The notes under the pieces are model-generated. The model did not search any database, was not told where the DNA came from, and saw only the letters and a program-made list of their open reading frames with translations. Both the position numbers and the translations under genes were made by a program. From Pristiophorus japonicus (taxonomy: Eukaryota), in the NCBI RefSeq assembly GCF_044704955.1, contig NC_091991.1, forward strand, positions 21,266,001-21,330,000: a stretch of 64,000 nt of DNA, read 5' to 3'. Of the stretch, positions 1-64,000 are shown piece after piece. Every line of letters begins with the position of its first letter. The first letter of the stretch is position 1.

Positions 1-1773
1 AGTATCAAATGTTGTCTGATAACACTCCTATGATGTTGGGACGTTTTAAAACGTGAAAAGCACCATATAAATGCAGATTGTTGTTGTTGATTGTACTCTA
101 GCTCATGAAAAGAGTTATGCACATGCAGCCTGGAGGTGGCTTCAAACTTCTTGGCTTCAGAGTGCTTGGTAAGAAGGTTGTTAATATGACTTTAGACTAC
201 AGGCAATGCATATTCAAAACTCTTTTGCATCCATGTGAAAGTGGTATAACAGCAATTAAATTACCTTCAATTTCTCTAAGCACAAGAAAATATAAATTGG
301 AAACCATTAGCTTAGGTGCACTAAAAGTGCGACAAATTTCTAATCAATTAATTAATGCGATTAAGTCAACCGGTAAGAGCAGGAATTTATGTATATTTAT
401 TTCTTCTGCACAACTCTATTAAAACATATCAATTTAAAAAGAGTTTTAATCTTAAACTGCACAACTGACAAAGGCATTGGCCAAAGTACAAGTCATTACC
501 AACAGAAAACAGGAAGTTTTATTTTTAGTATCAAATGTAAATGATCGAGTAAACAGATTGCGAGAACAGGTTGCATCTTCCAATTTAAATTATAGCGAAG
601 ATAACAGCAACATTCAAAGCAAGTGCCTAAAATAAAGATTTATGCTACAGATTCAAAAATACAAGAAATTATTTACCAATTTCTGCCTGCCACTTTTGTA
701 TGTACTAGCTGTCTTTCTAGACTGTAATAGTTCTGAAACAATCATTTGCAGAATCAAATTTGTTGCGTAATAATGTTTTGAACAGATGTTGAGATATTTA
801 TTTAAAATAACCAGTACCCTGTATTCCAGAAAATACAAGCATGTGTTTATTTGGACAACTCAGTATTATTTTCACTTTCATCCTTGAATATTACTCAAAG
901 ATTTTAAGTCATTTCAAATTACAACTGTAATGCATACTCCATAGAACATGAGCAGTTAAAGAAAAGCTAGATGATTACAAAATCCCATGACCAAAACCCA
1001 ACTGTCATGTGAAATATACTTAATCTCATTACCAAAAATGATGCAAGGAAGGACGCGTAACTTCTTCAGAGATTAGTGCCATGATAACACGTTCCAAGAT
1101 CAAACTTTCTCACCCACCCCCCAAAAAAAGCAATAGATGTGGAAGTCTCGGTTTGAATGATTCATTGATGCTGAATTGTAACACATCTTTGAAAGCGGTC
1201 TTGTACGCACGATCCATACATTCAAATACAATAAAAGGCATCATTTGTATATTAGTTGGGATATTTTGAGATTGAGAGAACAGCTCTGAAACAAAACGTG
1301 GCATCCCTCAATGACCAAATTTAATACAATTATAACCTGTGCCTCAAATTCTAGTGCGAGAACAGATCATTTGACATGGGTGTGCTTGTTGAAAAGAACT
1401 ATAAAAAGGACCCCTTTCTTAGAAAGGGGCACGAAATATTGCTCTTCCCACCCCTTCCCTCCTCCAAGTCAGTGGTTATTATACTTTGAACCACTGTTCT
1501 CTCACAAAAGGTATTCTGATGAAGGAAAGACAAATATTTGTACGTCTTTAATGGAACACGGGCGGGCACACAACGAGCGTACAATTAGTCAGCATTGAAA
1601 TATATCCGTCTGTGTGTATCGAGATGAAATTAAAGCTCATTGTCACAGGTCGACACTTGGCAGTAGGCCTTCCCTCGTCAGAAAGATTCAGTTCCTCTTT
1701 ATCGAGGCAACGATCCAAACCAAGAGGGAGGGGAAATGGAAACTTAAGTCGGAGAAAAGGCTAGATGACGAAC

Positions 1774-1908
1774 CTGAAGCGTGGTGATGTGCTTGTCGTT
1801 GAATTTGTTCTCACAGTATCTCAGCACCAGCGATGTCTTTCCCACGCAGCCTTCCCCTAGCAGGACAACTTTAAACGAGTAGGTTTTACCGCCTCCGACG
1901 CTCGCCAT
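1774..1908 (-). CDS. RAB21: RAB21 small GTPase, coding exon 1 (remaining exons lie left of the window)
   Basis: Manual translation from ATG 1908 gives MASVGGGKTYSFKVVLLGEGCVGKTSLVLRYCENKFNDKHITTLQ, then a phase-0 GT donor (CAG|GTTCGT) at 1773. The P-loop GEGCVGKT and flanks match Rab21 as I recall it. Confidence 0.97.
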
Positions 1909-2165
1909 GGTCGTCAGTTGTCACCGAGAAATTCAGCCCCAGCAAATCTCAGACAGAATCACATGAGCGCGGGGGGGGAGGGGAGGGGGAATGTGAGCAG
2001 CCACCGGCTCCAGAGTCCGCCAGTAACAGTAAACAAGCTGCCCGCTTGTCTAATGGCGTCTCCTTCCTCCTGCGTCACCCCTCCAGGGAACATGGGATGA
2101 TTGACAGGCCGGGGAGGGGAGGGGCGGTGGGCAGGCGGACGCTGCAAGCCACCGGAAGTGCACAA
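1909..2165 (-). promoter_or_regulatory. RAB21 5'UTR and GC-rich promoter
   Basis: CpG-rich stretch immediately upstream of the ATG, with GC box GGGGCGG (2121-2127), ETS/GABP site ACCGGAAGTG (2151-2160) and CRE-like TGCGTCA (2071-2077). Confidence 0.75.
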
Positions 2166-2409
2166 ACAAGGAAACATGCAATTGCAGTGTACATTGCCAC
2201 TAAGATATCCCACCAAGAATGCAATTATGTTTAAGCACTGAGCATAACAAAGATTTCACATGTGAGCTTTCATTTTCAATCCAAAAAGATAATTCCCTCA
2301 ATTTGATAAAAGACTTGGATTTATATGGCGCCTTTCACGACTACCAGACGTCTCAAAGAGCTTTACAGCCAATGAAGTACCTTTTGGAGTGTAGTCATTC
2401 TTGTAATGA

Positions 2410-2880
2410 CACCCAACAAAACTCCGCTGGCCGTGTCCTAACTCGCACCAAGTCCCGTTCACTCATCACCCTTGTGTTCGTCGACCTACATCGGCTCCTC
2501 GTGAAGCAAAGCCTTTGATTTTAAAATTCCCATCCTTGTTTTCAAATCCCTCCACGGCCTCGCTCCTCCCGATCTCTCTAATCTCTTCCAGCCCTTCAAC
2601 TGTCCAAGATCACTGCTCTCCTTCGATTCTGGCCGCTGGCGCATCCCTGATTGTAATTGCTCCACCATTGACGGTCACATCTTCAGCTGCCTCTAAACCT
2701 CTCCACCTCTCTCCTCCTTTAAGACGCTCATTAAAACCTACCTCTTTGACTTAAGCTTTTGATCATCTGTCCTAATATCTCCTTGTATGACTCAGTGTCA
2801 AATTTTGTTTGCTAACGCTCCTGGGAAGTGCCTTGAGATGTTTTATTACATTAAAGATGCTAAATAAATGCAAGTTGATG
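2410..2880 (+). mobile_element. L2-clade LINE 3' fragment, preceded by an inverted SINE tail at about 2312-2405
   Basis: Degenerate ...RVLTRTKSRSLITLVFVDLHRL resembles the L2 ORF2 C-terminus (HITPVLxDLHWL). The tail ending TAAATGCAAGTTG recurs at about 44330-44825 and 54495-55040. Confidence 0.7.
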
Positions 2881-3458
2881 ATGTTACTGGTTCAGGATGA
2901 TTGAACTAATTTTTTCAAACCCAGGATTCCAGGGTATTTAAGCAACGCTGTCTGCATTTCCATTCATTATGTTGACCAAATAAGTCAAATTCCATTTTTA
3001 TGACACAGAGTTCCTAGATTTTTGTCAAGGTTTTGCTGAGCAAATTCTTTCCATTTTTTGTGAAAACGTTAAAAAAAACTCCCCTTGTGCTTATAAGGTG
3101 TTTTTTTTTTACAAATGGCATATATGTTCACTTCTAAAAATAAAAATTATCCTCCTTTAGTGCATGAATTCAGAACTTTACACGCAGGGTTTTTGGGACC
3201 CTCCTGAAACTGCTCACACTGCAAAATTGTTTTGAAATTAAGTACAAGAATCCTATTTAATCCCATTCATCTCATCTGAAAATTAGGTCTCTATATACAT
3301 TGAATAATTTTATAACAGCCTGAATTATTGTCCCCCTCAGTATATATTCATGATTTCACCCCTCTCCCACCGTAGAATTTTGGTGTGCAGAGGCCCAGCA
3401 GGATACAGCTTACTGCTTGGGGGTGGGGGTACAAAGGTAGCAAGGGGTGAAGTTACTT

Positions 3459-3745
3459 AAGAACATAAGAAATAGGAAAAGGAGTAGGCCATGTGAGCCT
3501 GCTCCGCCATTCAATAAGATCATGGCTCATCTTTTACCTCAATTTCACGTTCCCGCTCTATCCTAATATTCCTTGATTCCCTTAGTATTCCCAAATCTAT
3601 CAATCTCAGTCTTGAATATAATCAATGACTGAGCAACATGGGTTAGAGAATTGCTAAGTTTGACAACCCTTTGAGTGAAGAAAATTCTCCTCATCTCAAT
3701 TCTAAATGGCCGACCTTTAGTCTGAGACTATGACCCCCTAGCTCT
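3459..3745 (-). mobile_element. CR1 LINE 3' end fragment
   Basis: AAGAACATAAGAAATAGG tail and 3'UTR similar to the other CR1 copies in the window. Confidence 0.7.
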
Positions 3746-3818
3746 ACAACTGTCAGAGTTAAGTATATAGAAATTTGAACACAAAAGGAGGCTATTCCCA
3801 TGATGGTGCCATTCCTAC

Positions 3819-6800
3819 TATTGTGTTCCTAACACAGATGAGACTGCACACAGGGAAGTTAAAGTAACAGTGACCTCAGTCTTTATTAAGACACTCCAGA
3901 GTGAGGAACAGGCCTTAGGGGCCGGCTTATATACAGTACTCCCAAAGGATGCTGGGATCCCTTGGGACTCCCTGGTGGCAGAACATGGAAGTGCATGTTC
4001 TACAGATACACGACATCACACCCCCCACAAAGTCAAAGTGAAAACTATTTACAAGGTGAGGCGGTCAGGAGCCTTTCTTTCCCTGGTGGACCGCCTCAGT
4101 ACAAATGTCTGTTCTGGGCTGGCATGTTGTTGGCCCTGCAGGGCTGCTGGGTGAACCTGGCCTTGCTGGGCTGTTGGGCGTGGTGGGTTCGATTTCCTGG
4201 TCCGGAGTGGTGTCGTTGATCCTTTGGGTGTGTCTTGTGGGCTCGAAAAAGGTAGTGTCTGCTGTGGGTTGTTCAGGGCAGTCTGTGAACCGCAGCCTCG
4301 TTTGGTCCAGGTGCTTTCTGCAAATTTGTCCATTGTCCAGTTTGACTACAAACACCCTACTCCCTTCTTTAGCTATCACCGTGCCCGCGATCCACTTGGG
4401 ACCATATCCATAGTTTAACACATACACAGGGTCATTCAGATCAATTTTCCGTGACACAGTGGCGCGACCATCGTTTACATTTTGTTGCTGCCATCTGCTC
4501 TCTACCTGATCATGCAGGTTGGGGTGTGTCATGTTTGTAACTACAATGTAACACCACTGTATTACTGTATACACTCAACTTAGATGCACACCTTGACCAC
4601 AGGGGGTGAACTTGTGGGAGACACTCCTTACCTGATCACACAGGTATATAAAGGGAGGTCTCACGCAGGGTCATCACTTCTGGAGTCCTGTAATAAAAAG
4701 TTAAGGTCACAGAGTGGCCTTGTCCCTGGAATGTGCCTCGTGTGGTTTCATGCTGTAGAGTAAGGACTTTACATTGGTGACGAGAAACGGGAATTCACGA
4801 CCCACGAGAATGGCCACCAGTAGCACAGAGGAACAGTACTTTGTTGGGGAAGACTGGGACGATTTTGTCGAGAGGCTTCAGCAAAGCTTCGTTACTAAAG
4901 ACTGGCTGGGGGATGCAGCAGCCGACAAGCAACGGGCTCATCTCCTGACCAGCTGCGGCCCAAAGACTTATGCGCTCATGAAGTACTTACTGGCACCCGA
5001 AAAGCCGTCGGACAAAGCCTTTGAAGAGCTTAGCAAATGAATCGGGGAGCACCTCAAACCGGCGAGCAGCATACACATGGCTCGACACAGATTCTACACC
5101 CACCGACGTCGTGAAGGACAGAGCATACCGGACTTTGTAACGGACCTCCGGCGCTTGGCCAGTCTCTGTAAGTTCGCAAACGCCTGCAGGGGGGAGATGC
5201 TAAGGGATTTCTTTATCGAGGGTATCAGTCATGCGGGAATTTTTCGCAAGTTAATTGAGACCAAGGATTTGACGTTGTTAGCTCAAACTTTCATGGCGGG
5301 GGAGGAAGAGACGAAAATGATTAACGCGCGCAATTCTGCCTCTAACGCGGCGATGGATCAGGGAATCAACATCATCAATGCTACTCAGAGCCCCGCAGGC
5401 TGGCAGGGGCAGTCCGACATTTACCAGGCAGCAATAGACTCCAGAGCAGGACCTCAACAGAGACAATGGCAGGCTGAACGGACATTCATGCCATCACAGT
5501 GGACAATGCGGCCCGGGATGAGGCCATTGACACCCACTAATAGGGTACTTAAGAGCAGTCAAAGGGACAGTCAGCGCGGAATTCCTAGCCATAGTCCCTT
5601 TGTCCCCAACAATGGAAACTTCAACTCATGCTGGAAGTGTGGGGGAAAACACCTAGCCAGATCTTGCAGATTCCAACAGTTTGTCTGCAGAAACTGCAAT
5701 CTCAGTTGCCATTTAGCTCGAATGTGCAGAAAACCTGCAACCAGACTAATATATGAGGCAAATGGACCAGAAGAGGGCTCAGTGAGGCAGGATGACTTTT
5801 GGGGCAAATCGATGGACGCCAAGTTTCAGCGGGTCCATGCGGCGAATATTCACAGTTCATACACCAAAACGCCACCAATGATGATGAGGGTTTTGTTGAA
5901 CAGTATCCCAGTACGCATGGAGCTGGACACTGGGGTCAGCCAGTCACTCAAGGGCATTCAGCAATTTGAGAAGCTATGGCCTCTCAAAGCCAGTTGACCC
6001 AAATTAGCACGTATTGAGACACAATTACGAACTTACACCAAAGAAATCATTCCGGTACTAGGCAGTGCAATGATGGCTGTCACACACAATGGGTTAATGA
6101 ACCGGCTGCCACTCTGGATTGTCCCGGGCAATGGTCCCGCACTGTTGGGGAGGAGCTGGTTAGCCGAGATGAACTGGAAATGGGGGGATGTTCACGCAAT
6201 GTCCTCGGTGGAGCGAACTTCGTGCTCACAAGTCCTACAACAATTCGAGTCACTATTCCAACCGGGCGTCGGGACTTTCAAAGGCACCAAAGTAGTGATA
6301 CACATCACCCCGGATACCAGGCCAGTGCACTACAAAGCCAGAGCGGTGCCGTATGTGATGCGGGAAAAAAGTTGAGAGTGAATTGGACCGGCTGTTGCGA
6401 GAGGGCATCATCTCGCCAGCTGGGCGAGCCCTATCGTTCCCGTTCTAAAAGCAGATGGCTCTGTCAGGATCTGTGGCAACAACAAGGCCACCATCAATCG
6501 GGTGGTCCCTACAAGACTAATACCCGCTCCCAAGAGCGGAGGACCTCTTCGCCACGCTGGCAGGCGGCAAGCTGTTCACCAAGTTGGACCTCACTTCAGC
6601 CTATATGACCCAGGAACTGGCCAATGAATCCAAACTACTGACCACCATCACCACGCACAAGGGACTGTTTGCGTATAACAGGTGTCCGTTTGGCATTCGA
6701 TCAGCAGTCGCGATTTTTCAACGTAACATGGAAAGCCTGCTTAAATCCATTCCGGGAACGATCGTATTCCAGGACGACATCCTCATCACGGGTCGAGACA

Positions 6801-9800
6801 CCGAGGAACACCTCCACAACCTGGAGGAGGTGCTACGCCGATTGGACCGGGTAGGCCTGCGACTCAAGAAGTCCAAATGTATGTTCTTTGCTCCTCAGGT
6901 TGAGTTTCTGGGCAGGAGGGTTGCTGCAGATGGGATTCGGCCCACCGAATCCAAAACAGAGGCGATTTGACGAGCACCCAGGCCCTGCAACACATCGGAG
7001 CTGCGTTCATTCCTGGGACTGTTGAACTATTTCGGGAACTTTCTGCCGAACTTGATCATGTTGTTGGAGCCGCTACATGTGCTCCTGCGTAAGGGTTGCG
7101 ATTGGTTTTGGGGATCTGTCAGGAACGGGCTTTTGATCGGGCGCGAAACCTACTTTGTTCAAACAAGTTGTTGACCCTGTATGACCCCTGTAAATGTTTA
7201 GTTCTATGGGGTTGGGTGCATGTTGCAGCAGGGTAATGCTGAGGGTCAGCTACAACCTGCGGCTTATGCCTCCAGGTCGCCCTCTCAAGCAGAATGGGGA
7301 TATGGGATGGTTGAGAAGGAAGCACTCGCATGTGTCTATGGTGTAAAAAAAATGCATCAGTACCTCTTTGGTAGGAAGTTTGAATTAGAGACGGACCACA
7401 AGCCACTCACATCCCTGTTGTCAGACAGCAAGGCTGTCAATGCCAACGCATCAGCTCGCATACAGCAGTGGGCTCTCACCCTAGCTGCTTATGACGACTC
7501 CATCCGGCATCGGCCCGGCACTGAAAACTGCGCTGACGCGCTCAGCAGGCTCCCACTGGCCACCACCGAAGGAACAGCTGAGCAAAGCGCTGAGATGGTC
7601 ATGGCTGTTGATGCCTTTGACAGTGCAGGCTCCCCCATCACAGCCATAAGCAAAGTATGCTCAGGATTCAAGGACCCTCCCTATAATGCCGCCTATCGCG
7701 TCTCCTGCTGGCCTATAGATCCCGACCGCACTTGCTCACGGGGGTCCCACCCGCAGAGCTACTAATGAAATGGACAGTCAAAACTCAGTTGTCCCTCATT
7801 CACCCAGTCCTGACCGACATAGTTGAGGGCAAGCGCAAGTCACAAAACTAGTACCATGACCGTAATTCGAGAGGGAGATGTATAGAAATAAATGATCCTG
7901 TATTCGTCCTCAATCACGCCATGGGGCCCAAATGGCTTGAGGGTACTGTAATTGGCAAAGAGGGGAATAGGGTCATCGTGGTAAAACTCAACATGGCCAG
8001 ATATGCCGTAAGCATCTGGACCAAGTAAAAAAAAAGGTTCAGCATTGACATGGAGGAACCTGAAGAAGAGCAGGAGATGGAGCTCACACTACCGCCAGTG
8101 AAAGTGCAACAAGAGCAATCAGAAGAATGCACAGTCCCTGAGGTCAGCCCGGACAGGTCGGAATCACCACAGGTGACAGACACTCACGTCAGTGTCCAAC
8201 AACCAGAGCCCCAACTGCGGGGCTCCACGAGGGAGCATAGACCACCTGAAAGACTAAACCTATGATCCCAGCAAGACTTTGGGGGGAGAAAGGTGATGTC
8301 ATGTTTGTAACTACAATGTAACACCACTGTATTACTGTATACACTCAACCTAGATGCACACCTTGACCACAGCGGGTGAACTTGTGGGAGACACTCCTTA
8401 CCTGATCACACAGGTATATAAAGGGAGGTCCCACGCAGGGTCATCACTTCTGGAGTCCTGTAATAAAGAGTTAAGGTCACAGCGTGGTCTTGTCCCTGGA
8501 ATGTGCCTCGTGTGGTTTCACGCTGTAGAGTAAGGACTTTACAGGGTGGACCAGCGAGAGACTGGTTTTAAGTGTCGTTTTCATGAGTAGCTCAGCTGGG
8601 GGCACTCTTGTGAGCGAGTGGGATCTCGTGCGGTAGCTGAGCAGTACCCGGGACAGGTGGGTTTGGAGTGAGTCTTCTGTGACTCGTTTAAGGCTCTGTT
8701 TGATTGTTTGTACTGCCCGCTCTGCCTGCCCATTGGAGGCTGGTTTAAACGGGGCCGAGGTGACATGTTTGATCCCATTGCGGGTCATGAATTCTTTAAA
8801 TTCGGCACTGGTGAAACATGGCCGTGGGTGGCAAACATGGCCCTCGGGCTTTCAATGGTGGCGGTGGCGGTGCTTCCCGACATTATTTCACATTCAATCA
8901 ATTTTGAAAAAGCATCCAACACCACCAGGAACATTTTCCCGAGAAACGGGCCCGCATAGTCGACATGGATCCTTGACCATGGTCTGGAGGGCCAGGACCA
9001 CAAACTTAGTGGTGCCTCTCAACTGAGCACACACGCTGCATTGCCGTACACAGGACTCTAAGTCAGAGTCGATACCGGGCCACCACACATGGGATCTGGC
9101 TATTGCTTTCATCATTACTATACCCGGGTGTGTGCTGTGGAGATCCGAGATGAACGTCTCCCTGCCCTTTTTGGGTAGCACTACGTGGTTACCCCACAAC
9201 AGGCAGTCTGCCTGATTGGACAGCTTGTCCTTTCGCCATTGAAACTGCTTGATTAGCTCTTGTATTTCAACGGGGATGCTGGCCCAGCTCCCATGCAATA
9301 TACAGTTTTTTACTAGGGACAGCAGAGGATCTTGACTGGTCCAAGTCCTAATCTGGCGGGCCGTGACAGATGATTTATCATTTTCATGACCATCAACAAG
9401 TCTGCGGGCTGCGCCACCATCAACAAGTTTGCAGGCTGCGCCATTTCCACCCCCGTGGTGGGCAATGGTAGCCGACTGAGAGCATCCGCACAGTTCTCGG
9501 TGTCTGGCCTGTGGCGGATGGTATAGTTATACGCTGATAGCGCGAGTGCCCATCTTTGTATGCGGGCTGAGACATTAGTATTTATCCCCTTGATTTCAGC
9601 AAACAGGGAAATGAAGGGTTTGTGATCGGTTTACAGCTCAAATTTGAGGCCAATCAAGTACTGATGCATTTTCTTTACCCCAAACACACACACTAATGCC
9701 TCTTTCTCAATCATGCTGTAGGCTCTCCCGGCCTTAGACAAGCTCCTGGAGGCATAGGCGACAGGTTGCAACTTTCCCGCAACGTTAGCTTGTTGTAATA

Positions 9801-11904
9801 CACACCCAACTCCGTACAACGAGGCTTCACATGCTAGCACAAGTCTTTTACACGGAGCATAAAATATTTCTAGCTTTCTCAAAATCAATTACTTGTTTTT
9901 TTTCCCCATACCCAGTTCTCACCTTTACGCAATAACACATGTAGGGGCTCTAAGAGGGTGCTTAACCCCGGTAGAAAGTTACCAAAATAGTTGAGGAATC
10001 CCAGGAACGACCGCAGCTTCGTGACGTTGTGGCCTGGGCGTGTTCCTGATAGCCTGTCTTGTCGTCTGTGGGCCGAATGCTGTCCGCCACGATATTTCTC
10101 CCCAAAAACTCCACTTCTGTTGCCATGAAGACTCATTTCGACCTCTTCAGCCGCAGCCCTACGCGATCCAGTCGCTGGAGGACCTCCTCCAGGTTTTGTA
10201 GGAGCGCGACGGTGTCCCGACCCGTGACCAATATGTCGTCCTGAAAAACCACCGTGCATGATACCGACTTGAGTAGGCTCTCCATGTTTCTCTGGAACAT
10301 CGCTGCAGCCGACCGAATTCCAAACAGGAATCTGTTTAGATGAACAGTCCCTTGTGCGTGTTGATGCAGGTAAGGCCCTTCAAAGACTCCTCCAGCTCCT
10401 GCATCATGTAGGCCGAAGTCAGGTCGAGCTTGGTGAACGTCTTGCCTCCTGCCAGCGTCGCAAATAGATCGTCTGCCTTAGGTAGCGGATATTGGTCCTG
10501 TAGCGAGAAACGATTAATAGTTACTTTATAATCGCCGCAAATCCTGACCGTGCCATCACTTGTGAGTACTGGAACAATCGGGCTGGCCCACTCGCTGAAT
10601 TCCCCTGGGGAGATGATGCCCTCGCATTGCAGCCTGTCCAGCTCGATTTCCACTCTCTCCCTCATCATATGAGGTACTGCTTGCGTCTTGTGATGAATGG
10701 GTCGTGCCTCTGGGACCAAATGGATCCGCACCTTTGCCCCGAAAAAGCTTCCAGTGCCTGGCTCAAAGAGGGAAGGAAATTTGTTAAGACCTTGGGTACA
10801 TGAGGCCTCATCGACATGTGATAGCGCTCGGATGTCATCCAAGTTCAAGCGGATTTTGCCCAGCCAGCTCCTTCCAAGTAGTGTGGGGCCATCGCCCGCG
10901 ACAATCCAGAGTGGCAGTTCGTGCACCATGCCCTTGTAGGTGAACTTGACCATGGCGCTGCCCAGGACAGTGATAAGCTCTTTGGTGTATGTTCTCAGTT
11001 TCGTGTGGATGGGGCTCAGGGCTGGTCTGAGTGCCTTGTTGCACCACAGTCTCTCAAACATCTTTTTACTCATGATGGATTGGCGAGCGCCAGTGTCCAG
11101 TTCCATGGGTAAGCCATTCAATTTTACATTTAGCATTATAGGTGGACATTTCGTCGAAAATGTGTGCACCTCGTGTACTTCAGCATCTGCCTCCTCTCTC
11201 GAAATTGCTTTGATCCACCATGGACCGACCTTCCTCTGCCATGTGGTGGTGAGCAGCTTTTGCAGAGCTTGCATCTCATCTGCAAGCTCATTGGCGGTGC
11301 CCCATTGTTCCACAGCTCTTGCAAACATACCCTTTGAAGCGGCATGAATAGGCTGAATGGAAGCCTCCTCAACGCCAACAAGGTGTGAATTGCCTTGCAT
11401 CAGCACGCTCTCCCTCGGGTTCAGTGTACACAGCTCCTCATACGACTTATCTGTGGGTTTCACCAGAGCCAGAAGATTCTTCATGAGGCTGTCGGTCAGT
11501 GCCCTGCAGACCGTGAGGAGGACCGCTCTCCTTTTTGCAGCGCTTCCTTCTCCGTCCAGCTCGTTGGCTACAAAATACTGGTCTAGCCGTTCGACATAAG
11601 CTTACCAGTCCTCAACCTCCGAGAACTTCTCCAGGCTGCCCACAGTTTGCTAGTTTGCTGCATCTTTGTGTTGGATTCGTATACTCGTCGTCAGTTATTG
11701 TGTTCCTAACACAGATGAGACTACACAGGGAGGTTAAAGTAACAGTGACCTCAGTCTTTATTAAGACACTCCAGAGTGAGGAACAGGCCTTCGGGGCCAG
11801 CTTATATACAGTACTCCCAAAGGATGCTGGGATCCCTTGGGACTTCAGGGGATGCGCTCCCTGGTGACAGAACATGGGAGTGCATGCTCTACAGATACAC
11901 AACA
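3819..11904 (-). mobile_element. Ty3/Gypsy LTR retrotransposon A (degenerate), interrupted by element B
   Basis: LTRs 3819-4015 and 11696-11904; TSD CCTAC (3814-3818, 11905-11909); decayed PBS next to the right LTR and polypurine tract next to the left. ORF pieces give gag, protease (ELDTGA), RT (FQDD), RNase H and integrase (HPG..CxxC, RIHVDYAGP), with stops and frameshifts. Confidence 0.95.
4527..8543 (+). mobile_element. Ty3/Gypsy LTR retrotransposon B nested in the integrase region of A; own integrase core deleted
   Basis: 247-bp TG..CA LTRs 4527-4773 and 8297-8543 (7 mismatches by eye); TSD GGGTG (4522-4526, 8544-8548); PBS TGGTGACGAG; PPT 8281-8296. Encodes gag with CCHC knuckles, ELDTG protease, FQDD RT and RNase H, with a junction near 7645 that skips most of integrase. 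Confidence 0.96.
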
Positions 11905-12859
11905 CCTACCTTTCTATTGGAGCTATCTACTCTAGTCCCATTTTCCTGCTGTACTCTACTATTTTTCTTTGGCGTTTAATATCTTCTTAAACATGGTGAT
12001 TGAATCGGCTTTAAATGAATATATTGTATTTATCTGTGCAAAATTTCATAATGTGAACAGAATTAGATCTCCTCTCAACTTTCTCTGCTCCAATGAATAT
12101 AGCCCTAGATTTTTTCCCTTATCGTATCTATACCCTCTCATCCAGTGATGTTTTTGTGAATGCATTCATTTTTGACACTTATTTTTATGTATCTTATATA
12201 ATAGGATGAATGAAGAACTGTCATGCTCGTTGTAACTCAGATAGATATCCAGTTCCCCATTTGAATTACAAAACATTCAATGTAAAAATTTTTTGATCTG
12301 TGTAATGGAAGAGGGACGATATTCATATGGGACGCGTTAGTTAGACACACAATAAAGGTGTTAAGGGTGCAGTTATACTATCACATTTTCGAATACAAAG
12401 CAATTTTGGGTGCACATCAACACAGATTTGCCAGTATACCAGTCAGATCTAGATCAGGGTTCTGGAATACATTAAAATGCAGTGCAAGGCTTCCACAAGA
12501 AAGTAATTGCATTGCTTGCTTTATCATTGTGTGGAGTATAACTGCACGATACTGTGAATCTCAACCATCTCAACCTGAAAAGTATTGAGGACTACTTTCA
12601 CACTCACAGATTTAGTGCATTGATGCAAATGTTCTGAGAAGGCACATTCAAATCAAAACCAGCTAGGGAACAGAATTACATATATGCAAACAAAGTTGAA
12701 GCACTCTTTGCTGTCAGAGATCATGCATTTCATATCTCCCAGTACAATTTTGAAGTTAATGGCTACCCTTTGCACTGTGCAGTTACTAGTGCAAAGTAAC
12801 TGCAGCCTTAGAGAAGGCAAGGAAATAATAGTCTGTGCACAAAACAGGTGGTGCCAAAT

Positions 12860-14511
12860 ACTAAACCTTCTAAAACACTGGTTAGGCCCCAGCTGGAGTA
12901 TTGCATCCAATTCTGGGCACCACACTTTAGGAAGGATGTCAAGGCCTTAGAGAGGGTGCAGAAGAGATTTACTAGAATGGTACCAGGGATGAAGGAATTC
13001 AGTTATGCGGAGAGACTAGAGAAGCTGGGGTTGTTCAGATTTAAATTAGCAAAAGAACCAGAGGTGACATGAGGAGACATTTCTTTACACAGCAGGTTGT
13101 TATATCTGGAATGCACTGCCTGAAAGGGTGGTGGAAGCGGAATTAACAGCAACTTTCAAAAGGGAATTGCATAAATACTTAAAGGAGGGAAATTTGCAGG
13201 GCTATAGGAAAGAACAGGGCTGTGGGACGAATTGGATAGCTCTTCCAAAGAGCTGGCACAGGCACGATGAGTCGAATGGCCTTGTTCTGTGCTGCATCAT
13301 TCTATGAAATTGGTTGTAATCTACCAAAATTCCCTGGATTCTAGGGAGGTCCCAGCAGATTGGAAAACCGCAAATGTAACACCCCTGTTAAAAAAGGAGG
13401 CAGACAGAAAGCAGGAAACAACAGACCGGTTAGCCTAACTTGTGTCGTTGGGAAAATGCTGGAGTCCATTATTAAGGAAGCAGTAGCAGGACATTTGGAA
13501 AAGCATAATTCAATCAAGCAGAGTCAGCATGGTTTTATGAAAGGGAAATCATATTTGACAAATTTGCTGGAGTTCTTTTGAGGATGTAACGAGCAGGGTG
13601 GATAAGGGGGAACCAATGGATGTGGTGTATTTCGATTTTCAGGAAGCATTCGATAAGGTGCCACATAAAAAGTTACTGCACAAGATAAAAGTTCACGGAG
13701 TTGGGGGTAATATATTAGCATGGATTGAGGATTGGCTAACTAACAGAAAACAGAGAGTTGGGATAAATGGGTAACTTTCCGGTTGGCAATCAGTAACTAG
13801 TGGGGTGCCACAGGGATCGGTGCTAGGAAAATGTGAGATTATCCACTTTGGCAGAAAAAAATAGAAAAGCAGATTATAGTTCAAATGGAGAAAAATTGCA
13901 AAGTGCTTCAGTACAGAGGGACCTGGGGGTCCTTGTGCATGAAACACAAAAAGTTAGTATGCAGGTACAGCAAGTAATCAGGAGGGCAAATGGAATTTTG
14001 GCCTTTATTGCAAGGGGGATAAAGTATAAAAGCAGAGAACTTCTGCTACAACTGTACAGGATATTGGTGAGGCCATACCTGGAATACTGCATGCAAATTT
14101 GGTCTCCGTATTTAAGAAAGGATATATTTGCATTGGAGGCTGTTCAGAGAAGGTTCACTAGGTTGATTCCAGAGATGAGGGGGTTGAGTTATGAAGATAG
14201 GTTGAGTAGGTTGGGTCCATACTCATTGGAGTTCAGAGGAATGAGAGGTGATTTTATCGAAACATAGAAGATAATGCAAGGACTGGACAAGGTGGATGCA
14301 GAGAGTATATTTCCACTCATGTGGGAAACTAGAACTAGGGGGCATAATCTCAGAATAAGGGACCATCCATTTAAAACGGAGGAATTTCTTCTCTCCGAGG
14401 GTTGTAAATCTATGGAATTCTCTGCCCCGGAGAGCTGTGGAGGCTGGGTCATTGAATATATTTAAGGCAGAGATTAGACAGATTTTTCAGCGATAAGGGA
14501 GTAAAGGGTTA
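12860..14511 (+). mobile_element. Two adjacent degenerate CR1 LINE fragments; the tail of the second resumes at 17565-17680
   Basis: ORF pieces [39 protein letters not shown]. The host sequence AAGGGTTA|TGGGGAGCGGG is split by the 14512-17564 insertion. Confidence 0.85.
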
Positions 14512-17500
14512 AACATAGAAACATAGAAAATAGGTGCAGGAGCAGGCCATTCAGCCCTTCTAGCCTGCACCGCCATTCAATGAGTTCATGGCTGAACATG
14601 AAACTTCAGTACCCACTTCCTGCTTTCACGCCATACCCCTTGATCCCCCGAGTAGTAAGGACTTCATCTAACTCCCTTTTGAATATATTTAGTGAATTGG
14701 CCTCAACTACTTCCTGTGGTAGAGAATTCCACAGGTTCACCACTCTCTGGGTGAAGAAGTTTCTCCTTATCTCGGTCCTAAATGGCTTACCCCTTATCCT
14801 TAGACTGTGACCCCTGGTTCTGGACTTCCCCAACATTGGGAACATTCTTCCTGCATCCAACTTGTCCAAACCCGTCAGAATTTTAAACGTTTCTATGAGG
14901 TCCCCTCTCACTCTTCTGAACTCCAGTGAATACAAGCCCAGTTGATCCAGTCTTTCTTGATAGGTCAGTCCCACCATCCCGGGAATCAGTCTGGTGAATC
15001 TTCGCTGCACTCCCTCAATAGCAAGAATGTCCTTCCTCAAGTTAGGAGACCAAAACTGTACACAATACTCCAGGTGTGGCCTCACCAAGGCCCTGTACAA
15101 CTGTAGCAACACCTCCCTGCCCCTGTACTCAAATCCCCTCGCTATGAAGGCCAACATGCCATTTGCTTTCTTAACCGCCTGCTGTACCTGCATGCCAACC
15201 TTCAATGACTGATGTACCATGACACCCAGGTCTTGTTGCACCTTCCCTTTTCCTAATCTGTCACCATTCAGATAATAGTCTGTCTCTCTGTTTTTACCAC
15301 CAAAGTGGATAACCTCACATTTATCCACATTATACTTCATCTGCCACGCATTTGCCCACTCACCTAACCTATCCAAGTCACTCTGCAGCCTCATAGCATC
15401 CTCCTCGCAGCTCACACTGCCACCCAACTTAGTGTCATCCGCAAATTTGGAGATACTACATTTAATCCCCTCGTCTAAATCATTAATGTACAATGTAAAC
15501 AGCTGGGGCCCCAGCACAGAACCTTGCGGTACCCCACTAGTCACTGCCTGCCATTCCGAAAAGTACCCATTTACTCCTACTCTTTGCTTCCTGTCTGACA
15601 ACCAGTTCTCAATCCACGTCAGCACACTACCCCCAATCCCATGTGCTTTAACTTTGCACATTAATCTCCTGTGTGGGACCTTGTCGAAAGCCTTCTGAAA
15701 GTCCAAATATACCACATCAACTGGTACTCCTTTGTCCACTTTATTGGAAACATCCTCAAAAAATTCCAGAAGATTTGTCAAGCATGATCTCCCTTTCACA
15801 AATCCATGCTGACTTGGACCTATCATGTCACCATTTTCCAAATGCGCTGCTATGACATCCTTAATAATTGATTCCATCATTTTACCCACTACTGAGGTCA
15901 GGCTGACCGGTCTATAATTCCCTGCTTTCTCTCTCCCTCCTTTTTTAAAAAGTGGGGTTACATTGGCTACCCTCCACTCGATAGGAACTGATCCAGAGTC
16001 AATGGAATGTTGGAAAATGACTGTCAATGCATCCGCTATTTCCAAGGCCACCTCCTTAAGTACTCTGGGATGCAGTCCATCAGGCCCTGGGGATTTATCG
16101 GCCTTCAATCCCATCAATTTCCCCAACACAATTTCCCGACTAATAAAGATTTCCCTCAGTTCCTCCTCCTTAATAGACCCTCTGACCACTTTTATATCCG
16201 GAAGGTTGTTTGTGTCCTCCTTAGTGAATACTGAACCAAAGTACTTGTTCAATTGGTCTGCCATTTCTTTGTTCCCCGTTATGACTTCCCCTGATTCTGA
16301 CTGTAGGGGACCTAAGTTTGTCTTTACTAACCTTTTTCTCTTTACATACCTATAGAAACATTTGCAATCCGCCTTAATGTTCCCTGCAAGCTTCTTCTCG
16401 TATTCCATTTTCCCTGCCCTAATCAAACCCTTTGTCCTCCTCTGCTGAGTTCTAAATTTCTCCCAGTCCCCAGGTTCGCTGCTATTTCTGGCCAATTTGT
16501 ATGCCATTTCCTTGGCTTTAATACTATCCCTGATTTCCCTAGATAGCCACGGTTGAGCCACCTTCCCTTTTTTATTTTTACGCCAGACAGGAATGTACAA
16601 TTGTTGTAATTCATCCATGCGGTCTCTAAATGTCTGCCATTGCCCATCCACAGTCAACCCCTTAAGTATCATTAGCCAATCTATCTTAGCCAATTCATGC
16701 CTCATACCTTCAAAGTTACCCTTCTTTAAGTTCTGGACCATGGTCTCTGAATTAACTGTTTCATTCTCCATCCTAATGCAGAATTCCACCATATTATGGT
16801 CACTCTTCCCCAAGGGGCCTCGCACAATGAGATTGCTAATTAATCCTCTCTCATTACACAACACCCAGTCTAAGATGGCCTCCCCCCTAGTTGGTTCCTC
16901 GACATATTGGTCTAAAAAACCATCCCTTATGCACTCCAGGAAATCCTCCTCCACCGTATTGCTTCCAGTTTGGCTAGCCCAATCTATGTGCATATTAAAG
17001 TCACCCATTATAACTGCTGCACCTTTATTGCATGCACTCCTAATTTCATGTTTGATGCCCTCCCCAACATCACTACTACTGTTTGGAGGTCTGTACACAA
17101 CTCCCACTAACGATTTTTGCCCTTTAGTGTTCTGCAGCTCTACCCATATAGATTCCACATCATCCAAGCTAATGTCTTTCCTAACTATTGCATTAATCTC
17201 CTCTTTAACCAGCAATGCTACCCCACCTCCTTTTCCTTTTATTCTATCCTTCCTGAATGTTGAATACCCCTGGATGTTGAGTTCCCAGCCCTGATCATCC
17301 TGGAGCCACGTCTCCGTAATCCCAATCACATCATATTTGTTAACATCTATTTGCACAGTTAATTCATCCACCTTATTGCGGAAACTCCTTGCATTCAGAC
17401 ACAAAGCCTTCAGGCTTGCTTTTTTAACACCCTTTGTCCTTCTAGAATTTTGCTGTACAGTGGCCCTTTTTGTTCTTTGCCTCGGGTTTCTCTGCCCTCC

Positions 17501-17564
17501 ACTTTTCCTCATCTCCTTTCTGTCTTTTGCTTTTGCCTCATTTTTGTCTCCCTCTGTCTCCCTG
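14512..17564 (-). mobile_element. Young 5'-truncated CR1 LINE with complete ORF2
   Basis: 3' (TTCTATGT)n tail at 14512-14530, uninterrupted ORF2, truncated just upstream of ORF2; short (G)TTA duplication or microhomology at the junctions. Confidence 0.95.
14606..17512 (-). CDS. CR1 ORF2: APE endonuclease plus reverse transcriptase, 968 aa, intact
   Basis: Motifs GITETW, GDFN, SDH (APE) and [35 protein letters not shown] (RT); no internal stop. Confidence 0.93.
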   Translation of the reverse strand: MRKSGGQRNPRQRTKRATVQQNSRRTKGVKKASLKALCLNARSFRNKVDELTVQIDVNKYDVIGITETWLQDDQGWELNIQGYSTFRKDRIKGKGGGVALLVKEEINAIVRKDISLDDVESIWVELQNTKGQKSLVGVVYRPPNSSSDVGEGIKHEIRSACNKGAAVIMGDFNMHIDWASQTGSNTVEEDFLECIRDGFLDQYVEEPTRGEAILDWVLCNERGLISNLIVRGPLGKSDHNMVEFCIRMENETVNSETMVQNLKKGNFEGMRHELAKIDWLMILKGLTVDGQWQTFRDRMDELQQLYIPVWRKNKKGKVAQPWLSREIRDSIKAKEMAYKLARNSSEPGDWEKFRTQQRRTKGLIRAGKMEYEKKLAGNIKADCKCFYRYVKRKRLVKTNLGPLQSESGEVITGNKEMADQLNKYFGSVFTKEDTNNLPDIKVVRGSIKEEELREIFISREIVLGKLMGLKADKSPGPDGLHPRVLKEVALEIADALTVIFQHSIDSGSVPIEWRVANVTPLFKKGGREKAGNYRPVSLTSVVGKMMESIIKDVIAAHLENGDMIGPSQHGFVKGRSCLTNLLEFFEDVSNKVDKGVPVDVVYLDFQKAFDKVPHRRLMCKVKAHGIGGSVLTWIENWLSDRKQRVGVNGYFSEWQAVTSGVPQGSVLGPQLFTLYINDLDEGIKCSISKFADDTKLGGSVSCEEDAMRLQSDLDRLGEWANAWQMKYNVDKCEVIHFGGKNRETDYYLNGDRLGKGKVQQDLGVMVHQSLKVGMQVQQAVKKANGMLAFIARGFEYRGREVLLQLYRALVRPHLEYCVQFWSPNLRKDILAIEGVQRRFTRLIPGMVGLTYQERLDQLGLYSLEFRRVRGDLIETFKILTGLDKLDAGRMFPMLGKSRTRGHSLRIRGKPFRTEIRRNFFTQRVVNLWNSLPQEVVEANSLNIFKRELDEVLTTRGIKGYGVKAGSGY

Positions 17565-18649
17565 TTATGGGGAGCGGGCAGGGAAGTGGAGTTGAGTCCA
17601 TGATCAGATCAGCCATGATCTTATTAAATGGCGGAGCAGGCTCGAGGGGCCGAATGGCCTACTCCTGCTCCTATTTCGTGTGTTCTTGGAAGAAAAGACC
17701 AACATGGACCCACAATCAACCGGCCTGGATGATAATGGCAGGGGGGGGGGGGGGGGGTGTGGAAGACAGAAAAATAAAGTGTACTTTGTCTCTTCCCCTC
17801 CTTCAATATTACTACCATCTGAGGGCACATAGGATTAGGAGGGGAGGGAAAATGCAAGAGAAAGTACCACTTTTTTACCATTAGAAACAATGGTCAGTCA
17901 GCATTTGTAGAGTTTAGAAAGTTCGGGGTGATCTAATCGAGGTGTTTAAAATAAAATAATTAATTAGGGTAGATACAGAGTAACTATTTATTCTGATGGG
18001 GGAATCCATTGCAAGGGGGTATAATGTTAAAATTAGAGCGAGGCCATTTCGAAATTAAATAAAAAGCACTTTTTCCACACACATGATGAAACTCTCTCCC
18101 CCAAAAGGTGGAGGTACAGAGACAATTGAAATTTTCATGGCCAAGATTGATAGATTTGTTAGGCAAAGCTATCAAGGGATACTAAGAAAAGGCAGGTATT
18201 GGAATCGAGGTACAGACCTGCCATGATCTGACTAAATGGCCTTCTCATTATTGCATTCCTATAGTAACTGGTCGTATATGCCACAAGCCCCAGGTAAAAA
18301 TATTTCTCCTGCTTTGCTCTAAATCGCAGTCTTATCTTTACATCCCCTTGTTCTAGATTCCTCAATCACAGGTAGCAGTCCGTTTCTATCTATTCTGTCC
18401 CGTCCCATCATATTAAACATCACTATCAATTATCCCCTAATCTCCTCTGCTCGAACAAAAATATCGCCCATCTTGGAGAGCCTTTCCTCATGCCAGGCAG
18501 CATCCTAGTGAATCTGTGCTTTACCTACTTACTACTTATCGCTACTTGCTATGGTGTGGAGCACAAAACATCAACTGTGGTTTTAAAGTTTTATATAAAT
18601 CCACCAGTGCATTATTATTTTGAGATTCTGTAGGGGTAATTTTGAAAGT

Positions 18650-19698
18650 TCCATACTTGGCCTCCTTTTATTTCTCATCTGCATGCTGCCCCTTGGCAGC
18701 ATCATCCAAAAAACCATCCTATTCCACATGTATGCTGATGACAGCCAGCTCACCACCTCTCTTGACCCCCCCACTGCCTCAGATGCTTGTCTGACATTCA
18801 GTAGAAATGTCCTCCAATTAAATATTGAAGACCGAAGCCACGGTCTTCGGTTCCTGCCAAACTCCGTTCCTTAGCCACTGACTCCATCCCCCTCCCTGGC
18901 CATTGAGGCTGAACTCGACGGTTTGCAGCCTTGGCGAGCTATTTGACCCGAGCGGAGCTTCTGACCCCATATATTCATCAAGACAACCTCCGCAATATTT
19001 CTTATCTCCGCGCCTGCCTCAGCTCATCCGTTGTTGAAATGCTCATCCATGTCTTAGTTCCAATGCTCCCCTGACCGGCTTCCCATCTTCCATAAACTTT
19101 CATCCATCATTGGCAGTCCTTCAAAATCAAAGGTTTGCTTCCACTCTAAAAAGTGAGTTCTCAGGTGACTGTACAGTCCAATATGGGAATTACAGTCTCT
19201 GTCACAGGTGGAACAGACAGTGGTTGAAGGAAAGGGTGGGTGGGGAGTTTGGTTTGCTGCATGCTCCTTCCGGTTGATTTCTGCATGCTCTTAGCGACAA
19301 GACTCAAGGTGCTCAATGCCCTCCTCGATGCTCTTCCTCCACTTAGGACAGTCTTGCGCCAGGGATTCCCAAGTGCCAGTGGGGACGTTGCACCTTATCA
19401 AAACTGTGCTGACTGTATCCTATCTCAAAGTCCCATACATTCTCTATGACCTACATTGGCACCCGGTCCACCAACATCTCAAATTTAAAATGCTCAACCT
19501 TATGTGCAAATCCCTTGATGGCCTCACCCCTCCCCTTCTCAGTAACCTCATCCTCAGAGAACTCTGCACTCCAATTCAGGGTTCTTGCATATCCTGGATC
19601 TTCATTGTTTCACCATTGGCAACTATACCTTCAGCTGTCCAAGCCCCAAAATTCCCTCCTTAAACCTTTCCTCAAAAGTCACCTCTGACCAAGCTTTT
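18650..19698. mobile_element. Mosaic of L2 fragments (+) interrupted by an RTE 3' fragment (-, about 19105-19400)
   Basis: FHMYADDSQL (L2 RT) and DLHWHPVHQHLKFK (L2 C-terminus); the RTE 3'UTR matches the copies at 21208 and 29515. Confidence 0.65.
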
Positions 19699-19906
19699 GG
19701 TTATATATGTAAAGTATTTACTCTAAAAGTCCCCAGAAGGCTTATCGCCTGGAGTCCCAAGAGATCACACAATCCTTTGTGAGCACAGGTATTTAAGGAT
19801 GCCTCACAGGTTGAAGAGGCACTCTGGAGATCTGCAATAAAAGACCAAGATCACACTTTACTTTGAGCTCACAGTGTTCAGTCTGACTCTTTCTCCATCC
19901 ATAACA
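19699..19906 (+). mobile_element. Solo LTR (208 bp)
   Basis: Termini (G)GTTAT..ATAACA, internal AATAAA, TSD CTTTT at 19694-19698 and 19907-19911; layout resembles the Gypsy LTRs in the window. Confidence 0.75.
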
Positions 19907-19914
19907 CTTTTAGT

Positions 19915-20475
19915 CATAGAAATATAGAAAATACGTGCAGAAGTAGGCCATTCAGCCCTTCAAGCCTGCACCACCATTCAATATGATCATGCAACTTCAG
20001 TACCTCATTCTTGCTTTCTCTCTATACCCCTTGATCCCTTTAGCCATAAGGGCCACATCCAACTCCCTTTTGAATATATCTAACAAACTGTCCTCAACAA
20101 CTTTGTGGTAGAGAATTCCACAGGTTCACAATTCTCTGAGTGAAGAAGTTTTTCCTCATCACGGTCCTAAATGGCTTACCCCTTATCCTTAGACTATAAC
20201 CCCAACATCAGGAACATTCTTCCTGCATCTAACTTGTCAAATCCCATCAGAATTTTATATTTTTCTATGAGATCCCCTCTCATTCTTCTAAACTCCAGTG
20301 AATATAAGCCAGTCTTTCTTATGTCAGTTCTGCCATCGCGGGAATCAGTCTGGTGAACTTTTGTTGCACTCCCTCAATAGCAAGAATGTCCTTCTTCAGA
20401 TTAGGAGACCAAAACGGTACACAATATTCAAGGTGTGGCCTCACCAAGGCCCTGTACAACTGCAGTAAGACCTGT
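19915..20475 (-). mobile_element. CR1 3' fragment
   Basis: LLQLYRALVRPHLEYCVPFWSP and CR1 3' tail. Confidence 0.85.
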
Positions 20476-20637
20476 CCTAATGTCTCCTTTTTTGTCTGAT
20501 TTTGCTTCTGAAGCATCTTGGGATGTTTTAAGAGGTTAAATGTGCTCTCCAAATGCAATTTGTTGTAGTACAAAACTATCAAAGCATTTAGTTTCTAAGT
20601 ACAGCTGCATATTTTCTAAGCTTCTGTGTTAATTTAA

Positions 20638-21020
20638 TTTATTGAACAAATATGTTTGCATAAAGTTGAAAGATTTGATTCACGCTATTGGCAGTGTTGA
20701 AGACAATCATACCATTAGATAAGATATAACTATCAGATTAGAAGCTACATTTTTATTTGAGTGATCAAAATATACCTGTACAATTGACAAAATAAAGTGA
20801 CAGCATAAATATTGGAAAAGTTTGCAACTATCCCATTGAATTCTTGAGGATTTTACCTAATAAAAGCACCCAGTTTAAAGTACAAATAGTCCTGAAGATA
20901 TAGAGATGGATATACATTTATATATTTTTTTTTTTATAAAAAAGACAGACTATGCATGTTTCTCTAAACACCAATAGTGTACAAGTTACCCCCTTCCTAA
21001 AGGAAAATCCCCAAATTAAG
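20638..21020 (-). promoter_or_regulatory. Putative 3'UTR of the Spo12-like gene with polyadenylation signals
   Basis: Non-repeat AT-rich DNA after the stop codon; AATAAA on minus at 20752-20757 and 20638-20643. Confidence 0.55.
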
Positions 21021-21135
21021 TTAACTGGTATTTCTTCCAAAAGAAAGTCTTTGTTCCAGATGAGTAAAGTCATTCTCTTTGTCTCCAAGAGTCAATTCAT
21101 GAACACGTTGGGCAATAATTTTGCTGCTTTGAAGC
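21021..21135 (-). CDS. Spo12-like protein, exon 5 (last coding exon; KEN box)
   Basis: Acceptor TGTGTCCTCAG|G; phase 2 matches exon 4; (E)LQSSKIIAQRVHELTLGDKENDFTHLEQRLSFGRNTS*. Confidence 0.72.
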
Positions 21136-21207
21136 CTGAGGACACATTTAAACAAACAGGTTATCACAGATGTTCCTAGATTTACTTTCTCAATTTGATA
21201 TTCAAAC

Positions 21208-21573
21208 TCATCATCATAGACAGTCCCTCGAAATCGAGGAAGACTTGCTGCCACTCCTAAAGTGAGTTCTTTGGTGGCTGAACAGTCCAATACGAGAGCC
21301 ACAGACTCTGTTGCAGGTGGGACAGATAGTTGCTGAGGGAAGGGGTGGGTGGGACTGGTTTGCCATACACTCTTTCCACCTGATTTCTGCATGCTTTTGG
21401 CGTTGAGACTCAAGGTACTCAGCGCCCTCTCGGATGCATTTCCTCCACTTAGGGCGGTCTTGGGCCAGGGACTCCTAGGTGTCAGTGGGGATGTCGCACT
21501 TTATCAGGGAGGCTTTGAGGGTGTCCTTGTAGCGTTTCCACTACCCACCTTTGGCTCGTTTGCCATGAAGGAG
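21208..21573 (-). mobile_element. RTE-clade LINE 3' fragment (intronic)
   Basis: (ATG)n tail and 3' region similar to the RTE copies at 29515-29751 and 41520-41910. Confidence 0.8.
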
Positions 21574-24276
21574 CTCAGTAGAGCATTATTCAAATTAGGC
21601 ATTAAATGTTTACCCATTATTCCAGTATTTGGGATGTTAATCTTATAACACAGCACATTAGAATGTGTGCCACTATATGACAAATCTAGCACTAGTATTA
21701 ACAGTGGGAATATGTGACCAAAGTACATCAATTTCAGCACCAATACAGACCTCTTGCTGCTTCAATTACTCCACAAATGCATCAGCCAGCTGGCAGTTTA
21801 ATAGTTAATTCAATAGTTCTGTTTTGTGTTCTAAATACCAAGCCAAGGAAAGTCAATGTTAAAGCAGCCATTCCTAGAACATATAATCTCTGAAAAAAAA
21901 GTCAACCACAAATTAAAGTTCACCGTCACTACCTTTGGGGAAGGGAAAGCAGGCCCACTTTGGTGCCCAGTCTGGAATTCCCAGCAATACCATGAAAAGG
22001 CTACAGTGTAGGCCTGTAGATGGGATAGCAGGTCTGCATTGAAAGACTTGAACCAAAATCAGAAATAATCCAAGAGGCTTGGCTGATACCACTTATCCTC
22101 GTAACAGCTCAACTTTCCTGCCAGATACTGAAGATTTAAAAAAAAATTAAATACCAGAGAAAGAAAGACATCATCATAGGCGGTCCCTCAAACGAGGATG
22201 ACTTGCTAAGACATACAAACTGGTAGAACAAGATTTCTTGGGAATCAACCACATTTTAAATCAAGAGCACTGAATAATTGAACCTGTCTGGAGAAAGTCC
22301 TCAACCAGGGACAAGAACTGTTCAAAGATCAATTTCTGCAGCTGGACATCTTCTGCTAAGAAAACTAAGCCCCCTGTGCATCCAATGGTACATAATACTG
22401 ATAAATTGTGTACCTTGCCTAAAGGTTGCTCCACCAGCTGGGCTCAAGACTACATGAAACACGATTCATTTCCTGAGCAAATACTTTATTACATCAATTT
22501 ATCACTGAGAACAACTGCTGGATCAGCAGCCAATAAGAGTGTGCAGCAAGGTTGCAGTGGATCCAGTCAGCCTTTTCTACTTGTTGCCCCTTGTTAAACC
22601 ATCCTCCTCCCACTACACTTCCTGGGTACAGGCTACAAGAGGTAGGTAGAATACATTTCCCAATAATCCCCCCCCCCAAAAAGACACCTTTTGAGAGATC
22701 ACAAGCAACAGATCAATCCTCAGCCGTGATCTGGCGTCGACATTCAATTCTCAGGTGGCCCAAAGTACAAATACGTTGGGAAAGTCTTCGATCATGTTAT
22801 CATAAGCAGTCCCTCGAAACAAGGATGACTTGCTTCCATGCCGAAAGCGGATGAGTTCACAGGTGTTTCAATGATATTACGGATCTTGAACTACATCCTG
22901 ACGGGTGGAAGAAGCCGATGCACGATTAAAAAAAAAAGATATAATAAATGTGTGGTGGCCGTTGCACCACACGAGCTTGACAGAGCTCGGTCTTCGTCCA
23001 GTGGCAAGGATTGACCAAGACGACTGGACTCTTCTGGGCCCCGATCACATCCCTCTACGAACTCTCACCGCTCCTGCTGTACTTGCCCGCACTGCAGTCA
23101 GCTGTCACCCTCCTGCAGCAGCACGCGCTGCTCCCTGCAGTGGTATGCCGCACCGAGTCCATTAAAACACAGAAAGCAGTCTGTGTATTGGAGGAGTATA
23201 TCAGAGAGCCATCTCGATCTCAATCTCTATCTCTCTCTCTGCAACTCAAACTGGGACTCTAATACTGCATCGGCGGTACAGAACCAGGAGCCACGTCGTG
23301 CGGGAAGAAGCTGCAAGCAAGTCCACGGGCAAACAGGGTGAGCATTGTCCACATCTACATATCCTTAAGACCACTTAGTTGTGTTTAGGGGCATTGTATG
23401 GCCTAGCCAAACCATAGGGATTTAGTCTGGGAAGGTTCTTTATTTATATACTGTATATTATGTTAGGCCGTGGTAACTTGACACGGCAGAGGCTTGTTGG
23501 ACAAGCCAGGGTTGTACTTTTGTACTGTATTATACCACTGTGTACTGTTTTACTAGTGGTGCAGTTGAACTTTATTAAACACTATACGGTTGAGCCCGAA
23601 AAATATTGTCCATGCTCCATAGTAATCCCTATCGTTCAGAACTTGCACTAAGAGGTATGTTTCGGTACACCCGAGCAAACCACTTACACCTCCTTCCGTG
23701 CTGTAAATTTCTATGATTGTGATATCAGGTGACCAATGGCAAATGGGGTGGGGCACCTTGATCATGGACATGTCCAATGACCAACGGAGAGTGTGGGATG
23801 GGGCGATCGGAGGCACGAGGTCATGTGATGAAATCTCCAACCAGAGTTGGCAATCATACCATCATCATAGGCAGTCCCTCGAAAATGAGGAAGACCCACC
23901 TCCACTCAAAGTGAGCACCCAGGCGACTGAACAGTCTAACACAGGAACCACAGTCTCTGCCACAGGTTCCTCTGGCTTGGCAGCTTTTGCAGCCAAGGTG
24001 GAATTGTAATTAAGTTACAAGATCCAACATGAAACTTAAAGTCACCTCTCTCCAATGGTGCACATCAAATATTAGGAGCAGTGATCAGACGTCATGCAAT
24101 TATCTAGAAATCAATATGCTGTACTATGACATGGCTTTTGGACTATAATTAATAATTAAGAGCATTTTATCAGTTCTTCAAAAAAGCCACCCCAACTGGT
24201 TACTACAGGTATTTGGATTCAGCTGTTGCATTCATGGGTCAATTTTACAGGGCCCAGTGGAAACTAGTGTTCACCG

Positions 24277-24719
24277 TGGTGCAGTTGGTAGCACCCTTGC
24301 CTTGGAGTCAGAAGGTTGTGGGTTCAAGTCCCACTCCAGAGAGACTGGAGCTAAAAAATCAAGGCCAACACTCAGTGCAAAACTGTGGGAGTGCTGCATT
24401 GTCGGAGGTGCTATCTTTTAGATGTGATGTTAAACCAAGGCCGCCTATGCTCCCTCAGGTGTATGCAAAGATCCCATGGCACTATTTCAAAGAGGTGCTA
24501 TCCCTGTATCCTGGTCAATATTTATCCCTCAATCAAACATAACAAAAACAGATTATCTGGTCATTATCACATTGCTGTTTGTGGGAGCTTGCTGTGCGCA
24601 AATTGGCTGCCGCATTTCCTACACTATAACAGTGACTACACTTCAAAAAGTCAAAAAATTGGCTGTAAAGCACTTTGGGGCATCTGATGGTCATGAAAGG
24701 CGCTATATAAATGCAAGTC
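24277..24719 (+). mobile_element. tRNA-derived Deu-domain SINE (SacSINE1-like); further copies at about 41912-42253 (-), 44830-45150 (-) and 56385-56790 (+)
   Basis: Pol III A/B-box head (TGGTGCAGTTGG..GGTTCAAGTCC), central GGGAGTGCTGCATTGTCGGAGGTG segment and L2-type tail GGCGCTATATAAATGCAAGT. Confidence 0.8.
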
Positions 24720-24853
24720 TGTTATTTTCCTCTTCATTTATTTAAGAAAATAATGCTGTTATTGAAAACTTAACATGCCATACAAGCCAAATATTTACAG
24801 AAGTGGCGTGTCTGATTAATGCCAAAAACTGCACATTACATCGGAGAACTTAC

Positions 24854-24937
24854 TCAGTAGCGTTCACATGCTTCGGCTTCATCAGCCTTTGTGAGCATGG
24901 AGATAGCATGCTGTCTGTTGGACTTTTGAAAAGTTTC
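24854..24937 (-). CDS. Spo12-like protein, exon 4 (Spo12 motif)
   Basis: Acceptor TTTTTCATGTCTAG|G, donor GA|GTAAGT, 84 nt, phase 2-2; (K)KLFKSPTDSMLSPCSQRLMKPKHVNAT(E). Confidence 0.85.
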   Translation of the reverse strand, partial: ETFQKSNRQHAISMLTKADEAEACERY

Positions 24938-25035
24938 CTAGACATGAAAAATAGCATTAGTTCTTCCAAATCAGTTATTCAGATATATAATATAATATAT
25001 ATATATTTTTTTTAAACTTAAAATACCCAACTTAC

Positions 25036-25135
25036 TTTTCCTGTGCCTGTTTTCTTTTTGTTAGACTTGGGGTTGGGGGCTGCTGATTTGGATCACTGTG
25101 CTTAGTCAAAGGTTTGCTTGTATTCATTTCAAAAT
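25036..25135 (-). CDS. Spo12-like protein, exon 3
   Basis: Acceptor TTTTTCTTCACCCCCACTAG|A, donor AA|GTAAGT, 100 nt, phase 1-2; (N)FEMNTSKPLTKHSDPNQQPPTPSLTKRKQAQE(K); 98-nt intron to exon 4. Confidence 0.82.
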
Positions 25136-26176
25136 CTAGTGGGGGTGAAGAAAAAGCAAGAAAAAAGGTTACAGTTGATACTATTCAATATATGCATCTA
25201 TAAATAATACAAAAAAAAGTGCTGGAAGCCATAATGCCATATTCCATTGACCTGGGGTGAGGGGCGGGGGGCAAGAGGGAGTAAAAATATACAAAAGGAA
25301 AGGTGGTGTTGCTTGAACAGCACCTGGGAGTGGCTTTGCAGTCACAAGTAAATGCTGAAAACTTGAAACATCTTCACCTGAACCATCTAAAACCTGGTAG
25401 AGGGAGAGAGAAGCAACCAAAGGTTTAACAAGGCTCAATACTGAGCAACTCTTGACCTCCTTCAGCTTTTCTGTCCTGCTACAATTTCCAGGCATTACCA
25501 AACTAATATTTCTTGATTTACCCAGACTTTGTACTCAATCTTGCTGGTGCTCTGTAGGGAGATCTTGGACCTTCAGCTTGATTCATCAATTCAAAAAAGC
25601 ACTGTTTGCACTATTGTTAGTGGATCACAAGTGTTGCAAGGCCAAGCAGTCACCACAATAATTCTGGTCTAGGAATCCAAATAAAGGGCTGAACACATTC
25701 CACAAATCCTATATTTGACATGGTGCTCGCAAAAGATGACCCAGTTTATGGATTTGACTTGATGCACACCAAAGATAACTAGTTTATTGGTTTAATAGCA
25801 TGTGACAGTCTCAACAATCACAGGTCACCCAGCAGCAGTCTAGTGACAAAAATGAGGGTGCCGAATTCTAAACATGCAAGTAAAACCACTCGTGTTAAAG
25901 CTAGAGCAGAAATTTGAACAGACAGTGAAGACCTGAGTTTTGAAGCATCATTTGAATAGTGGCATTTCAGAATTTCACATTTTGTATGCAATTAAAAGCT
26001 GCACATACTGGGATGCTAAAATGTATTTAATTACAGTCTGAGACACAACTTGCTGCACTCATCACAAATTTTTGAAACATCAAATTCTCAAAGTTGTATT
26101 AGATCAAGTTATTGCAAAGTTGTCAAAGTAGGTTGTGGAACAGTGAACACATTTGTACCATCCAGTTGCACCTTAC

Positions 26177-26192
26177 TTGGTGTAGTGCTCAT
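26177..26192 (-). CDS. Spo12-like protein, coding part of exon 2 (exon 26177-26266)
   Basis: Acceptor GATTTTTTAG|A at 26266; GCCATCATGA start context with A at -3 and an in-frame upstream TGA; MSTTP(N); donor CAA|GTAAGG, phase 1, matches exon 3. Confidence 0.7.
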
Positions 26193-28649
26193 GATGGCCT
26201 TGTGTTACTGCAGTCACACACTGCTTCCCAACTTAAGTTTTCAGGACTTGTCTCTTGCACAAAAGTCTAAAAAATCAATCCTCGAGGTTAATTAAAATCT
26301 GGGCAATTTCAATTTCTTTTTTTTAAAAAAACTTAATTTCTGATACATCAAAGTAAAACAAGCAGGAAATCTTAAAATGCTGGTCATATGATTAGGTAGC
26401 AGAACCACAAATTTGGATTACATATTGCATTGCAACAGATTAGGAAAGAGATCAGCATGTTTTATTGGATATGTTAAAACTGCCTATTCAGTGTTTGTAG
26501 TCAGTGAACTTTGTATCTGGCCTTGGCAAAGCTTCATCCAAGAGTACCAGGTTACATTTTGTAATACAGGTATCCAGGAGGGCTCAGAGGCTGATCCTGA
26601 GCTCGAGACATGTAGAGAGGATAATATCAACTACCCTTGGGTTCAAAGAGGATGCCGGGTCAGATATTTAATAGCAGATCTTCAGATTTTGTTTTATGAA
26701 AAATTTGGACTCAGGATAATTAAGCACAGGATTCAAGGAGTAGCATTCACAATTTAAAGTTAAAGGATACAAAAAGAAAGTAGGAACTTTAGAATTTTAG
26801 AATGTTGAACCAAATTGCCAGCAGGGAAGGGAAGCTGGAACAGTGAACCATGACAGATTTTGAAAAAGGATTGGATGAATTATCAAGAAAGAGGATACAT
26901 AGCTTTAAGTTTGACAATCATACCAAGGAAACTGATGGATGGCTTGGAAAGATAGGCTAGACAAACCCAGTGATCTTCTAAAACCTAGAACATTACTTTG
27001 GCAAATCACATTTTATCATGCCTGCAGGGACACTTATGAAATCTGTGACCATTGCAAAAGTCACAGGCATTGCATTCCCAAGGACTGTGGGTAAATGCAG
27101 CTGTACAGATCTTGGAAGGTTCTTCAGCCTAGAGTTAACTAATCAGTTGAGCAGCACATTTGGCCTCAAGTGTCCTAAGCTAGGGGGATAGCCAAGGTCC
27201 CCCACACCAGATAAGATCTGCAATCATGCTCTGAGAGTAGCATCATCTTCCCACAACCTAGACTCAAGAATAGTCACTTGGGCAAGGAGGGCTTTCAGCT
27301 CCCCTAAACTATATTCTAATACACAAGTCAGTGCCTTTAGCATCAGAAAAGTGATCTCTCCCATACCCAAAAACAGGTTAGGCAACCTTAACAATTCTCA
27401 CATCTGCTCAGTGAGGTGTATTCATGAAACAAACAAAACAAAAATAGTTTTATTGCCCATTTCATGTCTTTTAAAAAAAAATCAATTTGTATAGTTTCCT
27501 GCCATTTTGCCATTAATGCTACTGGTCTCAATTTTTGTAGCACTCACCAGCAACAAGTTTTACATTAAGTAAGACAGACAAAAAGAAATATAGCTGTATA
27601 ACTAAATTTATACAGGAAAAAATTACCAATGAAGCAAGACTTAAACAAAAAAAAAAATTAACACAAAAAAGCACCAAAGGTTGAGAACCACTGTAATGTA
27701 CACAAATCACTAAAAGCTGGTGCACACATACAAAAAGAACTCAAAAGTCTAATGGAATGCTTATTTATCACAAGGGGTGGAAATACAATAGGCGAGGACG
27801 TGATGCTTCAGGTGTGCCCGTCAGACCCCATCTGGCGGAATGCGTTCAATTTCAGGCACCCCAGGCCAGGAACGATTATATTTGCCTTGGAACAGATACA
27901 GCAGATTAACCAGAATACCAAGATTTAAAAAGGGTTAAAATTAATGAGAACAATTTAAGCAGAAAGACAAGCTCCCTCCCCTCAAATCACCAAAACAAAC
28001 AAAGTGGCTGAGACATGCCAGAAAATAGTCAACTGGCTCTAGACATAAACCTCAGGAACACAGCACAAGCCATTTGGTCATCAAACTCCCATCCCCTCCA
28101 AATGTTACACAGCCGTCAACCCGCCTCATATATACACTTTATAAGTTAATATGCTTAACTATTGCAAAAAAAAAAAACTATTGAAAATACATAAAAGATA
28201 AAGCATATTAGAACACTGATTTGAAGTATGATGTGCAAGCGACTAATAAATTATGCATTAATCCTGTTTGAACAGGAGTAAGGAACCACTATCAGTAACT
28301 TTGAAGGAGAGCACCACTTTGTCAGGAGCAATGGCTTACACAAATTAAACCAATATTTTCGGAGACCACATTTTATTTTTTTAATGAAACTTGGTGTCAT
28401 TGCCAATAAAAGACGGATTTATATAACGCCTTTTACCACCACCGGGCGTCTCAAAGTGCTTTCCAGCCAATGAAGTACTTTTGGAGGGTAGTCACTGTTG
28501 TAATGTAGTTAACAATTCTCTTACAAGTCGGTAACAACCCGCCACAAAATATCAGCAATTTTATTTAAATCGAGCATCTCATCCACAAACCAACAATTTA
28601 CATTTGCGTGTAGTCTCACGGTGTTTTAGATAAAAAGAAACCATCTCAC

Positions 28650-28705
28650 CACTTGTTTCCCTGTCGGACAGTCCACAAACACCTCTGAGCCCACGGTTTG
28701 TGGCG
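28650..28705 (-). other. Putative non-coding exon 1 of the Spo12-like gene (start approximate)
   Basis: Donor AAGTG|GTGAGA at 28649; TATA-like CATAAAA on minus at 28726-28732; lies at the edge of the CpG island. Confidence 0.6.
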
Positions 28706-29030
28706 AGCTGCCTGGCAGCCGCCAGTTTTATGGCCGTTCGCGTCACGCTCCGCGCGTCATCGGCTCTGCCGCACCCCATTGGCCGTTCCCGCGGGCCGTT
28801 CAAATCATCACAAGATTCCGAACGGTTGGCGCCGCGCGCGAGGTACAAAAATCCCCCCCCCGGCCCGGCAACCTTCAGTCAGCAGGCGGGCGGGGCCGCG
28901 AGCGCCGTTTCCATAGCGACCGCTGCAGCCGCCAGGTAACTGCCAGCTCCTAGCGCAGTGCACAGGCTGCGGCCGTTTTGTTTTGCCCAGTGTGACTGAC
29001 GCTAGCTCGCCCTCGGTCCCGGTCCCGAGA
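28700..29030. promoter_or_regulatory. CpG-island promoter, probably bidirectional, with cell-cycle and RFX motifs
   Basis: CCAAT (minus 28778-28782), E2F-like TTCCCGC (28786-28792) and TTGGCGC (28826-28832), CHR TTTGAA (minus 28799-28804), GGCCGTT x4, GC boxes near 28885-28896, X-box GTTTCCATAGCGAC (28907-28920), plus-strand donor CAG|GTAACT at 28936. Confidence 0.8.
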
Positions 29031-29751
29031 AACAAACATTTTTCCTGCAAGTGCTCCTCTCCCTCTTATGTTCAAGGAGACACAACAAATAGAATAATTT
29101 AGACATCAGTTCTGAAGAAAGGTTGTAGAATCATAGAAGTTTAGAACACAGAAAGAGGCCATTTCGGCACATCGTGCCTGCGCCGGCCGAAAAAGAGCTA
29201 TCCAGGCTAATCCCACTTTCCAGCTCTTGGTCCCCAGCCTTGCAGGTAAGGGCACTTCAAGAAAGAAAGACTTGCATTTGTACAGCACTTTTCACGACCA
29301 CCAGACCTCCCAAAGCACTTTACAGCCAATGAAGTGTAGTTACTGTTCAAGAAGAGCGTTGGTACGATGACACAGTCCTGCTTGACCGCGGTCCGGACGT
29401 GGATTGGGCCTGTGGTGGATCCGTTTGTCAGGATCACGACTTTCTTGATCTTCCTTGCTGTAATGCTCCATCTCACTCTCAGCAAGCTCCCCGCTGGAGT
29501 GGAACTAAACTCCATCATCATCATAGGCAGTCCCTCAGAATCGAGGAAGACTTGCTTCCACTCTTAAAATGAGTCCTTAGGTGGCTGAACAGTCCAATAC
29601 GAGAACCACAGTCCCTGTCGCAGGTGGGACAGATAGTCGTTGAAGGAAAGGGAGGGTGGGACTGTTTTGCCGCATGCTCTTTCCGCTGCCCGCTCCTGGT
29701 TTCTGCATGCAGTCGGCGACGAGACTCGAGGTGCTCAGCGCCCTCCCGGAT

Positions 29752-32700
29752 AGCAGTTAATGGGTATGATGTGATTGGCATCACGGAGACATGGCTCCAG
29801 GGTGACCAAGGCTGGGAACTCAACATCCAGGGGTATTCAGCAATTAGGAAGGATAGACAGAAAGGAAAAGGAGGCGGGGTGGCTGTGATGTATGTAGCAC
29901 TCAAATCACTGACTCCACACGGTCTGGTGCTGTAATAACTGCAGTGACCTTAGTCCTTTATTGTGTAACTCCAGAGTGCCTCTCAGGTGTGGTGGGCAGC
30001 CTTTTATACTCTGTCTTGCAGGTACTTTCAGGTCTCCCACCACAGCACCCTCTGTGGCACACCATTGTACTTATACATTTAATGTACCTGGATAATACAT
30101 AACATCTCACTCCCCCTGCAGTTCCAAAAGCCATTGCCGGTGACCTCGGCCTTATTCGTCCTGGTTGATTTGTGTGTGAGTCCATGACCATCCCACTTCC
30201 CTCTTCTTCCTCCATGTGGAGATTATGCTTGCGATCCGGTACAAGCATGTGGTATTTGCAGTCCTTACATGGGTGATAACCTCCAACAGAAAGCAGGTAT
30301 ACATAAATGGTACATTTGTATGGTACATATAATATGTGGTACAGATGTTATGTCAAAAGGTTGCAGGTACACTGAAGAGTTATTTAATCCCAGTTCCTCT
30401 GGGTGAGGTACAGTGGCAGTACACAGCCCCTTTTTGCCCGAGGTAATGGGCTGCGCTGAGACAGGGTATCGCAACTGGTGCGTTGCCTCTGTTCTCAGAA
30501 AGTAGTCGCTTTGGCGGCTCATCTGCAACTGCTGAACCATTGCATGAATCACCTAAATCGAAAATCGCATTAGCCCATTAGTCATGTTAGTCATGGATCC
30601 ATATCCCTTTTACTTGTACCTCGTGGTAGTAACTCTTTTCGTAATTCATATCCATAATTTTAAACACAGTAACCATTCAGCATTAAAATATTAACTCTTA
30701 TCATAAGTCGTAATTCTACATTGATATAGCTCATTTAGACTCACTCTTGCCTTGCAAAAGTCTTATTGTGGGGACCACCAACAGTGTAAGGCCCTTTTAA
30801 GACTCCCAGGTGCAGTTCCCTTTTAAAACGCCATCTTGTGGTTTCCACGAGGCTTCCCTTGGGCGCTGCCATTTTAGTTGCTCTGCTGACCTTTGTCTGC
30901 AGAGCTCTGTTGCCACGAGGCTTGCCACGAGGCTCACCACCATCTTGAGCTTGCTGGCGAAGAAAGAACAGAGGGAACAAAGAAGAAAGGGGAAAAATGG
31001 CCCAGAGTAACCCATCTTGACTGGCAGAAGTGGCTCCCTGGACTCGATCAGTCACAGTCCCTGTGAGGGTGGCCTCCGTACTTGCTGCTGCATCCGCAGC
31101 TCTGGCTTGCATTCTCCTGAGTCACGGCAGCCGCCGACGTAGCCTCCGCTCCCACCTCTGTCTCCGCACTTGCCGCCTCTCCTGCGGCCGCCGTGGCCGC
31201 CACCATCGCAGCCGCTACCGCCACCCGACTTTTCCTCGGCGTGGGCCCCCCGGATCCGCTGGCCATCGATGGACCTCCCGCTCATCGCCCGCAGCGCCCC
31301 GCCGGCCCGCCCCCCAGCAATCGGCCCGCACCTGCAAAACTGCACTTCCAGGGTCTGCTCGTTTGTGGAGGCTGAGGCTGCAAGATTGCTTGAAGTCAGG
31401 AGTTCTGGGCTGCTGTCGCCTGTGTGTGGATTTAGGCTGCAGCTCCAGCTCGGTCAGCGCTGCTCTTTGGGAACTCGGGGAGCAGCAGTCTGTGGAGGAG
31501 TGATGAAGTCTTCCCAGCTCCCACAGACTTTCCCCATCCACCTCCTGCCAAGAAGCGTCAGCCCATCGCCTGCAATGACCCACAAAGGTAAACCGTGCGT
31601 CTCGCCCCTGTGAGATACCTGCACATCCACCCTGCCAAGAACAGGTATCAGTTCCTTGGTGTAGGTACGCAGCTTTGCCGTGACCGGGACCAGCTTGGGT
31701 CGTGCAGCTGGGTTGACCCACAGTTTATCAAAAGTTCTGTGACTCATCAACAACGGACCCGATCCCGTATCCACTGCCATGTTCACTGGGACTCCGTTAA
31801 TTTTTACTTCCATTATCACTGGGGGCGAATCGTTGGTACACGTGTACAGTCCTAACACCTCATCTTCTTCTGCCTGCTCCTCGCTGAACAGTGGCTCATC
31901 CCCCATCTCCTCAGCCACGCGGTGATTCAGATTTCTTTTACACATACGCTGAAGGTGGCCTTTAATGTGGCAGGTATTGTATGTATACTCCGCAAACCTG
32001 CATCGGTGAGCCCCATGGCTTCCTCCCCAGCGCCAGCATGGTGCTGCTTGATTGACCCCCCTCAGCGGACTCTGAGTTCCAGGACTCCGAGATCCATGCT
32101 CTCTGCCCCGGGCACGTTCTGCAGTTTTGTCCGTGGTGGGCGCTATCCTGTGGACCGTGCCTGCTGGGTTCGAGACTGTGTGGATCATTTGCTTGGTATT
32201 GCAAGTCGAGGTCATATATGCCCGCTGATGGTGATAGCTTTTGTCAGGGTGACTGTGGGTTCAGTGGCGAGCAGCTTGTGAAGAAGGCCCTCGTGGCCAA
32301 TCCCCATAACAAAAATGTCCCGCAACGCCTCGTCAAGGTGTGCGCCAAAATCACTTGGCGCCGCGAGTCTCCTGAGGTCCGCAGCATATTTGGTGACATC
32401 CTGGCCCTCAGGTCTGCAGTGATGGTAGAATTTGTGCCTGGCCTTGAGGATGCTCTTCTTTGGTTTCAACTGCTCACGAATGAGTGCGATCAGCTCCTCA
32501 TATGACTTGTCCCTGGTGCTCGTGGGTGCCAGCAAATCCCTGACGAGACAGTAAACCTCATCGCCACAACTGGACAGCAATATCGCCTTACGCTTCGCTC
32601 TCATTGCATCTGTGTCCGCCTTCAGGTAGTTTGCTGTGAAGTAGTATTCAAGCCTTTCCGTAAAGGCCTCCCAATCATTGCCCACCGTAAAATCCTTTAG

Positions 32701-35626
32701 CGAACCCAGAGTAGCCATGGTTGCGTGAAGTTCGTCCGTATCCTTGTCGCCAATGTGATGTATGTAGCACTCAAATCACTGACTCCACAAGGTCTGGTGC
32801 TGTAATAACTGCTGTGACCTTAGTCCTTTATTGTGTAACTCCAGAGTGCCTCTCAGGTGTGGTGGGTAGCCTTTTATACTCTGTCTTGCAGGTACTTTCA
32901 GGTCTCCCACCACAGCGCCCTCTGTGGTGCACCATTGTAGTTATACATTTAATGTACCTGGACAATACATACAGTGGCGTTGCTGGTTAAGAGGAAATTA
33001 ATGCAATTGTAAGGAAGGACATTAGCTTGGATGATGTGAAATCAGTATGGGTGGAGCTACGGAATACTAAAGGGCAGAAAACGCTAGTGGGAGTTGTGTA
33101 CAGGCCACCAAACAGTAGTAGTGAGGTTGGGGACAGCATCAAACAAGAAATAAGGGATGTGTGCAATAAAGGTACAGCAGTAATCATGGGTGATTTTAAT
33201 CAACATATTGATTGGGCTAACCTAATTGGTAGCAATGCGGTGGAGGAGGATTTCCTGGAGTGTATTAGGGATGGTTTTCTAGACCAATATGTCGAGGAAC
33301 CAACCAGAGAGCTGGCCATCCTAGACTGGGTGATGTGTAATGAGAAGGGACTAATTAGCAATCTTGTTGTGCGAGGCCCCTTGGGGAAGAGTGACCATAA
33401 TATGGTAGAATTCTTTATTAAGATGGAGAGTGACAAAGATAATTCAGAAACTAGGGTCCTGAGCTTAAGGAAAGGTAACTTTGATGGTATGAGGCGCGAA
33501 TTGGCTAGATTAGACTGGCAAATGATACTTAAAGGGTTGACGGTGGATAGGCAGTGGCAAACCTTTACAGATCATATGGACGAACTTCATTATTTGTACA
33601 TCCCTGTCTGGAGTAAAAAATAAAACGGGGAAGGTGGCTCAACCGTGGCTAACAAGGAAAATTAAGGATAGTGTTAAATCCAAGGAAGAGGCTTACAAAT
33701 TAGCCAGAAAAAGTAGCAAGCCGGAGGACTGGGAGAAATTTAGAATGCAGCAGAGGAGGACAAAGGGTTTAATTAAGAAGGGGAAAATAGAGTACGAGAG
33801 AAAGCTTGTCGGAAACAAAAAATGACTGCCAAAGCTTCTATAGATATGTGAAGAGAAAAAGATTAGTGAAGACAAATGTTGGTCCCTTGCAGTCGGATTC
33901 GGGTGAATTTATAATGGGGAACAAAGAAATGGCAGACCAATTAAACAAATACTTTGATTCTGTCTTCACAAAGGAAGACACAAATAACCTTCTCAATGTA
34001 CTCGGGGTCCGAAGGTCTAGTGAGAAGGAGGAACTGAAGGATATCCTTATTAGGTGGGAAATTGTGTTAGGGAAATTGACGGGATTGAAGATCGATAAAT
34101 CCCAGGGCCTGATCGTCTACATCCCAGAGTACTTAAGGAAATGGCCCTAGAAATAGTGGATGCATTGGTGATAATTTTCCAACAGTCTATCGACTCTGGA
34201 TCAGTTCCTAATGTAACACCACTTTTTTAAAAAGGAGGGAGAGAGAAAATGGGTAATTATAGACCAGTTAGCCTGACATTAGTAGTGGTGAAAACGTTGG
34301 AATCAATCATTAAGGATGAAATAGCAGATTTGGAAAGCAGTGATAGAATTGGTCCAAGTCAGCATGGATTTATGAAGGGGAAATCATGCTTGACAAATCT
34401 TCTGGAATTTTTTGAGAATGTAACGAGTAGAGTAGACAGGGGAGAACCAGTGGATGTGGTGTATTTGGACTTTCAAAAGGCTTTTGACAAGGTCCCACAC
34501 AAGAGACTGGTGTGTAAAATCAAAGCACATGGTATTGGGGGTAATGTACTGACATGGATAGAGAACTGGTTGGCAGACAGGAAGCAGAGAGTCGGGATTA
34601 ACGGGTCCTTTTCAGAATGGCAGGCAGTGACTAGTGGAGTGCCGCAGGGCTCAGTGCTGGGACCCCAGCTCTTTACAATATATATTAATGATTTGGATGA
34701 TGGAATTGAGTGTAATATCTCCAAGTTTGCAGATGACACTAAACTGGGTGGCGGTGCGAGCTGTGAGGAGGACGCTAAGAGGCTGCAGGGTGATTTGGAC
34801 AGGTTAGGCGAGTGGGCAAATACATGGCAGATGCAGTATAATGTGGATAAATGTGAAATTATCCACTTTGGGGGCAAAAACTTGAAGGCAGAATATCTGA
34901 ATGGCGGCAGATTAGGAAAAGGGGTGGTGCAGCGAGACCTGGGTGTCATGATTCATCAGTCATTGAAGGTTGGCTTGCAGGTACAGCGGGTGGTGAAGAA
35001 GGCAAATGGTATGTTGGCCTTCATAGCAAGGGGATTTGAATATAGGAGCAGGGAAGTCTTACTGCAGTTGTACAGGGCCTTAGTGAGGCCTCACCTGGAA
35101 TATTGTGTTGAGTTTTGGTATCCTAATCTGAGGAAGGATGTTCTTGCTATTGAGGGAGTGCAGCGGAGGTTCACCAGACTGATTCCTGGGATGGCAGGAC
35201 TGACATATGAGGAGAGACTGGATTGACTGGGAGTTTAGAAGGATGAAAGGGGATCTCATAGAAACATATAAAATTCTGACAGGACTGGACAGGTTAGATG
35301 TAGGAAGAATGTTCCCAATGTTGGGAAAGTCCAGAACCAGGGGACATAGTCTTAGGATAAGGGGTAAGCCATTTAGGACTGAGATGAGGAGGAACTTCTT
35401 CACTCAGAGTTGTTAACCTATGGAATTCCTTACCGCAGAGAGTTGTTAATGCCAGTTCATTGGATATATTCAAGAGGGAGTTAAATATGGCCCTTGCGGC
35501 TAAAGGGATCAAGGGGTATGGAGAGAAAGCAGGAATGGGGTACTGAAGGAATGATCAGCCATGATCTTATTGAATCGTGGTGCAGGCTCGAAGGGCCGGA
35601 TGGCCTACTCCTGCACCTATTTTCTA
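29752..35626 (+). mobile_element. CR1 LINE ORF2 (degenerate), split by LTR element C
   Basis: GITETW..KGKGGGVA at 29752-29883 resumes at 32974; RT motifs at 34249-35226; tail TTTTCTATG near 35620. Confidence 0.92.
29884..32973 (-). mobile_element. Non-autonomous Gypsy-derived LTR element C (gag, protease, unknown region; no RT/RH/IN)
   Basis: LTRs 29884-30104 and 32754-32973; TSD GTGGC (29879-29883, 32974-32978); PBS TGGCGACAAGG; gag from ATG 32718, CCHC knuckles, VDTGS protease; no RT or integrase motifs seen. Confidence 0.92.
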
Positions 35627-36872
35627 TGCACTTCCTCCACTCAGGGCGGTCTTTGGCGAGGGACTCCCAGGTGTCAGTGGGGATGTTGCACTTTATCAGG
35701 GAGGCTTTGAGGGTGTCCTTGTAACGTTTCCTCTGCCTACATTTGGCTCGTTTGCCGTGAAGGAGTTCCGAATAGAGCGCTTGCTTTGGGAGTCCCGGGT
35801 CTGGCATGCGGACAATGTGGCCTGCCCAGCAGAATTGATCAAGTATGGTTAGTGCTTCAATGCCGGGGATGTTGGCCTGGTCGAGGACGCTAATGTTAGT
35901 GCGTCTGTCCTCCCAGGAGATTATACGATCTTGCGGACACATCATTGGTGGTATTTCTCCAGCAACCTGAGGTGTCTACTGTACATGGTCCATGTCTCTG
36001 AGCCATATCGGAGGGCGGGTATTTCTACAGCCCTGTAAACCATGAGCTTGGTAGCAGGTTTGAGGGCCTGGTCTTCAAACACTCTTTTCCTCAGGTGGCC
36101 GAAGGCTACACTGGAGGCGGTGTTGAATCTCGTCGTCAATGTCTGCTCGTTGATAAGAGGCTCCCGAGGTAAGAGAAATGGTCCACGTTGTCCAGGGCCA
36201 CGCCGTGGATCTTGATGACTGGGGGAAAGTGTTGTGCTGTGAGGACAGGCTGGTGGAAGACCTTTATCTTACAGATGTTTAGCGTAAGTCCCATGCTTTT
36301 GTATGCCTCACTAAAAACGTTGACTATTTCCTGGAGTTCAGCCTCTGTATGTGCGCAGGCGCAGGCATCATCCGCGTACTGTAGCTCGACGATAGAGGTT
36401 GGGGTGGTCTTGGATCTGACCTGGAGATGACGAAAGTTGAACAAGTTCCCACTGGTTCTGTAGTTTAGCTCCACTACAGCGGGGAGCTTGTTGACTGTGA
36501 GGTGGAGCATGACAGCGAGTAAGATTGAGAAGAGGGTTGGGGCGATGATACAGCCCTGTTTGACCCTGGTCCGGACATGGATTGGATCTGTAATGGATCT
36601 GTTGATAAGGATCACGGCCTGCATGTCGTCATGGAGCAGGCGGAGGATGGTGACGATCTTTTGGGGGCATCCGAAAAGGAGGAGGCCGCTCCATAGACCC
36701 TCGTGGTTGACAGTGTCAAAGGCCTTTGTAAGGTCGAAGAAGACCATGCATAAGGGCTGGTGCTGTTCCCTGCAGCTGTCGCGCTATAAAAATCATGTGC
36801 GTTGTACCCCGTAGGGGACAAAATCCGCACTGTGACTCCGGGAGGAGCTCCTTAGCTACAGGGAGAAGACAC

Positions 36873-39800
36873 AAGAACATAAGAACTAGGAACAAGAGTA
36901 GGCCATACGGCCACACAAGCCTGCTCCGCCATTCAATAAGATCATGGCTGATCTGATCATGGACTCAGCTCCACTTCCCCACTTGCTCCCCATAACCCCA
37001 TATCGTTTAAGAAACTGTCTATTGTGAATGTAGGCACTCTGTTAATGACTCCACGCGGCAGGGGTATGGCACTTGAACTGTACAGACTGTAATCCTTTAT
37101 TGCATCTCCTAGAGTGAGGACACCAAGAGGTGAGCTCCCTTTTCTACTGGGTTACCTGCAGTGTACAAGTGACCCTTAGGTCTCTAGCAGCAGCACCCTC
37201 TGATGTACAGATAAGGTATATACACAAGGTGAAGGTACATTCAGGTCTAGTGTTACAGTACATCAGTACATCATTGACATGCATACATAACAACACTCCC
37301 CCCTAAGCCTTTCCCAAGTCCTTATTGCCATGACATGGGGAGGTGATCAATAGTGGGCTGTGGGAGGTGGTGGTGAGGGTTGTGTGGGTGCCAGGTGTGA
37401 TCCCTGTGCTTGAGGCTGCCCTCATCCATTTCCCCCTGCCTCACACACAGACCATGTGGGTGTCACTGTTGGAGGATTCCTCAGTGGTGGAGCCAGTGCA
37501 ATGGGTAAGGTACATACACTGTAGAATGGGTAAGTGGTGGCATTTGATGGTGGGCAGGGCGACAGGGCTGTGTGGGGGTCCTTGTCCTCCATTGGTGGTG
37601 GCAGTCTGGTCATCCCAGCGTTTGCCGGGAAAGCTAGAGGGTACTAGCCTCTCGCTCCTGGTGCTGGCCCTGGTGGCCAGGGTGTGTAGGGCCGATCTGG
37701 GGCAGGTTGCCAGTGGTGGTGGCTGTGCTGCCCATTGACTGCTGTCCCTGCAGTGGGTCTGCTCCCACTGGGTGTGTGTGAGCCCTTCCTGGGGCATCAC
37801 ATTTGTCCCAAAAGCCCAAGCTACATGGTCAGGTAGCCCGCTGGACCTGGGGGTCTCTCATGGGGGGTTTCCTCTGGCACTGACATTGTACCTGTAGAAC
37901 CTGGTGTCTTTTAACAGTCCACTTTTTACATTCATGACACATTGGCTCCGATCACAAATAGTGGATTCTACACTGTTATCTCGCTTCACATTATCACATT
38001 TAGCACTTACAATACTTTCTCGTGTATCGGTGTCTCCATACAGCGTTACATTTATCACATTAGCATTTCTAGTATCATCATTTAACAGTACAAACTTGTT
38101 GCTTACATCACTTTTACAAGTATTCATTACATTTTTTCCATTAGTTAATCTGGCATCACAATCTAACGTTACATTTGCATACCTGCATTCGCTTACTGCA
38201 CTTTTAACTTTAATGTCCTTGGCATCGCTGTGCCTAGAGAGAAACTGTCCCTTTAATTGCCTTGGGTTGCCGGTCTCCTTTAAGAGGGCCTTCCAATCCG
38301 GTTCGCCACTCGGTGTCATGTGTCACTCCTCCAACGCTGCCCCTCGTGGTCTGGTCGCGGCCATTTTGATTCTAGGTTCTTCGCCTCATGGTGCGGCCGC
38401 CATCTTCTCGCTCTCCTCGAGGTTGGCTGTGGTGATCTTTTTCTTCCCAGGTTCGGCCACAGACGTCGGGAATCCATCTTTTTCACCATTCTTCTTCTTT
38501 CGGAGTCCTGCCACGGCCCGGAGGGCGAGGTCTTGACATTCGGTTTGGGTGATCTCAACACGTTGTGCAGTCGTCGCCATGCAGTCGAGCTGGACGGTAG
38601 GATTTCTAGGTGCTGCGATGGATCCATGTTCAGGGCCACGTAGGATGTTGATCGCTGGGGCCCGGAGGCAGTTGTCGCTCCGACCGATTTGGACCTGCTT
38701 CATCCAACTTCTTCCCAGCAGCGCTGGACCATCGCCGGCAACGATCCACAGGGGGAGCTTGTACATCACGCCACCCTGGGACACCTGGACGTCCACGCTG
38801 GGATGATGCCTTTTGTATAGGTGAGCAGCTTTGCCTAGATTGGAGACAGTTTTGGTCGTTCGGCGGGATTGTTCCAAAGTTTTTCAAAGGTCATCTGGCT
38901 CATCAATGACTGACTCGCCCCTGTGTCAATCTCCATCGAAACTGGAACCCCGTTGATGTCCATTTCCATCTTCCACTGGGAACTCTCGGTGGCGCAGGTA
39001 TAAATTCCGTACTCTTCTTCCAGGGGCTGAGCAGCTTCGTCTTCATTAGTGATCGGCCAACTCTTCAGCGACACGGTGAGTAAAACCTTTTCTACACATT
39101 TGTTGAAGGTGACCTTTCGTGTTACAGCCTTTGCAGGTGTACTCTTTGTATCGGCATTGGTGGGCCCTGTGGTTTCCTCCACAGCGCCAGCACGGGGCTA
39201 GCCGGTTGTCCCCATGTGGCGGACTCAGGGTTGCGGGACTCAGGGCAGCAATTCTGCCTTTGAAAGTCGCCATTCTGTTCACAGCACTCGTCGGTTTAGA
39301 GTCCTGGGTGTGGGCCATAATTCGTTTGGAGTCGCAGAACGAAATCATGAAGGCATGGCTCACTTTGATTGCCTTCTACAGGGTGACCGTAATGTCCGTG
39401 GATAGCAATTTATGGAGGAAGCTCTCGTGGCCGATTCCAATAACGAATATGTCCCTTAGTGGTTAGGTGGTCGCCAAAATCACACGGTGCAGCCAACCTG
39501 TTTAGATCTGCAGCATACTTGGCAATTTCTTGGCCTTCGGGCTGCCGGTGAGTGTAAAACTGGTGCCTGGCTGAGAGGATGCTCTCTTTGGGTTTCAGTT
39601 GTTCTTGTATTAAAGTTATGAGCTCCACATAGGTCTTGGTTGTGGTCTTCGTGGGGCTAACAGGTCCCTGATGAGGCCACAGATAGTGGGCCCGCAACTG
39701 CCGAGCAGGATGGCGCTGCATTTGTTCGCCAACGTGGCCGGTGAATCCCCATCCAGGTCGTTCGCGATGAAGAAATGTTCTAACCTGTTCACGAAGGCGT

Positions 39801-40677
39801 CCCAATCTTCCCCATCGGTGAACTGTTGGAAGTTACTGAGATTAGACATGTTGTGCGTGGAATTCGTAACCTCGTCGCCAGTTATTGTGTATATAGGCAC
39901 TCAGAGGCAGGGTATGGCACTTGAACTGTACAGACTGTAGTCCTTTATTGCAGCTCCTAGAGTGAGGACACCAAGAGATGATCTCCCTTTTATACTGGGT
40001 TACCTGCAGTGTACAGGTGACCCTTAGGCCTCTAGCAGCAGCACCCTCTGGTGTACTGGTAAGGTATATACAGGGTGAAAGTACTTCTGGTCTAGTGTTA
40101 CAGTACATCAGTACATCATTGACATGCATACATAACACTGTCTATTTCTGTCTTAAATGTATTCAATGTCCCAGCTTCCACAGCTCTCTGAGGCAGCGAA
40201 TTCCACAGATTTACAACCCTCATCTCTGTTTTAAATGGGCAGCTCCTTATTCTAAGATCATGCCCTCTAGTTCTAGTTTCCCCCATCAGTGGAAACATCC
40301 TCTCTACATCCACCTTGTCAAGCCCCCTCATAATCTTATACATTTCGATAAAATCACCTCTCATTCTTCTGAATTCTAATGAGTAGAGGCCCAACCTACT
40401 CAACCTTCCCTCATAAGTCAACCCCCTCATCCCCGGAATCAACCTAGTGAACCTTCTCTGAACTGCCTCCAAAGTATATCCTTTCGTAAATATGGAAGCC
40501 AAAACTGCACGCAGTATTCCAGGTGTGGCCTCACCAATACCTTATGTAGCTGTAGCAAGACTTCCCTGCTTTTATACTCCATCCCCTTTGCAATAAAGGT
40601 CAACATACCATTGGGCTTCCTGATCACTTGCTGTACCTGCATACTATCCTTTTGTTTCATGCACAGGTACCCCCAGG
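36873..40677 (-). mobile_element. CR1 3' fragment split by LTR element D (36873-37019 and 40138-40677)
   Basis: CR1 tail at 36873 and LVRPHLEYCVQFW at about 40490-40535. Confidence 0.85.
37020..40137 (-). mobile_element. Non-autonomous Gypsy-derived LTR element D (gag, protease, unknown ORF; no RT/RH/IN)
   Basis: LTRs 37020-37292 and 39883-40137; TSD CTGTC (37015-37019, 40138-40142); PBS TGGCGACGAGG (tRNA-Ser(GCU)-like); gag, CWRCGGNH/CKGCNTKGH knuckles, EIDTGAS protease. Confidence 0.92.
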
Positions 40678-40821
40678 TTGAAGAGGACTCTAGCAACGAC
40701 TTTCCCAGTGGCTGATAACAGGGAGATTCCTCTGCAGTTGCCGCAGTCGGACTTTGTTAAAGATTTCTGAGTTCTCCTGGCATGCTCTCCTCCCTCCAGA
40801 TATGAGAGATGAGGTCTCTCT

Positions 40822-41910
40822 CACTAAACTATAGAACCAATGGGAATCTGTTCAACCTTCGTTACCTCCAGGCTAGATCCAAGGTCGTCCCATCCTCTGT
40901 CATCGAACTACAGTACATGGATGACACTTGCGTCTGCGCACATTCAGAAGCCGAACTCCAAGCCATCGTCAACATCCTCAACAAGGCATACCAAAGAATA
41001 GGCCTTACACTAAACATCCGTAAGACAAAGGTCTTCCACCAACCTGGCCACACAGCACTGCCCTCCCCTGGTTATCAAAACCCACGGCGCGGCCTTAGAC
41101 AACATGGACCATTTCCCATACCTTGGGAGCCTACAATCAGCATGGGCAGACATCGACAATGAGGTCCAACACTACCTCCAGTGTACCAGCGCAGCCTTCG
41201 GTCGTCTGAGGAAGAGTGTTTTTGAAGACCAGGATCTCAAATCTGGCACCAAGCTTATGGTTTACAGGGCAGTAGTGATACCCGCCCTCCTATATGGATC
41301 AGAGATGTGGACCATATACAGTAGACATTTCAAAGTGATGGAGAAGTACCATCAGTGCTGCCTCTGCAAGATCCTACAAATCCATTGGTAGCACAGACTC
41401 ACCAATGTCAGTGTTCTCGCTCAGGCCAACATCCCTAGCATCGAAGCATTGACCACACTCGATCAGCTCCGTTGGGTGGGCCACATCGTCCACATGCCCT
41501 ACACGAGACTCCCATAGCAAGTGCTCTACTCTGAACTCCTACACGGCAAGCGAGCCCCAGGTGTGCAGAGGAATCATTTCAAGGACACCCTCAAAGCCTC
41601 CTTGATAAAGTGCAACATCCCCACCGACACCTGGGAATCCCTGGCCCAAGAGCGCCCTAAGTGGAGTAAGAGCATCCAGGAAGGCGCTGAGCACCTCAAG
41701 TCTCGTCACCGAGAGCATGCAGAAACCAAGCGCAGACAGCGGAAGGAGCATGTGGAAAACCAGACTCCCCACCCACCCTTTCCTTCAACGACTGTCTATC
41801 CTACCTGTGACGGAGATTGTAATTCCCGTATTGGACTGTAGTCACCTGAGAACTCACTTTTAGAGTGGAAGTAAGTCTTCCTCGATTCCGAGGGACTGCC
41901 TATGATGATG
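40822..41910 (+). mobile_element. RTE (BovB-like) LINE 3' half, degenerate
   Basis: ELQYMDD, ALLYGSEMWT, CPTCD-like C-terminus, tail CCTATGATGATG. Confidence 0.88.
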
Positions 41911-42925
41911 AATTACTGTTGTAATGTAGGAAACATTGCAGCAACCAATTTGCACACAGCAAGCTCCCACAACAGCAATGTGATTTTGACCTGATAATCT
42001 GTTTTTGTGATGTTAATTGAGTGATAACATTGGCCAGGACACTGGGATAACTTCCCTGCTTTTCTTCAAAATAGTGACATTGGATCTTTTAAATCCACCC
42101 GGAGCAGTTTAACTTCTCATCCAAAAGACAGCAGCTCCAACAGTGCAGCACTCCCTCAAGGTCAGCTTAGATTTTTGTGCTCAAGTGTCTGGAGTGGGAT
42201 TTGAACCCACAATCTTCTGATTCAGAAACAAAGATGCTACCAACTGAGCCACTGTTGGCACTATGTAGCCATGTACTTTTTATAAAATGATGATGGTTTC
42301 TGTCTCTACCACCCTTTCAGGCAGGGATTTCCACGCCCTCACCACGCTCTCGGTGAAAAAAGTTCTCCTCAACTCCACTCGAATCCTGCTACCAATTACT
42401 TTAAACCTGGTTATTGACCTCTCTGCTAAGGAACGGTCATTGACCTGAAATGTTAACTCTCTTTCTCTATCCACAGATGCTACCTGACCTGCTGAGTATT
42501 TCCAGCATTTTCTGCTTTTATTTCAGATTTCCAGCATCCGCAGTATTTTGCTTTTGTAGACATAAGTCTAGTTTGATCAAAATGAAAGGAAACTCATAAT
42601 CCAAATCATAATATCACTATCCATGTCTATCACAAACTTCATACCCTGCGGTAGCCATCGGTTGTTGATGGCCCCAAGCATACCAGCGGACACTGCATGC
42701 TCCCTCTCCTGGGTTATCCGGACATGGACAACAGGCAGGCAGTCAGAGCAACCCTGCCCCCCGACCCCCACCCGCAGATCCCACGGCAGGTCCGTGCTGC
42801 TGGGTTAGGCAGAGGATACATTGGTTAGTGTTTCTGCTTTTAAGTGCAATCCAGCAACACCTGCTGGAATTGTGTGCGTGTGCATAGGAGAGAGGGAGTG
42901 GGGGGGGGGGGCACAACAGGCTCTG

Positions 42926-43542
42926 TGTAGGATTTCTAAATCTCTGGCATTAAATTGACAGCAAGACCGATTCTTTTAAAACAATTTGTAATAGTTTATT
43001 AAGCACACACATGCACATCTTATCAGCAGTCGTCAGCTATCCTACGGATCTACTTAGTTACAACAGATACAATGATGTTACAATAATGATTTATAAAAAG
43101 GTATACGTCACTTCCCTCTGGCAAAGCACACGATCTGCTTCTGGTCTGTAGAGGAAGGTCCTGCTTTTGCCATGTGCTTAAGAAAAGAGAGACCCAGCAA
43201 TCTTTGGCTTGACTTTTTATATCCGTTAAGGTCATTGTTTCTCAGAAAGCCTCAGGATTGGGTCTTGTTTCCAGGGCCGTACCTGTTTGGCTTCTCCTCA
43301 TACATGTGTCTGTCTGGAAGGATGGTGCCATTCCTTGATTAGGTTAATGGCTTTCCAATTAACACCTTTTCTAGTTTGGTGAGTTTCAAAGCTATGTTCC
43401 TTGAGCTCTGCCCAGCCAGAGGAGACATGAATTTGGGGAAGTCATCCATTTTGTTTCTTTCAAAACTGCAGCCTTTCCACATAATCTACATTTTTAACAT
43501 TTACCATCAATTTTATCATTACTAAACACTTTTATTCTTACA
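42926..43542 (-). mobile_element. Solo LTR (617 bp)
   Basis: TGTAGGAT..ATTCTTACA inverted termini; 4-bp TSD TCTG (42922-42925, 43543-43546); TATAAAA and AATAAA in the correct order on minus. Confidence 0.75.
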
Positions 43543-45167
43543 TCTGCTAGTATGCAGTCGAATACCCTGCTGAAAGAATAGACATTTGGGCAGATTACTA
43601 TGGATCTGTACCTATGTAATATTTGCGCTCCAAAAGTAATGTGTGAAGTGCTTTGAGACATTTTGACATGATGAGGGAGTGGATCAGTGTTAGTATTTCA
43701 AATATTTCTTTTAAGTATGGTGTATATCAAAACAGGTAATTTGTAAATCAAAATGAGTGATTGTCATTCCTGAGTAATGCTTAGTAGATTTGTTGTTAAC
43801 ACTTGCCTCTTTCATAGGTCATTACTCTTGCAACCCCACAAGGCTCCATTTGCACCAATCGCCCTTGATTCCCATAGAACAAGACAACAATTTGGAGGAA
43901 TGTTACTGAGAAGTAGGACTGCCATAGACTCCCTTATACCCAGAAGCCATTCTGAAATTTCTAAGTACAGGCACGAGGGACACAAAATTGTTCAGCCTTA
44001 GGAGGATATCACAGTTGAGACTGATCCAGTTCTAACCAACCATCCATACATACATGCACACATTAAGGCAGTACTCCCTGGATAGCAATCAAAAGCGGGA
44101 AGCTTGGTTTATTTCCCTTCTCCCTCCCTCCCAAGCCGAGGACCTGAAGAGAATTGTAGCATCTCAGCATGCTGTCTTTGATGAGATTTTCTAATCTAGC
44201 ACAGACTAGCGATCAAATTTAGAAACTTCTGATCTGTATTCATTTAACTAACTAAACCACTGGGGGATCCTTGTTTTCATAAAAAATAACTTGCCTTTAA
44301 TATATAAATATTTATCTGACTGTTCCAATACCCGCTGGCTGGCCTCCCATCTTCTATCCGGTAAAAACTGAATCTTATCCAAAACCAGTTCACCCATCAC
44401 ATCACCCCTGTGCTCGCTGACCTACATCAACGGTCCATCCTGGTCCATCAATGCTTCAAATTTAAAATTCTCATCCTTGTGTTCAAATCCTTCCCTATGT
44501 CTGTAACCTCCGATAGCCTTTCTAGAACTTTGTGTTCCTTCAATTCTGGCCTTTTGTGTGTCCCCGACTTCCTTCGCCCCACCATTGCTGGCCAAGCCTT
44601 CAGCTGTCTAAGCCCTAAAATTCACTCCCTAAACCACCCCACCTCTCAAGTTCTTTAAATCATGAAAAATACAGAGAGCTTTAGGGTTTAAATACATCTT
44701 TGAGCAAGCTTCTGGCCACATGTTCTAATATCATCTTCTTTGGCTCACTGTCAAGTTTTGTCTGATTATGCTCCTGTGAAGCACCTTGGGACATTAAAGG
44801 TGCTAGAAAAATGCAAGTTGTTGTTATAGTACTTCAACATATGCCAAAGAGCTTCACAACTAAGTTGCACAGCAGCAAATGAATGAATGGTCAGATAATC
44901 AACTTTTGGTGGTTGAGAGAGGAGTGCTGGCAAGGAGAGCTCTCTGGTTTTCTTCAAATTATGCCATGCAACCTTTTATGTCCACCTGAACAGACCTTGG
45001 TTTAACATCTTATCCAAACGACAGCACCTATGATCATGCAGCACTCTCTCGGTACTGCAATGACATGTCAGCCTAGATTATGTGTTAAGGTCCATAGTGG
45101 CACTTTGAACTCAGAAGCAAGAGTGTTCCCAACTGCCCCAAGATGACACAAAAAGCTTAATTATATC

Positions 45168-47405
45168 ATAGAAACGTAGAAAATAGGTGCAGGAGTAGGC
45201 CATTCGGCCCTTCGAGCCTGCACCGCCATTCAATAAGATCATGGCTGATCATTCCCTCAGTACCCCTTTCCTGTTTTCTCTCCATATCCCTTCAGCTCTT
45301 TAGCCGTAAGGACCATATCAAACTCCCTCTTAAATATATACAATGAACTGGCATCAACAACTCTGCGGCAGGGAATTCCACAGGTTAACAACTCTGAGTG
45401 AAGAAGGTTCTTCTAATCTCAGTCCTAAATGGCCTACCCCTTATCCTAAGACTATGTCCCCTGGTTCTGGACTTCCCCAACATCGGGAACATTCCCGCAT
45501 CTAACCTGTCCAGTCCTGTCAGAATCTTATTCCAGCCATCCCTGGAATCAGTCTGGTAAACCTTCGCTGCACTCCCTCAATAGCAAGAACGTCCTTCCTC
45601 AGATTGGGAGACCAAAACTAACACAATATTCCAGGCGAGGCCTCACCAAGGCCCTGTACAACTGCAGTAAGACCTCCCTGCTCCTCTACTCAAATCCCCT
45701 AGCTATGAAGGCCAACATACCATTTGCCTTCTTCACCGCCTGCTGCACCTGCATGCCAACTTTCAATGACTGATGAATCATGACACCCAGGTCTCGTTGC
45801 ACCTCCCCTTTTCCTAATCTGCCGCCATTCAGATAATATTCTGCCTTCGTGTTTTTGCCCCCAAAATGGATAACCTCACATTTATCCACATTATACTGCA
45901 TTTGCCCACTCACCTAACTTGTCCAAGTCACCCTGCAGCCTCTTAGCATCCTCCTCACAGCTCACACCGCCACCCAGTTTAGTGTCATCTGCAAACTTGG
46001 AGATATTACACACAATTCCTTCATCTAAATCGTTAATGTATATTGTAAAGAGCTGGGGTCCCAGCACTGAGCCCTGCGGCACCCCACTAGTCACTGCCTG
46101 CCATTCTGAAAAGGACCCGTTTATCCCGACTCTCTGCTTCCTGTCAACCAACCAGTTCTCTATCCACGTCAGTACATTACCCCCAATACCACATGCTTTG
46201 ATTTTGCACAGCAATCTCTTGTGCGGGACCTTGTCAAAAGCCTTTTGAAAGTCCAAATACACCACATCCACTGGTTCTCCCTTGTCCACTCTACTAGTTA
46301 CATCCTCAAAAAATTCCAGAAGATTCGTCAAGCATGATTTCCCTTTCATAAATCCATGCTGACTTGGACTGATCCTGTCACTGCTTTCCAAATGCGCTGC
46401 TATTTCATCCTTAATAATTGATTCCAACATTTTTCCCACGACTGATGTCAGGCTTTCCGGTCTATAATTTTCTCTCTTTTTTTTAAAAAGTGGTGTTACA
46501 TTAGCTACCCTCCAGTCCACAGGAACTGATCCAGAGTCAATAGACTGTTGGAAAACAATCACCAATGCATCCACTATTTCTAGGGCCACTTCCTTAAGTA
46601 CTCTGGGGTGCAGACTATCAGGCCCCGGGGATTTATCGGCCTTCAATCCCATCAATTTCCCTAACACAATTTCCTGCCTAATAAGGATATCGTTCAGTTC
46701 CTCCTTTTCACTAGACCCACTATCCCCTAGTACATCCGGAAGGTTTTTTGTATCTTTCTTCATGAAGCCAGAACCAAAATTTTTGTTCAATTGGTCTGCC
46801 ATTTCTTTGTTTCCCATTATAAATTCACCTGAATCTGACTGCAAGGGACCTACATTTGTCTTCACTAATCTTTTTCTCTTCACATATTTATAGAAGCTTT
46901 TGCAGTCAGTTTTTATGTTCCCTGCAAGCTTCCTCTTGTACTCTATTTTCTCCCTCTTAATTAAACCCTTAGTCCTCCTCTGTTGAATTCTAAATTTCTC
47001 CCAGTCCTCAGTTTTGTTGCTTTTTCTAGCCAATTTATATGCCTCTTCCTTGGTTTTAACACTATCCTTAATTTCCCTTGTTAGCCACGGTTGAGCCACC
47101 TTCCCAGTTTTATTTTTACTCCAGACAGGGATGTACAATTGCTGAAGTTCATCCATGTGATCTTTAAATGTTTGCCATTGCTTATCCACCTTCAACCCTC
47201 TAAGTGTCCTTTGCCAATCTATTCTAGCCAATTCACGCCTCATACCGTCGAAGTTACCTTTCCTTAAGTTCAGGACCCTAGTTTCCAAATTAACTGTGTC
47301 AGTCTCCATTTTACTAAAGAATTCTACCATATTACGATCACTCTTCCCCAAAGGACCTCGCACAACAAGATTGCTAATTAGTTCCTTCTCATTACACATC
47401 ACCCA
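45168..47405 (-). mobile_element. 5'-truncated CR1 LINE
   Basis: 503-aa ORF2 fragment 45891-47402 with RT motifs; CR1 tail at 45168. Confidence 0.92.
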
Positions 47406-48007
47406 AATTATAGGATTAATGCAGGAAACATAAGCATAACATTACAACATGGACTGCTAAAACTAACGTTGCCAAGCATGCACTCTAATCTCGCTAATTT
47501 AATTTTACTAATATGCTATATTGAGTGGAACTCAATTATACTGTCATTTTAAACCTGTGCTATGTTTGATTATTGAATGCAACTAAGTCGACGCTATGGT
47601 AATTCTGAAACTAAGATAATTGTGTTGACAATTGTATTAACATTGTTTGAAGTTGTAAAATTAAGGTGGTGTTAGTTGTATATTGAATTTTATCCCATCC
47701 AGTCCGCAGTATTTCTAGGGTGAGTTAGTGTTTGGTATCCCTGCCAGTGCTGAATCTTGCTTATGCTGTGGTCATGCTATGGCTGTGTCTTTATAAATAA
47801 GTTGGTTCATATAGGATGATTTCAGAGCTAAATTGGGAATCCTAATACAGTCTTAGCCATAAATCTGCATCATAGTCAATTAAAAAAAAAATTAATTCAT
47901 GGGATGTGGATGTCGCCAGCAAGGCCAACATTTATTGCCCATCCTTAATTGCCCGCGAGGTGGTGATGAAAAGCCTTCTTGAATACCAACTGAATGGCTT
48001 GCTTTAG

Positions 48008-48731
48008 TGTAAGAGGGTAAAAAATACAGATGGTCACCAAAATGGGTACTGAAGGTAGTGAATTGATCGGACACGTAAAATGATCCAGATTAAAAGGGCT
48101 CATCAGCATTCGGAGGTTGTGAGGAGTCAGAAGTTCCTCCACTGCAAGGTAGGGATTGTAAGATATTGCCTATTGATAGATTGTATGTAAAACTCACCTA
48201 TAAATGATAGAAAATGGCCGTATAACATAAAATGGAAATTTTAGATTTTCAAGATTTGAGGGAACTGCCTAGAATCAGGCTAAAGGGAGTAGCTTTTCTT
48301 GTGTGCTTATCTTTCACAGAATGTAGAACTAGCTATGAGAAACCGAGGCAAGGTTAACACTGTAGAACACATTCCAAAAGGCTGAGATCGGTCCCATATG
48401 CTATGGGAGATATGGAGGTTGTGAAACCACTCAGCAGCCAGTCTAAGGTTAACGAATCAATGTAGCTCTGCTAATAAGCTGTCGGCCACCCGGTGGTCAT
48501 AGAAGGTTTTGCAGGAGGGTTGCACAGCTCGAAAACTGTATAAGTGCGTGTGTGTAGAAGCCTTGTTCATTGAACGTTCATTTGGAACGCTTCCTCAGCA
48601 TATACTTGAATAAAGATCGGAATATTGAACCAAAGTTTCGTCTGAGTGATTCCGTGGTTGCTATATGGGCTGGTGTCGACAACCTTATTTCAGGGAATCC
48701 ACCTTGAAGAAAAGTTTTTTTTACCCCAACA
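48008..48731 (+). mobile_element. Solo LTR (724 bp)
   Basis: TG..CA with imperfect inverted termini (TGTAAGAGGGTAAAAAA / TTTTTTACCCCAACA); TSD TTTAG (48003-48007, 48732-48736); TATAAG near 48539 and AATAAA near 48609; interrupts an older repeat. Confidence 0.8.
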
Positions 48732-48809
48732 TTTAGCCATTTCAGAGGGCAATTAAGAGTCAACCACATTGCTGTGGGTCTGTAGTCACATATAAGCCAG
48801 ACTAGTCAG

Positions 48810-51800
48810 CTAGTCAGAGTAGGAATCGCAGATGAATACGTGGCTTGAGCAGTGGTGCAGTAGGGAGGGATTCAAATTCCTGGGGCATTGGAACCGGTTC
48901 TGGGGGAGGTGGGACCAGTACAAACCAGATGGTCTGCACCTGGACAGGACCGGAACCAATGTCCTAGGGGGAGTGTTTGCTAGTGCTGTTGGGGAGGAGT
49001 TAAACTAATATGGCAGGGGGATGGGAACCAATGCAGGGAGATAGAGGGAAACAAAAAGGAGACAAAAGCAAAAGACAGAAAGGAGATGAGGAAAAGTGGA
49101 GGGCAGAGAAACCCAAGGCAAAGAACAAAAAGGGCCACTGAACAGAAAAATAATAAAAGGACAAAGGGTGTTAAAAAAACAAGCCTGAAGGCTTTGTGTC
49201 TTAATGCAAGGAGTATCCGTAATAAGGTGGATGAATTAACTGTGCAAATAGATGTTAACAAATATGATGTGATTGGGATTACAGAGACGTGGCTCCAGGA
49301 TGATCAGGGCTGGGAACTCAACATCCAGGGGTATTCAACATTCAGGAAGGATAGAATAAAAGGAAAAGGAGGTGGGGTAGCATTGCTGGTTAAAGAGGAT
49401 ATTAATGCAATAGTTAGGAAAGACATTAGCTTGGATGATGTGGAATCTATATGGGTAGAGCTGCAGAACACCAAAGGGCAAAAAACATTTGTGGGAGTTG
49501 TGTACAGACCTCCAAATAGTAGTAGTGATGTTAGGGAGGGCATCAAACAGGAAATTAGGGGTGCATGCAATAAAGGTGCAGCAGTTATAATGGGTGACGT
49601 TAATGTGCACATAGATTGGGCTAATCAAACTGGAAGCAATACGGTGGAGGAGGATTTCCTGGAGTGCATAAGGGATGGTTTTCTAGACCAATATGTCGAG
49701 GAACCAACTAGGGGGGAGGCCATCTTAGACTGGGTGTTGTGTAATGAGAGAGGATTAATTAGCAATCTCGTTGTGCGAGGCCCCTTGGGGAAGAGTGACC
49801 ATAATATGGTGGAATTCTGCATTAGGATGGAGAATGAAACAGTTAATTCAGAGACCATGGTCCATAACTTAAAGAAGAGGCGTGAATTGGCTAGGATAGA
49901 TAGGCGAATGATACTTAAGGGGTTGACTGTGGATGGGCAATGGCAGACACTTAGAGACCGCATGGATGAACTACAACAATTGTACATTCCTGTCTGGCGT
50001 AAAAATAAAAAAGGGAAGGTGGCTCAACCGTGGCTATCAAGGGAAATCAGGGATAGTATTAAAGCCAAGGAAGTGGCATACAAATTGGCCAGAAATAGCA
50101 GCGAACCCGGGGACTGGGAGAAATTTAGAACTCAGCAGAGGAGGACAAAGGGTTTGATTAGGGCAGGGAAAATGGAGTACGAGAAGAAGCTTGCAGGGAA
50201 CATTAAGACGGATTGCAAAAGTTTCTATAGATATGTAAAGAGAAAAAGGTTAGTAAAGACAAACATAGGTCCCCTGCAGTCAAAATCAGGGGAAGTCATA
50301 ACGGGGAACAAAGCAATGGCAGACCAATTGAACAAGTGCTTTGGTTTGGTATTCACGAAGGAGGACACAAAAACCTTCCGGATATAAAAGGGGTCAGAGG
50401 GTCTAGTAAGGAGGAGGAACTGAGGGAAATCCTTATTAGTCGGGAAATTGTGTTGGGAAAACTGATGGGATTGAAGGCCGATAAATCCCCAGGGCCTGAT
50501 GGACTGTATCCCAGTGTACTTAAGGAGGTGGCCTTGGAAATAGCTGATGCATTGACAGTCATTTTCCAACATTCCATTGACTCTGGATCAGTTCCTATCG
50601 AGTGGAGGGTAGCCAATGCAACCCCACTTTTTAAAAAAGGAGGGAGAGAGAGAAAACAGGGAATTATAGACCGGTCAGCCTGACCTCAGTAGTGGGTAAA
50701 ATGATGGAATCAATTATTAAGGATGTCATAGCAGCGCATTTGGAAAGAGGTGACATGATAGGTTCAAGTCAGCATGGATTTGTGAAAGGGAAATCATGCT
50801 TGACAAATCTTCTGGAATTTTTTGAGGATGTTTCCTGTAGAGTGGACAAGGGAGAACCAGTTGATGTGGTGTATTTGGACTTTCAGAAGGCTTTTGACAA
50901 GGTCCCACACAAGAGATTAATGTGCAAAGTTAAAGCACATGGGATTGGGGGTAGTGTGCTGACGTGGATTGAGAACTGGTTGTCAGACAGGAAGCAAAGA
51001 GTAGGAGTAAATGGGTACTTTTCAGAATGGCAGGCAGTGACTAGTGGGGTACCGCAAGGTTCTGTGCTGGGGCCCCAGCTGTTTACACTGTACATTAATG
51101 ATTTAGACGAGGGGATTAAATGTAGTATCTCCAAATTTGCGGATGACACTAAATTGGGTGGCAGTGTGAGCTGCGAGGAGGATGCTGTGAGGCTGCAGAG
51201 TGACTTGGATAGGTTAGGTGAGTGGACAAATGCATGGCAGATGAAGTATAATGTGGATAAATGTGAGGTTATCCACTTTGGTGGTAAAAACAGAGAGACA
51301 GACTATTATCTGAATGGTGACAGATTAGGAAAAGGGGAGGTGCAACGAGACCTGGGTGTCATGGTACATCAGTCATTGAAGGTTGGCATGCAGGTACAGC
51401 AAGTGGTTAATAAAGCAAATGGCATGTTGGCCTTCATAGCGAGAGGATTTGAGTACAGGGGCAGGGAGGTGTTGCTACAGTTGTACAGGGCCTTGGTGAG
51501 GCCACACCTGGAGTATTGTGTACAGTTTTGGTCTCCTAACTTGAGGAAGGACATTCTTGCTATTGAGGGAGTGCAGCGAAGGTTCAGCAGACTGATTCCC
51601 GGGATGGCGGGACTGACCTATCAAGAAAGACTGGATCAATTGGGTTTGTATTCGCTGGAGTTCAGAAGAATGAGAGGGGACCTCATAGAAACGTTTAAAA
51701 TTCTGATGGGTTCAGACAGGTTAGATGCAGGAAGAATGTTCCCAATGTTGGGGAAGTCCAGAACCAGCTGTCACAGTCTAAGGATAAGGGGTAAGCCATT

Positions 51801-52066
51801 TAGGAGCGAGATGAGGAGAACCGTCTTCACCCAGAGAGTGGTGAACCTGTGGCATTCTCTACCACAGAAAGTTGTTGAGGCCAATTCACTAAATATATTC
51901 AAAAAGGAGTTGGATGAAGTCCTTACGACGAGGGGGATCAAGGGGTATGGCGAGAAAGCAGGAATGGGGTACTGAAGTTGCATGTTCAGCCATGAACTCA
52001 TTGAATGGCGGTGCATTCTAGACGGGCCGAATGCCCTTCTCCTGCACCTATTTTCTATCTTTCTAT
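48810..52066 (+). mobile_element. CR1 LINE with ORF1 esterase C-terminus and frameshifted ORF2 (same young subfamily as 14512-17564)
   Basis: ORF1 end EGFKFLGHWNRFWGRWDQYKPDGLHL..GEELN* (SGNH DxxH motif; stop 49006-49008); ORF2 in pieces 49086-50387, 50336-50683 and 50692-51975. Confidence 0.95.
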
Positions 52067-53169
52067 GACTGGGTAGAGATGTCAGATTTCCTTCCCTGAA
52101 AATTATTAGTGAATATTTTTATGACAATCCAGTAGTTACATGGTCACCATTACTGATAACTAGCTTTTTTATTCCAGATTTATTTAATTGAATATAAATT
52201 CCTCAACTACCATGGTGGAATTTGAACTCAGGTCTCCAGATCATTAGTCCAGGACTCTGGATTACTAGTGCAGTAACAGAACTACAATGCTACCGTACCA
52301 AAACCAATTTCTCCAACAATACTATCATACACTGATTGTGCTAAATAATCTGCACTACTATTATAGACCAAATTGGTTACATTACAGAAGAATTCAAATA
52401 TACTAAGGTTTAGACCTACCCTAGATAAAATTGTTGGATTGGGACATTCGCCCCAATATTTACGGGGAGCAGGAGCAGGGGCGACTTTTAACGGCTGGGA
52501 ATGCGGCGGGACTGCTGAATTTAACGGGAGGCGGGCAGGCGGGTGGAGAATGTAGATCCTGGGTTGGCAGCAGATCACGGGTGGGGACAAGGGGGAGCTG
52601 AAATACGGATGGAGAGGCTAAAGAATGGATTGCGAGGGCTAAAGACCGGATCACGGGGGCTGAATATCTGATCGCTGGTGGGTGGGTTCGATCACGGGTA
52701 GGTAGATTGTGGCATGTGAGTTTGGGAGGCCTGGGGAAACCCTTCTGCTCCTCCTGGCCCACAAGCAAGGCTGGAAAAGCATTTAGCTGCTGGATCTAGC
52801 AGTTCTCATCTTCCTTCAGTTTCTAGGCTTCCCCGAGCGCTGGGAAACCTGTCGCACAGCCGCTAAATCCACATGGCCGTTAAAATGAGGCACGCAGCCT
52901 CATTTAAATAACATTTCTGGTCTGCCTCAAGAGCTGGTTACTTACCTGAACCCCAACCGTCCCAGAAGCTCATTCGCAGCAGGTTGGGGTCAGGTTTCCC
53001 ATTTTTTTTAAATCATCACCACACCCCTCCCATCCTGGGAGCTTAAAATTCCCCCATTGTCTTCCATTGTGAATGTGATTTAATGCTCGACTTCTTTTAT
53101 GGTGGACCTGCAACATAACCTTACAGTAAGATGATAGAATGAGCAGAAACCTTGGGGTGTCAACAGCTG

Positions 53170-53375
53170 GAAGGGTCTCCCAGATTTCTGCTGCGTCAGT
53201 GAAAGTGTTGCTATCCGAAGTGAGGGCCAGGAGGGACTTTATAAACACTGAGGGTAGGAAGTCCCATGAAAGAATAGTGTAGGCTATCTGGAGGGAGGTG
53301 ACATTGGCAGGTGTAACCTCCGCCACCCTAAGAACTGCTTCAGTGCTGAAAGAGGCTTAATGACCTCATAATGGT
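53170..53375 (+). pseudogene. Degenerate Myb/SANT-like domain, probably a PIF/Harbinger transposon remnant
   Basis: Manual translation RVSQISAASVKVLLSEVRARRDF..IV*AIWREV..LRTA/QC*KRLNDL resembles the Harbinger-associated Myb/SANT (MSANTD/NAIF1-type) pattern; contains stops and a frameshift. Confidence 0.5.
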
Positions 53376-55099
53376 GGCCAAGATAGCAGGAGAGCCTGTA
53401 GGAAGCGCAAGGTTAGGGCAGACTGGCAGCAGGTTAGTAAAGGCTGGGTAAGGTCAGTTCATGTGATTTCTCAAATTATCACAAAGGTCCTTACATTCAC
53501 CCACTATCTTTTCAAAGGCAAACATCACTATTTGCACAGCTAAACAAACTCTTCTGTGTTTCACATCATAGGTGGTGCCTTGGGGAAGAGGCCATCTACT
53601 CCGATGATTGCCTGGACACTTCCAGATCCACAGCTATTTCCACATCCTCACCAACTCCATCCTGGTATCTTACCTGTGCAAGCAACAGCAGAGAGAAACC
53701 CACTTGGAAGGAATTTCTCAGTGAAAAGGGTTGTCACTGAGTCACTCATTGAGCACAAATGAGAAATGAGAGTCTGGGACTGAAGGGGAGAGTCCTGTTC
53801 TTCCATGGAGGGAGAAGAAACTACTGTTCTTGGCTGAGCAGCCTAGGGAAACATATCTTAAGCATCAAAAGAACAATGATTTAAGAGCATCAATCGCCTG
53901 TCGAGCCACCGGAAATGGTTTCCATGTATATGGTTCGTCTGATGGATAAGTGGATGGACGGCACAACCCACATCTGCAATATACTGCACAAAATGTTTCA
54001 TGACCTGCAGAACACCCTGGAGACAGTGACAGCCCGAGAAATTTCTACATCAAGTGACGGCTTCTGGAGTGGTAACTACCAAAGCTTCAGTACATGCCCT
54101 GAGGATCAGCCTGCACTCCACACTTACAAAAGACTTCCAGGGCCTCGTTGAGACTATTCATTCTCCGATAGCACCAATGAACTGCAAGGAGTGGGTGCAG
54201 ATGTCACTATCTCTCGAGTGACAATAAACACACTTCCTTAACGACCCAACATGAGGAAGCATCAGATTATGGGCCGAGTCTCAGGTGTTAAATGAGTTTA
54301 TTTGGGGAGTTAACCTTTAATAATTGAAAGATCCAGCAGTTATGATCGCAACGAGAAAGAGGCAAGAAGAGACTGGTTATAAAGTTATAAAAAATGGTAT
54401 TGGAGGGATGTAACCGGATAAGAGAAAAGGCTGTGGGATAGAAACCAAACAGCAAGGGTTAATGGATGTTTTCTGGATTGAATGGAATAGACATAAACCC
54501 TGCCTCAGCCCAACTGCTGCTGAAACCCTCATCCATGCTTTTGTTTCTTCCAGTCTCAACTATTCCAATACTCTCTTGACCGGCCTCCTATCTTCCATTG
54601 TTCATAAACTCTGCTGTCCTTATTCCAACTTGTATCAAATCCCGTTCACCCATCAACCTGTGCTCGCTGACCTACATTGGCCCCCAGTCCCAGGCTCAAT
54701 TTTACAATTCCCATCCTGGTGTTCAAATCCCTCCATTAAACCCTACAACTCGGAGAACTCCGCATCCCTCCATCTCTGGCCTGTTGTGCACCCCGCCACC
54801 CCCCACATCTTCATTCCACACCGTCTAGGCCCCAAGTTCTAGAATTCCCTCCCGAAACTTCTCTGCCTCTCTCCTCCTTTAAGAGCTTCTTAAAACCTAC
54901 CGCTGACCAAGCTTTTAATCACCCATCCTAATAGCTCCTTCTTTAGCTCAATGTCAATTTTTATCTGATCATGCTCTTGTGAAGCATCTTAGGACATTTT
55001 ACTCCATTAAAGGGACTATATAAATGGAAGGTGTTGTTGAATGAAGAAGTGTTTTTGTTGAGGATACCAAATTAGGGATATGGTCACCTGGAAGAATGC

Positions 55100-55870
55100 A
55101 GGAGATTGTAAAGACAGACCCATTAGTGGAATGGGCAGATTAGTGACAAATGCAATTCAATATGATGTATTGTATTTTGGGAAAAAGAACAGTAAAATAA
55201 GTATTTCCCTAAATGATAAGGTTCTTAACAACGTACAAAAAGAGATCTAGTAGTGCAGATACATAAAACGTCAAACGGCAGAAGTGAGGTAGAAAGGGCC
55301 AATAAAAAGACAATTGGGATTGTGTGTTTTACACATGGGGCATTGAATGTAAAAGCAAGAAAGTAATGTTGCATTTATGAAAGAAATTGGTTAGGTTACA
55401 GTTGGAATATTGTGTGTAGTTCTGGGTATTCCAGTATAGGAACTATATATTATCCGTAGAAAGGGTACACAACTAGGAATAAGATGTTAATATGTTAAGA
55501 AAAGTTTTTAAATGGACTTGAAATATTGGCACTTTTTCACTGAAGCAGAGAAGCTTAAGTGGGAAATCTAAAAGACGATTTCAAAGTTATGATAGGTTTT
55601 GAGAGGGTAATTGTGCAATGGTTGGCGAATTAGTATTCAGGGGACATAGGCTTACCACTGGAAAAGTAAAATGAATCAATTATTTTTTTTACACACAAGA
55701 TTAAAACTTGAAATGTATTAACAGAAGTGGTTATTGAAGTATATTTTATAACATAAGAGTTGGATAACAATATAAAAAGATATGGATAAAGGACAGGGAA
55801 TAAGCTCCAGTTGAAAATGAAAGCAATATCACAGACGCAATGGGCAGAATGGTGTCCGTCTGTGCTGGAA
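55100..55870 (+). mobile_element. Old, highly diverged CR1 3' fragment
   Basis: Residual LVRLQLEYCV*FW signature near 55387-55425. Confidence 0.6.
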
Positions 55871-58097
55871 TATTTATGAATCCATAATTCCAAGGGGTTA
55901 ATGGTGTTTAAACTCAAGTGTAACATCTTTGTGTGTGTATATACAAATATGTTATTGATATGACACAATATATTAGTTTTATTTCAGATAACTTGAAACT
56001 ATTTTGTAGTTGCACATTTAAACAAAAGTCTAATCTCAAAAAACTAGTAACATCATTTTATACAAAAAAAACCACACCGTAGAAATAATCCTGTCATGTT
56101 ATCGAGAGAATATGGATTAAATACATCAAGAAATGAATATTTTACTGAGAACTTGTGTCACAATATCACACAAAATTAATTCATATTCTCAGCACTACCT
56201 TAATCAGACAAAACCTTACTCAGAATATCTATCCACACATTATAGAAAGCAGAAGTTCTATTAGCATCACTTCACATCAACTCTTTTACACACTATATGT
56301 AACAGTTCAATAAGAAAGGCAAATCAACTTTTGTAATTTTTACATTTCATAATTAGTTCTCCATATAGATCATACTGCATCCGCCTTACCTCAGTGGTAG
56401 AACACTTTCCTTTTAAGTCAGAAGGTTGTGGGTTCAACTCCCACTCCAAAGACTAGAGCACATAATCTAGATAGACAATTCAGTATAGTACTGAGGGAGT
56501 GCTGCACTCAGATGCTATCTTTCAGATGAGACGATAAACGGAGTTCCTGTCAGGTGGCCATAAAAGATCACATGCCATTATTTGACAAAAAACGGGATTT
56601 TTCCTGGTGTCCTGATCAATATTTATTCCTCACCCAACAACCCCACAAAAGAGATTTACCTGATCCATTTACCTCATTGCTGTTTGTGCAAGGTTGGCAG
56701 TGTCATATGTGCCTAAATTACAACTGTGACTACACTTCAAAAAATACTTCATTAACAATGAGGTACTGAAGACATGAAATATGCTATAAAGTATGTTTTT
56801 TCTTTATACCTTTTCATAATATACATCCAGATCATTCAAAATCAAATATCTTGCTTTACAAGTGTTCAATTTTTAATTTATTGTAGTCGATATGAATGAT
56901 GTCTAAACAGCAGACCATGTGCCACACGTGATCCATGAAACTCCGGCAACTCAATTCAACTTGGGTTTCTATTTCTTCTTTGCTGGTTTGCTCCGTTAAA
57001 GTGGGGTCTGGTGGTTTAGAAAGGCGTGTTGCCTCATTGTCGAATAAATCCTAAATCTAAACAAGATTTAATAGTACCAGCAACTTGAGATATATTCAAA
57101 TTAATAAAAATATGAATTTTAACTTTGTATGTAGTCACAGGGTTTATTAGGGCACTGTGTGACCTACGAAGAGCAAAAGTTTGGACACCCTTGGTTTATA
57201 TCTTATGCATAATTTTATGTTCCAGTATATTTGCCATAGAGTTGAGTTTAATTTTGATATAAAAAAAACTAAGAATATTTCAATATTAACTTTGTTAAAC
57301 AGCAAAAGTTATGCAAATTTACTCCCTGACAAAGAGAGCCTGATAAGATTCCCACAGGTGTGAAGAATTTCTATTCAAGAAAGTCCTGTCAAGCACAGGA
57401 TTCAAGAATTAGAAGAAATAGTTTAAAGTTATGAAATTTAGGCAGCATTTGTTTTAGTGAAAGGGTGACAGAATTGTGAAACAGTTTAGCAGTAGGGATA
57501 GGTGAACAGAAAACCATGACAGGATTTAAAAAAAGGATTGGATGAATTGCTGTTGGAAATGGGGATATGGGGCTGCTAGTTTCAGTATCATAGTAAGGAA
57601 ACACAAGAACCCAAGAGCCTGTTCCACCATTCAATATCATGGCTGACCTTCTACCTCAATTCCACTTTTCCTATCACCATATCCCTTGATTCCCTTAGTA
57701 TCTGTTGACCACTGTCTTGAATATACTCAACGTCTGAGCATCCACAGCCCTCTGAGAAAGAGAATTCAAAAGATTCACACCCTTTGACTGAAGAAATTTC
57801 TCATCTCAGTCCTAAATGGTCGACCCCTTATTCTGAGACTGTGTCCCCTAGTTCGAGACTCCCAAGCCAGGGGAAACATTCTCCCTGCATCTTCCCTGTC
57901 AAGCCCTATAAGAATTTTATATATTTCAATGAGAAGTCTTATTCTTCTAAACTCTAGGGAATATAGATCTAGTCTATTCAATCTCTCCTCATGGGATGAG
58001 TGGATTGTCCTAGGAATCAATCTAGTGAATCTTCATTGTACACCTTCTAAGGCAAGTATGTCCTTCCTTCAGTAAGGGGACCAAAACTGGACACAGT

Positions 58098-59199
58098 GGG
58101 CTCAAGTTTCAGCTTGAGTTGCTTCTATTTTTTTGGAACAACTAATTTAGAATGGAGTATCTTAGAAATTGCAATTCTCGGCATTTAGTTTGCTCCAATT
58201 CTAGTGAGTTAGAACAGTTTCTTTTTCAAAAGGGGGCGTTACCAGCCACTTAAGCCTGTTTTGCAAGTTTAGGCAGTGAAAACTTACTCCAAACTAACTT
58301 AGAATGGAGTAAGTGTAGATTTTTTACGCTCAGAAAAACCTTGCCTACACTTATAAATCAGGCGTATGGAACGAGAAATGGGGGGGGAGGGGGGGGGAAG
58401 GGAAGTTTATAAACATTAAACACTTCACTTTTACAAATAAAGAGCCATCATCAATAATAAATGATAAATACATCAATAAATCAATCAAAAAAAGTTAAAT
58501 AATAAAAAAAAATCAATAAATAAAAAAATTAAATTTCTACTCACCTACTGCAGCACTGGGAGCCCTCCAACAGCGTGCTGCGATGGCCCCCCCCCCCCCC
58601 CTCCAGTGTGTGTGTCTCTCTCTGTCTGACTGACAGCGAGGGATGGAGGGGAAGGGGAGGCAGGGATGGAGGGGAAGGAGCGGCAGGGATGGAGGGGAAG
58701 GAGCGGCAGGGATGGAGGGGAAGGAGAGAGGACTGAACGGGAGGGAGGAGGGGGCTGCCGCCAACAGCAGGCCGCCGCGGAGGACTTCGGGCAGGGCCCA
58801 CCCCCAGCAAGATGCCGGGCGGGCGGGCCCCGCCGACGACGTGGAAGCCGGACCGCTGTGGAGGACTTCGGGCGAGGCCCGCCCCCGACGAGGTAAGAGT
58901 TGTCAGGCCACTCGGCCCGGGATAGAGATGTCCCTTCAGCCTGGGATAGGATTGTCGCCTGGAGACAGGACGCGCTGGGAGGGCCAGGAGCTACTGCGCA
59001 CACGCGCAGCTGCCTCACTGTTTTTGGCACAGGACTGTAGCTCCGCCCCCAGCAGCTCCTGCTGTGCCGTGCCGAGCTGGAAATGGGCCTACAGATATCG
59101 GAAAATCGCAAGCTAAGTATTCGGCGTAATTTCTGTTCTACAAATTAGGCGGGCCTCTCCGATGTGCCCCGTTCTAGCGGGGGTCCGAAACTTGAGCCC
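58098..59199. mobile_element. Non-autonomous DNA transposon with 13-bp TIRs (Harbinger-like GGG termini)
   Basis: GGGCTCAAGTTTC (58098-58110) and GAAACTTGAGCCC (59187-59199); interrupts CR1 sequence; no transposase; TSD not clean. Confidence 0.8.
58640..58727 (+). repeat. 23-bp purine-rich tandem repeat, about 4 copies
   Basis: GGGATGGAGGGGAAGGAGCGGCA units starting at 58640, 58663, 58686 and 58709. Confidence 0.9.
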
Positions 59200-59685
59200 A
59201 TAATTCCAGGTCACACCAAAACCCTATATAATTGCTGTAAGACCTCTTTACTCTTATACTCCAATCTCTTTGTAATAAAGGCTAACATACAATTTGCTTT
59301 CTTAATTGCTTGCCGTAACTATCTGTGATTCGTGTACAAGAATACTCCAGTCCCCCTGAATACCAACATTCCCTAGTCTCTCACCTTTTTAAAAACTATT
59401 CTGCTTTTCTATTTTTCCTACCTAAGTAGATAATTTGACATTTCTCCACATTATATTCCATCTGCCACATCCTTGTCCACTCCCTTAACCTTCTTTTGCA
59501 CCCTCTTTGCATCCTCCTCACAGCTTAGTTTCCCACCAAGCTTTGTATCATCAGCAACCTTGGATAGTTATTCCCCTCATCTGATGTAGATTGTGAATAG
59601 CTGGGGCTGAAGCACTGATCCTTGTGGCACCCCACTAGTTACAGCCTGCCAATCCAAAAATGACTTGTTTATTCCTACTCTATTA

Positions 59686-62600
59686 GGACCTCAAAAGGTA
59701 GTAAACTCAGGATTGCTACCTGTGCTACGTGCTAGTCAGAGTAGGATTTGCAGGATAGCTCAGCTAAATATGTGGCTTGAGGAATGATGCAAGGGGGAGG
59801 GGATTCAAATTCCTGGGACATTGGAACCGGTTCTGGAGGAGGTGGCACCAGTACAAACCAGACGGTCTGCACCTGGGCAGGAGCGGAACCGATATCTAGG
59901 TGGAGTGCTTGCTAGTGCTGTTGGGGAGGGTTTAAACTAACAAGGCAGGGGGATAGGAGTCTATGCAGGGAGGCAGAGGGAAGTAAAAAGGGGGCAGAAG
60001 CAAAAAAGGTAGGAAGAAGAAAAGCAAGAGTGGAGGGCAGAGAAATCAAGGGAAAAAATCAAAAAGGACCACATTATAACATAATTCTAAAAGGACAAAG
60101 AATGTTAAAAAAACAAGCCTGAAGGCTCAGAGTCTCAATGCAAGGAGCATTTTAATAAGGTGGATGAATTGACTGCTCAGATAGCTGTTAACAGATATGA
60201 TGTAATTGGGATTACAGAGTCATGGCTCCAAGGTAACCAAGGCTGTGAACTCAATATTCAGGAAGGACAGACAGGAAGGAAAAGGAGGTGGGGTAGCGTT
60301 ACTGGTTAAAGATGAGATTAACACAATAGTAAGGAAGGACATTAGCGTGGATGATGTGGAATCTATATGGGTAGAGCTGCAAAATACCAAAGGGCAGAAA
60401 ACATTAGTGGGAGTTGTGTACAGACCACCAAACAGTAGTAGGGAGGTTGGGGATGGCATCAAACAGGAAATTAGGGACATGTGCAGCAGTTATCATAGAT
60501 GACTTTAATCTGCATATTGATTGGGCTAACCAAACTGGTAGCAATACTGTGGAGGAGGATTTCCTGGAGTGTATAAAGGGATGGGTTTCTTGACCAATAT
60601 GTCGAGGAACCAACTAGAGGGCTGGCCATCCTAGACTGGATCTTGTGTAACGAGAGAGGATTAATTAGCAATCTGGTCATGGGGAAGAGTGACCATAATA
60701 TGGTAGAATTCTTCATCAAGATGGAGAGTGACACAGTTAATTCAGAGACTAGGGTCCTGAACTTAAGAAAAGGAAACTTCGACAGTATGAGACGTGAATT
60801 GGCTAGGATAGACTGGAGAATGATACTTAAAGGGTTGATGATGGATAGGCAATGGCAGACATTTAAATACCACATAAATGAACTACAACAATTGTAGATC
60901 CCTGTGTGGCGTAAGAATAAAAAAGGGAAGGTGGCTCAACTGTGGCCAACAAGGGAAACTGGCCAGAAAAAGCAGCAAACCTGAGGACTGGGAGAAATTT
61001 AGAATTCAGCAGAGGAGGACTAAGGGCTTAATTAAGAGGGGGAAAATAGAGTACGAGAGTAAGCTTGCAGGGAACATAAAAACTGACTGCAAAAGCTTCT
61101 ATAGATATGTGAAGAGAAAAAGATTAGTGAAGACTAATGTAGGTCCCTTGCAGTCAGAATCAGGGGAATTCATAATGCGGAACAAGGAAATGGCAGACCA
61201 ATTGAACAAATACTTTGGTTCCGTCTTCACAAAGGAAGATATACATAACCTCCCGAAAATACTAGGGGACCAAGAGTCCAGCGAGAAGAGGGAACTGAGG
61301 GAAATCCTTATTAGTCAGGAAATGGTGTTAGGGAAATTGAAGGGACTGAAGGCCGATAAATCCCCAGGGCCTGATCGGCTGCATCCCAGAGTACTTAAGG
61401 AAGTGGCCCTCGAAATAGTGGATGCATTGGTAGTCATTTTCCAACATTCTATAGACTCTGGTTCAGTTCCTATGGATTGGAAGGTAGCTAATGTAAGCCC
61501 GCTTTTTAAAAAAAGGAGGGAGAGAGAAAGCAGGGAATTATAGACCGGTTAGCCTGACATCAGTGGTGGGGAAAATGCTGGAATCAATTATTAAAGATGT
61601 AATAGCAGCGCATTTGGAAAGCAGTGACAGGATCGGTCCAAGTCAGCATGGATTTATGAAAGGGAAATCATGCTTGACAAATCTTCTGGAATTTTTTGAG
61701 GATGTAACTAGTAGAGTGGATAAGGGAAAACCAGTGGATGTGGTGTATTTAGACTTTCAAAAGGCTTTTGACAAGGTCCCACACAAGAGATTAGTGTGCA
61801 AAATTAAGGCACATGGTATTGGGAGTAATGTATTGACGTGGATAGAGAACCGATTGGCAGACAGGAAGCAAAGAGTGGGAATAAACGGGTCCTTTTCAGA
61901 ATGGCAGGCAGTGACTAGTGGGGTACCGCAGGGTTCAGTGCTGGGACCCCAGCTATTTACAATATATATTAATGATTTAGACAAAGGAATTGAATGTAAT
62001 ATCTCCAAGTTTGCAGATGACATTAAGCTGGGTGGCAGTGCGATCTGTGAGGAGGATGCTAAGAGGCAGGGGGACTTGGACAGGTTAGGTGAATGGGAAA
62101 ATACAGGGCAGATGCAGTATAATGTGGCTAAGTGTGAGGTTATCCATTTTGGTTGCAAACAGGAAGGCAGATTATCTGAATGGTGACAGATTAATAAAAG
62201 GGAAGGTGCAACGAGACCTGGGTGTCATGGTACATCGGTCATTGAAGGTAGGCATGCAGGTACAGCAGGCAGTAAAGGCGGCTAATGGCATGCTGGCTTT
62301 CATAGCAAGGGGATTTGAGTACAGCAGCAGGGAGGTCTTACTGCAGTTGTACAGGGCCTTGATGAGACCCCACCTTGAGTACTGTGTACAGTTTTGGTCT
62401 CCTAATTTGAGGAAGGACATTCTTGCTATAGAGGGAGTGCAGCGAAGGTTCACCAGACTGATTCCCGGGATGGCAGGACTGACATATGAAGAAAGACTGG
62501 ATCGACTAGGCTTATATTCACTGGAATTTTTTTAGAAGAATGAGAGGGGATCTCATAGAAACATAACATTCTGACAGGATTGGACAGGTTAAATGCAGGA

Positions 62601-62925
62601 AAAATGTTCCCGATGTTGGGGAAGTCCAGAACCAGGGGTCACAGTCTAAGGATAAGGGATAAGCCATTTAGGACCGAGATGAGGAGAAACTTCTTCACTC
62701 AGAGAATTGTGAACCTGTGGAATTCTCTACCACATAAAGTTGTTGAGGCCAGTTCGTTAGATATATTCAAAAGGGATTTAGATGTAGCCCTTACGGCTAA
62801 AAGGATCAAGGGGTATGGAGAGAAAGCAGGACTGGGGTACTGAAGTTGCATGATCAGCCATGATCATATTGAATGGTGGTGCAGGCTTGAATGGCCTGCT
62901 CCTGCACCTACTTTCTATGTTTCTA
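59686..62925 (+). mobile_element. CR1 LINE (older subfamily) with ORF1 C-terminus and degenerate ORF2
   Basis: DGLHL motif, ORF1 stop 59938-59940, APE and RT fragments 60206-62843, tail TTTCTATGTTTCTA. Confidence 0.93.
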
Positions 62926-63359
62926 ACGGATGGTTCGGAAAAGTGGGCCAGATGGACCAATAGTCTTCTGCCTAAATAAAATATTGTATGAAAAAGTAAA
63001 AAGAGTTTGCTACAGAATGCAAATAAGTTTTCTGCTTTAATGGAGGCATTTCCTAAAGGAATGTTAATATGAATCTCAAACAATATCTATTGAAATAAAA
63101 AGCACAGTTTACTGAGAAGTAATGTATGATTAGGACTAAGCTTTTTGCATGAAGAAACCAAGTAACGTGTCCAAAGGAGCAATAATTAAATCTTTTAAAA
63201 TACTATCCTGAGGAAGACACATTTTTCACTTCAAAGTTGAATTGTTTTTGAAGTATTTGAGTGCATTTTCATTTTAATTCTGTCATCTATTTCTGTTAGT
63301 GCAATAGTCATACACAGTATTTTATGCTGACAAATGATCAGGATACTCCGTCATTTGTT

Positions 63360-63533
<174 letters not shown>

Positions 63534-64000
63534 TTAAAGGACACAAGAATTGTAAACATTCATTAGAACCAAGATTATGTTACAATTATGTGCAAAACAA
63601 CTACCTGAATTGCTGTTCTGAACTCCTGTTTTGTACAATTGACTTTCAATAAGCAAGTTGCGCACTTAGTATTTAAACCTGGAGCTCTGTTACAGTTTTA
63701 AATTACGAACAAAAGTATGTTTTGTATTTCAATAGCTCCAATTGTTAAGCACTGTGTTTTTGAGCAGACAATTGGAATATTTAGTTAGCGGAGTGCCTGT
63801 AAACTTGCCACCTTGGTTGGAACATTTCATCAATTTGTCAGCCTGTTGAATGAGGCAGAGCATTCCAAAGCACCCCATTGCTGCAATTTATTAACACACA
63901 TGTAGTGGTAAGGTACAAGTTCATTGCTGCAATTGCCTCATTGCTAGGGAATGGTGCAGTCAAGGAAGAGGGAATTCAGCACCACCTCACTCAAGTTGCA

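Follow-up and report, generated by a model that had tools for sequence, protein, structure and literature searches.

A spliced Spo12-family gene in the shark Pristiophorus japonicus and its possible role as a Cdk1-switched inhibitor of PP2A-B55

Whether the yeast Spo12/FEAR step has an equivalent in animals is a long-standing question, and the Spo12 family has so far been studied in yeasts only, as a Cdk1-switched regulator of cell division. The locus described here raises the question of whether a vertebrate has retained such a gene and what its product might do. It lies in a 64,000 nt stretch of the P. japonicus genome (the window), in which a first-pass annotation proposed four minus-strand exons between TMEM19 and RAB21. 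These exons have GT donors, AG acceptors and phases 1, 2, 2 as described, they join into a 315 nt coding sequence with a single stop that specifies 104 amino acids, and RAB21 exon 1 and the last TMEM19 exon lie on either side. Contigs of two public runs, X1 and X2, cover the locus; neither run has a run type on record, and we take both to derive from RNA on account of their spliced joints. The features of the locus are as follows.

1774-1908, minus strand: presumed RAB21 exon 1, named from its sequence features and a Pfam match.
20752..21020, minus strand: 3' UTR from a motif scan, ending at AATAAA (20752-20757); the X1 contig reaches 20749.
21021..21135, minus strand: exon 4, coding part up to the stop; covered by X1 and X2 with 0 differing letters; 76% against Chiloscyllium residues 59-92.
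24854..24937, minus strand: exon 3, the Spo12 domain core, with a PF05032 match; contigs cross both junctions.
25036..25135, minus strand: exon 2, with AG/GT ends, spliced onto exon 3 in X1 and X2; 88% against Chiloscyllium residues 1-32.
25125..25127, minus strand: probable start ATG giving a 96 aa protein; its Met matches the first residue of the Chiloscyllium, sturgeon and frog models.
26177..26192, minus strand: proposed exon 1, in frame, with a good donor and single copy in the genome; possibly an alternative exon.
28501..29000, no strand assigned: CpG island and probable promoter (CpG o/e 1.13, GC 0.56).
63363-63533, minus strand: presumed last exon of TMEM19, named from its sequence features and a DUF92 match (E 0.0002; 21.1 bits, below the whole-protein cut-off of 27.5).

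Introns 2 and 3 are removed at joints 24936/25035 and 21134/24853 (CT..AC on the plus strand), such that exons 2, 3 and 4 are joined exactly in the contigs of both runs. The proposed joint between exons 1 and 2 (25135/26177) is absent among the joints listed, and exon 1 is unsupported as the start of the protein. The evidence against it is arithmetical, and missing contig cover on exon 1 alone carries no weight: the X2 contig extends 60 nt past the exon 2 acceptor, and an origin of these 60 nt in exon 1 would predict a depth of about 19 in the bin 25952-26239, where the depth is 0, which disfavors exon 1 as their source. Exon 1 may nonetheless be an alternative exon, since its donor is good (score 8.6, the second best between 25136 and 31000) and the frame is kept. 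Translation probably begins at the exon 2 ATG (25127), as in the Chiloscyllium, sturgeon and frog models, giving 96 residues with Cdk sites at S36 and S43, and the first eight residues of the 104 aa peptide probably lie outside the main protein. Upstream, a non-coding first exon ending at a minus-strand donor at 28650 (score 7.4) is a candidate, with 27548 as a further candidate position; the segment 28540-29100 is single copy, and the bin 28544-28831 has cover in both X1 and X2. A four-residue match between the Scyliorhinus N-terminus and the CpG-island exon (E 1.3) was rejected, and two TTTTAT elements in the 3' UTR, about as many as AT-rich DNA yields, were discarded.

The family assignment proposed from the motif is borne out by the Pfam profile, which exon 3 alone matches at 32.8 bits (cut-off 20.5; E 6.5e-8) over positions 2-19 of 35, and 13 of 13 relatives examined exceed the PF05032 gathering cut-off. 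The two serines are indeed spaced seven residues apart, and a scan of the window in all six frames finds the core pattern a single time:

24883..24924, minus strand: core motif S-P-T-D-x3-S-P-C-[ST]-x2-L, with S36 at 24922-24924 and S43 at 24901-24903.

S36 and S43 correspond to S47/S54 of Schizosaccharomyces pombe and S118/S125 of Saccharomyces cerevisiae, and the core S, P, T, D, S, P and C do not vary in any of the 50 relatives retrieved, which is partly a product of how the search was constructed. The position of an intron points further, to common descent beyond a short motif. In the shark, the phase 2 donor of intron 3 lies 71 nt past the first serine codon, as it does in three of 15 metagenome loci (L009, L017 and L018), which are termed fungal-type from sequence type alone; each of the three has a 58-74 nt intron, a branch point and an open next exon, and L017 and L018 are near-identical (66/71 nt), leaving two independent cases. 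An acceptor at the place of shark intron 2 is present in L007; L010 and L011 also have an AG there (3/15 loci in all) but coding reads through it, and only L007 is counted. When a Pfam test included nine of the 15 loci, 10 of 11 sequences passed, with L014 falling below the cut-off at 19.8 bits. Because the profile match exceeds its cut-off and the intron position is held in common, the gene is, as judged by sequence, a member of the Spo12 family. A PF05032 family search of the shark's own genome proved insensitive, giving no match even at the known locus, nor in 14 controls.

The animal proteins carry only part of the domain. They match PF05032 positions 2-15 to 2-19 (2-28 in sturgeon) whereas the fungal controls match 1-35 and 2-32. 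The shark match stops at position 19, leaving out the later half of the domain (positions 20-35). In animals the first helix is frequently succeeded by a proline, and some of the docking surface seen in fungi is missing. Pfam gave no match to the ENSA/ARPP19 or FAM122A families, either for the three exons (E up to 10) or for the proteins P0001 and P0002 (E up to 0.1; P0002 is the Chiloscyllium orthologue), and the Spo12 profile matched no PDB chain at E up to 1. A match of P0002 to C5orf34-like_N (E 0.023; 15.2 bits, below the cut-off of 27) was rejected.

The vertebrate relatives are database entries described as hypothetical proteins:

GCB63542.1, Scyliorhinus torazame: orthologue by sequence, with a different and probably mispredicted N-terminus.
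GCC22448.1, Chiloscyllium punctatum: orthologue by sequence.
KAK1169233.1 (Acipenser) and KAK6488313.1 (Huso), sturgeons: orthologues by sequence.
CAH2277898.1/CAH2277899.1, Pelobates, a frog: orthologues by sequence.

They show 39-86% identity to the shark protein over aligned residues, and every one tested passes PF05032; identical aligned residues number 83/96 and 77/92 in the two other sharks, 39/75 in sturgeon and 34/79 in frog. The family is neither mainly fungal nor special to sharks: unnamed relatives occur in sturgeons, a frog and two further sharks as well as in mites and sponges, and the family is also present in Atlas clusters in which Streptophyta is the most frequent phylum. The first-pass annotation knew of no characterized vertebrate Spo12 orthologue, and none is described in the literature searched on these proteins; the Pfam label is already present on their database entries. 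The named vertebrates matched are Scyliorhinus, Chiloscyllium and Acipenser/Huso (counted as three fish genera beyond Pristiophorus) together with Pelobates. Mammals, birds and teleosts are not represented by any named species among the matches; absence in other vertebrates cannot be read off these, since the word search missed P0003 and P0005 of its own query alignment. Viral contigs gave 12 pattern matches and no relatives, and an Atlas search outside the PF05032 clusters gave no usable match. We regard it as practically certain that the shark sequence, which has one locus genome-wide, is a spliced and conserved vertebrate member of the Spo12 family, present as a single-copy gene.

The encoded protein, of about 96 residues, is predicted to be mostly disordered. 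The model of the Chiloscyllium orthologue (P0002) has a pTM of 0.29, with helices at 20-30 and 44-50 and a pLDDT of 87 over 41-50. Atlas structure matches all have a TM of 0.31 or less, and Atlas Spo12 feature matches score 0.89, which serves as a lead and no more. Three further elements can be placed on the sequence.

25047..25073, minus strand: T19-Q27, TP and the basic patch after it; adds a third Cdk-type site, where a predicted helix opens; present in animal members.
21072..21080, minus strand: KEN, residues 78-80, a candidate APC/C degron in the disordered tail.
21039..21050, minus strand: R-L-S-F near the C-terminus, a weak candidate cyclin-docking LxF confined to sharks; one of three flanking positions fits the consensus.

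The TP-basic segment is supported by alignments, by the census and by helix 20-30 of the Chiloscyllium model. Of 50 relatives, 13 carry KEN in their tail, where shuffling predicts 1.2, a count that overstates independence because the KEN-bearing sequences are akin. The downstream exons of L008, L017 and L018 encode KEN too, and it is missing from most mite-type members. Exon 4 also holds an R-V-x-x-L similar to the B55 motif of FAM122A; this was rejected, its R being replaced by Q in both other sharks.

A plausible scenario, to which we give a probability of roughly 55% and which we consider the best explanation by analogy with yeast, is that the protein is a Cdk1-switched inhibitor of PP2A-B55 removed through its KEN box. 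As cells enter mitosis or meiosis, Cdk1-cyclin B would phosphorylate S43 and S36, perhaps primed via T19, and the phosphorylated core and the helix after S43 would dock between the B55 and catalytic subunits, with pS43 entering a basic patch and pS36 the active site. PP2A-B55 would be blocked by the Spo12 protein as a slowly turned-over substrate, providing direct positive feedback on Cdk1 that bypasses Greatwall and ENSA/ARPP19; at exit, PP2A-B55 would strip the phosphates and APC/C would clear the protein via KEN. The model is borrowed from fission yeast, for which the available passages of a single preprint describe Spo12 as a Cdk1-phosphorylated PP2A-B55 inhibitor, report Pab1/B55 as its sole S54-dependent TurboID partner, find that S54 phosphorylation rises on loss of Pab1 and that pab1 deletion suppresses, and dock residues 43-74 by AlphaFold3 for both yeasts; those passages contain no direct phosphatase inhibition assay (bioRxiv 10.1101/2025.10.28.685054). 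Counted from the first serine, the docked yeast stretch runs from -4 to +27 and shark exon 3 from -4 to +23. B55 is described as accepting short helices of varied sequence (PMC11446282), and budding-yeast Spo12 is named among known APC substrates in another report (PMC3128521). A general APC/C step is disfavored because S. pombe Spo12 levels show no major cell-cycle change in the preprint passages (bioRxiv 10.1101/2025.10.28.685054). CDC14A/B and PP2A had both been named as pull-down targets; PP2A-B55 is, by the same analogy, the likely one and Cdc14 the less likely.

Alternatively, the animal protein may have drifted outside cell division, to regulation by MAPK or stress for example, or be a dispensable relic fading in many lineages. 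The SP consensus suits the ERK and p38 kinases as well, yeast deletion has little phenotype and the range among named vertebrates is patchy, yet the word search proved blind to members of its own query alignment and cannot show absence; high identity between sharks, intact frames and the invariant core argue for purifying selection, and KEN with three Cdk-type sites points to the cell cycle, so that we consider this unlikely. It is also improbable that the main partner is another phosphatase or phospho-reader. FxxP is a PP4 docking motif, and 39 of 50 relatives have an F two residues ahead of the first serine that can be read as part of one, in an F-x-S-P overlapping the first site; the missing half of the fungal domain in animal proteins would accord with such a partner, but 11 of the 50 lack this F, no paper centered on Spo12 with Psy2/Pph3 was among the matches listed, and Pab1 alone was S54-dependent in the TurboID screen as far as the preprint passages go. 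The first-pass annotation favored a FEAR-like factor that acts on CDC14 held at a nucleolar anchor, releasing or activating it in the way classically ascribed to budding yeast; the odds for this now appear long. Both serines required for Cdc14 release in budding yeast are retained; Net1 and Fob1, however, are yeast proteins. Moreover, Clp1 localization in S. pombe is not under Spo12 control in the passages that address it, and the FEAR role itself is there attributed to PP2A inhibition (bioRxiv 10.1101/2025.10.28.685054). Chance exons or a chance motif can be dismissed, for although the profile match covers just 18 residues and the nature of the runs is unrecorded, two introns are exactly spliced in both and separate gene models exist in other species.

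Returning to the PP2A-B55 reading, the locus makes vertebrate retention of this regulator testable. The preprint passages regard Spo12 homologues as hard to find by sequence and offer FAM122A as a stand-in in complex eukaryotes, and the main text names no animal Spo12 homologue (bioRxiv 10.1101/2025.10.28.685054). Here there is a plain sequence homologue in animals: a shark has it as a spliced gene, sturgeons and a frog have it annotated as a hypothetical protein, and neither regulatory serine varies. The Pfam label was known, the mechanism is borrowed, and no mammalian member was found. A bolder version, which we advance tentatively, places the gene next to ENSA/ARPP19 and FAM122A, as a third class of PP2A-B55 inhibitor that vertebrates have retained. 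On this view it is a true orthologue of Spo12 whose intron dates back to the common ancestor of animals and fungi, and its product is turned on directly by Cdk1, with no need of Greatwall, and degraded by APC/C via KEN. If so, it would have been overlooked because the gene is multi-exonic and under 100 codons, and orthologues may sit unannotated between TMEM19 and RAB21 elsewhere, including in the frogs used for egg extracts.

Comparison with known systems places the shark protein closest to the yeast ones in form. S. pombe Spo12 (Q10189) is similarly about 90 aa and disordered, with SP sites seven apart and a helix after the second; it differs in having two helices in the conserved fungal stretch, of which the shark covers the first 19 of 35 profile positions, in lacking the upstream TP-basic helix and in having a function tested in yeast. 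S. cerevisiae Spo12/Bns1 share the serine spacing, and an APC substrate there is paralleled by a KEN box here. Their LxF lies 20-40 aa from the sites in the source passages, and at +29 in Eremothecium; none is present at that position in the shark, which has only R-L-S-F at +52, a motif missing from sturgeon and frog. Given this and the absent half-domain, we would not class the shark gene as a FEAR component. ENSA/ARPP19 (Igo1) and FAM122A resemble the proposed mode of action, as small, disordered, stoichiometric inhibitors with short helices, and are unrelated to the shark protein in sequence by Pfam and PDB, as holds for yeast Spo12 in the preprint passages (bioRxiv 10.1101/2025.10.28.685054). 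ENSA/ARPP19 require Greatwall, whereas Spo12 is a direct target of Cdk1.

The gene structure proposed in the first-pass annotation, four minus-strand segments placed between TMEM19 and RAB21, holds at the level of the reading frame: the ends and phases of the segments agree, joining them gives 315 nt (104 aa), and all three genes are on the minus strand.

63363-63533, minus strand, TMEM19 last exon, one flank of the Spo12-like gene
26177-26192, minus strand, proposed exon 1
25036-25135, minus strand, exon 2
24854-24937, minus strand, exon 3
21021-21135, minus strand, exon 4
1774-1908, minus strand, RAB21 exon 1, the other flank

TMEM19 and RAB21 are given as tph2 neighbours in tetrapods (PMC6470480). 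A whole-genome protein search with the Chiloscyllium orthologue as query returned the three exons of this locus as its sole matches. Elsewhere in the window, an open frame of 1000 aa (14606-17608, minus strand), with broken copies at ~33-35, 45.5-47.4, 49-52 and 60-62.8 kb, is presumably of the CR1-like LINE type from its endonuclease and reverse transcriptase features, and we take the broken pieces at ~4.7-11.7, 31.4-32.8 and 37.4-39.9 kb to be gypsy-like LTR retrotransposons with fragments of gag, protease, RT and integrase.

Exon 3 alone matches the Pfam Spo12 profile PF05032 at 32.8 bits (cut-off 20.5) over profile positions 2-19 of 35, in agreement with the earlier family call, and exons 2 and 4 have no Pfam match at E up to 10. 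An exhaustive phmmer search of 1.84 billion representatives gave 11 matches (sturgeon, two frog isoforms, two mites, one sponge and five unnamed records), word searches found two further shark proteins, and a profile search, from which 42 of 813 candidates were kept, added more mites along with sponges (Geodia, Dysidea) and fungi (Orbilia, Eremothecium). The PF05032 cut-off is exceeded by each of the 13 proteins tested, and residues identical to the window protein number 83/96 and 77/92 in the two sharks, 39/75 in sturgeon and 34/79 in frog; the 86% identity to Scyliorhinus points to a shark as the source of the window. In the Atlas protein resource the closest clusters, at 0.89, are plant and fungal Spo12 clusters, which we treat as a lead. 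The matches include no named mammal, bird or teleost, which is not proof of loss, since some of the profile search's own query sequences escaped it and annotation often passes over small genes. Two database labels appear to be wrong: the 118-aa Dermatophagoides family member XP_027197995.1, named 'probable serine/threonine-protein kinase cdc7', is an apparent misannotation, and UniRef100_A0A7C9CFH1, assigned to the cactus Opuntia, falls into a 90% cluster with a spider-mite protein (P0013) and is probably mite contamination.

In the databases, the relatives are hypothetical proteins that have already been labelled PF05032. Among the literature matches listed, no title or abstract start has animal Spo12 as its topic, wording such as Spo12 family, Spo12 domain, Spo12-like or Spo12 homolog/ortholog occurs in 3 papers, all on yeast, and no described vertebrate orthologue came up, in line with the first-pass annotation, which knew of none. 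The window gene adds to a known family a vertebrate member not described before, and its protein shows features of an animal branch of that family.

Two public sequencing runs of one study, X1 and X2 (run type not on record), cover part of the window, and in each a single contig spans both the exon 4/3 and the exon 3/2 junction, with joints at the predicted CT..AC ends and 0 other letters in the exon-4 piece. These contigs have depths of 207.5 and 90.1 and the listed intronic pieces ~3 to 11, contig depth being no measure of expression. With no further copy lacking introns among the matches of the genome search, the joints derive most simply from mRNA. The X1 contig extends to 20749, slightly beyond an AATAAA.

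Introns 2 and 3 are thus spliced in both runs, but exon 1 is unsupported. The X2 contig is 576 nt, of which exons 4, 3 and 2 explain 516; the depth of 15.0 in bin 25088-25375 fits cover stopping exactly at the exon-2 acceptor, and the 60 leftover nucleotides, if exon 1, predict a depth of ~19 in bin 25952-26239, where 0 is observed. Exon 2 was therefore joined to something else in this sample. Its upstream joint is absent among those listed, and the best candidate partner is a non-coding exon in a CpG island, with its end at 28650; a minus-strand donor at 27548 (score 10.0), the strongest between exon 2 and 31000 and above that at 28650, possibly ends a further 5' exon. The Chiloscyllium, sturgeon and frog protein models all start at the Met corresponding to ATG 25127. 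From this and the absence of exon 1 in X2, the main product is probably 96 aa and carries the two sites as S36 and S43, plus a TP at T19 as the third, so that the proposed frame stands and its 104-aa length and S44/S51 numbering probably do not. A 340-nt X1 contig covers the opposite side of the CpG island, and a good plus-strand donor near 28936 comes next in the sequence; the stretch 28908-29100 possibly belongs to a divergent transcript sharing a promoter with the Spo12-like gene.

The motif census covered P0001-P0050, the 50 proteins that were fetched, without eight cluster members added later. S-P-T-D-x3-S-P-C, followed by [ST]-x-x-[LI], is invariant in 50/50, a result partly built into the search, and most animal members have a TP and basic patch ~17 residues upstream. 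KEN occurs in 13/50 tails versus 1.2 expected by shuffling, the sequences being related to one another; its carriers are vertebrates, sponges and one mite, together with the next exon of metagenome loci L008, L017 and L018. Structure prediction makes the Chiloscyllium protein disordered (pTM 0.29), with helices at 20-30 and 44-50. Two isoforms of the frog Pelobates share their first 59 residues and only the 80-aa form keeps KEN; splicing may drop this candidate degron. A subgroup with long acidic N-termini (P0011, P0025, P0027-P0031, P0033, L004 and L005; unnamed) mostly stops 7 residues past the core helix, which suggests that the core plus TP-basic helix could be the minimal unit.

A metagenome scan reduced 139 pattern matches to 15 loci, whose taxa are inferred from sequence. 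In L009, L017 and L018, apparently fungal-type by their longer Pfam match, a donor lies 71 nt past the codon of the first serine. This is exactly where shark intron 3 has its donor, and the intervening stretch aligns to shark without gaps; in each locus the intron is 58-74 nt long, has a branch point and is followed by an exon with an open frame. They count as two cases because L017 and L018 are near-identical, and both perhaps stem from one fungal inheritance. Two loci of sponge type, L007 and L008, carry phase-2 donors at 83 and 68, respectively; an acceptor in L007 coincides in position with shark intron 2, and that of L008 is one codon nearer. The remaining ten loci have no donor at 71. 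Intron positions support descent over a convergent motif. Four loci (L012, L014, L015 and L016) carry divergent motifs without a basic residue before L and are possibly other eukaryote lineages; L012 and L016 pass the PF05032 cut-off and L014 falls just under it.

A preprint (bioRxiv 10.1101/2025.10.28.685054) reports that S. pombe Spo12 acts as a stoichiometric PP2A inhibitor that meets Pab1/B55 after Cdk1 phosphorylates S54; its models put pS54 into a basic patch lying between B55 and the catalytic subunit and place S47 in the active site, with equivalent docking for budding yeast. That preprint proposes FAM122A as a Spo12 counterpart and suggests that the family may extend further, with members difficult to recognise from sequence. 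The words human, vertebrate, metazoa, animal and plant are absent from its main text, and its extended figures and supplements, among them a ConSurf conservation panel, might list animal sequences. PMC11446282, on B55 binding to short helices of varied sequence, and PMC3128521, which lists budding-yeast Spo12 as a known APC substrate, lend support of a general sort. Gene, splicing, family, motif and conservation are established at the shark locus. The yeast-type mechanism is the best reading, because the protein retains both serines, their 7-residue spacing, the following helix and the basic residues after it, and by analogy we put it at a little better than even (about 0.55). The shark protein would be phosphorylated, then bind B55 and inhibit PP2A, would be turned over by the APC/C, and would have a role in division. 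Animal members differ from fungal Spo12 in being without profile positions about 20-35, which include the LxF through which Spo12 of budding yeast docks on Clb2 (PMC6620034).
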